Positions 1 through 64,000 of a stretch of DNA of 64,000 nucleotides are shown here, in pieces; within the stretch, counting starts at the first letter, position 1; each line of letters opens with the position of its first letter. Below the pieces are notes generated by a model, which was given only the letters and a program-made list of their open reading frames with translations, was not told the DNA's origin and did not search any database. The position numbers and the translations under genes are program-made. Origin of the DNA: Albugo candida (Eukaryota); contig JBDOQK010000036.1 of assembly GCA_040437565.1 (NCBI GenBank), forward strand, positions 248,001-312,000. The letters are read 5' to 3'.

Positions 1-1368
<1,368 letters not shown>

Positions 1369-1516
1369 GATGTAGTAGGGGCTGCTATTATGAAGGGAAT
1401 GGTACGGTTACTAACGGATGCGAAGATCGGAGCATGATCGAAAGATGAATAAGTCAAAGACGGTGAGAACGAAAGCACAACAATTAAGTTTTTATGATTC
1501 ATTGAAATTCTTTCAA

Positions 1517-1915
1517 TTACACTACACAAGACATTATAACAGCAAGAGCGCCGATAAAAACACTTCCAAAAAGCTTCCCGGTAAAGTGATTCGCACTTGA
1601 TTGTTCTTTTCCTGGTGTGGATCCTTCCGTCATCGCACTGCTTCCATCGTATAATTGACTACTTGCACTAGTCGACTGACTATCCAGAGAGTCAGTGGAA
1701 TTTTCGAGATTGTTTGCGGCGTCAGTTGAAGAACCATTTAATGCTTCCGAGATATTTCCAGCGATATTAGTTGCCGCATCTGATATCGCTGAGCTTGCTG
1801 TTTCGATGAGACTTGAATTGGTCTTTTCATCTGTACTATTTAAAGTGCTTGTTTGCGAAAGTGTGTTTGGGCACGCGCATACAATCATTGCAACAAACCA
1901 GCCGCTCTTCTTCAT
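1517..1915 (-). CDS. Small secreted Ser/Thr-rich protein, probably GPI-anchored
   Basis: 132-aa ORF with an N-terminal signal-peptide-like segment, an S/T/N-rich body and a C-terminal hydrophobic tail (LFGSVFIGALAVIMSCVV). Confidence 0.7.
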   Translation of the reverse strand: MKKSGWFVAMIVCACPNTLSQTSTLNSTDEKTNSSLIETASSAISDAATNIAGNISEALNGSSTDAANNLENSTDSLDSQSTSASSQLYDGSSAMTEGSTPGKEQSSANHFTGKLFGSVFIGALAVIMSCVV

Positions 1916-2256
1916 CCTGACTCAATAATCAATGCTCTGTGTGGATTTTTATAAAATGATGTGCGACAGCAAAAAAGTTTTAGACGTTTCGGCACACTGG
2001 CACTGGATCCATGAAACGCCACGACAAAAGTGGTTTTTCTGAATTTCTTCTTCAATGCGACATTCTTCTCGCATTTTGTTTTTGTCACGCGCGTAGGAAT
2101 GGATGTTTTGATCCATATAATTTGGCTCACTTGAAAAACCGAAGGCTGCAACGCTCTGAATGCTTGCAGCGTATTGGTCTCTGGTAATGACGTCGGCCGG
2201 AGACAATCGAAACTAGCGAACTTATCGATGAATTTACCGTAAGCACACAAGTTCGG

Positions 2257-3208
2257 ATGTTTCGACGAGAAGTACAGCGTTTAGTCATCAAATGTACTAG
2301 ACGCAATGTTGTAGGAAGATCAAACGCTACATTCTCAGATGCAGAAACCACACATTTCGGGTATCAGAAAGTAGCAAAAGATGCCAAGAAGCCTTTGGTT
2401 GAATCTGTCTTCCATCGCGTCGCTGGTCGCTATGATTTAATGAACGACCTGATGAGCTGTGGAGTCCACCGTCTTTGGAAAGATGCATTTATCAAGATTC
2501 TACATCCTATCCCACCGTTGCGAATCTTGGATATGGCGGGAGGTACTGGGGACATTGCATTTCGGATTGCTGAACGTTTTTCAAACTATTCTGTCGACAA
2601 AGAGTGTCTATCTGGTTCAAATACAGATGGATCGGCTGATTCGCGTATCGTTGTTTCGGATATCAATTCTTCGATGCTTCAGGTTGGAAAGGAGCGAGCA
2701 TCGAGCCTCTTCCCTGACCGAGCGCATCTTTTTGATTGGGTTGAAGCTGACGCGGAAGAACTGAAACCGTTTGGTGGAAACGAATTTGACGTATATACAA
2801 TCGCGTTTGGTATTCGCAACGTCACTGATGTCAATAAAGCGCTTCAGCAAGCGTATCGGGTATTACGTCCTGGAGGGCGTTTTTTATGCATGGAATTTAG
2901 TTATGTGGACAATGTGATTTTGCGATCGTTATACGACATGGTAAGTAAGACTATTAACATTTTGATTTCCGCGTACATGCTAATTATATATCTTGTAGTA
3001 TTCTACAAATGTAATACCTTCGCTGGGACAAATGATCGCGAAAGATCGAGATTCCTATCAATATTTGGTCGAAAGTATACGGCAATTCCCACGTCAAGAC
3101 GAGTTTAAAGCGATGATGCAAATGGTTGGGTTTGAAAGCATACGTCATATGAATCAGTTGAACGGTATTGTTGCTATCTACTCGGGTTTTAAACCGCTGG
3201 ACTGTTAA
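2257..3208 (+). CDS. COQ5: Ubiquinone biosynthesis C-methyltransferase COQ5/UbiE, mitochondrial
   Basis: Motifs THFGY, VFHRVAGRYDLMNDLMSCGVHRLWK, LDMAGGTGDIAF, TIAFGIRNVT. After a GT-AG intron at 2941-2998 it reads SYQYLVESIRQFP..VAIYSGFK to TAA at 3208. Confidence 0.95.
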
Positions 3209-3910
3209 GAGTACTGTAACTGCTGCTTATATTAATCATTCAGTTAAAAATTTCGACCAGTTTTTCCGTTCTGTTCACAAAAACAGTCGGATAGGGAAGC
3301 CAGTAATCAGGAGAACATCTGAGTAAGCGTGACTGTCACACTCTGTCTAACATCATTTTTCCCCTAAAGCTCCCTTGCGACATTCCTGCACAGCAATACA
3401 TTGTGTGGAATGCTCACGCCTTTTGGGATAGGGGTCCCACAAAATTCCGTAATAAATCTGGTTCCCAATTGAAAATTTCAAATCAGTACGCTTCTTTTAA
3501 CCATTAGCTCACTCCAACTAGTAGAACAGTCAAGATTTGTAACACGTTCAGAAATGACAGATCCCTATGCACCGGGAACCGCTTCAACTTTTCTATGTGT
3601 GCCATAATCTTAGGTGATTGTTCCTGCTAAAAATTGCTGATCTTTCTCACCGATGATTTGGAGCGCTTTTTCTCTTATCGAAAATTTTTTCCGATGGCTT
3701 TTCCCCTACCGCGAGTGTCCAGACTATACCTTATTCTTGATCCACACATAGGTTCAGTCTATTCTAGAAGCATCCTAGAGAAAAGACGCTTTCTGAGGAT
3801 CATTACACATATTTCCTTTCCGGGTGAAAAAGACATTTTCGGTATGGGGAGGGAGATAGGCGCAATCGTTCAGGCACAGCTTCTACGTGCTTAAACTGCT
3901 ACCAAACTTC

Positions 3911-3926
3911 TCACTCTTCAATTTAC
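3911..3926 (+). promoter_or_regulatory. Oomycete Inr + FPR core promoter element
   Basis: TCACTCTTCAATTTAC matches the oomycete consensus (YCAYTYY-x-MWTTTNC) about 60 nt upstream of the ATG at 3975. Confidence 0.65.
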
Positions 3927-3974
3927 GTTCTCAAGTTCACTACAACAAAAACAGCTACCACCACATTTATCACA

Positions 3975-4325
3975 ATGAAAACCTTCGGATTCCTCATCGC
4001 TGCCCTTGCCGTCACCAATGACTGCGCACTCGCTGAAACTCCGTCATCGGGAAGTCCGCCATCAAATACCATAGGATCTCCTTCCTCAGGAAGTCCATCA
4101 GGAAGTTCTACTATGACACCACCGTCTACCACTGGGTCAAGCTCGAGCCTGAAATCATCCTCGTCCACTTCAGGCTCACCAGATGCCACTGAGTCCCCTT
4201 CCGACTCCCCACCCTCTGCCCCCACTACGCCACCATCAACAGACAAGAAATCTTCCGCGACAAGTGTTGCTGCATTCGGGTCAATCGTCGGTGGAGCTTT
4301 GTTTGCAATTTCATACCTTCTGTAA
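3975..4325 (+). CDS. Small secreted Ser/Pro/Thr-rich protein, probably GPI-anchored
   Basis: Signal peptide MKTFGFLIAALAVTNDCALA, SSGSP repeats and a hydrophobic C-terminus. Confidence 0.8.
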   Translation: MKTFGFLIAALAVTNDCALAETPSSGSPPSNTIGSPSSGSPSGSSTMTPPSTTGSSSSLKSSSSTSGSPDATESPSDSPPSAPTTPPSTDKKSSATSVAAFGSIVGGALFAISYLL

Positions 4326-4534
4326 GCTGACACCAAGTCACTTCCAACGTGGTATCTCTTGTTATGGGAACCAGCCAAGATATTTGTCCTCAGCTCGTTC
4401 ATATAGGGAGATATTACATTTTTCTTTGTGCATTTTCATTCTCAACAGTGTGTAGACATTGTACATGTGTATACAAGAGCAAAGCCACCGTAAAACAATA
4501 CACTTGCATTGCTCGCTTAAATTGTCTTTTATCT

Positions 4535-7500
4535 CTATACTTGTTTTCTCTGATAAAAAAGAATGTATGCCGTGTTCGACTTCACCCGTTCACTTGGCAT
4601 CACATCGACGACTCCATCATCAAAATGATACCAACGAGCTGTATCGTGGCCTTCTCCTTGACAGGAATTCTTTGCACAAGCTGTGTAGTGTCCGTAAGCC
4701 ATTCCTCCAAAGTGATTGCTGACCGCAAAGAGATCATACTGGAGGCTCTTTTTCGCAGGAGGCAACGTGTCAGAAGCTGAAGCTTGCAAACAATAGGGGC
4801 TCATGTCGAGATTTTCCAATGGAAAATCCACATCGACAGATAACTTATCTCGCAGTGTCTCGTTGCGATACTCAAATCGCTTCAAAGACAGAATGAGGAT
4901 ATCCGGTACCTTCCATATTTCAATCCTCTTGTGAGCTTGACGATGAGCTTTACAGTTTGCACAGTACCACAAATTTGCGTCATCCAGAGTTTCGGGCTTG
5001 ATGAAATTCTTAAAGCATGCGTCCAATGTGATGGATTCATTGCTGCTACTGGATGATTTGGTCCCATGAAAGGCTTGAATGGATTTATGATCTTTGATTT
5101 CATCTATTTCTGGTCGAAACCAAGTCGAAGGATTCGGTTCCAGCAGCTCAGAAGACCACACCAACCCAAAGAAGAATGGACCACGAGGATTCGTTGTGTG
5201 AGGCGAGGCCACTGGAACATGTTTGTGTTCCACGGAATGCACATACTCCAACAAGAGCACGGACTCGGTAGCTGGAATAGATTTCTCTCGAAATATGTAT
5301 CCTTCAGAACTGGCAACGAAGAGATGGGACGCAAGTATCGCTGGTGAGATTTGAACTCCTGAAGTATATCTGCTGCTTTTCTGCTACAAAGCAACATTTT
5401 GGTTACCAAACACCGCATAACGTAATAATAGAACACGTACTTGCACAATATGTGTTGAGATCTTCCGACTCCAATGGTGAAGCGCACTAAAAGATTGACA
5501 ACATGAATCATCGCTCACTGTGAGCACAATGAGTAGTGGACGTACTCGAGACAGGTTGTGTTCTCATCAAAAGTAAACATCAAAGGAATCCCAGCAAGTC
5601 GCGAGAAGCTACACGGCGAGTCAATGTCTCTTTTTTTGGAAATGATTTGGGACGGACTCACGTTTCATGATACAGAAATCCAAGGTACTGAGAGGAGGCC
5701 ATATCCATATCGGGATGTTTGGGGATATTGCCCCCTTCATGATCGATTTCGATATCGATAGGGGAAGCAGATTCCGGAGGCTTGTCGTTCAGGGAAATGG
5801 GAGGAATGCACGACATTTCATAGGCGACAATCCGATCTTCATCGCCAATGCTGCTGATTCGGTCGGTGTCTCTATCATTGTGAACAACTGGATGAGAGAT
5901 TGTCGGGAGAGAATGAGTACAAAGTGAATGTACCGAATGAGACGAAAAATCGTCGATTGGTACACATCTGCTAGCACCAGCTTGTTGCTTGCGATTCCAC
6001 AGACTTCACTGAGCGCGTGATAAAGTGTCTGGACACATTGCTTTTTGGACACTTGAATGGCATAACGTGTGAAATGACATCCGGATAGCTCGTTTTCTTG
6101 TACAGCATCATTTGAAACCACAATTATATTAAGAACGCGTGTTGATTTAGTCGGTAGTTCTAGTTGGATACAATTGTATGGATCGAATGTGATGGATACT
6201 TTGGAACAAACAGGACACACGACGGTGGACTTGAATTGGCCTTGAATGTGATCAACAAAGATACTATCATTTCGTAATAAATGACGTCGCCAGGCTTCAT
6301 CGGCAACAAAGGCATCTTCTACTTTTCCGTCGGATTCTTGTACTTCGGTGTAAGGCTTCTGTTTGATACGATTCAAATCCTCATGTAATCCATCCAACAT
6401 GTACGCCAATAGCTCCTGTGCGTCTTGCTGTTGATATCCTGAAAACTGCGGGGCGAATCGAGCGATCGCTCTTTTGAGTGCGATGGGAGATAGCTGACTT
6501 GTGCTTCCAAACCAAAGCTCTCGAATCAATTCGTTGTACACCAAAGCTAATTCTCCTCCTGTGCCTAATGGATTTCCTCTGTTCAAGTCTTGCTGAAAGC
6601 GAGTAGAAAGGAAATAATCGGTCAGTAGTCGCATGTGACTCAAGCACTGCAGAGCCGAGTTCAAGAAACAAGTATTTCCCAGGTTGCGAAGTCCTACTTT
6701 TCCACGCCGCTCCAACGCAATTGGATTACGCCAAAGTACTTGCACCTCTTTCGGAAGCTTTATCAACTCTTGTTCGATGAGATGTTCTTGTGTATCTGCG
6801 TGATGTATCATAACAGAAGCCTTTTCGAGCTTACTACATACTATTCTGTGGTACTTCCAATGTGAACGCTGGCAATCGACAGTGCAGTAGTACACGCGTC
6901 GACATCGACCACATCGCTTCACAGCTTCATTTACCGATCGACAAACAATACAGCTTTTTACTCGCATGCTCTCATCCGACAAAGTTTTGCTTCGAAGTGG
7001 CAAACTTCGATCCTCAACTACATTTTGTGTATCTATGTCTCCATCGTGATCCTCTTCTTCAAGCGGGAATTGAGCATCTCCATGTTGTGGTGAATGATCA
7101 GATTTATGTATTTTTAAAGACTCGTCGACTGAGGCTGCTAATTGATTGTTGATAACTTTGGTCTTCCCAACAATTTCTTCCAAGTCGTCTTCTCTTGCTT
7201 CTAATTCCTGTCATTGCATTCAAACAATATGTTACTAATGATCTCCACATTGAGTGGATATGCGCGTGGTACCGGATATATCTGTACGCGATTGATTGTC
7301 ATACTTTGATCGCGTTCATGCACGCATTTCGAAACAACAAAACGCGCAACTGTCGGACCACCTCCGTACCAGCAACAAAAAGCATCCCAGACTTCCTGAG
7401 GCACCAATACAAAATCGCGATTTTCCTCAAGATTTNNNNNNNNNNNNNNNNNNNNNNNNNNNNNNNNNNNNNNNNNNNNNNNNNNNNNNNNNNNNNNNNN

Positions 7501-8605
7501 NNNNNNNNNNNNNNNNNNNNNNNNNNNNNNNNNNNGTGGATATGCGCGTGGTACCGGATATATCTGTACGCGATTGATTGTCATACTTTGATCGCGTTCA
7601 TGCACGCATTTCGAAACAACAAAACGCGCAACTGTCGGACCACCTCCGTACCAGCAACAAAAAGCATCCCAGACTTCCTGAGGCACCAATACAAAATCGC
7701 GATTTTCCTCAAGATTTGGTCGGAGTGGGGCTCCAACTAAATCATCCAGATCCCGTTTCGTATTCTCCATACCTTCGAGCAACACTCCATTATCGATTGA
7801 TGGAAGAGTATCATTGTCCATTTCTCCTATTTCATTGTCTCCCTTGCAATACTCATAAGAGCTCGCCTCGCTCTCTCCGTACGACTCCATTGAGCAAGAT
7901 GAAAATATGAGATGATTGGGTCTGAAATCCACCATTTGACACCATTTCTGCCACCAGCCGAATGCGATCAAATATCGCTTCTCGCCGACGTGTAGAGACT
8001 AAAAATTGCAATTAGCGTGCAACTACCGAGAATAAAGCTATTTACATACCTGATTTTCTGCTTGTTGCAGTAGTTGGAATATAATCTCTCTTTCTTGGCT
8101 CTTTAGAGGCACAAGTGCGTGAGCCATCAGATTCGTCTCAATTGCGTTTACGTTCCTCTTTCTGCTGTTATGCTCTTCATTGTTCCTCCGTCGTGCTGCA
8201 GCACGCTTTTGAGCATTGGAAGGTTTCTTCTTATTCTATAGCANNNNNNNNNNNNNNNNNNNNNNNNNNNNNNNNNNNNNNNNNNNNNNNNNNNNNNNNN
8301 NNNNNNNNNNNNNNNNNNNNNNNNNNNNNNNNNNNNNNNNNNNAGCTATTTACATACCTGATTTTCTGCTTGTTGCAGTAGTTGGAATATAATCTCTCTT
8401 TCTTGGCTCTTTAGAGGCACAAGTGCGTGAGCCATCAGATTCGTCTCAATTGCGTTTACGTTCCTCTTTCTGCTGTTATGCTCTTCATTGTTCCTCCGTC
8501 GTGCTGCAGCACGCTTTTGAGCATTGGAAGGTTTCTTCTTATTCTATAGCATCATGTCAACGTCATTGATCACCACTACTTGTCATTAATGCCTACCTTG
8601 GCCAT
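4535..8605 (-). CDS. Ubiquitin-specific protease (DUSP + zf-MYND + C19 catalytic domain), multi-exon
   Basis: DUSP region (WWQKW..IDNGVL..DFVLVPQEVW..WYGGGP), MYND finger (CIVC..CGRC..YYCTVDCQRSHWKYHRIVC), Cys box GLRNLGNTCFLNSALQCL, QQDAQE and His box HFGGMAYGHYTA. The first exon is predicted to be 9 nt (ATGGCCAAG, 8605-8597). Two gap-flank duplications lie inside the gene. Confidence 0.92.
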
Positions 8606-8846
8606 GACATTCGACCTGCCCAATCAAAGAAGAACCAAAGCGAATTTATTCATATATTGCGTGTATTTCTTGTGACAATCGAAAATGTGTGTCTATCAAT
8701 GTTATATTTACANNNNNNNNNNNNNNNNNNNNNNNNNNNNNNNNNNNNNNNNNNNNNNNNNNNNNNNNNNNNNNNNNNNNNNNNNNNNNNNNNNNNNNNN
8801 NNNNNNNNNNNNCAATGTTATATTTACAATCTGTACGATGATATCC

Positions 8847-11201
8847 CTAAAATCCCAAAGTTGCGCGGCCATAAAACTCATCCTGGTGATCTTCAGGAAA
8901 CTTATCCGCGCTCGCTGTGGTTGAAGTTTCTAACGGCGTATTCCGGCCACTTGAGGAAGTAGCTTCTCGCAAATTACGATGACTGTTATGCGCTCGTTTC
9001 AATACGTTTGTCGCTTGATATGCCAAAACTGCGGATCGCATTGTTTTTGTCTTACTTTCCTGTCGAAGAAATGTGTTTCCATTACGTAATGCAGTCACCC
9101 ATTTCACCATTTCCTCGTTTGTTTTCGCGAAAAAATGAGATTGTTGCGTAGAGGTACACACTGCGAAATCTTTCCCTCGCTTCATATCCTCGCAGATCAC
9201 CTCGAAACTTGGATCGCCGACATGAATTTGACCGCGAACGACTGGATCACCACGCCGTTTATAATACTGCAGGAATCCATCAAGCGTGATCTCGCACCAG
9301 CGCTCGCGTGCGCCACGCATCGTCTTCATATTGCGAATGATACCTTTTTCACTCCATTCGGTGGGACCTTTATCCAGATAGCCCGATATGGTTGGCATCG
9401 CTCGAATTCGGTTATCTTCCACCTTTGCATTTGGGTTTCGTGAGGAAGTCGTCAAAGGGTTTGTGGGAGTGGATGTGGATAAGCCTTTGTTGGCGTGCGG
9501 ACTTGAGGATTTGCTTTTTTTCATCAAAGTCGAAATGGTGAGTGATGCATCACCGAGTGCTTTTGCCTTCTTCTCACGCAGCAAGTCCTGGGCTTGTTTG
9601 AGTTCTTCTTTGATAGCAGTACGTTTCGCCTGATACTCTTTTGCGAGTTCTTTATCTCCGTTTTGGGCTGCTTTGGCAAGTGTTCCAACAGCAGCTCGCT
9701 GGACTTTGCGCAACTCCAAAATGCGTGCTTCTAGCTGATTGATTTCGGTTTCAGAGGCATTGGATGTTCCAGAATCCTGCCCGCTGTCTTTCGTCTGGCC
9801 GGAATTTGTATATTCTTTGGATTTTGACGATTTGGAGCCATTCACCTTCTCAGTCAATCGATTCAAATGTTTGTTGAGTTGTGCCATTTCTTTCTCAACT
9901 TTCGAAACCTTACGCTGTTCTTTCATAACTTCGTCATCAAACTGCTTCGTTTTGATACGCAGCGCCGATAATTTCTCGCTGACACTTGCATTGGGATCCA
10001 ATCCAAACACATCTTTCTCCTCATTCGATGGGCCTTCGTCTGTATCCGTGGCTGTGTACTTGGACAATTGGCTCTCGAAATCATCCATGGTTGTCTGAAG
10101 AGCGCTTCTTTCCTTACGCAGCTTTTTATTGGCTTGTGTCAGTTTGGCGATATCGTCTTCTAACGAGGTGTTTTTCTTTAAAAGTATACTGTTTTTGGTC
10201 AGTTCTGGAGCCTCCATCAGATGCTTTTCCTGCAAACTCAGCTGGTCCAGCATCTTCTTATACTTTTCTTCGTCTACTTTAAGCTGCTTATGCTCCATAG
10301 TAAGAGTCCTCGACTTTTCTGATTCCTGACCGAATTCCGTTTGAATGATATCGTGCTTGCACTCTTGTAGCTTGAACGTATGCACCAGCTTCTTGGTCTC
10401 AATTCGCCACATTTCACCTCGCAACTCGCTCATCACGAGAACCCGGAGATACTGCTGTTTCTGTTTGAGGTAAGCTGTCGAGCTCTTTCCCTTCCTTTCC
10501 TTCTCCTGCTTTGCCGCTCTTGCAAGCTCAGGATTATCTTCTACTGTTCCTTTAGAAACATCAGCGAATTTCATCTTGATCGGTCGACCGGATTTCTTCA
10601 TCTTCTCCACAATGTCGTTGTATGTGTATCCAGCGAGACATACTCCATCGATCTCAATAACACGCATACCAATAACCAAACGCCTACACAATATCTGAAT
10701 ACATCTGCTGGAATGCACATTGAGAATGTAATCACACAAACTTGTCAGGTTTCACACTCCAGTTGTATAACTCCGCTGCACCTGGCTTCCCGCCAACCTA
10801 GCATCATCCAGCCTTCAGTCCCATACTTTTCATTTCGAGTGGATACGTTCGACCAACCTTGGGAAGCTCATCGACCTCAGCCTGGAATTGTGCATACGGT
10901 ATGTTTTCGACTTGTTTGACTTCATGCAAGCTGACACCAAGCCTCGGTTCTGTGAATTCGATCTCACACTCGTTCAGCCAGTTATAGTTTTGTCGTGGAG
11001 CTGTAAGATCGACAATACAGTCATCATGGCGATATTCTTCCAGAGTGATAGCGAAAGCTTACCCGGCTGAATCTGTGGGCGCACCCACTGCGTCTTGCCG
11101 CCTGGGGACACGTAATAAAAGCGACCGCGTTGTGACTTGCTCTCCCTCTTTGTCCACCCGGGAGGTAAGCGCTCATCCTCAGTAATACTCGTTGGAGCCA
11201 T
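8847..11201 (-). CDS. WW + PDZ-like + coiled-coil + PH domain protein
   Basis: WW (LPPGWTKRESKSQRGRFYYVSPGGKTQWVRP), PDZ-like (IGMRVIEIDGVCLAGYTYNDIVEKMKKSGRPIKMKF), a long coiled coil, and a C-terminal PH (ISGYLDK..ERWC..EEMVKWVTAL). Introns lie in the 5' part. Confidence 0.8.
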
Positions 11202-11670
11202 TCTCCTCCCAAAATGTACGTTTCTTTAGCTTTTTGATCGGCAAACCACTCGATCCGATGTGTTCCCTGAATGTATACGCTATCGCATGAGAAATGAGTG
11301 GAGAGGCATGTACGAGTGGGAGGATTATGACGTACCTATGGTGGTCAATTACATACAAAATGACGAGTAATAGTGCGATGTGTGTCACCGAAAATGAATA
11401 CTCCAAAATTCGATCTCGTTACGTTTAAATGCGCAGCAAAAACGCTGGAAAAATCGGATAATATGATAATATAAAGAGCTGCGTGATATGTAATCCGAGA
11501 GNNNNNNNNNNNNNNNNNNNNNNNNNNNNNNNNNNNNNNNNNNNNNNNNNNNNNNNNNNNNNNNNNNNNNNNNNNNNNNNNNNNNNNNNNNNNNNNNNNN
11601 NAATGTAGGCACGGCGACCATGCGCTCCATATGAAAAGTTGGTCTATTTATCAAACAATTCGCCGAGCCA

Positions 11671-14261
11671 ATGGTTCAGTTTGCAAAAAAGTTGATGCAA
11701 GCACAGCGACCGGAATGGAATGAGTATGTAGTATTATACGCATTACCATTGCATAAATTCCTCTGACAAGCGTTTGAAAGCCACTATCTCAAGTATAAGC
11801 AGCTGAAAAAGCGATTAAAACAAGTGCTTGTGGTCGCCAAAGATATCCAATCCACAAAGAATACGCCACAAGATGGGTTTAAGAAGGCGCTGGATTCAGA
11901 GGTAACGATCTCCCCTCGATTTGGGTGCTCCTACTGAGAGAAAAAGGTGCATTATTGGCTCGTAGGTGGAAAAAGTAGTGTTATTTCTACTATGCAAACA
12001 AGGCGAAATCGCTTCCTCGTTAGCCACTCTTCGTGAGCAACAAGCAGCGCTGACGGGAAGCGATATAGAGACAATACGAGCGCTAGCGGATGGCTACCGT
12101 CGAATTGGAGATGAATTGGTGCAATTATTACACTTTGTGGAATTGAATGCGACTGGACTTCGTAAGATCCTAAAAAAGCATGACAAGACTATGCAACAGC
12201 ACAAGATCATGGGCTCCTACCTAACGTCACGATCAGAGTCACAAGCGTCCCACTTGCATCAGTTGTACCATGACGAAGGAATCTCTGCCATTGTCGCGAC
12301 GATCCGGTCCGCGTTGATTGAGCTCAGAAGACTGAAAGAGCTTCTGGAAAGTGGGAAGGATACTCGTACGAGCACTGATATGCCTACGACGATGACTCGC
12401 TCAATATCGGAAGATGAACCGGTGTTAGAGAGGATCGCTCATGCTCGACGTCGCCTCCAACAATCGACTCAATATGTCAAGACGATCGCTGCTCAGGCTC
12501 TTATTTTCGATACAGAATCCTCTGAAGATGAAGAAGAGAGTACGATACAGTCGTTTAAACGACTCAAAGCGGATACTTCCGAGATCTCACGTGCAATCAA
12601 TACGATGTGTACATTCATTTACATGATGAATTATTATATTGTCGCACCAACTAGCGCCGATTACGCGGCCGCATTGGGAGAAGAAGCGGCCTTTAGCGGT
12701 ATTATCGTTGGAATGACACCTGTAGCTTCCCTCGCGAGCGCGGTTTTGTACAGCTGGTGGGCGAATCGCTCCTACAAATCTCCGCTTATTTTTGCGACAA
12801 TATGTTTGGTGATAGGCAATCTCATGTATGGTGTGGCTTTGCATTACAATAGTCTATGGCTGGCAATACTGGGTCGCTTATTGAATGGATTTGGAGGAGC
12901 TCGATCGATCAATCGGCGATATATCGCTGACAACTACACGCGGGAAGAACGTACCCAAGCATCAGCGATGTTTGTTACCGCCAGCGCATTGGGTATGAGT
13001 GCTGGACCGGCGGTAGCTGCGGCACTGGACTATGTTCCAGACTTTAGTGTGCTTAATGTGCGTGTGACAGTGGAGACAGCTCCCGGCTGGGTCATGTGTT
13101 TTATTTGGCTTGCATATCTGCTGATTGTGCTTGTCTACTTTAAAGAGCCTGAACGTCGAGAAGGAAAGCACATTGAGTCTCAAACTGTGATCTGCAAAGA
13201 CACCGAGACGTCCGAGTCGTCGTTATCTGTGGTCCACTGCCCAAATGAAAAGACAACGCTTCTATCAAGTGATCCCGAGCCTTATTATTCACTTCGGAGG
13301 CGCAGTAGCACTATGACTGGACCAGTTTCGGTGTCGCAATTATGGTCCAACATACCAGTGATTGTGTCTCTCGTGGTGTATATCATTCTAAAGCTTGTGT
13401 TGGAATGTCTCATCACGTCATCATCGAGTTTGGCGCAGTATTACTTTGCATGGAATTCCACAACTTCTGGACTTTATTTGGCCGCATTGGGGCTTCTTAT
13501 GTTTCCCACAAACGTACTCGTAAGTCGCCTCACAGATCGATACGAAGATCGATACATGATGGTCCTTTCAGAATGCTTGATGACGATCGGGATCATCATC
13601 TTTATCCACTATGGAGCGTACACCACATCGCAATTCATCGCCGGTGGAATCGTCATTTTCATATCGACAAATGTATTAGAAGGTGTGAATATGTCGCTCT
13701 TATCAAAAACGATCCCAAAGTCTTTCGCAAAAGGAACATTCAACTCGGNNNNNNNNNNNNNNNNNNNNNNNNNNNNNNNNNNNNNNNNNNNNNNNNNNNN
13801 NNNNNNNNNNNNNNNNNNNNNNNNNNNNNNNNNNNNNNNNNNNNNNNNTCGTAAGTCGCCTCACAGATCGATACGAAGATCGATACATGATGGTCCTTTC
13901 AGAATGCTTGATGACGATCGGGATCATCATCTTTATCCACTATGGAGCGTACACCACATCGCAATTCATCGCCGGTGGAATCGTCATTTTCATATCGACA
14001 AATGTATTAGAAGGTGTGAATATGTCGCTCTTATCAAAAACGATCCCAAAGTCTTTCGCAAAAGGAACATTCAACTCGGGTTTGCTCGCTACAGAAGCCG
14101 GGACTTTAGGCCGCGCTCTTGGCGACATTGCGATCGCCCTCATTGGCATCCCGGGGATGCAATATGTGCTCAATTACACCTTCTTTCCGCTTTTCGTCAT
14201 CTCTGTAGGCACCACACTCTACACAGTCTATCATTATAAGTCGCTCGTAACTCGTGAATGA
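11671..14261 (+). CDS. SPX-MFS phosphate transporter (vacuolar PHT5/VPT-like)
   Basis: SPX motifs MVQFAKKL, YLKYKQLKKRL and FVELNATGLRKILKKHDK are followed by a multi-TM MFS region (GRLLNGFGGARSINRRYIAD, GTFNSGLLATEAGTLGR). Two short 5' introns; gap with duplicated flank at 13749-13848. Confidence 0.92.
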
Positions 14262-15979
14262 ACTTTTTCGGTCCATTTTCCCCAAAATACTACGCGCGGA
14301 AGCATACGCAATGTTCCCATTGGAATATAAATAGCGGCGTCTTTTTTCAGCACTTGTCAATCTCAATCGACGTCGAACGCGTCCCAATGTTTTTATTTTC
14401 GTGTGCGCGCACAAACTCATGCGATTCCTTTGTCAAAAACTCACTGGCACCAACTTCACACGCGTTGGGTTCGTATGAGCCTTTCAGTCGCATACATTCG
14501 ATCCGAGATGAACAGCCTGTCGTCGTATCCTGGGCCCAGCCAGCCCGTGAAGAAGCTTCTAACGGCGAGGAAGTGCCCATACCCGAGCATTCTGTGGGCA
14601 TGTATCACCTTTTCTGTCATCCTGATCTTTGGTCGCCAGTGTTTGCAGCTTCTGGCGAGTTCACTGTCAAAGTTGTGCGTGCATTTTTCAAAAATGGCGT
14701 TGCAATGTTCCAATTCGCAATCATTTGCTCCTCTGTGCGAAGTCTGATAGAAGAGACTCGAGCCAATGCGGCTTCCAAACGATGCGCGTATGTCAAGTGT
14801 ACAACTCGAACTGAGCAGCAAGTGTCTGAGTTTTTCAATCTCATCTCTTTGCGATATGTGGGCCATCGCTTTGCCGAGAATTTGCCGGGAAGTAGAGGCT
14901 GGACTGAGCTTTTTACTGGGGGATACTGTCTGGATGCACAGTCCAAGGCCATTCAATCCCTTTTGTGCACTCTACTGAGCATGACAAGGATCGGATTCAA
15001 TCATCTGGTGGTCTTGGACGATCCTATTATTGAAGATATGCACGTACGAAAGTTTCTCGATCTTCTCGCTGGATTTGGAGATTCCACCATTATTGCGACG
15101 TGTTCGTGCGACGCACGTATCGAGAGGAAGGAAGAGCGTCCATTACTTCCATCCGCTTGGTTTGACTCGAGGATAGAGACATCCGCACAAGCAGTGGGAA
15201 ATTCCACAGTTCAGGATCTGTTCATGTCGCCTCGACAAGTAGCGACCAGGAGTTGGCAAGGTATACAGCCTCAGGTTAAAAAATCTCTATGTATCAAGCC
15301 GCATATACTGGACGGAAACCTGCAAAGAAGCTTTAAACCCAACACCTGTATCCGCTTTATCTCACCATCTCAATGGCACTCCAACTGCTGTATCGAAGAC
15401 GCATTCACCGTTGACATCACCAGCATCACAATGGCCCAAGATGTCGCCTACTTTGGCATCGTGGTGCTGTATTACGCGCATAATCGACTGGAGCAAACGT
15501 GCGTTCGTCGACGATATTCAGACTTTGTGAGGCTTGCAGATCAAATGGATCGAAAACTTTCGACTATTTTATTGAGCCAACTTCTTCCAAGAAAAACATT
15601 TCGTCGTCCAAGCGGAGCCAAATCCATTGAACGACGAGCGTACGCGCTGCAATTATTCTTAGAGTACATGCTCAATATCCAATTTCGCGGTGTTTTGGAT
15701 CAAAAAGTCCCATTGAGTGCCGAGCCAAATGTCCGATCGTTTTTGAATCTTCCTCAAGTGCGATGGAATCTCGTCCCTCACGCATTGGCAATTGAACCCG
15801 CAGCGGAATTGCAGCGTTATCGTCAGAAAAGCAAATCATTTGTCCGAAGTAAAGCGTACAACGAGCCTATAGAGATGTTTCCATCAGATTTAGACACAAT
15901 CAATTCGCCTCTTTCATCGAGTGACTGTGATGCATCGAATTATTGCTCTTTAGGACAGCAAGGAAGTGATTCTGAATAG
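14258..15979 (+). CDS. PX (Phox) domain protein; true start uncertain
   Basis: C-terminal PX motif VRRRYSDFVRL..LPRKTF..IERRAYALQLFLEYML..VRSFL, plus a degenerate PX-like segment in the N-terminal half. Confidence 0.8.
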   Translation: MNFFGPFSPKYYARKHTQCSHWNINSGVFFQHLSISIDVERVPMFLFSCARTNSCDSFVKNSLAPTSHALGSYEPFSRIHSIRDEQPVVVSWAQPAREEASNGEEVPIPEHSVGMYHLFCHPDLWSPVFAASGEFTVKVVRAFFKNGVAMFQFAIICSSVRSLIEETRANAASKRCAYVKCTTRTEQQVSEFFNLISLRYVGHRFAENLPGSRGWTELFTGGYCLDAQSKAIQSLLCTLLSMTRIGFNHLVVLDDPIIEDMHVRKFLDLLAGFGDSTIIATCSCDARIERKEERPLLPSAWFDSRIETSAQAVGNSTVQDLFMSPRQVATRSWQGIQPQVKKSLCIKPHILDGNLQRSFKPNTCIRFISPSQWHSNCCIEDAFTVDITSITMAQDVAYFGIVVLYYAHNRLEQTCVRRRYSDFVRLADQMDRKLSTILLSQLLPRKTFRRPSGAKSIERRAYALQLFLEYMLNIQFRGVLDQKVPLSAEPNVRSFLNLPQVRWNLVPHALAIEPAAELQRYRQKSKSFVRSKAYNEPIEMFPSDLDTINSPLSSSDCDASNYCSLGQQGSDSE

Positions 15980-16099
15980 CAAAAATCAAATGATTTTCAG
16001 TCTTTTGTCCAAACAAACGCATTCCCTATGACCGGTTGCGTTTAATTTAGCTCATTAGTTGACTTCAGATCTCTGTGTCGGATCAGTGTTTGCCCTACG

Positions 16100-16831
16100 A
16101 TGCAGAATATGAAGTGTGTGATCGTGGGGTAAGCTCTGGCGCTTTTGTTTGACGGGATAGAGGCTCATTGACGTAATAGGGACGGAGCTGTGGGGAAGAC
16201 CTGTGTGCTGATCTCATACACAACCAATACGTTCCCTGGCGAATACATTCCAACGGTCTTTGACAATTACACAGCCAATGTGATGATTGACTCCAAACCT
16301 GTGAGCTTGGGCTTGTGGGATACAGCCGGACAGGAAGACTACAATCGCTTGCGTCCGCTTAGCTATCCGCAGACGGATGTCTTTATTATATGCTTTTCGA
16401 TCGTCAGGTACCTCCACGCAAGTGACATGAGATTTTTGCTTATTCGTTGAACGCAGCCGAGCTTCTTTTAAGAATGTACGGGCCAAATGGCACCCTGAAA
16501 TCTCACATCATGCGCCTGGAACTCCATTTGTCCTTATTGGGACCAAGTCGGATTTAAGAAAGGATAAAGAAACACTCCAGCAACTTGAGCAGAATGATAT
16601 GGCACCAATTACGACTAAAGAGGTTTGAAGTGCTTCTCATAGGACTTGAGACACTCACTTTGACCGTAGGGCGAAGAATTGGGCAATGAGCTTGGGGCGT
16701 ACAAGTATTTGGAATGCTCCGCGCTGACGCAGGAAGGACTTAAACAAGTTTTCGATGAAGCGATCCGGTGCGTATTGATCAGTCAAGAAACGCCAAAACG
16801 GAAGCCCAAGAAAGTATGCGTTATGCTCTGA
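16100..16831 (+). CDS. RAC1: Rac-type Rho family small GTPase
   Basis: [50 protein letters not shown], a polybasic tail and CAAX CVML*. Three short introns. Confidence 0.95.
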
Positions 16832-16972
16832 GCCGCGAGGCATTGATTGTATCCTTGTACGTGTGTGAAGCAAGACATTATGATAAATAAACGCATTTCA
16901 TTAAACGTCTCACGGTTGTGGGCATCCATTTCGCCCGGTAGGCCTTGAAACCACACGCTCATTCTGCAGAGT

Positions 16973-18762
16973 CTACGCTTGCAAAGGTGAAAAGGCTTCG
17001 TCTTCTCTTTTGAGCTGATTGCGAGCTTCTATACGCAGCTACACCAACGGAGACGTCAATATCATTTCAACACGATCGAGTCTCTCACCTCTCGTATCTC
17101 TTTCATCAACTCGCCTTCAATTGGGAGGCTTTTCTCTGAAGTTACCTGACAACGATCTGTACAGAACGCGATGAACGTATCCTCATCATGTAGATCATCC
17201 CCCAAATCACGCAGGAGCGCTTGTAAATCATCGGTTTCTGCTTCGAGAATGGAAGGTCGATACCACTCTAAAATTGCAAGCGCTACTCGAAAGAAAACCT
17301 GTTGTCCGTCCAAAAGGAATACGTCCCAAACGCGAAGTGCTGTCTCTGTGGGAAGTGTACGAAGAAAACCGCATAGAAACCAATGCAAAGTGATCAAATG
17401 AATTTGAATTCCGTTGGCTTTGAAATGAGCTGCGATGTCGGGGTAACGCTTCTGTATCAACTGCTGGAAAACAAGCTGATCTGTACGGCTTCCGAGCATC
17501 GTTTGCGAGTAATTCTCGGCGCAGAGGTAGAAGGAGGGATCCTCATGAAGCAGAACACTTAGCAGCCAAAATGCATCTTCTTCGGGTATGAATAAAAGCA
17601 TCATTCCAGTGATGAAATTCATCGACTGGCAGTATCCAATCGACGGATTATGCAGAGAATAAGCTGCTAGCACGTTCCTTAGTTCTCTTCTGCCTTGTTG
17701 TCGACAAAAAAATGGATGTTCCGGAAAGGTACGGGAGACATCTTTCTCAATATCCGGCAAGGACTATGCATAATGCAAAATGTTGAGATGGGTGCCGATC
17801 ATCGACATAATGACTCACGGGAGAAGCATCCACTCGATCAAGAAGATTTGCATAATAATCGATCGGATATGTTTGTTTCTGCAGAGAAATGCGAGCAAGA
17901 AAAGTCCAAATTTGAGGTCGAAATGGACCCGGAATGCCTCCTGCGACCAAACGCTAGCGATGCTCACACTAAGAAGGTCCATTGAGACGAAAGACAGGAT
18001 AACAGTACCCGTAATTCCGCATGAAATGTCTCCAATACGCACTCGTCGTGACATTCTCCTTCTATAAGCTTGGAAACCGCTTCGGAGCCTCCATATGTAC
18101 TCATAAATCTCGCCCAATTCTCGGCAGCTTGTAGCCTCTGTGAAGTGAAATGTGAGTCATACAATGAAAGTAATCGTTCGTACTCGCACCCGGTGCTTTC
18201 GATGTTGTTGCTGTAATGTCGAGCGGATAATGTGTTTGTCGCTTTTGGCGAAGCCATACTCATCGCAGTTGCAAAGTGTTTCCTCGTGGCGGTATCGGCT
18301 TAAGGGAAGCACAGAGGAGTCACAGAATCGAAGGAGAAGTGGAACGGAAGTCTGACAGCTTTTCTCGCGAATTTGCTGCAAAATAGCAGAAAAGGTCCAT
18401 GAAGACACATCGATTCCATTCACAGCGACAACGAGAAACCCCGGAAGAATAACTTGCTTGATGCTGGACGCGATACCGCTCGAATGAATGCTTTTCACGA
18501 TCGCGTATTGCCCTTGAAGATCTGTCTCAAGTTCGATTCCTAGTCTCACAGACGCAATCGTTGCGGGTAAAGCTCGTAAGGCTTTATGTGTGGGGAATTC
18601 TACTTCATACAAGCAAGCAATTGCCTCTGTAGTCTTCCATCGAGCCCCCCTCATCGACTTTCCTAAAGTCTTGCTCGAAGCTGTCTCCAACAACACCCAA
18701 GCTGCTGAGCCTCTCGTCCGAATGTGATATTTCGTGCGAATTACGCGAGCAAAAGACCCGAA
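16973..18762 (-). other. 5'-truncated duplicate of the PDZ-TBC gene (assembly overlap artefact)
   Basis: Appears identical to 18998-20787 (offset 2025) and ends at a 100-N gap. Confidence 0.85.
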
Positions 18763-18997
18763 NNNNNNNNNNNNNNNNNNNNNNNNNNNNNNNNNNNNNN
18801 NNNNNNNNNNNNNNNNNNNNNNNNNNNNNNNNNNNNNNNNNNNNNNNNNNNNNNNNNNNNNNAGGCATTGATTGTATCCTTGTACGTGTGTGAAGCAAGA
18901 CATTATGATAAATAAACGCATTTCATTAAACGTCTCACGGTTGTGGGCATCCATTTCGCCCGGTAGGCCTTGAAACCACACGCTCATTCTGCAGAGT

Positions 18998-21048
18998 CTA
19001 CGCTTGCAAAGGTGAAAAGGCTTCGTCTTCTCTTTTGAGCTGATTGCGAGCTTCTATACGCAGCTACACCAACGGAGACGTCAATATCATTTCAACACGA
19101 TCGAGTCTCTCACCTCTCGTATCTCTTTCATCAACTCGCCTTCAATTGGGAGGCTTTTCTCTGAAGTTACCTGACAACGATCTGTACAGAACGCGATGAA
19201 CGTATCCTCATCATGTAGATCATCCCCCAAATCACGCAGGAGCGCTTGTAAATCATCGGTTTCTGCTTCGAGAATGGAAGGTCGATACCACTCTAAAATT
19301 GCAAGCGCTACTCGAAAGAAAACCTGTTGTCCGTCCAAAAGGAATACGTCCCAAACGCGAAGTGCTGTCTCTGTGGGAAGTGTACGAAGAAAACCGCATA
19401 GAAACCAATGCAAAGTGATCAAATGAATTTGAATTCCGTTGGCTTTGAAATGAGCTGCGATGTCGGGGTAACGCTTCTGTATCAACTGCTGGAAAACAAG
19501 CTGATCTGTACGGCTTCCGAGCATCGTTTGCGAGTAATTCTCGGCGCAGAGGTAGAAGGAGGGATCCTCATGAAGCAGAACACTTAGCAGCCAAAATGCA
19601 TCTTCTTCGGGTATGAATAAAAGCATCATTCCAGTGATGAAATTCATCGACTGGCAGTATCCAATCGACGGATTATGCAGAGAATAAGCTGCTAGCACGT
19701 TCCTTAGTTCTCTTCTGCCTTGTTGTCGACAAAAAAATGGATGTTCCGGAAAGGTACGGGAGACATCTTTCTCAATATCCGGCAAGGACTATGCATAATG
19801 CAAAATGTTGAGATGGGTGCCGATCATCGACATAATGACTCACGGGAGAAGCATCCACTCGATCAAGAAGATTTGCATAATAATCGATCGGATATGTTTG
19901 TTTCTGCAGAGAAATGCGAGCAAGAAAAGTCCAAATTTGAGGTCGAAATGGACCCGGAATGCCTCCTGCGACCAAACGCTAGCGATGCTCACACTAAGAA
20001 GGTCCATTGAGACGAAAGACAGGATAACAGTACCCGTAATTCCGCATGAAATGTCTCCAATACGCACTCGTCGTGACATTCTCCTTCTATAAGCTTGGAA
20101 ACCGCTTCGGAGCCTCCATATGTACTCATAAATCTCGCCCAATTCTCGGCAGCTTGTAGCCTCTGTGAAGTGAAATGTGAGTCATACAATGAAAGTAATC
20201 GTTCGTACTCGCACCCGGTGCTTTCGATGTTGTTGCTGTAATGTCGAGCGGATAATGTGTTTGTCGCTTTTGGCGAAGCCATACTCATCGCAGTTGCAAA
20301 GTGTTTCCTCGTGGCGGTATCGGCTTAAGGGAAGCACAGAGGAGTCACAGAATCGAAGGAGAAGTGGAACGGAAGTCTGACAGCTTTTCTCGCGAATTTG
20401 CTGCAAAATAGCAGAAAAGGTCCATGAAGACACATCGATTCCATTCACAGCGACAACGAGAAACCCCGGAAGAATAACTTGCTTGATGCTGGACGCGATA
20501 CCGCTCGAATGAATGCTTTTCACGATCGCGTATTGCCCTTGAAGATCTGTCTCAAGTTCGATTCCTAGTCTCACAGACGCAATCGTTGCGGGTAAAGCTC
20601 GTAAGGCTTTATGTGTGGGGAATTCTACTTCATACAAGCAAGCAATTGCCTCTGTAGTCTTCCATCGAGCCCCCCTCATCGACTTTCCTAAAGTCTTGCT
20701 CGAAGCTGTCTCCAACAACACCCAAGCTGCTGAGCCTCTCGTCCGAATGTGATATTTCGTGCGAATTACGCGAGCAAAAGACCCGAAAGAGAGATTCTCA
20801 CCGATAATTTGGCTGATTTGATGTCTACTCGTCAAGTGATTTGGATGACAATTACGGAGCTTAGCAATTGTACCGAAATTATAATCCTTTTGCTTGTCAG
20901 CTCCATGTGCCGCGATATTGGACGAATGTGAGGCTTTACGAGTCTCTTGCATCTTCCTGCCAGCAGAGACGTCATATTCTCTACCAGGAGGATGATACAA
21001 AGCGGTGAAATCTGACTTGTCGCGCTCGACAGCGTCAAAAAGCCCCAT
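18998..21048 (-). CDS. PDZ + TBC domain Rab GTPase-activating protein
   Basis: PDZ-like (LGIELETD..PGFLVVAVNGIDV), DEYGF, GGIPGPFRPQIW, Arg finger IEKDVSRTFP and Gln finger YCQSMNF. Several short introns. Confidence 0.9.
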
Positions 21049-21729
21049 CCAAAGTGCGTCTATGAATTCTAAAATCGACTATTTATAGAGAGAAGGAGGT
21101 GGAATCAAGCACAATGAACCCTCCAACTTGAGGCTTTACGATGGGAGAGGGACGACGGAGTAGACGAAGTAGGTTGCTATTTGAGATGAGAGAGATGGTG
21201 AGGGTCTGTGATGCAGAGCCAACAGAGAACTCTCATGCGTCCGTGTTCTTTTCTTATCCTACTTGAGTCGTCGCCCTGGATCGAACGCGAGGCGTTCATG
21301 CTGCCGCTTTACTGAAATTGGAACAAGTAGACAGATGTGCTGTCGTTGAGATTTAAGAATCGTTGAGCTCTTTCGTAACATTTCACGTAAGAAATGAAGT
21401 CTTTGATCGGTAATACTGACGAGCGTTTGGGCTGTGAAGAATCCAATTCGCATGAAAACGCCTCATTTGATCGGAAAAAAGTGCTCCAAACTCACATTCT
21501 CGAACTTCTCAGAGAGTTTCGCAGGCACCGAAATTCGATTGAAGCGTTTGTCGCACAAATTCTCCGCANNNNNNNNNNNNNNNNNNNNNNNNNNNNNNNN
21601 NNNNNNNNNNNNNNNNNNNNNNNNNNNNNNNNNNNNNNNNNNNNNNNNNNNNNNNNNNNNNNNNNNNNAGATGTGCTGTCGTTGAGATTTAAGAATCGTT
21701 GAGCTCTTTCGTAACATTTCACGTAAGAA

Positions 21730-24700
21730 ATGAAGTCTTTGATCGGTAATACTGACGAGCGTTTGGGCTGTGAAGAATCCAATTCGCATGAAAACGCCTC
21801 ATTTGATCGGAAAAAAGTGCTCCAAACTCACATTCTCGAACTTCTCAGAGAGTTTCGCAGGCACCGAAATTCGATTGAAGCGTTTGTCGCACAAATTCTC
21901 CGCAGAAATGCGCCAATGGACCAGGTCGCGGGAAACGCTATCGCTCCGATTGAGGAAGGCTTCCATTCTATCAAAGCGATCATCGATCTCATGGTACTGA
22001 CAGCGCAGCGTCTCGGTGAACAAGTCTTTGAGAAGATCAGTTTGCAGATTTGCAAAAGTATCAAAAGCAAAGTTTTTTCCGAAGAAGCAAATCAAATTCG
22101 ATTCGCGTCGCTGTACAAAATGGAATTGCGTCGGCACGTCACTATCGAAAACATTCAGCAAGAGATTTTGTGCAACAAACAAATGACTCACCGATTCGAT
22201 GTACGCTCTCAACGATCAGCTTTGATGGAGGCGTCAACGGATCGATCGATATCCGGGTCGAAATACCAGTTTAGGCTTCACGCGCTGGACCGAGTGCTTC
22301 AGGCGGCCAGAAGACCTCATTGCGTGACTTTGCGATATGTCGAAGAGACAAAGCAATTCATATACTCATCCGATGCGAGCGATGTGGCTGAGGTCCAATC
22401 TTTACAGAATCGGGTCGATATGCTTGCAAAGAAAACGGACTTATCTCACCAATGGATTCAATCGAGATGCGGCCTCAAGAAAAAGACTTTGATCTTCAAG
22501 AAGCTCGTGCAAATTCTGTCCACGATACCGCTGTTTTCTGTGTCGATACGACATTCTTCGACTATAGAACATGATCCATCCTCCTTTCTGGATGACGTTG
22601 TAGAATTCGCATTAGCAGCTTCGTATGCATCGCTTCCTCTGGGCTCTCCTCTTTGTTTAAAGGATCATCCAATGCAAGAGCTTTTTGTCATCGTTGAAGG
22701 CGCTATAGGAGGTGAATCAGCTTCATCTTTGTATCTTGGTGAAATGGCTTTCCTCGATCCCGACGCGTTGTGGTCACAAACATGGCGAGTGACTTCCCCA
22801 ATGGCCACAGTCTTCTCACTGACCAGTAAGGACTTTGACAAGGTATTGACTCGACTACTTGGCTTGGGCAATGAGCGAGTTTCAAAACGTGACTCTCCAC
22901 TTCTATCGACCCACCATTCTCCACGAGCAAGCTCCAGACGCTTATCCATTACGGCTCGTACTCATAAGGGCAAGAAACTCAGCAAAATCGATTTGTACAA
23001 AGCGAATCGGAACATTTGGGATGATAAAGTATCTGTGAAAAAAGAAAATAATCTTCATCTTCCGTTGTTGGATGCGCCAAAAAAGCACGAATTCGAGGCG
23101 GTCAATGCATCGGAGGCAGAGGCTCACAAGCCGATTCAATTGCCAATAGCATCCGATGTACAGTATTACCCGAGCTTTAAAGTGAGCACATATCGCACTG
23201 AAGAAGACCAATTGCGCCACGAAAGCGATATGTCCCTGTTTGATCGTCCGTTTCTGCGATCGATGCCTCCAATCGCCTTTCCAGTGCTCAAAATGGACGA
23301 TATTGTGGCAGATGCATTGATGCCAATTCTCCCCGAAACGGAATGTGCCGCATTTTCCAGCTCCGATACCAATGTGTACGCGTCACTATTCACGCAACCA
23401 AATATACTCCGAAAGGATGTTCTTCGCGGACTTCTCGAGCAATCTGATTATAAGAACGACAGTATGACGACCTCACCTCACGGAGACTCCAGTGATACGG
23501 AGGCTTCACCTTTCGGAGACGCTCAGATCCAACAAAGCGAACAGATCGTGTCTCAAGGCGAATCATCATCTCCAAGTCAAACAAAGGCACATGAAATGAC
23601 TTCTTTCAATACTCTTCAAAATCATTGGAATCGTAGACGATCAACCATCGGTAAACGTGAGCAATCCAGGTCTACTAACGATACATCATCTGCAAAGACT
23701 TCTCCAGATTGTCGTCCTGGTGCACTTTTCGATCCAATAGAAAATCGAGACTCCTTGGTGTCTACCAGACGTTCGAGTTTGGACGACGAATTCTCTGAAG
23801 GTAGTCATTCCCATGAAAATTCCGAATTTAATGCTTCGGTCTCGTTTGCGGTCGCACACCGAATCCATCGACTTATTGTAAACAAACAGCGACAGCCACT
23901 GACCGAGCCGCCGGGTGATCGGACGGATACACTCTCATCCTCATCCTTGGTACAGGACACTGCCACGCTCAATACTGAAGCTTCCCTTCCAATACCATTA
24001 AAAATGGACCTTCAGCACCGCATGACAAAAGTCTTTGACCAGTTGGGAATGACCGCCAAACAGAAGCTAATTGTTGTGCTGAAATACACATCTGGCTCTC
24101 TTTCGTATCAATTTGCCGATGCTGTGGCGTGTTGGGAACAAGCGACTTATCTCATTATGGAACGAGAGATTCTGATGGCCAAAGTCGATCAATTTGAGTA
24201 TAATGCCAGTGACCCAAGACGATTCTTCAAAACGCTGTCGACGAAGCGGCTTGAAGAAGAGAGAGAGCGGAAGAAAATCATTCACCAACTCCATCAGCTC
24301 ACAATTGCTTGCGATAAAGCGCTTTTGAATTTGGAAAAGTTTGGAGACGAATCCCTTTTGTGCTTTAACGGAGAAGAACGTTCGTATCGGGAGAAATTGA
24401 GCAAGGATTATACTGAAGTTTTATACGCCGGCGAGCAGAAACGCTTGTCTGTGATCAATGATACGAAGGACGCCACGGTACTGGCGCATAATGAAGTCCA
24501 AGTGCGCGGGAAAGACGAAGAACAGCGAGTAACCGCTCCATCCCTGGCAGGTCCTCGTCTGGAACTACCAAGCCTCATCTCTGCAACAAGTGCTCGAAAT
24601 TGGGATCAAAATAAGGTCCTTCTTCGATTTCGGCGACAAGCAAATTTGTTGCGCACACGGCGACAAATGGAAGCAAAGAAAGCAGACACTGCGCATACTT

Positions 24701-24807
24701 TGAGCTCTGCGCTCTCCAGTCGGACACTTGCCGGCAAATTCCAAGTATCGACGTCCACTGAACGTCGAATTCCGACACCACCGTCTCGGAATAACAAACA
24801 GTTATGA
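21730..24807 (+). CDS. cNMP-binding-like domain + CCDC87-like C-terminal domain protein; start may lie upstream
   Basis: cNMP-like LFVIVEG..YLGEMAFL..VFSLTSKDFDKVL. The C-terminal LQHRM..LKY..WEQA..ERE..FEYNASDPRRFF..EEERER..YREKL..DYTEVLY resembles CCDC87. Confidence 0.7.
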   Translation: MKSLIGNTDERLGCEESNSHENASFDRKKVLQTHILELLREFRRHRNSIEAFVAQILRRNAPMDQVAGNAIAPIEEGFHSIKAIIDLMVLTAQRLGEQVFEKISLQICKSIKSKVFSEEANQIRFASLYKMELRRHVTIENIQQEILCNKQMTHRFDVRSQRSALMEASTDRSISGSKYQFRLHALDRVLQAARRPHCVTLRYVEETKQFIYSSDASDVAEVQSLQNRVDMLAKKTDLSHQWIQSRCGLKKKTLIFKKLVQILSTIPLFSVSIRHSSTIEHDPSSFLDDVVEFALAASYASLPLGSPLCLKDHPMQELFVIVEGAIGGESASSLYLGEMAFLDPDALWSQTWRVTSPMATVFSLTSKDFDKVLTRLLGLGNERVSKRDSPLLSTHHSPRASSRRLSITARTHKGKKLSKIDLYKANRNIWDDKVSVKKENNLHLPLLDAPKKHEFEAVNASEAEAHKPIQLPIASDVQYYPSFKVSTYRTEEDQLRHESDMSLFDRPFLRSMPPIAFPVLKMDDIVADALMPILPETECAAFSSSDTNVYASLFTQPNILRKDVLRGLLEQSDYKNDSMTTSPHGDSSDTEASPFGDAQIQQSEQIVSQGESSSPSQTKAHEMTSFNTLQNHWNRRRSTIGKREQSRSTNDTSSAKTSPDCRPGALFDPIENRDSLVSTRRSSLDDEFSEGSHSHENSEFNASVSFAVAHRIHRLIVNKQRQPLTEPPGDRTDTLSSSSLVQDTATLNTEASLPIPLKMDLQHRMTKVFDQLGMTAKQKLIVVLKYTSGSLSYQFADAVACWEQATYLIMEREILMAKVDQFEYNASDPRRFFKTLSTKRLEEERERKKIIHQLHQLTIACDKALLNLEKFGDESLLCFNGEERSYREKLSKDYTEVLYAGEQKRLSVINDTKDATVLAHNEVQVRGKDEEQRVTAPSLAGPRLELPSLISATSARNWDQNKVLLRFRRQANLLRTRRQMEAKKADTAHTLSSALSSRTLAGKFQVSTSTERRIPTPPSRNNKQL

Positions 24808-25067
24808 TTGAGCATGAGAGTCGTTTAAGAGCGAGAGAAGCGGCGGATTGTGCGCCTAGTGTGATGTATATGGCAAGAGGAAGACAGGGAACAGCTGAGT
24901 TATTTAGCTGGTGGATCTGTTCGCGTAGAGCGTTCAAACGATCACATAGAATACAATCTTATTTAAAGTGAAATATGATCTTACGCAACTTTGCAGCTAC
25001 AAATTCACGCTTTTATTGGCTGATATGGAATTGTACCGTGATCGTGGCACACTGTTCCCTTATTATA

Positions 25068-27116
25068 ATGACAGAGCCAAACGTCTCAACAACGTCGGCG
25101 TTGGACGCCCGCGCTCTTAAGACCGCTGAAAACACACCGGAAGCGATCTCAGAGCATTTGAAGATAACGAATGGAAAAGTACGCACACGATTCCCACCGG
25201 AACCGAACGGATATCTCCATATTGGTCATGCAAAGTCTTTAAATATGAACTTTCACGAAGCTTTTGAAAAACTGCAAATTCCAAAGCATCAGCGCGAAAC
25301 GATATTCCGCTACGACGACACTAATCCTGAAGCAGAGAGCAAGGAGTATATTGACGCCATCGCAGCAAATCTCGAATGGCTCGGCTACATTCCCGCTAAA
25401 GTCACATACAGCTCCGATTACTTTACTCAGTTATATCAACTAGCTATCCAGTTAATTCAATATGGGAAAGCGTACGTTTGCAACCAATCGAAGGAAGAAA
25501 TCGAGCAATCACGCATTTGTTTGCAGCACTTTCACGCATCTTCACTCGCTAAAACGGAGGAAAATGTACCAGCTGGAGCTATCTCACCGTGCCGCAATCG
25601 CTCGATCGAGCAGAATCTCTTGGAATTCAAGAAAATGCGCGCTGGGCTCTATGACGAAGGAAAAGCTTGTCTCCGAATGAAAATGGACCTCACATCGCCA
25701 AATCCGAATTTGTGGGATCAAGTGGCCTACCGCATCAAATACGTCGCGCATCCGCATGCTGGCAAAGCGTGGTGTATCTATCCGACATACGATTACACGC
25801 ATTGTATCGTCGATGCTCTGGAGCACATTGATTATTCTATTTGCACGCTCGAGTTTGAGACGCGACGGGAGTCGTATTACTGGCTTTTGGACGCTCTGAA
25901 TCTCTATAAACCCAAAGTGTACGAGTTTGCGAGACTGGCGGTCACGCATATGGTCATGAGTAAGCGAAAGCTTCTCAAGCTTGTGGTTGGTGGCAAGGTA
26001 CGAGGCTGGAATGATCCACGATTGGCCACACTGAATGGACTAAAACGTAGAGGATTCACACCTGCAATCATCCGACAATTCTGTCAAGAAATTGGTGTCA
26101 CGCGAGTGCAATCAACCATTCAGATTGAAAAGCTGTATGCAGTGGCTCGGGATGCATTTGGAATGGAGTGTAAGCGAGTAATGGCCGTCCTGGACCCCGT
26201 CGAAGTTGTCATCTCTAATTTTGACCTGGCGACTTCTGAATTGGTTCGATGTAGAGCTCCCGATTATCCTCAAGACGAGCAGCGTGATGGCGGAAGTGCG
26301 TACCACACTGTCGAGCTAACTCGAGTCATCTACTTAGACCGAAGCGATATTCGCCTGGACGACCATAAATCCTTTTACGGAGTTGCTCCAGGAAAACATA
26401 TTCGCTTAAAGTATGCGTACAACTTCAAATGTGCAAGAATCGAAACGGAAAAAGACTCCAATCGCATCGTTCGCGTGTACGGAGAGATCGACTGGGATAT
26501 GAATGCAAAACCGCCTAAAGGAATCATGACGTGGGTGCCTCGGAATTCCCCGATCGTACAAGTTCGGATCTACACACATTTGTTCAAAGTCCCGGATTTA
26601 TCAAGTGCTGCCATCAACGGAACAAATTGGGAAGAATTGGTCGACACAAATGGATCCGAACATGTGTTTGCGAATGCTCGAATTGACCCAGAATCGATTG
26701 CAAAGAATTTAAAACCAGACGTTGCGGTTCAGTTTGAGCGTGTTGGGTACTATGTCCTGGATGAAGACTCTACTGAGACTCGACTCGTCTTGAATCAAAT
26801 CGTTCCGCTTCGTGAAGGTGGGAACTCTAGTCATGAGTCACCGTCGGGTTCGTTCACAAATGAGCAGAAAAACACGAGTCGAAAGGATCAACAAGCACAA
26901 CAACTTGCTGCCAAAGCTGACAAAGCAAAAGTACCTCCACACGAATTCTTCAGACAGCAAACCGAGCTCTATTCAGCATTCAGTTCCGACGGGATGCCGA
27001 CTCACGATGCAGCTGGCAATGTACTCACAAAAAGTCAGCTCAAAAAGCTTAAGAAAGAATTTGAAAAGCAGAAAAGACTCCACGATCATTATCTTCAGCA
27101 AGGAAATCAAGCGTAA
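25068..27116 (+). CDS. QARS: Glutaminyl-tRNA synthetase (ORF open from ATG 24975)
   Basis: TRFPPEPNGYLHIGHAK, YDDTNPE, WCIYPTYDYTH, ICTLEFE, MSKRKL, IRLKYAY and QFERVGYY. Confidence 0.96.
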   Translation: MTEPNVSTTSALDARALKTAENTPEAISEHLKITNGKVRTRFPPEPNGYLHIGHAKSLNMNFHEAFEKLQIPKHQRETIFRYDDTNPEAESKEYIDAIAANLEWLGYIPAKVTYSSDYFTQLYQLAIQLIQYGKAYVCNQSKEEIEQSRICLQHFHASSLAKTEENVPAGAISPCRNRSIEQNLLEFKKMRAGLYDEGKACLRMKMDLTSPNPNLWDQVAYRIKYVAHPHAGKAWCIYPTYDYTHCIVDALEHIDYSICTLEFETRRESYYWLLDALNLYKPKVYEFARLAVTHMVMSKRKLLKLVVGGKVRGWNDPRLATLNGLKRRGFTPAIIRQFCQEIGVTRVQSTIQIEKLYAVARDAFGMECKRVMAVLDPVEVVISNFDLATSELVRCRAPDYPQDEQRDGGSAYHTVELTRVIYLDRSDIRLDDHKSFYGVAPGKHIRLKYAYNFKCARIETEKDSNRIVRVYGEIDWDMNAKPPKGIMTWVPRNSPIVQVRIYTHLFKVPDLSSAAINGTNWEELVDTNGSEHVFANARIDPESIAKNLKPDVAVQFERVGYYVLDEDSTETRLVLNQIVPLREGGNSSHESPSGSFTNEQKNTSRKDQQAQQLAAKADKAKVPPHEFFRQQTELYSAFSSDGMPTHDAAGNVLTKSQLKKLKKEFEKQKRLHDHYLQQGNQA

Positions 27117-27208
27117 TTGAAGACGTTTTGGCATGTGGAAATGAACACGACAGCCTCATTGCGATTTCATTGTATACGGCGAAGGAGAGAGCATATTTTC
27201 CAAAATGC

Positions 27209-29352
27209 TCATTTTCGCACAATTTCTTCCTTTTGTGATAGCACTTTATCGTGTGTGGTGGTCTGAATGATGTACTCGTTCTCATTCTCGCTGTCGTAGC
27301 CGTCTAAACACGCAATGTACCCAGCTCTCTGTTCCATGATCGCTTGTGCGCGTTTCTGTACCAACTTATCATGCTCCTGCAGCATTTCCCGCTTGTGGCT
27401 TTGCTTCTTCTCATTGCGCTCTCGATCTTTCATCCGATCCATTTCATTGTATTTTCGCTGATACTTTTTCAAATTCCGCACAACTTCAGCATACTCTTTG
27501 TCAGTCAATAAGGAGCGAGGACGTGGCCGCCAGAGGAACTGATAAAAAGACTTTTTCTTCTCTTCCAGCAACAGTTTGCCTTGGAAGCTCCACAGCATAA
27601 AGCCATTATCCATTTGGTGTTTGTAATATGAGCTCTAAAGAGAAAACGATTCAGCGCCTGGAGACTTTTAATGAGTTATTTGATACTTACATCGATCGGC
27701 TGACAGACTGCAGTCATCACAACACGGCCGGAAGGATCCCAGTCGACGTGCGTGCACTTGAAATGCTCTTGAATGGTGATGCTTTGCTGCTCATCCGTAT
27801 CCCAGAATTCCAGCTTCCCATTCATTTCGCCCAAACCTGCCAGAACGATATTGTTACCGTGAGGAGACCAGTACACGTGACTGCATTGCTTTGCGGTCAG
27901 CGTGTACAACAACGTGATCTCGTTGCTTCGTGCACCACCTTTCATGTCGTAGAAAGAGATGCTGGCTCGTGTTGGTGATTCTCCATGAATGATCACAAAT
28001 CGAGAGCCTTTGGGCTCCCACGCAAACGCGATCACAGGATCCTTCATTTCCAGCATTTCTACGGGTATTAGCGGTTCTTTGATCCGAAAAAGCTCGAAAT
28101 TGGTGTACAAAGTCTTCTTCGACTTTGAATGACGCGTCACTTTTACACAGAGAAAAGTTCCATTCGGATGCCAATGCAATTTGCAATCGCTAACGTTGAA
28201 TAAATTTTGCTGTCGGAGCTCTTTTCGGGATGGTAGTTCGACTAATGAGACTCGAGCGGGTACATTATCTTTCTCTGGGGCCCAATACGCAAGAATCGGG
28301 TCTGTGGGAGACCAAAGAAAGTCGTGAATACCATCAGCTTTCAAAGATTTCTTTTGGAGTAATTGCATGGATGGAAGCTCGTGAACGCTGATGACATCCT
28401 TTCCTCTTCGTGTGATTAATCGATCATCACAGCTCCATTTAAAAGGCGTTCGGAGTCCTTGAACAACTTCATTCGTTTCGGCTTTCGTGATGCCTGCAGG
28501 AAACGCTCGTAAAATTTTAGATGAGGCAATATCCCAAACGATAATTGCTCGTTCAGCATCCGTTTCACTCACTGTGGTGAGATATTTCTCCTCTGGGGAG
28601 AAAATACACCGCTTCACGTGCTTGTGTGCGAATCGAGCCACCTTTTGATACCCTTCTCCAGCCCAAAGCGCGATACCCTGAGGATGAAAAGTTGCCAAAT
28701 AAGTGCCTTGCGGAGACCATAAGAGGTACTGAGAGCACCATTGTTTTCCATTTGTTTTCTCACGTGCACCGTCATAATCAAGCGTAATCTCTCCTTTATC
28801 CATCCAGTAGATCTCTGACTCGGTACCGTGACGAAGGGCAAACATATCTCGACGTTCTGGGTCTCGAAGCCAGGCCTTTAGGTCTTTCGGCTCTTTAAAC
28901 TCTTCGATCGGGGGATCCTCATACTTTTCGGGCAAGGAAGCGTACTTTTTTAGGTCTGAGTAAGCGTTTACGTGCAGCGTGTGCGTCTTGTCAAGTGCAA
29001 ATTTATGCAACGTCCGTATCGCATTGGCCGCCAAGTCTGCATCTTCATACGCGAGGAAGGCGAAGCCATTCGTTTTTTCATTGGATGTAATTGGCATTTG
29101 AAGATCAACGATTGGTCCAATCTGAGAGAATATTTTACGAATCACGTTGCATAATTTTGCATGCTTGCTGGTATCGACGACCGGAAGCCCACCGACAACA
29201 ATACAGTTTGAAAAGTCGTTGCAAAACTCCTTCTCGCTCACTTTGATTGCATCTACGTCCTCATTGCTATCGTCTTCACTAAGGTAGTCAGCATACTGCT
29301 GTGCTTCTTTCTCAATCTCAGCAATCTGTTCCTCCAGTGACGCTAATCCCAT
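27209..29352 (-). CDS. EIF3B: Translation initiation factor 3 subunit B
   Basis: RRM (IVVGGLPVV..GFAFLAYE..LDKTH), WD/beta-propeller (WSPQGTYLATFHPQG, NLFNVSDCKLHW, FAWEPKG, WDPSGR) and QFLWRPRP. One intron at about 27636-27690. Confidence 0.96.
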
Positions 29353-29589
29353 ATTTTCGAATTTGATTGGCAGCAATGGAACGGTTTCTATTAAGTAGAT
29401 TACGGTGTTTCAACACTCAAATCAATAATTTGCTTATTTACAAATTGCTCTAACAACATGGATGAGATTTATCACAAAGTGTATTCCTTNNNNNNNNNNN
29501 NNNNNNNNNNNNNNNNNNNNNNNNNNNNNNNNNNNNNNNNNNNNNNNNNNNNNNNNNNNNNNNNNNNNNNNNNNNNNNNNNNNNNNNNN

Positions 29590-30576
29590 AAGACATACAC
29601 ACGTCTTTGTTTTCTTGTCATCGGACACATCTACGTATGCTCGTTCTTTGTTGCACTCGAAATCGTCTTTGCTCTCACTTTCGGCTGCCAGTTGATTCAG
29701 TAGATCCTCTGCCGAGCCACTCGTACACTTTGGTGAATTGTCCGATTTTGCAGGAATGATCTCTACGGTTGTTTCTTCTGTCGCGGATTGGCAAGCATCT
29801 TTTCCCCATCCTCGTAATACCACCTTCCCTTCTCCACGAGCGGCACAGATAAAAAAATAATTGTTCTTTTTACGCGCTTCACTGCTGGCGTTCCGTACAG
29901 TTGTAATTTTCTTTTGTTTCAATGAATAGAATTCATACGTAACACGGTCAATGCCATTCCAGCCGAGCTGTATGTAATGTCCATTTTCTATCTGCGGAGT
30001 AGTACCGTCTCGACCAAATCCAACAGCATTGAGAACATCGGGTTTGGAATCACCGTCTTTTGCACAATTGTAGCAGCAAACGCCTTTCACAGCGGAACAT
30101 TGATTGTGGATCACTGGGTCGTATGTGTAAGGAATGTTGGAATTTTTCCCAATACAGGTCGCGCAGCATCCATCTGTTGGTGTCGGTCCTGGCGTGCGAA
30201 CGCCTGAGGGAGGATTCCCAGAGGCAGGTGGATTACTAGGCGGTGATGCTCGCGGGGGACTTGATGGTGGGGGACTCGATGGTGGTGGACTCGAAGGTGG
30301 GGGACTCGAAGGAGGGGGACTCGATGTTGATGGGGAACTCGAAAGTGGGGGACTCCTTGAGGGCGGTGGGTTGTCTTCCGTGGGTGAACTCTGTGATGAA
30401 CGACTGGGTGAAGAGCTGGATGGACTGGAGCTGGATGGACTGGAGCTGGATGGAGTAGAGGGGGATGAATCGGTACTGTCGATACTATTCGTGTCGGATA
30501 CGTGAGTGCTTTGCGGATGTGTACTGGTAAGAAGCGCTTGGAGAACGCACACAAAGAGAAAAAACCGCAGAAACAT
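29590..30576 (-). CDS. Secreted/surface protein with Ser/Pro repeats and a Cys-rich domain; 3' end lost in gap
   Basis: Signal peptide MFLRFFLFVCVLQALLTS, then (SSSP)n and (SSPPP)n repeats, then CCATC..C..CCYNC and further cysteines. Truncated by the gap at 29490-29589. Confidence 0.75.
30240..30460 (-). repeat. Coding 15-bp tandem repeats (PSSSS / SSPPP units)
   Basis: Repeated ggactcga(a/t)ggtgg(g/t) and gagctggatggactg units on the + strand. Confidence 0.85.
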
Positions 30577-31254
30577 TTTGATAAATAAGAAGTAAAGAGG
30601 CGATTGCAAGATAATAAAGCAGAAAAGTAGTTTTGCAATTGGTTGCAGGAAATCGAAATTGATTTGCTGGGGATCAGAATTTACACGCACGTGCAAGGAG
30701 GGAAAATTGGATTTGAAGTTAACATACTGAGATTTGTATGTGATGCTACCAAAAAATACAAATTTGTATAAAATTCTGCAGAGGGGGTACGATCAAGGTG
30801 GAATCCAGCGATAAAGACAGGACAACGTTGCGAAAAACTTGATATTAGCCAATCCTTGAACCCGAACAGGTCCAACATCCAATCAGACGTGGGCTGGCAA
30901 CAGAAGTGGATCCACGTCATCTGAAAGTAGGCTCTATGCTTGTTACTACGCGTAGAGACGATCCAGGCACGTTGGACAACCTATAGAATGCGTGTCTAGC
31001 ACCCGTGTGCGTGGTTAGAGAGCAACTCTCCTGATCATGCAGATGTCACGTTTTCATAAGGCAGTCTACATTCTCTATTACAACTAGCGATCATGTGGTA
31101 CTATAATGCATTTGATTTCTCTCGTCATTCTCGCATCTATTTGTACCTTCTTCTCACATTCGGAACACATGTCATTAACGTTATATTTGTAAATACCATA
31201 TATCTCGATAGTAATTACAGTAATTAAAATAAACGTCAGCGTCGGACGAGCAGT

Positions 31255-34200
31255 ATGGAATCCAGTCAATTCGAAAGCTCTTCCGGCGTTGTTCCAAAAA
31301 CCACCCTGCTCTTTTATGAAAATTTTGGTCCCCTTTTCGATCTCATATGCGCAGACTACGTCACTGCGCGATACGCAAGCGAGGAGAACGCCAAACGCGT
31401 TTTCTATGGAGCTCTAAAGAAGCTCTACCTCACCATACACGCTGAATCCTCCATTTTACCGCTACCTTCAGCAGCAAACCATCTTCCAATTCTGTGCGCG
31501 GATCATGATTTCCAATACAAAGCGCACATACGTTATGAAAAGCTCTCCAAAGCGCTACAAAATGCTTCCAAGCAGCCGGATGCCTTTTATTCGGAGGAAG
31601 TATGCATCCGACAGGTTCTCAAGGAACACCTCAAGCGATTTGTCGATGAAATCGTTCAAAAAAAAGCGTTCCGTAAGCTCCTGCACGAAGAACTTCCCAC
31701 ACCCGACTTTTTGCCGCATGAAGACGCGTTTCCAGCATCTTTCTCAGCGTCTGCGTCCGCTGCTGCAGTTCATTTGATATCACCGCCACCGCTATATGGA
31801 GAAATACGCATGGAAGGATGGCTGAGGAAAAAGGGGCAACACGTAAACTTCTGGAGAGAGCGTTATTTCATGATCCGATCGTCGACGAATGGGACACATT
31901 ACTTATGTTATTTTCGCAAAAAAGGAGATCGGGAACCTCGTGGGTGGTATGTTCTGGGGCCTGGGACGCTTGTGGACGATGTACGCGAATCGCCAAGCAA
32001 AATTGAGACCAAAAAGCTGTTCACCTTTCGAATTAGCAATTACACACACACGAGCTTTGATGAAGCTCATTTGGATGAGATGTGTCCCAGTCACGGATTG
32101 GATGTGCCTCTGACGCGCTCGGCCAGCGGATTGCGTGAGGGGCAAGCGATATTGGAAAATCAAGCGAACGGGACGTTCGTATCGGAGAATGAAGAAGGAC
32201 TTCGACGGAAATCTTCCGGGACATTCCGTAGTCGTGCAGCAGCTGCTGCTGCTGCTGCCACTGCAGCCACTGCGGTTGTACTCACTGGAGGCTTGGCCGG
32301 TGTTGGAATTGGAGTTGGAATGGGTATGAGTGCAGCAGCTGCAGCCGCTGCCAGTGCAAGTGCTGCTGGAGCGTACATGAATCAGCAGCAGGGAAGACAG
32401 CATGGGACCGTCGCATTGGCAGCCGAGTCGTATGAGACAGCAATTTGGTGGAGGAATAGCGTCCTCGACTGTATCTTGCAAGCTGAAGAGCAGTGGAGAC
32501 AGTACCTTCAATGGTATATGGACCAACAAACTTCAGAGCCTCTCGAGCACTTGCAAACGTCCACGAAGCCACGTTCTGGCTCGTTCGGCACAATTCCTCG
32601 CTCACTTGCTCGGTCCTTCAAAAGGACATTCTCTAAAAAAGCTTCTTGGAAATTGTATGCGTTTTCTTCTCAATTGCGTGTGTACAAAGAGCATCCAAGC
32701 ACGACTGTCTCCTCGCTCCCACCAGCCTTTCGAACCAGCCTCAAAGTCGACGCATCTCCGAAAGCCGTGTTTGACGCTATTATGCATACAAACAGCTCAT
32801 TCTACCTCGGAAATCACATTATCCAGGACGCAAATGTCGTGGAAGCGCATGAAAAGGATCATAGCGATATTGTATGCTGGAAACTCGCGCCCATTTTCCT
32901 CTGGCCCGTGTACACCGCTCCTCGTGAACTGTGTCTCTTGCGATATTGGCGAAAGGAGCAAGACGAATCGTTTTTCATCTGCTTCCAGTCGACTTCTCAT
33001 CCCAATTGTCCAATCTCCAAGGACGCTGTTCGTGCCACGATGCTTGGCGGAGGCTTTATCCTATCTCCTTCCATTGACGGAAGCCCAGGATGCTGGGTCA
33101 CGCTGACGTCTCAGCTGAATCCGAACGGATACATCGACACTGCGCCANNNNNNNNNNNNNNNNNNNNNNNNNNNNNNNNNNNNNNNNNNNNNNNNNNNNN
33201 NNNNNNNNNNNNNNNNNNNNNNNNNNNNNNNNNNNNNNNNNNNNNNNGCTGCTGCTGCTGCCACTGCAGCCACTGCGGTTGTACTCACTGGAGGCTTGGC
33301 CGGTGTTGGAATTGGAGTTGGAATGGGTATGAGTGCAGCAGCTGCAGCCGCTGCCAGTGCAAGTGCTGCTGGAGCGTACATGAATCAGCAGCAGGGAAGA
33401 CAGCATGGGACCGTCGCATTGGCAGCCGAGTCGTATGAGACAGCAATTTGGTGGAGGAATAGCGTCCTCGACTGTATCTTGCAAGCTGAAGAGCAGTGGA
33501 GACAGTACCTTCAATGGTATATGGACCAACAAACTTCAGAGCCTCTCGAGCACTTGCAAACGTCCACGAAGCCACGTTCTGGCTCGTTCGGCACAATTCC
33601 TCGCTCACTTGCTCGGTCCTTCAAAAGGACATTCTCTAAAAAAGCTTCTTGGAAATTGTATGCGTTTTCTTCTCAATTGCGTGTGTACAAAGAGCATCCA
33701 AGCACGACTGTCTCCTCGCTCCCACCAGCCTTTCGAACCAGCCTCAAAGTCGACGCATCTCCGAAAGCCGTGTTTGACGCTATTATGCATACAAACAGCT
33801 CATTCTACCTCGGAAATCACATTATCCAGGACGCAAATGTCGTGGAAGCGCATGAAAAGGATCATAGCGATATTGTATGCTGGAAACTCGCGCCCATTTT
33901 CCTCTGGCCCGTGTACACCGCTCCTCGTGAACTGTGTCTCTTGCGATATTGGCGAAAGGAGCAAGACGAATCGTTTTTCATCTGCTTCCAGTCGACTTCT
34001 CATCCCAATTGTCCAATCTCCAAGGACGCTGTTCGTGCCACGATGCTTGGCGGAGGCTTTATCCTATCTCCTTCCATTGACGGAAGCCCAGGATGCTGGG
34101 TCACGCTGACGTCTCAGCTGAATCCGAACGGATACATCGACACTGCGCCAGGCCGATCGTGGCATTTTATGGCCGCATATGCGACCCATTTCCTTCAAAT

Positions 34201-35044
34201 CATTTCACATCTCCAAAATCACACTTATACAGCCACACACATACGAGATAAAGTGCACATCGACAGCCCAAAGCTCACTCATCCATCCAAAATTCAATTG
34301 CTTCCGGCGTTACGCACTGAATTATCCGTTCGGCATTGCCTTGCGACAAAGTATTGGAGCGAACCCTGCGCTCAAAGCTTTCTAGTCCGTGGAGAACAAT
34401 ATCGCTCCAGTGGGATCAAAGTTCCATCAGAACGTCAGGCATTTCGACTTTTTGGCGTGGTTTTATTCGGTTCGGAGACTCCGATCGAACGTATCGGAAC
34501 GGCGGGAATTGAAGGCCTTTCAGGTCGTATCGACTCGCCGACGCAGAGCTGGGTCTGGATTGTCCATCTGATGCTTCCTGGCCCGCCATTTCACTCACTC
34601 GTGCTCTATTTCATATTGGAAGACTCAAACTTTCTTCGAAAATCGCCGTCTAATTTGTGTCATGCGTTCATGCAAGGCCCAAGCGATACGTTCCGGCAGG
34701 ATCGTCTCAAAGTCATTCCTCGTGTGGAGCAAGGCTCAAGGTCCATTCGAAATGGAATCGGCACAACGCCCACGATTTTGGGTCGAAAAATGTATCAGCA
34801 GTACCATCGAGAGGCACAATGTCTCGAAATTGACTACGATATCACAAGCAGCAGTGTGGCCAGCGAAATGACCAAACTCCTACTCGGCTGTTGTGATCGA
34901 TTGGTGGTGGATTTAGCATTCGTCATTGAAGGAAAAACAGACGACGAGCTTCCAGAACGCGTGTTGGGAACTGTGCGATTGCGAAATGTGACTCTATCTG
35001 ACGCAGTTCCATTCGGAGGAGCCGGTGAAAGGAGCGATTTATGA
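31255..35044 (+). CDS. EDR2-like PH + START + DUF1336 (EDR2 C-terminal) lipid-binding protein
   Basis: PH (MEGWLRKKG..FWRERYF), START (PRELCLLRYWRK..ICFQSTSHPNCP..VRA..GGF) and EDR2_C (WSEP..FLVRG..RLKVIP..TPTILG..LEIDYDI..VDLAFVIEG..ELPERVLGTVRL). A false duplication (offset 1003) lies across the gap at 33148-33247. Confidence 0.9.
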
Positions 35045-35276
35045 CGCTGGTAGTGACAATTGGAAGCCTGAGCCTGAAGGGTGGGAGGTACACGTCGTTT
35101 CTGTGAAATAGCATATACTCAAACAGATACATATAGACATATTACGACGTGGAGACCATAAGCTGAATGCGTTCATATTGATCGTAACACTGTCTTCGAA
35201 AGTACCGAACCTGCGCGCTTGTGACTGACAACAAGAGGCACAATGGATGGGTGTTCTGTCTTCTGGAAGCCGATAC

Positions 35277-38200
35277 TCATGCCACTCCGACTGTCACGAG
35301 CATCTGTGATCGATCCGACTTGACCCACGATACGCCCTGTGTGGTCTTTGCTTCCTTGAAAACGATACGCACAGGCTTTTGACGCACCAATGCGACGTGA
35401 ATGACGTCTAAAAACTCAACTGACAGCGCTCTGTGAAGCAAACTTTGGACTATCCGGCAAAGACTTTGCACCAATTCGGTCTTTTGATCCACACACAACA
35501 GCAAATCGGCTTCACCTTTGACATGCAGCACGATGTAATCATCGGGAAGCGTGCTCATAGAAACCCCAGAGATCAGTGCGAGGTCGACTGCACGACGTTC
35601 TTTGGGCTTGGCGACCTGAGCAGCTTTGACATTGAATATATGCGTCTCGGTCACGACTAAAATACGGTCCTGATGGGCAAAGCGCTCATTCACTTTGGTG
35701 ACCGTGGCAGCAAACACAATCGACGACGAGGATCCTCTCGCGCTCAAAATGCCCTGATACGCTGGATAATTGGCGAGACCGATGTAATCGCCACGAAACT
35801 CACGATCCAATGTCCCTCGTCGACGCTTTTTTTTGCCCATGAACCGCTCGAATTCAGACCGGACGCCCAGCAATGCAACTTTACAAGCGGCCTGAAGCGG
35901 AGCTGGAAGATTCTTTCGTGTGCTGTACCCTCGAAGTCGTCGGCTGATTTCAATTTGTGCGGCTCGGAGACGAAGAAAAGCNNNNNNNNNNNNNNNNNNN
36001 NNNNNNNNNNNNNNNNNNNNNNNNNNNNNNNNNNNNNNNNNNNNNNNNNNNNNNNNNNNNNNNNNNNNNNNNNNNNNNNNNCTTTGGTGACCGTGGCAGC
36101 AAACACAATCGACGACGAGGATCCTCTCGCGCTCAAAATGCCCTGATACGCTGGATAATTGGCGAGACCGATGTAATCGCCACGAAACTCACGATCCAAT
36201 GTCCCTCGTCGACGCTTTTTTTTGCCCATGAACCGCTCGAATTCAGACCGGACGCCCAGCAATGCAACTTTACAAGCGGCCTGAAGCGGAGCTGGAAGAT
36301 TCTTTCGTGTGCTGTACCCTCGAAGTCGTCGGCTGATTTCAATTTGTGCGGCTCGGAGACGAAGAAAAGCACGACGATGAATTCGAGCTCGTGCAAAACT
36401 CTGTGCGAATATAATTACATTCTCTTTTTCCTCCCGTGCCAGCCGTAATGAGAACCCATTGTCAGCGTTTAGAAGCATGCCGCTTGTATCATTCCACGAC
36501 GTCCTCAGCGCAGTCACATGCGTCTTATCATTCGCACCAGGTCGACGCATTCTGCGAGCGAAGCAGTTGGCGAGAACGGCTTGATATGCGCGATTCAAGT
36601 CATAATACGCAAGCGCGAATTTGACGATCACGAGACGTTTCTACAGAGAAGATTAAGCACAAACACGATAGCGAATATGGAGCCGGGTACCTTGTATCGA
36701 CGCCAGGCGCCCTCGATGAACCCGACAACCTCAGGGAGCTTCTTCTCTCGGAGCACCTCGAGCGCTGAAAGCGCTTGTGGATGCTTTAAGAACAGTTTTG
36801 TCCGTCCAAGCGAGAAAGACCCCAACGTATTCGAATCCTCTTCAAACGGAATCAGTTCGCCAGTGTCCACACCGATCGTCGGAGTTGATAACAACGCCAA
36901 GGTCGCTTGTCTCTGCATGAAAAATGAGCCTTTCAAAGAAACAATTTGTAAGCCTCACACATACCGCGGAATGGAAGCTTGAATTCGGCCAAGTCGCCTT
37001 GGAAAGAAACTTGTACCGCTGAAGAAAGCTCGCATACACTTGACGATAACAAAAGCCTTGACGCCTGACGACCAAATTCTCTACCAGCCCAAGATTGCGT
37101 ACTTGTTCATGCAGTAATTCCTCATCAATGGTCAATGCGGCTTTTGTATCATTAGGCTTTATGCATCGAATGTAATGCGGATGACATCCGTCCAATTTGG
37201 TAATTAGCAGCTCAACCTGACTTCGAAATTGCTGGGAAGTCGATGGTGGGCGCTTCAGCTTCTCTTCTTCGGTCCGTTTATCACAAAAGAGCTCAGCGAC
37301 AAATGGAATACAGGATTCCTGCATTCCACGATGCAAATCATTGAACAGTGTGTCGACATTCACTTCGAAAAACATGGACACGTCGTACTCGACTTTGCCA
37401 GCGTAATGCAAGATCGTGAAGAATGGACCCTGCACTTTAGACTTGACGTAATGCGGATGACTCGAATGAGCGGCGTTGTAGCGTTCAATAAGCTCCAAAT
37501 CCGACAGGCGGGCGATAGCGCACTGCTCATCCAACAATGGAAACAATCCGTGGATTTTTGGATCGTCAATCAGATCGCACACACGCTGATTATTGCTGTA
37601 TTCCATTGTTTGCCAAGCGAGACCTTCCTGTACATATTCGGCTTGCTCGACATCGAGCGTCTGAGCCAGGAACAAGCGTTGAAGCTTCTCATTCACGTAA
37701 TTGATACAAAGCTGTTCGAACGCGTTCACGTGGAAAATCTCAAAGCCGTAAATGTCCAAGATACCGATACTATTCCGGACGGCTTGCTTGGTCAACGGCG
37801 AATCGGTTCGAACGCTCTGATTCACACGGACAACGAGCCAGGTGAAGATTTTCTCGTACAAAGACCGCGAGAGCGAATGACACACTTTTTTGGCTTGACG
37901 AGCATCAAATAATACTTTCTGATCCGCGTTCCCAATAGAAAGGATGCGGTGTGTGATCATACTTTCAAGTTTCTGTTCCTGGACACCAAGCAAACAAGCG
38001 ACGATCTCCATGGCTCTACGTCCGGAAACCTTAGCGGGATGCGAGGTATCGGCCCAAGTCGTCAGTTTCGCACAAGGATTATGAGCTTCATCGGTAGTCT
38101 CTTCAAATTGTATCTCGCCAATCCAAAGGACGACAGCGAGCATTTGATACAGCAAATGGATCTCTTCCGATGAGATTCCAATGGCCTGCATATTGTCGAC

Positions 38201-39007
38201 AACATTATGATACTCGACGGAATCATCGACGCCTTCAATGGTAGTCACTTGATTGTAATCATTGGTCAAGCACGTGTACGCTTCAGCTGGCAATAGAGTC
38301 CATTCCTGTCGATCTTGCTCGGTCGCACCGGCCAAAAGCTGATAGAACGCGTGGAAATTACGCTCTCCTTCTGCCTGATGGACAACTCGACTTTTTTCCA
38401 GTAGATAGTGATCAATGTACCCGGCAAAGACCTGGCCTTTACGATTGAATTGGAGGACAATGTATTTTCCGAACCGCGAGCTGTTGTTATTCCGTATCGT
38501 TTGAGCATTCCCGAAAGCTTCCAGGACATTATTGCTTCCCCATAACGCTTTAGTGACATGTTGCACTAATGTATCCATTTCGTTACGCTCTTCGATCGAC
38601 ATTCGACGCTTTTTCGCGAGGAGATTTACGTGTGTGCTCATTGTGGTTATGTATTGCATCACGTGTTTGGATGTCTCAGTCTTACCGCTACCGCTTTCTC
38701 CCGTTATGAGCAACGATTGGTTGCGATCAAAGCGCATGATGTTGGAGTACGCGGCTTCTGCGATTGCGTATGGATGTGGCTCAGAAAGATGGAATTCCTG
38801 ACGACGAAAGGATTCCATAATGGAGAGGTCGTAGAGGGAGACCCGTTTTTTCGTTTCGGGGTGCAGAGTGGAGAGCGCTTTGTATGGATTGATTGCGATG
38901 AGAACAGGTCCAAGAAATGTGTAAATTCTGCTTTTTTCGTAACGGGATTGTAACTCGTTGGCGATGGAAGACGCATCAACGCTCTCAAGCATGAGCAGGT
39001 TCTTCAT
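35277..39007 (-). CDS. Class I-like myosin (motor + IQ + TH1 tail)
   Basis: P-loop GESGSGKT, switch I NNNSSRFGK, switch II LDIYGFE, LCINYVNEKLQ and HYIRCIKPN, followed by IQ-like motifs and a TH1 tail (GKKKRRR..FRGDY..VTKVN..QDRILVVTE). Introns and a gap-flank duplication are present. Confidence 0.92.
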
Positions 39008-39685
39008 TGTCGCGCGAAAAAGAGATTAGCGAATAATTAGTCGAAATGGAGCGCTGAATGCTTATCTTATGCTTATGCTTTGCTCTCTGGCTTCTATTTT
39101 AGAGTGTAACCGCGTAACTAGGGATGAGGCTGTACTTTCTGGAGTAGTCAGAGGGGTTACAGTACCATGAAGTAGGTACACTGTACCAGGTGTTTATGAA
39201 GGATGTTTAGAATGGCTTTTAGTGACGCTAGCGAATTGTGATAATGAGAGATTACAAACAAGTGATTTGCATTACTTGGATTAGTCACATAGGTGTACAC
39301 GTCTTTTGGGTGATGTATGCTCTATAGTGTTGATAATTTGATTCTATTTTATATGATAGAGTGATGCACGATGTAATAACGGGGCACCTCTTTGGAAAGC
39401 ATAGGACACGCAAAGAACGTAGCAAACATCCGGGCGACAGAATATTCTCAGATATCGGAACTCGTGAAAGATGCATACACGACTCGTAAGAAAGCGATAG
39501 TAACGCGAAAGAGACGAACCTGCGCATCATAAATCTATCGTTGTGTCTATTATTATTCCGTGTAATAGAATCCGCTGCGACATTCTTTGTGGTGACAAAA
39601 ATTTTTCATCCAGCGCGGTCAAAATGTACGTTGAAGCTCAAGTAAAATACATTAGATGGATTTTATTGGGTAAAAAAGTTTGAAT

Positions 39686-40768
39686 TTAATTTTCGATTTT
39701 GACGGGAGCTTTGGCTTGTCGAGCTTTGTTCAGCAGACGGAGGTAGAGAACGAATTGCCGCATTCCGTCAGTGATAGTTTTCTCGTAAATAGTGTGAGAA
39801 ATGAGCGTCAAAAACTCATCACGACGATGAAGAGACATGTCGATTCGTTTGATCCAAGCCAGTAGTTTTGCGAGGATTATAATCTTGGGATCATCTTCCT
39901 TGATCTGGGAAAACATCGCACTGACTGCATCGTACTCGAAATCCTCATCCAAAGTTGCCCGGATGGATTCTTCGATTGTTGTCATTTCCTCTTCCATAAA
40001 TGCTTCCAACGATTCAACGATCGTGGTGATTGCAAGCTGTATATCTTGAGCATCATTTTGTGCGAGTTTGTCTTTCGCACTTTGCACCGCCGAATGAAAA
40101 GAGTCCAACGATACTGTCATTGTGTATTGCACACCAGCCAAAATGGATCGTTCTTCATTCAGAGCTTCCTTCAACTGTGCAACATATTCGACATGCTGCG
40201 TAAAAAGAGTCAGCCATTCAGAAAACGAATGACGACATTCTGAAGAAATACAATCAATTTCCTGCTTGCCGATTAATTGACGCAAGCACGTGATATCTTC
40301 GTAAATGCACTGATTCAGTAGTGTGAACCCAAATCGAGTCCAGCCACATTTTAATACATCCTGTCCCCAAGGCGAAGATAACTTTGGCAATTTGTCACCA
40401 AGCCTTTGAGGAGACCCATCCGTTCCTTCTTCCTCCTCCTGGTTCGATACATCCAATTCATTATGACTATTAAGTCGACTACGATTGAAAAAAGTTCGAA
40501 CGGATCGCACAAAAGACGACTTACGGTCGAGAAATAAAGTCGGGCGACTTCGTGCCTCAACAATCGCCGAACTTCTCACTTTGAGCCATTTAATCGTATT
40601 ATGAATTGTTCCTGTCGATTTTGTTTCTTTCTGATCCGTTTGATTTTGCTCAAGCATTTCCAGTTCCGCAAGCTTTTCACAGAGCTCATCCCGTTCCTCA
40701 AGCGCTTTGGTAACGTTCACGATTGGTTCATAAGTACTCTCGTTTTGTTTCGCAGTGTTCAAAGTCAT
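39686..40768 (-). CDS. Hypothetical helical protein (N-terminal coiled coil; possibly hemerythrin-like bundle)
   Basis: 360-aa uninterrupted ORF with amphipathic helical composition; no motif recognised with confidence. Confidence 0.6.
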   Translation of the reverse strand: MTLNTAKQNESTYEPIVNVTKALEERDELCEKLAELEMLEQNQTDQKETKSTGTIHNTIKWLKVRSSAIVEARSRPTLFLDRKSSFVRSVRTFFNRSRLNSHNELDVSNQEEEEGTDGSPQRLGDKLPKLSSPWGQDVLKCGWTRFGFTLLNQCIYEDITCLRQLIGKQEIDCISSECRHSFSEWLTLFTQHVEYVAQLKEALNEERSILAGVQYTMTVSLDSFHSAVQSAKDKLAQNDAQDIQLAITTIVESLEAFMEEEMTTIEESIRATLDEDFEYDAVSAMFSQIKEDDPKIIILAKLLAWIKRIDMSLHRRDEFLTLISHTIYEKTITDGMRQFVLYLRLLNKARQAKAPVKIEN

Positions 40769-40976
40769 TTTTTCGTGGTGATTGCTGTCGCAATGAGCGA
40801 TGCAAATTAGCTTGTCGGAAGTACGTAAAATCGCTCTTCATTAATATTTCCACCAATCTGATGACTGGAACATATTGATTGGATGCTTTTCTGCTCTCGT
40901 ACTTTACAGAACCGTAACGGAACATTTGTTTCTTCGAAAAGATTGTCGCCAGTGAAAAAGGAAACTTGCCAAGAAA

Positions 40977-43900
40977 ATGGCAGAAAAGGAAGGGGAACGC
41001 GTCGGATTGACGTCCAAAGGGCAGTTTGATCAAGACATTTACGGTACAAATGATGAATTTGGAGGGTTTGATCACACTATCGGCCCAGAAGAAGATAAAG
41101 AGCTCAAAGAAAAACATGCGAAAAATTCCGATAAACAGAAACTCACAGAAGGGCTCGTGGATGAAAATCACGATCCTTTTGCTGACGCACAAGCAGAAAA
41201 TGGCTCTGGGGTCGTTAATACGCGAATCATTGATCGAGAGAATTCGTATCGGAAACGTCGTTTTGACCGAGTGTTATCGCCTGAAAGAAGCGATGTGTTT
41301 GACGGGAAAACACCTCAGCGAAGCTACAAAGACATTATGCAGTCGCAACAGCTCGAAGCAGAACGTGCAGAAGTCATTCGGAAGATACAAAAGCAACAAG
41401 ATGAAGAAATCGCGAATGGTAAGCTTGAAAAGCCAGCAGGAAATGAGAAAGAAAAAGTGAAAAAGAGAAAAATGCGGTGGGATGATCCAGGAAGTGGGTC
41501 CGGATCAGGCATTGATGCTAAGACAGATGTGGAATCCTCGTCTGGATGGGATACTGATGAAAGCTCAATGGCGGAAGACCCTAATTCTGGTCGATCTTCT
41601 CGTTGGGATATAACCCCGGTGGCAGGTGGTCAAGAAGGCTCAAAATGGGACGTGACTCCAGCGTCCAAGAATTTGAGAGAGAAATCTGGTCGGTGGGACG
41701 AAACCCCAGCATCAAAAACTCCCGGCCAATCAAAATGGGACCAAACAACAGTGACTCCCACCCCAAATTTGATGACTCCATTAGCAGGAACTTCAAAACG
41801 CTCGCGATGGGATGAGACTCCGATCGCATCCAATGACGTTGCAACCCCTCAACGTGGGCAAATGACACCGAGCGGAGTCATTTCGAACGATCTGTTGACT
41901 GGTGCAATGACACCCGAAATGGCGCAGAGGCTTCGTTGGGAGCGAGAAATTGAAGAAAGAAATCGACCTTTGGCTGAGGAGGAATTGGATGCAATGTTCC
42001 CAAATACTGGTTATAAAATTCTGGATCCGCCCGCTTCATATATTCCGATTCGAACACCTTCAAGAAAACTTATGACAACACCGACTCCAATGGGAGGAAC
42101 GCCAGGCTTCATGATGCAGTCTACACCTGCGAGAGAAGATTATGGTATTCCAATACCGTCGACTCCGTCAGGAGATGTCCCATTCATTAAGCCCGAAGAT
42201 TACCAGTATTTTGGCAAACTGATGGATGAAGTTGACGAAGAGGCATTAGAGCCGGAAGCAGCTAGAGAGCGCAAGATCATGCGTTTACTACTCAAGATCA
42301 AGAATGGAACACCTCCCCAAAGAAAAACGGCTTTGCGGCAAATCACCGATAAAGCATGCGAATTTGGTGCAGGTCCTTTGTTCAATCAAATACTACCGCT
42401 GCTCATGTCGCCTACTCTGGAAGATCAGGAACGTCATTTATTGGTCAAAGTCATTGATCGGATTCTGTACAAACTCGATGATCTAGTACGCCCTTATGTC
42501 CACAAGATCCTTGTCGTGATTGAGCCACTTTTGATCGATGAAGACTATTACGCGCGTGTCGAAGGTCGAGAGATCATTTCTAATCTTGCAAAAGCAGCGG
42601 GACTTGCCACTATGATCTCCACTATGCGACCAGATATTGATAGTACCGACGAGTATGTACGAAATACAACAGCTCGAGCATTCGCGGTGGTAGCGTCAGC
42701 TTTGGGCATCCCCGCATTGCTCCCATTTCTCAAAGCGGTTTGTCAGTCTCGTAAATCATGGCAAGCTCGTCATACAGGCATCAAGATTGTCCAGCAAGTC
42801 GCAATCCTAATGGGATGTGCTATCCTTCCCCATCTGAAACACCTTGTTGAAATTATCGAACATGGTTTGATCGATGAGCAAAAAGTGCGTACGATTACAG
42901 CATTAGCTTTGGCGGCTTTGGCGGAAGCGGCTCATCCGTATGGTATCGAGTCGTTCGACTCTGTTCTCCGACCTCTGTGGAAAGGTATTCGGCAACATCG
43001 TGGCAAAGGTCTGGCTGCTTTTCTCAAATCGATTGGATTTATCATTCCACTAATGGACGCACATTATGCGAATTACTACACACGAGAAGTTATGGTCATT
43101 CTTATCCGTGAGTTTCAATCTCCTGATGAAGAAATGAAAAAGATTGTGCTCAAAGTTGTCAAACAGTGTGTTTCTACGGAGGGCGTGGACCCTGCTTACG
43201 TGAAAGAACGCATCCTTCCCGAGTTTTTTCGTCACTTTTGGGTCCGTCGTATGGCTTTGGATCGACGCAATTACCGCCAACTTGTCGAAACGACAGTGGA
43301 GCTCGCGAATAATGTCGGTGCCTCAGACATTATCGCTCGAATTGTCGATGACCTTAAAGACGAAAGCGAACCGTATCGTCGAATGGTTATGGAAGCCATA
43401 CAAAAAATTATCACGAATCTTGGCGCTAGTGATATTGCACCGGATTTAGAAGAGAAACTGATTGATGGTATCTTGTACGCGTTCCAAGAGCAGTCCTCCG
43501 ACGATACGCTGGTCATGCTGACAGGATTCGGTACAATTGTCAACGCGCTGGGTATCCGAGCTAAAAATTACCTGCCTCAAATTTGTGGTACAATCAAATG
43601 GAGACTGAATAACAAACCGGCCAAGGTTCGCATGCAAGCTGCAGATCTGATCAACCGCATTGCTGTTGTGATGAAAACGTGTGACCAAGAACAGTTGATG
43701 GGGCATATGGGAGTGGTTTTGTACGAGTACCTTGGAGAAGAATACCCCGAAGTGCTTGGTAGCATTCTTGGCGCTTTGAAAGCCATTGTGAATGTGATCG
43801 GAATGACAAAAATGACACCACCAATCAAAGATCTTTTACCTCGACTGACACCCATTTTGAAGAATCGACATGAAAAGGTACAAGAAAATTGCATTGATCT

Positions 43901-44702
43901 TGTCGGTCGGATCGCAGATCGAGGCGCTGAATTCGTCTCTGCTCGGGAATGGATGCGTATTTGTTTCGAGCTATTGGAAATGCTAAAGGCACACAAAAAG
44001 GGAATACGTCGTGCTGCTGTCAACACTTTTGGATACATTGCCAAAGCGATCGGACCACAGGACGTATTACACACACTTTTGAACAATCTCAAGGTCCAAG
44101 AACGTCAGAATCGAGTTTGTACCACTGTGGCAATCGCAATTGTAGCCGAAACATGTTCTCCTTTCACTGTGGTACCTGCTTTGATGAATGAGTATCGAGT
44201 TCCCGAATTGAATGTCCAAAATGGCGTCTTGAAGGCTTTCTCATTCATGTTCGAGTACATTGGCGAGATGGGTAAAGATTATATCTACGCGGTGACACCT
44301 TTGCTCCAAGACGCTCTGATGGATCGGGATTTGGTTCATCGGCAAACAGCGTGCACTACTGTGAAGCATATCGCATTGGGCGTCGCAGGATTGGGATGTG
44401 AAGATGCATTAGTCCATCTGCTTAATTACGTCTGGCCAAATATCTTTGAGACTTCACCACATGTGATCAATGCGGTCTTTGATGCTATTGTGGGCTGCCG
44501 AGTGGCTTTGGGACCGCATGTCATTCTTCAGTACGTATTACAAGGTCTTTTTCACCCCGCACGACGCGTCCGAGAGGTCTATTGGAAGATTTACAACTCG
44601 CTGTACATGTACGCGCAAGATGCATTGACGCCCGCGTATCCGCGGATCCAAGACGATGGAGTCAACATGTACAATCGCACTTATCTGGAACTGTGTATCT
44701 AG
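40977..44702 (+). CDS. SF3B1: Splicing factor 3B subunit 1 (SF3b155), intronless
   Basis: N-terminal ULM (RWD/KWD) and TP repeats, and highly conserved HEAT repeats ([45 protein letters not shown]). Confidence 0.99.
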
Positions 44703-45073
44703 ATTAGTGTGTGTGTTTAATATGAGATAACTTGAATTGTGTTGCACATAACTTATAGAGAGGTACAATGATTAGGGCTGGGAGGGTATGATTACGTAGC
44801 CCCCTCTGTAATGTTACCACGGTCGTGTATTGGAGGAGATACGGTAGTGGCACTGGCGATGAATGGCGTTCTTTCTGATATAAAAAGACTTTATAGCTCA
44901 TCTCGACGCATTTATTTCTGGTTTATTGGGCTGCGTTATAGGATTCCGCATTTCTACCGACCTTGACACGTCTTCTCGCCAATTCTCCGTGTAGATTTAA
45001 TACTAGTGCCGGTAGAAACCTTTTATACGCTCAAGTAATTCAGAGCCTTTTGGTCTCTTGTGCGCGCGTAAAA

Positions 45074-48000
45074 ATGGCACCCTCTTTCATCTCACAGCTG
45101 ATGGCATCCAACGCGATGTTGCCTCATCCGACAGAGCTATCTAATGACCATAAACAGCATAATCGTACACACCCAAACGACTTTATTACATCGCTAATAC
45201 CAAACCAAAAAGCAGCGCTAACAAAAAGAGAGAAAATGCGTCCGCTTTTGCCGCCTTTCACAGACGACAGTTCCGTCCACATTTTTAATCCGAGAAAGAC
45301 CATTCTCAACCAATCGAAGCGATCAGTACAGTTACCATTGCAATTGGCATCCGATTCGGATCCATTGGACGAAAGCACCAAAGCTTCGCGGGAGCGCATG
45401 TCGGATGAGATTTTGGTCGATGTTGCTTGGAGTCATCAGATCAAAGTACAGAATTTTTTTCAGACGCTTGAGAGCGGGAAATCGGAACGAACGTCATTGA
45501 CAGCGACGATATCTGAGAGCTCATCCATTGATGAAGTGGTTTTGGACACCAGCGCACCAGTTGAGCCGAGCGAGAAAAATGGAGGATCCAAGCGTCAACG
45601 TGCAGCTAATGCACTCGCAGACTTATTTTCAGGGTCTGCTTCGAGCACAATCACGACACAGGACGCGGCGAAGAGTAAGAAGACTGTTTCGACATCATCA
45701 CATCCTTTGGCAGCAATGCTACAAGATCGGCAAAAGAGTAGAAAGGAGTCAATTGGAATGAAGAATGCACGTGTCGATATAAGCGCCGGGCTTGATGGTA
45801 TGCTGCAGAAAAAGTTGCAATCTGAGGAGAAACTGGATACGGGAGATTGTAAGGATGCAGCTGATCCTCAAGGAAAAACAAAACTTGCACTGAAAGACGA
45901 CCCAATCTATCAGCAGTATTTCAAAATGCTCAAAGTTGGGCTACCGCGTCCCTCTGTCGAACACAAAATGCGAGCGGATCATATCGNNNNNNNNNNNNNN
46001 NNNNNNNNNNNNNNNNNNNNNNNNNNNNNNNNNNNNNNNNNNNNNNNNNNNNNNNNNNNNNNNNNNNNNNNNNNNNNNNNNNNNNNGGAATGAAGAATGC
46101 ACGTGTCGATATAAGCGCCGGGCTTGATGGTATGCTGCAGAAAAAGTTGCAATCTGAGGAGAAACTGGATACGGGAGATTGTAAGGATGCAGCTGATCCT
46201 CAAGGAAAAACAAAACTTGCACTGAAAGACGACCCAATCTATCAGCAGTATTTCAAAATGCTCAAAGTTGGGCTACCGCGTCCCTCTGTCGAACACAAAA
46301 TGCGAGCGGATCATATCGATCCAGCGATATTGGACTGTGATCCTAATTTTCCTCTTCCAGAAAACTTTATCAAGAAAAAGACCGGAGCTTCTGCTTCCAA
46401 CACGCCGAGTCAGCAGCAAGATACCGACAGATTGGAAGCTGAATATCAGCAACAACTCAAGTTGTATCGTGAGAAACTTCCAAGCTATGAACGGATGCTC
46501 AAGGTCGGACTTCCACGGTCTGCTGTCGAACACAAAATGCAATCGGAAGGATGCGATCCGTCGTGGCTGGATAATCCACCAAAACGTAAAATAATCGTCG
46601 CTGAAAATGAGATTTCGTCTGAAGAATTGGAAGCACACAAAAAAAAGTATGAAAAGTTTTTTGCAATGCTACAATACGGAATTGCTCGGGAAGCTGTGGA
46701 GCACAAAATGCGTCAGTCCGGATTGGATCCTGCCGAACTGGACGGTCCAAAACGATCGTCGCATACTATTTCGTCGAGTGGCAGTGATCCTGCCAAAGCA
46801 CCGAGCGGATTCGTGCGTAAAAAACTGCACTGGGAAACTATATCGTATAGTGAAAGAGCAAATCAAAAGTCCAAAAGTGCTTCGACGCAAAGTCTTTGGC
46901 ATTGCGCGATTCAAAAAGGAATTCGTCAAAGCCTCCAAATGTCAGAACAGAACAAATCACAGCTCGAGACGCTTTTTGTCAAAAAGGTATCCGAAACAAG
47001 TCGAAAGCGACCGGTACAACGGAGTCGTGGGGCCGGTGATGCCATAGAGCCGAATGCAGATTGTTCCAAGAGTACAGGTTTGAATCCAAAGCACAAAATC
47101 GCACTTATCGATTTGAAAAAGTCACAAAATATTGCGATTGTACTCGCTCGTGTCAAAATGAACTTTAGCGATCTCCGTCGTGAGGTCTTGGCAATGAATC
47201 CAACGGTACTTTCAACGTCTCAAATCAAAACCCTCATAGAAATGTGGCCGGATCGCACAGAGCAGCAAGCCATCAATGGGTATAAAGGCTCAATAGAGGC
47301 TTTAGGAACGGTACCCTTGACCCTTCGAAAATTTCATTCATCGAATTGACATTTCATTCGCATAGTCCGAGCGGTTTTTTGTCGAGGTACGGAAGGAAAC
47401 GCGATTTCGGGAGCGATTAAGTTGTCTCGTGTTCAAACAAGAATTTTCATCGCGTGTTTTTGAGCTAAGGTGCGTGAACAAACGAGCCGGGATTCAAGTT
47501 TTTAAATGCTAATGATCTACTTTGCGCAGAGAATCTATCCAATTGATCATTCGATCTGTCCATCAAGTGTGCTCGAGCCAGAGTCTTCTCCAAATACTCG
47601 TTTACATTTTGGAAATTGGGAATTTCTTGAATTTCGGTCCGCCTAATAGCACCACGAACATGGCAGACGGCTTCTCTCTGCGGTCCTTGTCCAAATTATC
47701 GCAAACCAAAGCGTTTACAGGGAACACAACCGTGTTGCAGTACATTGTGCAAAGTATCGAGCGAGAAGTCCCCGATTTAGCCCGATTCTATGAAGAGATT
47801 AAGCTGGTTACCAAATGCTCAAAAGTCTCATTGTCGGCTCTCCAGGCCGAGAAGAAGGCGTTGGAAGAAGGGCAGAAAAAAGTGCTTTTTGAGGCCGAAT
47901 CCGTGAANNNNNNNNNNNNNNNNNNNNNNNNNNNNNNNNNNNNNNNNNNNNNNNNNNNNNNNNNNNNNNNNNNNNNNNNNNNNNNNNNNNNNNNNNNNNN

Positions 48001-49087
48001 NNNNNNNTCGAATTGACATTTCATTCGCATAGTCCGAGCGGTTTTTTGTCGAGGTACGGAAGGAAACGCGATTTCGGGAGCGATTAAGTTGTCTCGTGTT
48101 CAAACAAGAATTTTCATCGCGTGTTTTTGAGCTAAGGTGCGTGAACAAACGAGCCGGGATTCAAGTTTTTAAATGCTAATGATCTACTTTGCGCAGAGAA
48201 TCTATCCAATTGATCATTCGATCTGTCCATCAAGTGTGCTCGAGCCAGAGTCTTCTCCAAATACTCGTTTACATTTTGGAAATTGGGAATTTCTTGAATT
48301 TCGGTCCGCCTAATAGCACCACGAACATGGCAGACGGCTTCTCTCTGCGGTCCTTGTCCAAATTATCGCAAACCAAAGCGTTTACAGGGAACACAACCGT
48401 GTTGCAGTACATTGTGCAAAGTATCGAGCGAGAAGTCCCCGATTTAGCCCGATTCTATGAAGAGATTAAGCTGGTTACCAAATGCTCAAAAGTCTCATTG
48501 TCGGCTCTCCAGGCCGAGAAGAAGGCGTTGGAAGAAGGGCAGAAAAAAGTGCTTTTTGAGGCCGAATCCGTGAACCCCTCATCTTTCAGTTTGGATGAGG
48601 AGTTGGCAGCGCCGATTCTCAAGCAATTCGCTTCTGAAGTGAGTCGGGAGCTGGAAGCAATTAACGGGTTGCAGGAGCAAATGGAGGAGATGGTACGTGA
48701 TGTGATCGAGTTGAGGATGGAGACACTGTTGACTGAGGTGTTTATTGGTAGAAAACACGATTTATGGACTATTTTGACGAATCGGAATCGACAGATGATC
48801 TCGATGAGCTTTTATCGCATTTGGCCAATTTTATTGAAGAATTTCAGCATGAAAAACGACAATGGGAAGAACAGAAGAAACGTAAAGACAAAGCTGACGC
48901 GCGAGATAAAAAGTGTCGTGTTTCAACTGCGCAGTTATCTAAAAGCCTTTGCCAAGCATCGCCTTCATCTACATCAATGGACGCAAGAAGACGATCACTT
49001 GAAAACTTGGTGAATTGTACCGAGATTTCGGACGTAAAGGAAGCGGAATGCAAGCAAATCGATAAAGCGACTGTTTCGTGTGCATAA
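45074..49087 (+). CDS. Formin (FH2 domain) with three CCDC53/DUF2360-like repeats
   Basis: FH2 motifs RKKLHWETI..SLW, LIDLKKSQNIAIVL and LEIGNFLN..ADGFSLRSLSKL..TK..TVLQYIV. Three introns and two gap-flank duplications. Confidence 0.92.
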
Positions 49088-49449
49088 AAGGCTGATCAAA
49101 AAGCTGAAGAGCTGAAACCTTTTGGAAAAATTGAATGCTGACATTTCAATGTTAGCAGAGTGGAAGATGCAACAAGCTTTTTGAAATGTCTTTGCGAAAG
49201 GACCTACGCTAAAGCTTTTATCGATGTTCCTCAATTGCCGCCCGCGTATCATTTGCGCTTCAAGGTATAATNNNNNNNNNNNNNNNNNNNNNNNNNNNNN
49301 NNNNNNNNNNNNNNNNNNNNNNNNNNNNNNNNNNNNNNNNNNNNNNNNNNNNNNNNNNNNNNNNNNNNNNNCGCGTATCATTTGCGCTTCAAGGTATAAT
49401 ATAGTATAATGTATTTTTATAATTACGTAGCAATTATAATATCACGATT

Positions 49450-50820
49450 ATGATCGATGCAGTGGAATTGCTCTCGATTCTTGGTCCTATTACTTGTTGT
49501 GAGGAGAACCTAGGGATTTGCTTGCCTCATGAGCATATACTACACTCTATCAGTAGCATTCTCAATGCTGATGACAAGGCTGAAGCTGGTGCTGATAATA
49601 TTCAGGTGGAAGAGCTGCTTTCAGCTCGTCAAGATCCGAAGGGATATCGAAAAGGAATCAATTTGCGTATGGAAAACACCTCCGATAGCATTCGTGAGCT
49701 GGAAAGGATGAAACGCGACTTGGATGTCGTCATCATCGATGCAACATTGGATCAAGAGCGGCTGAATAGCGCCGTTATGAGCAACAAAGTGATTGACATT
49801 GCTGAGAAATTAGTCGACAAACGCATTCATATTGTCAATGTCACAAGTCTGAATCTGGAACAAGTCGAATTCGAATCGAAAGAGGAGAGCAGCAAGTTGT
49901 TTAAGATTATGAAACATCGATTTCTTTATGGAGAAAAATGCGAAAATGACAGCGGAAGTAGCAGAAAGCGTTATTTCGGTGCGATGTATCAACAGCTTCA
50001 TCTCTATTTCTCTACAGAAGGTATAAATTCTAGCACATTGGATCTAAAGCATCAATTCCTTGCGAGCACAATTGCAAAGTTACACTCAGAAATTAACGTA
50101 CCAGTGTTTCTATCGCTTTCGTGCAATAGCACCCAAACAATAGAATTCTTTGCGTACGTTCAGAGATTTTTTCATCAAATGCAAATCGAAGGAGTAAAAA
50201 TGGACAGAATTGTCTTTTGTCATGCGGATCGCTGGATAGAACAACCGCATTTCGAGTATACGTCTTTTCTCTTCTCTCTCGCAGATCTTGGCGTCTCGTT
50301 ATTGCTTTCTAGTATTGGATTGTACACTGCGAGCGAATACCTGATCCTGAATCCTCTTTTGACGCTTGGAAATGATACCATCCCGAGAGCCACATGGTTT
50401 CCCCCACCGAAAGATCAGAAGATTGTGCAACTGCTTTACCAATTGATTGCCCGAGGTTACGTGGACCAAGTACTTATTTCAACCTCTATCTTGCTGAAGA
50501 CGCAGTTGAGACGATATGGAGGTGGCGGCTATCAATATTTGGAGCAATGTTTCAAAAAAGGATTTCTGGCTGGAAGCTCTGACGTTTGCGAAATGGAAAA
50601 GTGGTGGCAGACAATGACGAGAAGGAACCCGCTCAAACTCCTCAAATGGTATAGTGCGCCATCCAAAGCCGAAACACCTCGTGAGTACCTCATCTGCTCC
50701 ATTTGCAAGCAATGCTTTGAGCCAATTGTTGGCGAGTTTTTTACCAAATTCAACTTTACATATTGCGGGACGAAATGCCTTAAACTACACAGTAAGTGTC
50801 GATTTAAAGCAATAAAATAG
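49450..50820 (+). CDS. Phosphotriesterase-related (PTER-like) protein with C-terminal treble-clef Zn finger
   Basis: LGPI...LGICLPHEHI, IVFCHADR, GYVDQVLIS, LRRYGGGGYQY and NP, followed by CSIC..F.YCGTKCLKLH. Confidence 0.8.
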   Translation: MIDAVELLSILGPITCCEENLGICLPHEHILHSISSILNADDKAEAGADNIQVEELLSARQDPKGYRKGINLRMENTSDSIRELERMKRDLDVVIIDATLDQERLNSAVMSNKVIDIAEKLVDKRIHIVNVTSLNLEQVEFESKEESSKLFKIMKHRFLYGEKCENDSGSSRKRYFGAMYQQLHLYFSTEGINSSTLDLKHQFLASTIAKLHSEINVPVFLSLSCNSTQTIEFFAYVQRFFHQMQIEGVKMDRIVFCHADRWIEQPHFEYTSFLFSLADLGVSLLLSSIGLYTASEYLILNPLLTLGNDTIPRATWFPPPKDQKIVQLLYQLIARGYVDQVLISTSILLKTQLRRYGGGGYQYLEQCFKKGFLAGSSDVCEMEKWWQTMTRRNPLKLLKWYSAPSKAETPREYLICSICKQCFEPIVGEFFTKFNFTYCGTKCLKLHSKCRFKAIK

Positions 50821-50912
50821 AGACGAAAACGTCCGCTTTATATTATTTGCTACTTTTACGACAGAAATGAGAACGCCACGTTTAGGGTACCGGAATGGAC
50901 ACACTCCACGAC

Positions 50913-51410
50913 CTAATTGGGTAGATACAATATCTCCGAGTGCTTTGGATACAATACCAGCCCCATACCCGCCGATTCCATATTGGAAGTTGTGGTATTG
51001 GTCCGCTCCAGTTGTAGGGATGTTGCATTCACATAGGATTTGTCAGTGAATCTGTGCTCTAATGCTTTCCGTACCTTTTCTCCAAGTTGATTGCATCCAC
51101 TGTGAAAATTGTCGACAATTTGTCTCATATTCAGCTCCACAGAGTCAATTGCGATGATACAATCCATTGGCTCGAGCGTATCGATTTCTTCAAATAGAGA
51201 TCGGCACGCATTCGATTCACACATCTTCAATAGCTTCTCGGGATCGGGCCATCCACCGTGTGGGATGAAGGAGCTTCCAGAAGCTTCCATACAAGAAGAA
51301 ACGTTGGGATTTGAAGCCGCAGATGCCAATTTGACGACTTCAGAGCTCGGGCAATGTTTCGCAGAGATCGCGAGGAGCAGCTGCAAATATGCGATACATA
51401 AAAGCCACAT
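50913..51410 (-). CDS. Elicitin-like (ELL) secreted protein
   Basis: Signal peptide followed by the six-Cys elicitin pattern C..CMEASG(S)SF..P..MCESNAC..I..DC..C and a Thr-containing tail. Confidence 0.9.
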   Translation of the reverse strand: MWLLCIAYLQLLLAISAKHCPSSEVVKLASAASNPNVSSCMEASGSSFIPHGGWPDPEKLLKMCESNACRSLFEEIDTLEPMDCIIAIDSVELNMRQIVDNFHSGCNQLGEKVRKALEHRFTDKSYVNATSLQLERTNTTTSNMESAGMGLVLYPKHSEILYLPN

Positions 51411-51701
51411 TGTTGGAATGGTTTGGCAAGGGATACTTTGCGAATGCATTGCCGTATCGTCCTGGAACGCATTCTTCTTCGGCAAAGAGACTAAAGATCT
51501 CGGAGAAGAAGAAAATGTCTATCAATCATACCGAACATAGCACTATGTTTCCTGTACTTTGGAACCNNNNNNNNNNNNNNNNNNNNNNNNNNNNNNNNNN
51601 NNNNNNNNNNNNNNNNNNNNNNNNNNNNNNNNNNNNNNNNNNNNNNNNNNNNNNNNNNNNNNNNNNCGCTAATTATACATGGATGTCGTTCTTTTCACAT
51701 A

Positions 51702-52305
51702 GTTTCTGTGGCTAAATGATAACGCGATCCATTTCTACTTTGCGTATTTGCATCTATACGTATGCAATGAATCTCCTCGTGTTCTTTTCGCGGACCCTGC
51801 GGTCGTATCGTGTCTTTTATTGCAGTGTGATGATGACCAAGATTTAAAGGAGATGACTTGCGGTTGGAAATTGCATGAAAAGGAGCTATGTTTCTTTCCA
51901 GTGAATAACAGACAGTCCTTTGAAGAGTACGGTTCACATTGGTCGCTTATTGTTTTTCGTAAGAATGAGAAGGGATTGGAGCACTACGATTCCAGTGAGC
52001 CTCTCAATGAAGCGGCAGCTATTCGAACTTGTGACATGCTTCGTCGTGTTTTTCAGCTATCAACGGACGACGACGAAGTGCTTCGATCTGCTGATGTAAA
52101 TTATGGCATTATAAAGCGATCCTGCGCACAGCAGGCAAATGAATATGATTGTGGTATGCACGTCTTATTAGTGGCCGAATATCTGACGAAAGCGCACTTC
52201 AAAAGCGTAAATTGTTCGCTTCAAGAGTATGTGAGCCCAATGAAAATTCGAGAAAGGAGACTTGAGATACCCTCACTCATTAAGAGATTACAAGAGAACG
52301 CGTAA
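51702..52305 (+). CDS. SENP8: NEDD8-specific protease SENP8/DEN1 (Ulp1/C48 family); 5' exon lost in gap
   Basis: WLNDNAIHFYFAYL, FFPVNN, GSHWSLIV, HYDS and QQANEYDCGMHV (His/Asp/Cys triad). Confidence 0.88.
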
Positions 52306-52353
52306 AAATATCATATACAAATCAGAAATTCGATTGTCTCTTAATTCCTGTGG

Positions 52354-53583
52354 CTAAATGGATGCTGTGTCTTTGATGACGGGATCCTCCGCACCATCAA
52401 TGTTTTGAATGCTGATCCCTTGAGATTCAAGCCATGAGGCGTTGTAGAGCTTTCCCAAGTACCGTTCTCCGCTATCACACAAGATCGTCACAATTGTGTG
52501 TCCGGGTCCCAGCTCTTTGGCCATTTTATAGGCTCCAACAACATTCAAAGCGGCACTTGGCCCAATGAAAATGCCATCCTTATTTAAAAGGTGGTAAGCC
52601 ATATTGACAATGTCTTGATTACTTCCCGTTATTCCCTTGTCGATTCGAGCTTCTTTGAAGTTGGAACTCAACAAAGGCACCCCAATACCTTCGGCAATGG
52701 TGCTACCACCCTTTGTCGGAACCACTTCGATTCCATCCTTCTTGATGAGAACCTCTGGTGTATTCACATACGAACTCATGCCATCAATCTCTTCTGGATC
52801 GATAAGCCACACTTGAAGTTGATCATTTTTTTCTTTGAAAAATTTAGAGCATCCAGCAATCGTTCCTCCAGTTCCCGAGGCAGACACAAATCCGTCTATT
52901 TTTCCATTTGTCTGTCGCCACATTTCAGGTGCGGTTTCCAGATAATGTGCTCTCATATTAGCCTGATTTTCGAATTGATTGAAAAAAAACATTGTGTTGG
53001 AGTGTTCCGAATCATAATTTTCCTTGATCGATTGTGCGACGTAGTAAAAGTGCTTCTCTTTGTCGAAGATAGACGCGACCGGCATGACGTGAACCTTTGC
53101 ACCAGCGATTTCCATGGCGCTGACTTTCTCTGCGGATGCTTTGTCAGGTGACACAAAAGTTGTCGGATATCCTCTAGAGGCGCACAGAATAGCCAATGAT
53201 GCCCCAGTGTTGCCCCCAGTTGCTTCAATAACCGGACAATTCTTTGGATTAGTTGGGTCCAAAAGACCTTGTTCTTCTGCTTCCAAAATCATTTGCTTTG
53301 CTGCACGATCCTTCAAACTGAACGTGGGATTCATAAATTCTGCTTTTCCGTAAATTTTACAGTTTGTGAGCTCTGAGAGACTTTTTATCTCAATGAGCGG
53401 AGTGTTCCCAATTGCATCAAAGAGACTGTGTCCGACTTTGACTTTTGCGTTTGGCTTTGCTTTGGCATTTTTCTTCTTTTTGGCTTCTCGTTCCCTCTTA
53501 TCGACAAAAAGGAAGCCGATAGAGACGCACCCAGCCATCAAACAGACAGCGGGAAGAGCCCAGGGACGAACACGGTTCGTCAT
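52354..53583 (-). CDS. Cysteine synthase / PLP fold-type II enzyme with N-terminal membrane anchor
   Basis: IGNTPLIEI, KAEFMNPTFSLKDR (PLP Lys), ATGGNTG, NQFEN.AN..AHY, SGTGGT, EGIG and TILCDSGERY. Confidence 0.92.
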   Translation of the reverse strand: MTNRVRPWALPAVCLMAGCVSIGFLFVDKREREAKKKKNAKAKPNAKVKVGHSLFDAIGNTPLIEIKSLSELTNCKIYGKAEFMNPTFSLKDRAAKQMILEAEEQGLLDPTNPKNCPVIEATGGNTGASLAILCASRGYPTTFVSPDKASAEKVSAMEIAGAKVHVMPVASIFDKEKHFYYVAQSIKENYDSEHSNTMFFFNQFENQANMRAHYLETAPEMWRQTNGKIDGFVSASGTGGTIAGCSKFFKEKNDQLQVWLIDPEEIDGMSSYVNTPEVLIKKDGIEVVPTKGGSTIAEGIGVPLLSSNFKEARIDKGITGSNQDIVNMAYHLLNKDGIFIGPSAALNVVGAYKMAKELGPGHTIVTILCDSGERYLGKLYNASWLESQGISIQNIDGAEDPVIKDTASI

Positions 53584-53659
53584 TGCAGCGCGAAACGACA
53601 GGCGAAATGTTTGAAAAGCTGCTTTCTGAATTGCGTATACCACATACTTTAGTAGTAAT

Positions 53660-54295
53660 ATGAAAAGCAGGTACGGCCATATGTCAGCCCTTACGTGTAC
53701 AAGTTTGATGCGTTTTATGCAGCTTAAAGGCGGGGACAGCAGGCGCTGTTGCTGGTATATTTGGAAAGGTATTGATATTTATTGCCATTGAATGGTAAAA
53801 TATTGATTTGTTCGTCTTACAGCTTGCATCCGAGAGAGAGATTGGAGGGGTACCACTGGATTTGAAGCATTGTCGACTGGATGGTAACGCGGACGACATT
53901 GCGTGTATTTGGGTGCGTACTGTATCCCTTCAACGGAATGATCTTAAATCTGATGTGCAGTTACCGGTGGGAATCCAAATAACGTGTCTGATGTGCATGC
54001 TCGGAATGAATGCTCTTATGCTCCGCTACTTTCTTCGCGGGCTGCAGGAATCCGACTCGCTCACGTCAACGATCACTAGCTTTTCAGCCAATTTTGTCGT
54101 CACAGTAAGGTTCAAGCATATTTATAACGCATACGGATGTAATGCGATGCTGTGCAGGCAATAGGGGGCTTCTGGCTCTTTAATGAAGATTTAAACCTTC
54201 AATGGACTTTTGGCGCTATATTGATTTTATTAGGAATGTTCCTTTTGCTGTATGGAGAAAGCGGTTTAAGGACAGAAGAAAGCAAGAAACAATAA
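53660..54295 (+). CDS. TMEM42: TMEM42-like small EamA/DMT membrane protein (5 exons)
   Basis: The spliced model gives AGTAGAVAGIFGKLAS..NALMLRYFLRGLQES.SL..T..SFSANFVVTAIGGFWLFNE......GAILIFIGMFLL, with GT-AG introns. Confidence 0.8.
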
Positions 54296-54402
54296 ACATT
54301 GAATACGCTCAATTGCAGCGCTGTAATAATGTTAGATTAGCGTCAAGAGTATTAGACTTCCTTTTCCGCGGCATTTTGACAATGTTTCTTTCGTAAAGGG
54401 AC

Positions 54403-54540
54403 TGGCCTCCCGAAGGGAGAATTAACAGAAATTGGAGCCGGCCAGTGGCCTTCTCACGGGGGTTGGAGTAGTTTTCAACTAGCAATCACGATGCATCAGC
54501 AGAGCTTCACACGCTATCGTATTGCCCCAAGCGCAAAGAT
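54403..54540 (-). ncRNA. U4: U4 spliceosomal snRNA
   Basis: The minus strand reads AUCUUUGCGCUUGGGGCAAUACGAUAGCGUGUGAAGCUCUGCUGAUGCAUCGUGAUUGCUAGUUGAAAACUACUCCAACCCCCGUG..AAUUUCUG..CUCCCUUCGGGAG. This contains the U6-pairing stem II and stem I segments, the K-turn 5' stem-loop, an Sm site and a UUCG 3' hairpin. Confidence 0.93.
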
Positions 54541-54565
54541 GAAGTGCTACAGTTCAGGCGACTAC

Positions 54566-54571
54566 TTTATA
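54566..54571 (-). promoter_or_regulatory. TATA box of U4 snRNA gene
   Basis: TATAAA on the minus strand at about -26 to -31 from the U4 5' end. Confidence 0.55.
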
Positions 54572-54648
54572 GTATATGCGACTCCCACACGAACAATTTT
54601 TCATTTGCGACGTTATTGACACGTCGAAAAGCGTCGAAAAAGAACGAC

Positions 54649-55309
54649 ATGCATGAGCTTACGGGAGTGCAGAAGATCTCCGCGTGCGCCGTACGTCGAC
54701 AGAATCGTTAAATGTCAACTTGATATGAATCAGAATCATGTAGGGCGCAGGTCTATTTTTCGGGATCACACTCGGATCGATTGAAGCTGTCTGGTCCATT
54801 CCAAAACTTGGTCTGGCGCTTACTTTAAAATTGTTGGGTGGAGTACATTTGCTGAATGTATTGTATTAGGTACAAACTTACCAAAATTCTCATCTCAACT
54901 AAAACACATTGGGGGTCGATGCATTCTATTCGGAGCTGCAGCGACGTTATATGCAACGATCGAATACGCCGCGGTAAGTGCTGTAAATCGATAACGTTCA
55001 TCACCAAATAAACTTTTCTGTATCTGAAGGAGTCAATTCGTCACAAAAAAGATTTCATGAATGCTGGCATTGCAGGAGCACTAGCAGGAGGATCTGTTGT
55101 TGGTATCCGGTCTGGTAATGCCCGAACAGCGAGCGGTGCCGCACTTATCACCGCAGCAGCGAGTGGTGCCTGCTCTTACTGGTAAGATCGCTGTGAAGCA
55201 ATACATTATCGTCAAGGAATCTCAAATGTTATGTAGGGAAACACTTTCCGATGATCCATTTGAGAGGTATGCAGCTGCACGGAAAGCGCGAGAAGGACGA
55301 GTGGAATGA
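54649..55309 (+). CDS. Tim17/Tim22/Tim23-family mitochondrial membrane protein (possibly NDUFA11-like), 5 exons
   Basis: Spliced model: GAGLFFGITLGSIEAVW..FGAAATLYATIEYAAESIRHKKDFMNAGIAGALAGGSVVGIRSG. The R.K.D..N..IAG...G segment is the PRAT-family signature. Confidence 0.82.
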
Positions 55310-55679
55310 TAAACAAGCGATTCGAAAGCTTGAAAGATTATGATTAACATTGGAATACATACTTTTGGCTCCGATGTTCAACCTCTTCTAATAAACAGAC
55401 GTCTACTCTAGAGATGAGAAGAAATTCGAAGGGGACTGTAAAGGCGTAGCGGTTCCATTCCTGCAAAAAAAAAAGATCGAACGAGCTTTTAGTTCCCAAA
55501 AAACATTCCACAGCATGCAATGAATTGCAGATCACAATTCATTTATTATGAATTGTATTGAATTGATGAAGTAGAACGATTGCGCATGAGCTCTTCCCAT
55601 CAGCCGAAATGACTGCGTTTTACAGTACCACAACTTTCTCAATAGCTCTTCTGGCCGCAATTGCTTGCATCCGACGACG

Positions 55680-56792
55680 ATGCAAAGCGGTGATCCCTCT
55701 TCCCAAGTCGTCATCGATGCGCCTTATACATTGCACATGCGCGTGCATACGTTGGAGGCTTTCGTCAACACTCGGGCGGGACATTTCGCGTATTGCAAGC
55801 TGTACATTGGCCATAAAGTCATGACAAACGGTAGTCGTGTGGGTGTGGCTCGATTACTAATGCCAAATCGTGAAGATGATTTACAGAAACGATATATGCG
55901 AACATTCAAAACAAACTCGCAAGTGTTCAAGCGACAATTTGTTGTATGGAATCAAAAATTTCGAATTGGCGTTTTGGATCCGGAAAAAGAAGTGATGACG
56001 TTCCGAATCAAAAGCCGTAAAGCGATGTTCAGGATCACAATTGGTGCTTGCGCGTTTTATATGAATCAGCTATTGAGCACAGAAGGGATCGACCAATGGC
56101 TCCCATTGAGTAAAGGCCTCAAGTCGACGGGGCAGATCCGACTGCAATTACGATTACTGGAGACGAAAAGTATGTATCTGAACGAGAATTACATTGCGAA
56201 TCGACAGACGACGATATTATTGAGTAAGTCAAAGGGGTCAGAAGATGTATCGTTGCGACCGAATTCAGATATAAACGGGCGGGGAAGAGAAGAATGCTAC
56301 ACGAAGAAAGATTGCAATTCGGTCTGCGTTGAAGTCGAGAACTTTGAGAAACAGATGGAATACGAGCAACATGACTGGATCCATTTGAGCAATCTTGAGA
56401 GCAATGATTTGTTCGATATCAAGGATGCGCTTGGTGAAAGGAGTCGTGATTCGTGGGAGACCGTTGTTGTCAAAGAAACGATGCGTGACTCCAAACTCTC
56501 GTCTAGCGGAAGTAATGCGAGTACATTAAGCCATTTTGACGATCGAACTGCACGATTTATCACATCCACAATGTCCTCGTCTGCTGCGTCTTCTCTTTGG
56601 GGGAAGGGAAGACGAAGTAGTAATTTCGATTCAATCACATCGATCAAAGGATTCATGCAGCTGTGTGGGCGTCGTAACGTTTCCAAAGAAAACTTTTTAG
56701 AAACACAAATCGAAGTTGTCGCGCAAGAAAATGAGTTCGACGACCAGCAAAATACGTTTAAAGCAGCAACAAATAAGATGATCGATCTCTAA
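55680..56792 (+). CDS. C2 domain-containing protein
   Basis: AYCKLYIG..FKT..VWNQKF.I..MTFRIK..IGAC..DQWLPL..G..TGQIRLQLRL, followed by a Ser-rich tail. Confidence 0.8.
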   Translation: MQSGDPSSQVVIDAPYTLHMRVHTLEAFVNTRAGHFAYCKLYIGHKVMTNGSRVGVARLLMPNREDDLQKRYMRTFKTNSQVFKRQFVVWNQKFRIGVLDPEKEVMTFRIKSRKAMFRITIGACAFYMNQLLSTEGIDQWLPLSKGLKSTGQIRLQLRLLETKSMYLNENYIANRQTTILLSKSKGSEDVSLRPNSDINGRGREECYTKKDCNSVCVEVENFEKQMEYEQHDWIHLSNLESNDLFDIKDALGERSRDSWETVVVKETMRDSKLSSSGSNASTLSHFDDRTARFITSTMSSSAASSLWGKGRRSSNFDSITSIKGFMQLCGRRNVSKENFLETQIEVVAQENEFDDQQNTFKAATNKMIDL

Positions 56793-57058
56793 TACAGCTT
56801 TCTCATAGTTTGTGATGCTTACCCCTTCGTTTACATACGCTGTCCCTCTAATGATCAAGACGGATGCAGGGATCCTTTCCTGCTATACGTCTCCTGTATG
56901 CTGCATCGGATGTGACACATAGTTGCTGGAATGCATTGGAATGATTGATTTTCTATCACATCAGTCAGTTTCTGAATTTATAGATTTAGAGGTCCGACCT
57001 GTATTAGGTGCGATTTAGTAATTACTCCCTATTTTCTCTCGCTAAAGTGCAATCTGGA

Positions 57059-59324
57059 ATGGCGTCAGTTGTTCCGGCATCTGTGGGCGATGGAAGCAGC
57101 AGTATTTCATCTTCAGCAATGGAAAATCTCTCTACAAGCTCTAATTCTCCTTCTTCAGCACCACTAGTCAATGCTCCGTCATTATCTGATCCGCTTGTAG
57201 TAAAAAGTATACTTGCTCAGTTCGACTCACAAATCAATCAAATGATGGATTACCCAGCCAAAGATATCATCAATTCGCTCACTATGGCAGCGGAAAAATT
57301 CGAATTTGCTCAAGAAATAGTTCAGTTTCTGGAGACCAAAATTCATCGGGTTCATTAATAGCTTCTTTTGCAATATTAGATTTCCAATGTAACAACGTTG
57401 TAATTTTTGTTTATGGTCCTTAATTTATGTGCAGGTATCGCCTAATTTCAAGCTGCCTATCTTCTATCTGATGGACTCCATCTTGAAGAACGTAAAGGGA
57501 CCGTACCCCAAGCTTTTTGGTGAACATATCGTCCCGCTGTACTGCAACTGTGTGCGCCAAGTCACGCCAAAAGACCTTCGCCGATTCGTGCACGTGTTAA
57601 ACACCTGGGAAGCCTCTCAATTGTTTTCACCAGGAGCACTTGGGCAAATGCGATCGGCGGCAACCCGGGCTCTAGCACAGATAGAACCGTCCAAAATTGC
57701 TCAAGTCCCAGTTAGTTTTGCCCAAGAACGACAGCTTGTCGACACAGTACCTTCCTTTCAGTCGAAAATCGAAAGCACCAATTACGATTTGGAGCTCCGA
57801 GTCATTTTGACACAAGTAAGGGAAAGCCTGCTATTGATTATGCAATATGCAATACTCAGTCTGCTCGTGTTATCATTTGGATAGCTACAAAACGATATGG
57901 GGATTCATCCGACACAGCATATGAGCTTGGAGCAAGTACGGTCCGATAATCCCGAGTATTACCAGCAATTACAAGAGTATCACACCGCATCGAAAATTAA
58001 ATCAGTAGAAGTAAAGGTTCCCGATAGTGTCCCTGATCGATCATGTCAATATGAAACACAACCTCGAGAAGGAGGCCGAATACCGCACACCTCAAAAAGG
58101 AGAGGGAGAAATAAGCGGATGGAACGTGTACGAAATCAACAGTCTTATAGAGAAAATCAGAGTAAGAATAGTATGAAACATCCAATCCCTGCTATTCCTT
58201 CTTCGGGAGAGGCTTCTAGATCTGCGAATGTTGCACACTTGATGAAGTTGCTGAGAAGCAAACGTCGCTCACCATCTCCTGCTCCATCCAGTCAACATGA
58301 AGACAAAGCCATTGCAAAAGAAAATCCGCGAGCACCCACAACCACGCCATCGTCATCCTCTAGCTCTAGGCAAACCAAAGGTGGTCCCGATCCCGCGGCT
58401 GTCATGTCCATTTTGAAAAAACTACGAGGTTTGTCTGGGTCCAAAGGAGGTAAAGCTAGTGCAGGAAGAGCTGAGAATAATTCTTTGAAAGAGCAGACTC
58501 GGCAGGTGACAGGCAACACAACAGCCAAAAATGACGTCATGTCCTCCAAGATGTGGTTTAGTGACAAGATCGTCGCACACAAGGATCGCGTGGAATCTAA
58601 CATACAGAAACTATATGCAGCACTACCGCTTGTGTGTCGAGAAAGTGGCGTCCGCTTTCGCGAACAAAGCAAACTAGACGCTCATTTAGATTTTTTGTTT
58701 CAGTATAATCGATCTGTGAAGGAACGTGGCAAAGGCGGCATCTCAAGAGCATGGTATCCGAACAAAGAGCAATGGACAACGGATTTCTCAACGGATCATA
58801 CGGCCAGAAAGAAGACCAGCAGTAGCTTTTTTGATCAAGATAGCAAGCAAATACAAAGTGACAAAGATGATCAAGTGTTGATGGCGCTGAGGAACGCAAG
58901 AGTTCCAGTCGATGAATCAGTCACCAAATGTCGAATTTGTGGGTACGTCGAGGAATTGATACTTTATCCGGAGGCTTATGTGTGTGTTAGTGAGCCATTT
59001 GAAAAGTGCTGGGACGAAGATGAAGAAGAGTGGATGTACATCAACGCGATTGTGGGGACGATTCATGGCCAGGACGATGAAAATGTGAAGACGACGATAT
59101 TTCACAAGTACTGTTATGACACGGTACTGTCCAACTCAAAATGCATCACATGGGAGCATCTGATCCCTGAAGCAGCATTGGACGATCAAGTAGAAGGAAC
59201 AGACGATGATGAAATAGGGAGCAAGAAACGGATACGTGAAGAACTAGAAATGGAGCTTGCTAGCGACGAAGAAGACTCTGATGACGATGTCAAACGTCCT
59301 CGGGCAACAACGTCGGAGCACTAG
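57059..59324 (+). CDS. PCF11: Pre-mRNA cleavage/polyadenylation factor Pcf11
   Basis: CID (KDIINSLTMAAE, KLPIFYLMDSILKNV, LNTW), zinc finger 1 (CRESGVRF..LDAHLDFLF..SRAWY) and zinc finger 2 (CRICG..F..WDEDEEEWMY..FHKYC). Introns present. Confidence 0.92.
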
Positions 59325-59407
59325 CAAGAAGCGTTCACTTATTTCCAATATATTGATCTGTTAGCTACAACTCTACAATCAAAATTGTTTTTGACAGAGA
59401 ATACCAA

Positions 59408-62400
59408 CTACTCAAAATTGTCAGCATCGTCGTACATTTCCTCCTCGTCCGCCGGTGAATTTGTGGGCGCTTCGGCGCTCTGTTGCATTATTGGATCAGT
59501 GACAAAGTCATCCGCCTCGTACGTCGGCTCCAATTCGTCTTCTTCAAAACCTTCATCGTACTCGTTGGCGTACTCGACCACATCAACAGCAGAAGCAGAC
59601 TCTTCTTGATCGTTCTCTTTTCGAGTCTTCTGGTCCGAAATTCTCAAAGTGGAGACCAATTGCAAAGTCTCCATCGATGGTATAAAAACCTCCGCGGAAA
59701 CCGACTCGACTTTTGGCGATTCATCGACTTCTATCCGAAACAGCCCGCTCGTTAGCTCAGTATCAGCTTTCTCGTCTATCGTTGGCGGAACACAAGCTTC
59801 CGAATCGGATGAAAGCAAAGTGTTGTCACTTTCATCGTATGGATTGATCATTTCGTGATTCTCTATGACGGAAGTAGCCTCTACGCTCTCCGATTGACTC
59901 AGCACTGAAATAGCATTTTCTATCACATCAATGACTTCTGGCAGCGCTACTTGGAACTCGAGAGGCTTGACGGGCCTTGGATCAACTCTTGCTTGCTCGA
60001 TTCTTTGCACAATCATTTGAATGAGATTGCTGCACTCCAACCGATGACGCTCATCAGTCTCACTTACGAACGGAGATATCACAATCTCCATGAGATTCTG
60101 ATCTATCCGCTCTTCCATTTCCATCGCGTCGACTTCCAATACCTCGTCATCTACCGATTTTAGAACTGTCATCTCTTTGGACTCATCGCGAATCTGTTTT
60201 TGGTCTTCTTCTATTTCGGACTCGATCGTCTCTTTCGGCTCCCTGCGGCCTTCGTCAACATTGAGATTGGTGTCGTCTTCGGAGTCAAAGTCGTTTTCTT
60301 GGGCTAATTCTTCCATTACGTCTGTGATATCCGCTTCAGGTTCGATGACAATGTTTTCCGCTTCCTCGATTGCCTGCACTATTTCCACCTTTGGAACCTC
60401 TTCGGCGTCTGTTTTCATATCATCGACCGCATCGTATTGTTCATCGTATTCACCTTCCAATTCGAGATCTCCTTCATCTACGTCTACTGTTGAAGGCTCG
60501 TCCTTCTCTATTGATACAACTTTCACGCCCATTTCCTCTTTGGCCGCTTCGTCGATCTGAATTGGAGCTTTTTCATCGATTGATACATCCTCCCGGCTTT
60601 CCATTTTCTCTTCTTCTAACGATAAATCCCTAACTTCATCGAGAGCTGCAAATGGAGGTTCCAGGCTTCCTATTGCTGATTCGACGCCCACGGCGTCGCT
60701 GATTTCAATCTGATCTTCCACGTACTGCTGATCCTCATTCTGACCTTCTACAACCTCCATCGAAGCTTCCTTTTCCTTTGAAGTATCGCCCGCGCAATGA
60801 ATTCGGTCAGTCTCCTCTTCTGACTCTAGGAAATCATTGACGCAATCCAAAGCCAAAGCTGAAGCTGTTACCTCGTGAGTTTCTATCGGTATTTCTCTCC
60901 TCTCCTCTTCCACGTGCTCCTCCGCCAAGTTCGACGCTTTCTCATCCTCCAAAGAATTGTTTGGGCTTTGTACTCTGTCCACTTCCTCTTCCGATTCTGA
61001 ATATTCGTCCAAAGGCGAAGGTGGAGAGTCATGGCTCTCTATGGCTTCCTCTTCATACAGAACGTCTTCCGGAGTCTCCTTCTGATCTTCCAGGCATTCC
61101 TCGGTCTCTACGTGAGCTTCTATATTCATCACGGGATGATGCAACTCTTCCGCCTCCTCCATAATCGCGTCCAGCCTTGCGACTTCTTCGGATTTCTCTA
61201 TAAGCGCTCTGCGTGGTAATCTGTCCTCTCGAAACCTCACATTATCATCGATATCGACGCTCAGACAATCGTTTCGATCATTTTGACTCTCTTTAGCGAG
61301 CGATTTCGCCAGCACGCAATCGGTAAGCATACCATTCACAAAATTCGACGCAATTTGCGGTACAAAAGCGCCAACTTCCACCGAAGTCTTTAGAGCATCC
61401 GAGGGCTTATCATAGTCGCTAATCTCCAGTCTTTCTTGACGATGATCCAACAATGTCTCCGCGGCGATCGGATCTTCGGTTAAAAGGTCTGCTGTCATGC
61501 TTCCCCATTCAAAATCCTCATCGTCGTAGAATGCGTCTAAATTCTCTTGAGAGTGTGGAGACGTGCTCTCTTCCTTGCCATTGACGATACACGAAGCTTC
61601 TCCGATAAAATCGATGACACTTTCCTCAGACTCGATCAGAGTGTTCACCGTAATATCTTCGACAGCTGGGTCGTTTACGTTCGGTAATGCGTCCTCAGGC
61701 GCAGGTTGAACGTCTTTGACCTCGATGGACTGAGGATGCTCTTCAATTACGTAATCAAGAGGATCCTCTTTCACATCAACGTCTTGGTCGATAACAGGTG
61801 TCGCTTGCACCACTGGATGCTCCGGGGTCTTTGGAGCATCCATGTGGCTCGATACGTCAGCAGCGATCGGTAAAGACGCTGACAAGAGATCAGTGGTGAC
61901 TTCCGCTTGGATAGTTTCAGCCTCTGTAGCCTGTGCCTGTGCATGTTTGATACTTTCATTCTTCTTCGACTTTGATACATTCGATGCCTTTACGACACTG
62001 TTGTTGGGACGTAAGGTCTTTGTTTCAGTCGTATTGCTTCGAGGTGCAGGTCGTTTAGGTGNNNNNNNNNNNNNNNNNNNNNNNNNNNNNNNNNNNNNNN
62101 NNNNNNNNNNNNNNNNNNNNNNNNNNNNNNNNNNNNNNNNNNNNNNNNNNNNNNNNNNNNNGGAGCATCCATGTGGCTCGATACGTCAGCAGCGATCGGT
62201 AAAGACGCTGACAAGAGATCAGTGGTGACTTCCGCTTGGATAGTTTCAGCCTCTGTAGCCTGTGCCTGTGCATGTTTGATACTTTCATTCTTCTTCGACT
62301 TTGATACATTCGATGCCTTTACGACACTGTTGTTGGGACGTAAGGTCTTTGTTTCAGTCGTATTGCTTCGAGGTGCAGGTCGTTTAGGTGGAATAGCTCG

Positions 62401-64000
62401 AGATTGTTGGCGTGAGAATTTTGTGGTCTCTGTGCTTTGGGCGCGGTCAATCATTCGATGAAGCTTTTCCGCAAACGATAAGCGCTCTTTGCTCAACGAG
62501 GATTGCTGTTCTCGAAAAAGGTCTTTGGCATATTGACTGAGAGAATCTGAGTCATGACTGAGCGATTCGGAACGTTTATTATGACCTCTCGCTTTTGTAG
62601 TTTTCAAATGCTGCGACGATGAAGTCAAATTGAGTTGTGGTTTCTGTGATAAAGTGCGTGCGATTTGTTTTACTTTAATATCATTCTGAGGCACCTTGAG
62701 CCTTTGATTCTTTGTGACCGAGTTTCGAGTGTGAGCATCTGTCAAAGCTTGAGACTTTGAGATCCCTTTTTGGAGACGCGAACGGGGTGCTGGTAGAGCA
62801 TTGGAAGAATATTCGGATCGCTTTCGTTTGCTATCTAATTTATCTTTTTGAGGTACGCCATACGTCGCCATTAATAATCGCTGACGCTCTTGCTTCATAC
62901 AGCTTGGATGCTTTTTGGACACTTTATCGGATTTGGTTCGCATGGAATCGGACGCTTTTCTCGATATATTCCAACTCGAATCCCATTCTACTCGAGTCGG
63001 GCACTGGCCACTTGATTGTGGGAAAGCTGCTGGAAATAGCGATTGGGAGGATGGAGGATTCACTCCAGATGAGCGAGTGTTTGCCGGCCGCATGGAATGA
63101 GCCTGCGTACTGGTTTTCGACGGAGAATATCCCATTTCAGCACCAGAATTCGACCAAGAAGACTGTTTTTTCGCTAGCGTGATCGCATCCAATGCGGCCG
63201 CTACGCTCTGCTGCATCCCTTCTTCTTCATTGAGAATAGCCAGCACTGCCGAGAGTACATTCATCCCGTCATTATACTGCAGTAATCGAACAGCATGCGA
63301 GTACTTTGTCACAATATAAACAAGGAATCGCCCAACTGTCCCAATAGTTTTGTGGTCTTGAGCTGGGAGCGCTTGCTTGAGGTATAAAATCATTAATATG
63401 AATGGAATGCTGTCCAGCAGTTTGTTTGTCTTCTGACACACTTTGACCCAAATAAGACAAGCAATCGACTCATTCCCTTCAAGTTGAGATAATTCGATCA
63501 AAACTTGACTCGAGTGAAAATAGACCTGACGAGTGTGAATGCTATACGTTTTGTGATGGTATAATGATTTGAATATCAGGTCTAGAAGCGTCTCCAAACG
63601 GTGAATATCGCATGAAATAGGGCCTAAAAACGCGGCGATTGCTCCAGAAGCGGAAGCCTGTACGATCGCGTCATCGGGGAAGGAGGCCATAGTGTATAGT
63701 ATACTTGGAACGATGTCATTCTGGATGAAATACTCAATGATGGATGGACGAAGAAAGCAGAATCGACGAAGTAATACGAGACAGTAACAGAGTACAATTG
63801 CCTGTGAGCCATTCGCTACGAGTAGAGCTAGTAGAAGACTGGCTCCATTGCATGAATGGAGTATGTCTGCTGTGGCGTGTGGGTACGCTCGTGAGTATTG
63901 GACCACATGGGACACAAGGGATTTTGTGGTCGGGACGTCTACAGAATGCCCGTGTAATTGCTGAAGACAAGAAATGAGATGCTCCTTCACATCATTAGGG
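59408..64000 (-). CDS. Large protein: ARM-like N-terminal region, basic linker, very long acidic C-terminal tail; 5' end may lie beyond the window
   Basis: ORFs 63990-62162 and 61885-59408 join once the gap-flank overlap (offset ~329) is collapsed. ARM-like ILYTMASFPDDAIVQASASGAI; about 800 aa are D/E-rich. Confidence 0.7.

Follow-up and report, generated by a model that had tools for sequence, protein, structure and literature searches.

The glutaminyl-tRNA synthetase gene

The window, that is, the whole 64-kb stretch of Albugo candida DNA analyzed here, carries on its forward strand an unbroken open reading frame (ORF) for a glutaminyl-tRNA synthetase (GlnRS), the features of which are collected in Table 1. 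Its best Pfam match is PF00749 (E 1.5e-93), accompanied by PF03950 (5.4e-18) and PF20974 (9e-11); all three belong to the class I Glu/Gln enzyme, and the latter two pass their cut-offs. Judged from these matches and from its closest relatives, which are named glutamine--tRNA ligase, the product is a class Ib GlnRS with predicted tRNA-Gln charging activity. The glutamine--tRNA ligase of Albugo laibachii (F0W6T7) is 88% identical to it, and the gene product appears to be the cytosolic-type GlnRS of an Albugo species. No tRNA gene was found within the 64-kb window.

Table 1. Coordinates of the GlnRS gene and its parts within the window
Feature	Position	Strand	Basis
GlnRS ORF, 713 codons and stop, unbroken	24975..27116	+	Pfam matches and homology
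Probable true start codon, Met32 (MTEPNV...)	25068..25070	+	Aligned to M1 of homologues
Class I Glu/Gln catalytic domain, ORF residues 68-392	25176..26150	+	PF00749
HIGH signature motif, ORF residues 82-85	25218..25229	+	H51/G53/H54 invariant in A2
VMSKR second signature motif, ORF residues 327-331	25953..25967	+	S298/K299/R300 invariant in A2
First anticodon-binding beta-barrel, ORF residues 399-503	26169..26483	+	PF03950
Second anticodon-binding beta-barrel, ORF residues 517-596	26523..26762	+	PF20974
Core-tail linker rich in Ser/Asn/Glu, ORF residues 615-634	26817..26876	+	pLDDT < 50
Appended C-terminal module, 80 aa, homologue of the CysRS extension	26874..27113	+	Sequence searches, model
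Tail helix 1, charged, RKDQQAQQLAAKADKAK	26880..26930	+	DSSP H3-19 of tail model
Tail helix 2, PHEFFRQ, conserved PP.E.F motif	26937..26957	+	DSSP H22-28
Beta-hairpin, YSAF...GMPTHD	26970..27008	+	DSSP E33-36, E42-45
Long Lys-rich C-terminal helix, KSQLKKLKKEFEKQKRLHDHYLQQGNQ	27030..27110	+	DSSP H53-79

Translation probably starts at Met32 of the ORF. This residue aligns with the near-invariant first Met of the homologues (conserved in at least 90%; alignment A2, 76 homologues), the ESM Atlas entry for the protein begins at residue 32, and the 31 in-frame codons on its 5′ side have no counterpart in homologues. Of the two signature motifs, VMSKR is the KMSKS-type motif of class I synthetases. 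The segments assigned to the anticodon-binding barrels are beta-rich at high pLDDT in an AlphaFold2 model of the full-length protein.

Absence of the N-terminal domain

The Pfam search of the ORF gave no match at E <= 1 to PF04558 or PF04557, the families of the GatB-like N-terminal domain. An upstream ORF on the same strand stops at 24807, 167 nt before the first ATG of the GlnRS ORF, so that an N-terminal exon could not be fitted in between. The distance from Met32 is 37 residues to the start of PF00749 and 51 residues to HIGH. The original prediction had placed the core about 40 residues past the Met, which holds for Met32 because it is this residue that aligns with M1 of the homologues, and had regarded the usual N-terminal extension of about 200 residues as missing, in agreement with the Pfam result. 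Thus, the canonical architecture of eukaryotic GlnRS is not followed: the GatB-like N-terminal domain is missing.

Eukaryotic GlnRSs without this domain have been known from trypanosomatids and some Eurotiomycete fungi (PMC3333875), and the Albugo enzyme resembles them in this respect. However, the GlnRS of Leishmania is 570 residues long (PMC3532385) and thus has no room for the additional linker and tail, about 100 residues together, of the Albugo enzyme.

Homology of the C-terminal tail to the CysRS extension

The end of the protein had been likened to the C-terminal extension of eukaryotic cysteinyl-tRNA synthetase (CysRS). The peptide quoted at that time, KVPPHEFFRQQTELYSAFSSDGMPTHDAAGNVLTKSQLKKLKKEFEKQKRLHDHYL, is encoded without any difference at 26928-27095 in the GlnRS frame and is followed by QQGNQA and the stop codon, whereas the start coordinate given for the region, 26860, misses the frame by one base (codons of this frame begin at multiples of 3, for example at 26859 or 26862).

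The likeness is borne out by database searches. With ORF residues 625-713 as a query against 5.77e9 sequences, three proteins with CysRS Pfam domains were found at E 1.1e-12, 3.0e-12, and 1.2e-6. Over 69-75 residues, the tail is 49% identical to the Phytophthora CysRS and 51% identical to the dugong CysRS, with E-values of 9e-19 and 2e-20, respectively, in pairwise BLASTP. Relatives of the tail were surveyed by word-indexed searches; when a profile made from five tails was run against longer proteins, 241 of the 7999 candidates scored were matched at E <= 0.01, and the best 120 of the 241 comprise 66 proteins with CysRS Pfam domains, 32 with GlnRS domains, and 22 with none.

The order of motifs in the GlnRS tail, PP.E.F - YS.FD..G.PTHD..G..LSK...KKLKK....Q.KL., is that of the CysRS extension, and in both the motif follows a charged helical stretch and lies about 40 residues before the C-terminus. 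P, Y, G, P-T-H, K, K, and Q are invariant in the tails of GlnRS and CysRS alike. In the matches that possess the G.PTH motif, it lies 29-59 residues before the C-terminus, except in P0089, a gene model in which CysRS is fused to ribosomal L6, and P0007, which has three copies of the motif.

This similarity is far beyond chance, and a compositional origin is very unlikely because of the invariant Y...G.PTH...K..K....Q pattern. These comparisons show that the GlnRS tail and the C-terminal extension of eukaryotic CysRS are one evolutionary module, and the idea that one module is carried by two different synthetases is upheld by this homology. The module does not amount to the entire extension as defined in human: UNE-C2 of CARS1 spans residues 571-748 (178 residues), of which only the last 75-80 or so are common to the GlnRS tail.

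Predicted structure of the tail

In the full-length AlphaFold2 model, the linker (residues 584-603 when numbered from Met32) stays below a pLDDT of 50, while the tail reaches 93-95; folded alone, the tail still scores 86.3. The tail is thus modelled, with high confidence, as an autonomous mini-domain consisting of two helices, a beta-hairpin, and a long Lys-rich helix, which stands behind a disordered linker of about 20 residues. In alignment A3, the beta-hairpin forms the best-conserved part of the module (Y33, G40, P42, T43, and H44 invariant). Helix 2 has an invariant P22 and F26 conserved in at least 90%, and the Lys-rich helix has invariant K57, K61, and Q66. The module is basic, with a pI of about 9.4-9.5 as compared with 7.25 for the core. 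Over a segment of 30 residues that starts just ahead of the Lys-rich helix and spans most of it, the median net charge is +5 for GlnRS (132 tails) and +4 for CysRS (66 tails).

No Pfam family was assigned to the tail (best E 0.061, under the cut-off). In PDB, phmmer gave no sequence match at E <= 10, and Foldseek gave no related fold, the best of its 32 matches having an E-value of 3.7. The sole PDB match of profile A1, a 120-residue chain of Asparagine--tRNA ligase (8fa3_A), was not significant (E 0.11, 29 helix residues). Chains of the Ino80 HSA region, matched by profile A3 at E 0.0011-0.061, were set aside as products of chance or composition: the alignment consists of a charged stretch plus ‘QTELYSHF’ and has a high bias score. 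A search of the ESM Atlas with the tail led to unnamed clusters with a top score of 0.84, under the level of a lead, and a prediction of a two-copy complex of the tail, run without controls, scored 0.01, which speaks neither in favor of binding nor against it.

Distribution and origin

The tail is not a peculiarity of this gene. Among the 120 closest GlnRSs, 117 possess the module, 110 with P[TS]H and seven with the His replaced, and PF04558 or PF04557 is listed for none; HIGH was found in 109, at a median of 44 residues past the start. All named members of the 120 are from stramenopiles: oomycetes, brown algae, one xanthophyte, diatoms, and one chrysophyte. Such a survey of stramenopile architectures had been proposed with the original prediction, and its outcome shows that the tailed layout without the N-terminal domain is not specific to Albugo; it is typical of stramenopiles. 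The lack of the N-terminal domain in stramenopiles may already be charted in Supplementary Figures S4/S5 of PMC3333875. A literature search covering the text of articles found no paper on a GlnRS with a CysRS-type tail, and in a survey of diatom aminoacyl-tRNA synthetases (PMC4494062) the term ‘C-terminal’ occurs zero times.

Core and tail could in principle have been brought together by an artefact, namely a chimeric assembly, read-through in the gene model, or a likeness due to chance or convergence. This is refuted. The ORF is single and without a break. Contigs from four other runs (X16, X12, X3, and X18) contain no indels or joints in the core-tail region; the 4261-nt contig of X16, 98% identical, covers all of 26300-27250, and those of X12, X3, and X18 cover parts of it including the start of the tail. 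Since the X16 contig spans the whole stretch without an indel or joint, an assembly chimera, against which the original prediction had cautioned, does not account for the fusion; nor would it explain the same layout in the 117 related enzymes from many genera. Chance resemblance is at odds with the tail-CysRS E-values, in the order of 1e-12 database-wide and about 1e-19 pairwise.

In Phytophthora and Nothophytophthora, CysRS and GlnRS both carry the module. It also occurs in P0241, a protein that is not a synthetase, as four tandem copies made up of the hairpin and an Arg-rich helix. A search of 185,579 prokaryote species, one genome each, gave pattern matches only, with no relative of the tail confirmed by tblastn, and the same was the case with viral contigs. 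In a tree of the tails inferred by a quick method (221 rows, 64 columns; P0125, P0145, and P0173, which do not have the motif, and P0002, a near-copy of the window, were left out), the GlnRS and CysRS tails are intermingled with weak support, and 116 of the 215 forks are open, so that this tree of 221 rows shows neither the donor nor the direction of transfer. The fusion probably arose once, early in stramenopile evolution or before it, when the domain was shuffled in one direction or the other between the genes of the two synthetases.

Possible function of the tail

We consider it rather probable that four elements jointly explain the locus: a stramenopile-type layout, a module shared with CysRS, a tail that serves as a tethered tRNA-binding helper, and one early fusion. 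For the tail itself, the helper role is the most likely one that we can infer. The enzyme consists of a core of bacterial length without a GatB-like domain, a disordered linker of about 20 residues, and a basic mini-domain of about 80 residues, which would act as an autonomous, flexibly tethered helper that binds tRNA. The Lys-rich helix and the conserved hairpin would offer extra contacts to tRNA-Gln in cis, which would lift the affinity (lower the Km) and perhaps aid positioning of the anticodon arm. In the standard genetic code, the anticodons are GCA for Cys and CUG/UUG for Gln. Since these two anticodon sets are unrelated and yet the module is used by both enzymes, its contact would probably be with the backbone or shape of tRNA rather than with anticodon bases.

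Help of this kind is what yeast GlnRS obtains from its N-terminal domain, the removal of which raises the Km for tRNA 30-fold (PMC3333875). The same paper reports a link of this domain to U73 of tRNA-Gln. Like yeast Gln4 and human QARS1, the Albugo enzyme combines the same catalytic core and barrels with an appended domain beyond the bacterial-type core. However, its appended part lies at the opposite terminus, is about 80 residues long as compared with 187-259 in those enzymes, and is unrelated to their N-terminal domain in sequence and predicted fold. Another kind of appended domain is found C-terminally in the GlnRS of Deinococcus radiodurans (PMC3333875), which thus shares with the Albugo enzyme a helper domain C-terminal to the conserved core, that of Albugo being a predicted one; but the Deinococcus domain is described as GatB/YqeY-like, whereas the Albugo tail has no relative in the 185,579 prokaryote species searched and no PDB fold match. 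Since GlnRSs without an appended domain work in bacteria and trypanosomatids, catalysis does not necessarily depend on the tail.

Lys-rich helical extensions of eukaryotic LysRS, AspRS, and AsnRS bind tRNA. These class IIb N-termini, whose tRNA-binding role is described in part in PMC3532385, resemble the tail by analogy only: they, too, place a short, basic, amphipathic helix outside the core and tether it flexibly. The weak match to 8fa3_A, however, covers the helix only, and 8fa3 is absent from the 32 Foldseek matches.

For CysRS, PMC12542199, with reference to Liu et al., describes the C-terminal extension of CARS1 as important in recognizing the anticodon, and human CARS1 without UNE-C2 loses aminoacylation activity (PMC7254149). 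These effects may not map to the module, because the tested human extension has 178 residues while the module corresponds to its last 75 or so. The tail is joined to a class Ib GlnRS with two beta-barrels, whereas the anticodon-binding domain of CysRS is helical, and the tRNA served by the tailed GlnRS bears a different anticodon.

Alternatively, the tail might be a protein-protein docking module that channels charged tRNA by holding the two synthetases together or by binding both to one partner, which could be the ribosome, elongation factor 1, or a multi-synthetase scaffold. The presence of the module on two synthetases of the same organisms (Phytophthora and Nothophytophthora), its predicted form of a flexibly leashed folded domain, and its tandem repetition in P0241, an arrangement often seen with docking modules, would fit this role, as would the precedent of GST-like and WHEP domains shared between synthetase families (AARS Online Table 2). 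Nevertheless, we regard docking as unlikely: no search or model suggested a partner and none is known, a conserved helix that is so strongly basic would more typically bind nucleic acid, and the role cited for the CysRS extension concerns the tRNA anticodon (PMC12542199). The tandem copies of P0241 also weigh against the tRNA-helper reading, in that they are in keeping with a generic binding unit, not specifically a tRNA-binding one.

Lys-rich stretches of eukaryotic synthetases can double as nuclear localization signals, and the basic run at the end of the tail, KKLKKEFEKQKR, resembles the classical ones; it might thus serve mainly for localization, e.g., nuclear import, with the hairpin as structural support only. 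This is highly improbable, since an import signal would need no conserved fold of 60-80 residues with an invariant Tyr, Gly, and Pro-Thr-His, and conservation peaks in the hairpin, not in the basic run.

Implications for appended domains of synthetases

Appended domains are the chief difference of eukaryotic synthetases from bacterial ones. In catalogues, few of them are shared between synthetase families (e.g., GST-like, WHEP, and EMAPII), and a tail shared by CysRS and GlnRS was not found in the accessible part of the table of shared domains at AARS Online. It is a tentative and rather doubtful possibility that ‘PP-YS.FD-G.PTHD-KKLKK’ marks an unnamed portable eukaryotic domain family, present on CysRSs of many eukaryotes, on GlnRSs throughout the stramenopiles, and in three to four tandem copies in a non-synthetase protein, which in stramenopiles took over the job of the ancestral GatB-like tRNA sensor of GlnRS. 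If so, a eukaryotic synthetase could exchange its appended tRNA-handling domain for one that has an unrelated fold and sits at the other end of the protein, and the CysRS extension would be a general handle for tRNA (or for a common partner), not a device specific to tRNA-Cys. The GlnRSs of this whole eukaryotic supergroup may be seen as a natural experiment in which the N-terminal tRNA sensor is gone and a module has been borrowed from or lent to CysRS, and the function of the poorly understood CysRS extension can be probed on another enzyme that serves another tRNA.

The suggestion that the tail is a lineage-specific drug-target feature is weak. The layout is common to all named stramenopile GlnRSs found, the module is also present on animal CysRSs and is appended and flexibly linked, not part of the active site, and trypanosomatids and some fungi had been described earlier as having GlnRSs without the N-terminal domain (PMC3333875). 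The practical value of the tail as a drug target is thus doubtful. It may be of use as a simple sequence marker for stramenopile GlnRS, and a disease variant in the CysRS extension appears to sit at the invariant Tyr of the module.

The GlnRS gene and the absence of the N-terminal domain

The window encodes a GlnRS on an uninterrupted frame (see table). Among named proteins, the Nc14 glutamine--tRNA ligase from Albugo laibachii is the closest (88% identity over the full length), which places the window in a species of Albugo, an oomycete. Translation probably starts at Met32 (25068), because in the alignment this residue corresponds to M1, kept in at least 90% of 76 homologues, and because the Atlas record begins there. 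The 31 in-frame codons before it (24975-25067), opening with ATG (MILRNFAATNSRFYWLIWNCTVIVAHCSLII), are hydrophobic and have no counterpart in the 76 aligned homologues; they could be an untranslated leader or an alternative start. The upstream ORF is Ser-rich, partly disordered in appearance, and without a Pfam family at E <= 0.01. Downstream, GlnRS and an eIF3B-like gene are convergent, with stop codons 92 nt apart. The latter lies in two ORFs, 27676-29376 and 27209-27613, and the 62-nt gap between them would fit a short intron or a change of frame.

Features of the GlnRS locus and elements of the predicted tail structure
Feature	Position	Strand	Remark
Upstream ORF	21730..24807	+	1025 codons; stops 167 nt short of first ATG of GlnRS ORF
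GlnRS ORF	24975..27116	+	713 codons
Class I Glu/Gln catalytic domain	ORF residues 68-392	+	Pfam, E 1.5e-93
HIGH	ORF residues 82-85	+	sequence
VMSKR	ORF residues 327-331	+	sequence
Anticodon-binding barrel PF03950	ORF residues 399-503	+	Pfam
Anticodon-binding barrel PF20974	ORF residues 517-596	+	Pfam
C-terminal tail	26874..27113	+	
Tail helix	tail residues 3-19		predicted structure
Tail short helix PHEFFRQ	tail residues 22-28		predicted structure
Tail beta-hairpin YSAF / PTHD	tail residues 33-36 and 42-45		predicted structure
Tail long helix	tail residues 53-79		predicted structure
eIF3B-like gene	27209-29376	-	RRM and eIF2A-type beta-propeller, E 4.4e-50

As originally noted, this GlnRS is made without the eukaryotic N-terminal domain. 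No GatB-like domain is encoded: PF04558 and PF04557 are unmatched at E <= 1, and the upstream ORF leaves no space for another exon. None of the best 120 full-length GlnRS relatives (median length 681 residues) lists a family of this domain. HIGH was found in 109 of the 120; its median distance from the start is 44 residues, and this distance exceeds 100 residues in two, P0140 (joined to an RRM protein) and P0195. Passages of PMC3333875 argue that GlnRS of eukaryotes had the N-terminal domain ancestrally, and name trypanosomatids and some fungi as groups that lack it. Stramenopile GlnRS is an added case, in which the loss coincides with gain of a different module.

A C-terminal module shared with CysRS

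When ORF residues 625-713, which include the tail, were searched against 5.77e9 proteins, the matches were GlnRS from Albugo (two) and three proteins carrying CysRS Pfam domains (E 1.1e-12, 3.0e-12 and 1.2e-6). A profile of five tails, searched among longer proteins with 7999 candidates scored, gave 241 matches at E <= 0.01; the best 120 of these comprise 66 with CysRS domains, 32 with GlnRS domains and 22 without a Pfam domain, mostly short C-terminal fragments of either enzyme. Animal CysRS named among the listed matches come from cnidarians, flatworms, molluscs, insects, birds and mammals, oomycete CysRS from Phytophthora nicotianae and Lagenidium, and Aureococcus CysRS is also present within one cluster. 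By BLASTP, the 80-residue tail is 49% identical to Phytophthora CysRS (E 9e-19) and 51% to dugong CysRS (E 2e-20). Positions P, Y, G, P-T-H, K, K and Q are invariant in GlnRS and CysRS tails alike, and the motif lies 29-59 residues from the C-terminus in all matches that have it except P0089, a fused gene model of CysRS and ribosomal protein L6, and P0007, a three-copy protein. The in-frame searches, BLASTP identities, shared residues and constant motif position therefore establish the resemblance to the CysRS C-terminus as real homology.

A chimeric assembly had been named as one finding that would refute this reading. Four other public runs supplied contigs for comparison over 26300-27250: a 4261-nt contig of X16 covers the whole region, bridging core and tail, with 17 differences in 951 bases, and others cover 26300-27037 (X12), 26721-27250 (X3) and 26718-26976 (X18). 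None of them shows an insertion, a deletion or a joint. Because these contigs are unbroken and orthologues share the layout, a chimera of assembly or gene model is ruled out, and the chance that the fusion is an artefact is negligible.

Distribution among organisms

The tail is present in 117 of the best 120 GlnRS relatives, with P[TS]H in 110. In the other seven (P0154, P0156, P0157, P0161, P0174, P0190 and P0200) the motif reads PTK, PTT, PTQ, PLT or PTV and the remaining module is retained, so the His is dispensable in some lineages. The three relatives without a tail are P0125, an oomycete gene model with a foreign C-terminus, P0145, a 622-aa Saprolegnia parasitica model that skips the hairpin, apparently through a miscalled intron, and P0173, with an aberrant C-terminal end. 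The public models P0145 and P0125, as well as P0140 and P0089, also from oomycetes, look wrong around the module.

Named sources of the listed tail-bearing GlnRS are stramenopiles in every case: oomycetes (Albugo, Pythium, Globisporangium, Phytophthora, Nothophytophthora, Bremia, Peronospora, Plasmopara, Hyaloperonospora, Aphanomyces, Saprolegnia, Achlya and Thraustotheca), brown algae (Ectocarpus and Pylaiella), and other ochrophytes (Chrysoparadoxa, Tribonema, a Chromulina-labelled transcript and, among diatoms, Fistulifera, Nitzschia, Conticribra and Pseudo-nitzschia). Among the named matches listed, the layout is thus a trait spread across stramenopiles and not a peculiarity of Albugo. Neither viral contigs nor 185,579 prokaryote species, each represented by a single genome, yielded a confirmed relative of the tail. 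In tail-bearing diatom GlnRS, HIGH lies at 41-57 residues, leaving no room for a targeting presequence, and these enzymes are therefore of the cytosolic type. Two GlnRS loci, cytosolic and plastid, have been reported in diatoms (PMC4494062); C-termini are not discussed in that paper (0 occurrences of the term).

Predicted structure and possible function

An AlphaFold2 model of the 682-residue GlnRS, built on 76 homologues, has a mean pLDDT of 89.2, with the tail at 93-95 and residues 584-603 (ORF 615-634) as the sole internal low-confidence segment. The isolated tail, modelled with 29 sequences of both families, is also predicted to fold (pLDDT 86.3), and in these models it appears as an autonomous, tethered unit. 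Foldseek found no relative of the tail model in PDB (best E 3.7), PDB sequence searches gave no significant match, the tail profile reaching AsnRS weakly (E 0.11), and Pfam matched no family to the module, whether on the window GlnRS or on any of three full CysRS. The pI of the module is basic at 9.5, versus 7.25 for the core. Over a 30-residue stretch that begins just ahead of the last helix and spans most of it, the median net charge is +5 in 132 GlnRS tails and +4 in 66 CysRS tails.

Human CARS1 without UNE-C2 (residues 571-748, the last ~75 of which match the module) lacks aminoacylation activity, as stated in a section of PMC7254149, and its extension is said to be important to anticodon recognition (Liu et al. 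as cited in a portion of PMC12542199). On these grounds, and by analogy of the conserved Lys-rich helix with the basic helices that other synthetases of eukaryotes carry on tethers, we lean towards the tail being a tRNA binder that would act as an appended handle on the GlnRS core. The module serves enzymes of unrelated anticodons and would therefore be expected to recognise the backbone or shape of tRNA and not particular bases. A further ground comes from excerpts of PMC3333875: yeast GlnRS has a 30-fold higher Km for tRNA once its N-terminal domain is lost, and the GlnRS of D. radiodurans has a C-terminal helper domain of another kind; GlnRS cores thus gain from a tRNA handle at either end. 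Besides tRNA binding, a role of the tail in docking to proteins is unlikely, and one as a pure localisation signal is highly improbable.

No description of this layout was found in the searchable literature, supplements aside, and the passages on the AARS Online table of domains common to at least two families name no CysRS/GlnRS tail. Stramenopile GlnRS is two known parts newly combined across a major eukaryotic group, chiefly useful as a natural experiment on the role of the CysRS extension. Its proposed value as a drug target is weak, because the module is present on animal CysRS, is not pathogen-specific and lies outside the active site.

Origin of the module and further architectures

The direction of transfer is not readable from 64 alignment columns; CysRS is favoured as the source, since the tail is far more widespread there (animals and stramenopiles). 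A third architecture is a non-synthetase protein that repeats the hairpin core (F..DPR[YF]S.[FW]DADGVPTHDADGNPLS) in tandem: P0241 (714 aa, encoded on a 6335-nt contig) has four and P0007 (461 aa) three, both being Arg/Glu-rich ENA proteins without a Pfam family, in which the helix after each copy is Arg-rich instead of Lys-rich. P0007 may come from a short, chimeric contig, since its last copy and the tail of the Aureococcus-type CysRS cluster (P0099) have the same sequence. P0097 (307 aa, JGI), in which a GlnRS-type linker and tail come after ~230 N-terminal residues without a Pfam family, represents either one more architecture or a gene model joined in error.

The invariant Tyr of the module is ORF Tyr666 (26970-26972) and residue 781 in P0073, from 831-residue mammalian CysRS orthologues. 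The 748-residue CARS1 isoform is presumably 83 residues shorter. By residue arithmetic from the mammalian orthologues and this offset, the invariant Tyr would be CARS1 Tyr698. A patient variant, p.Tyr698Cys, is described in the C-terminal extension of CARS1 (in a part of PMC12542199).
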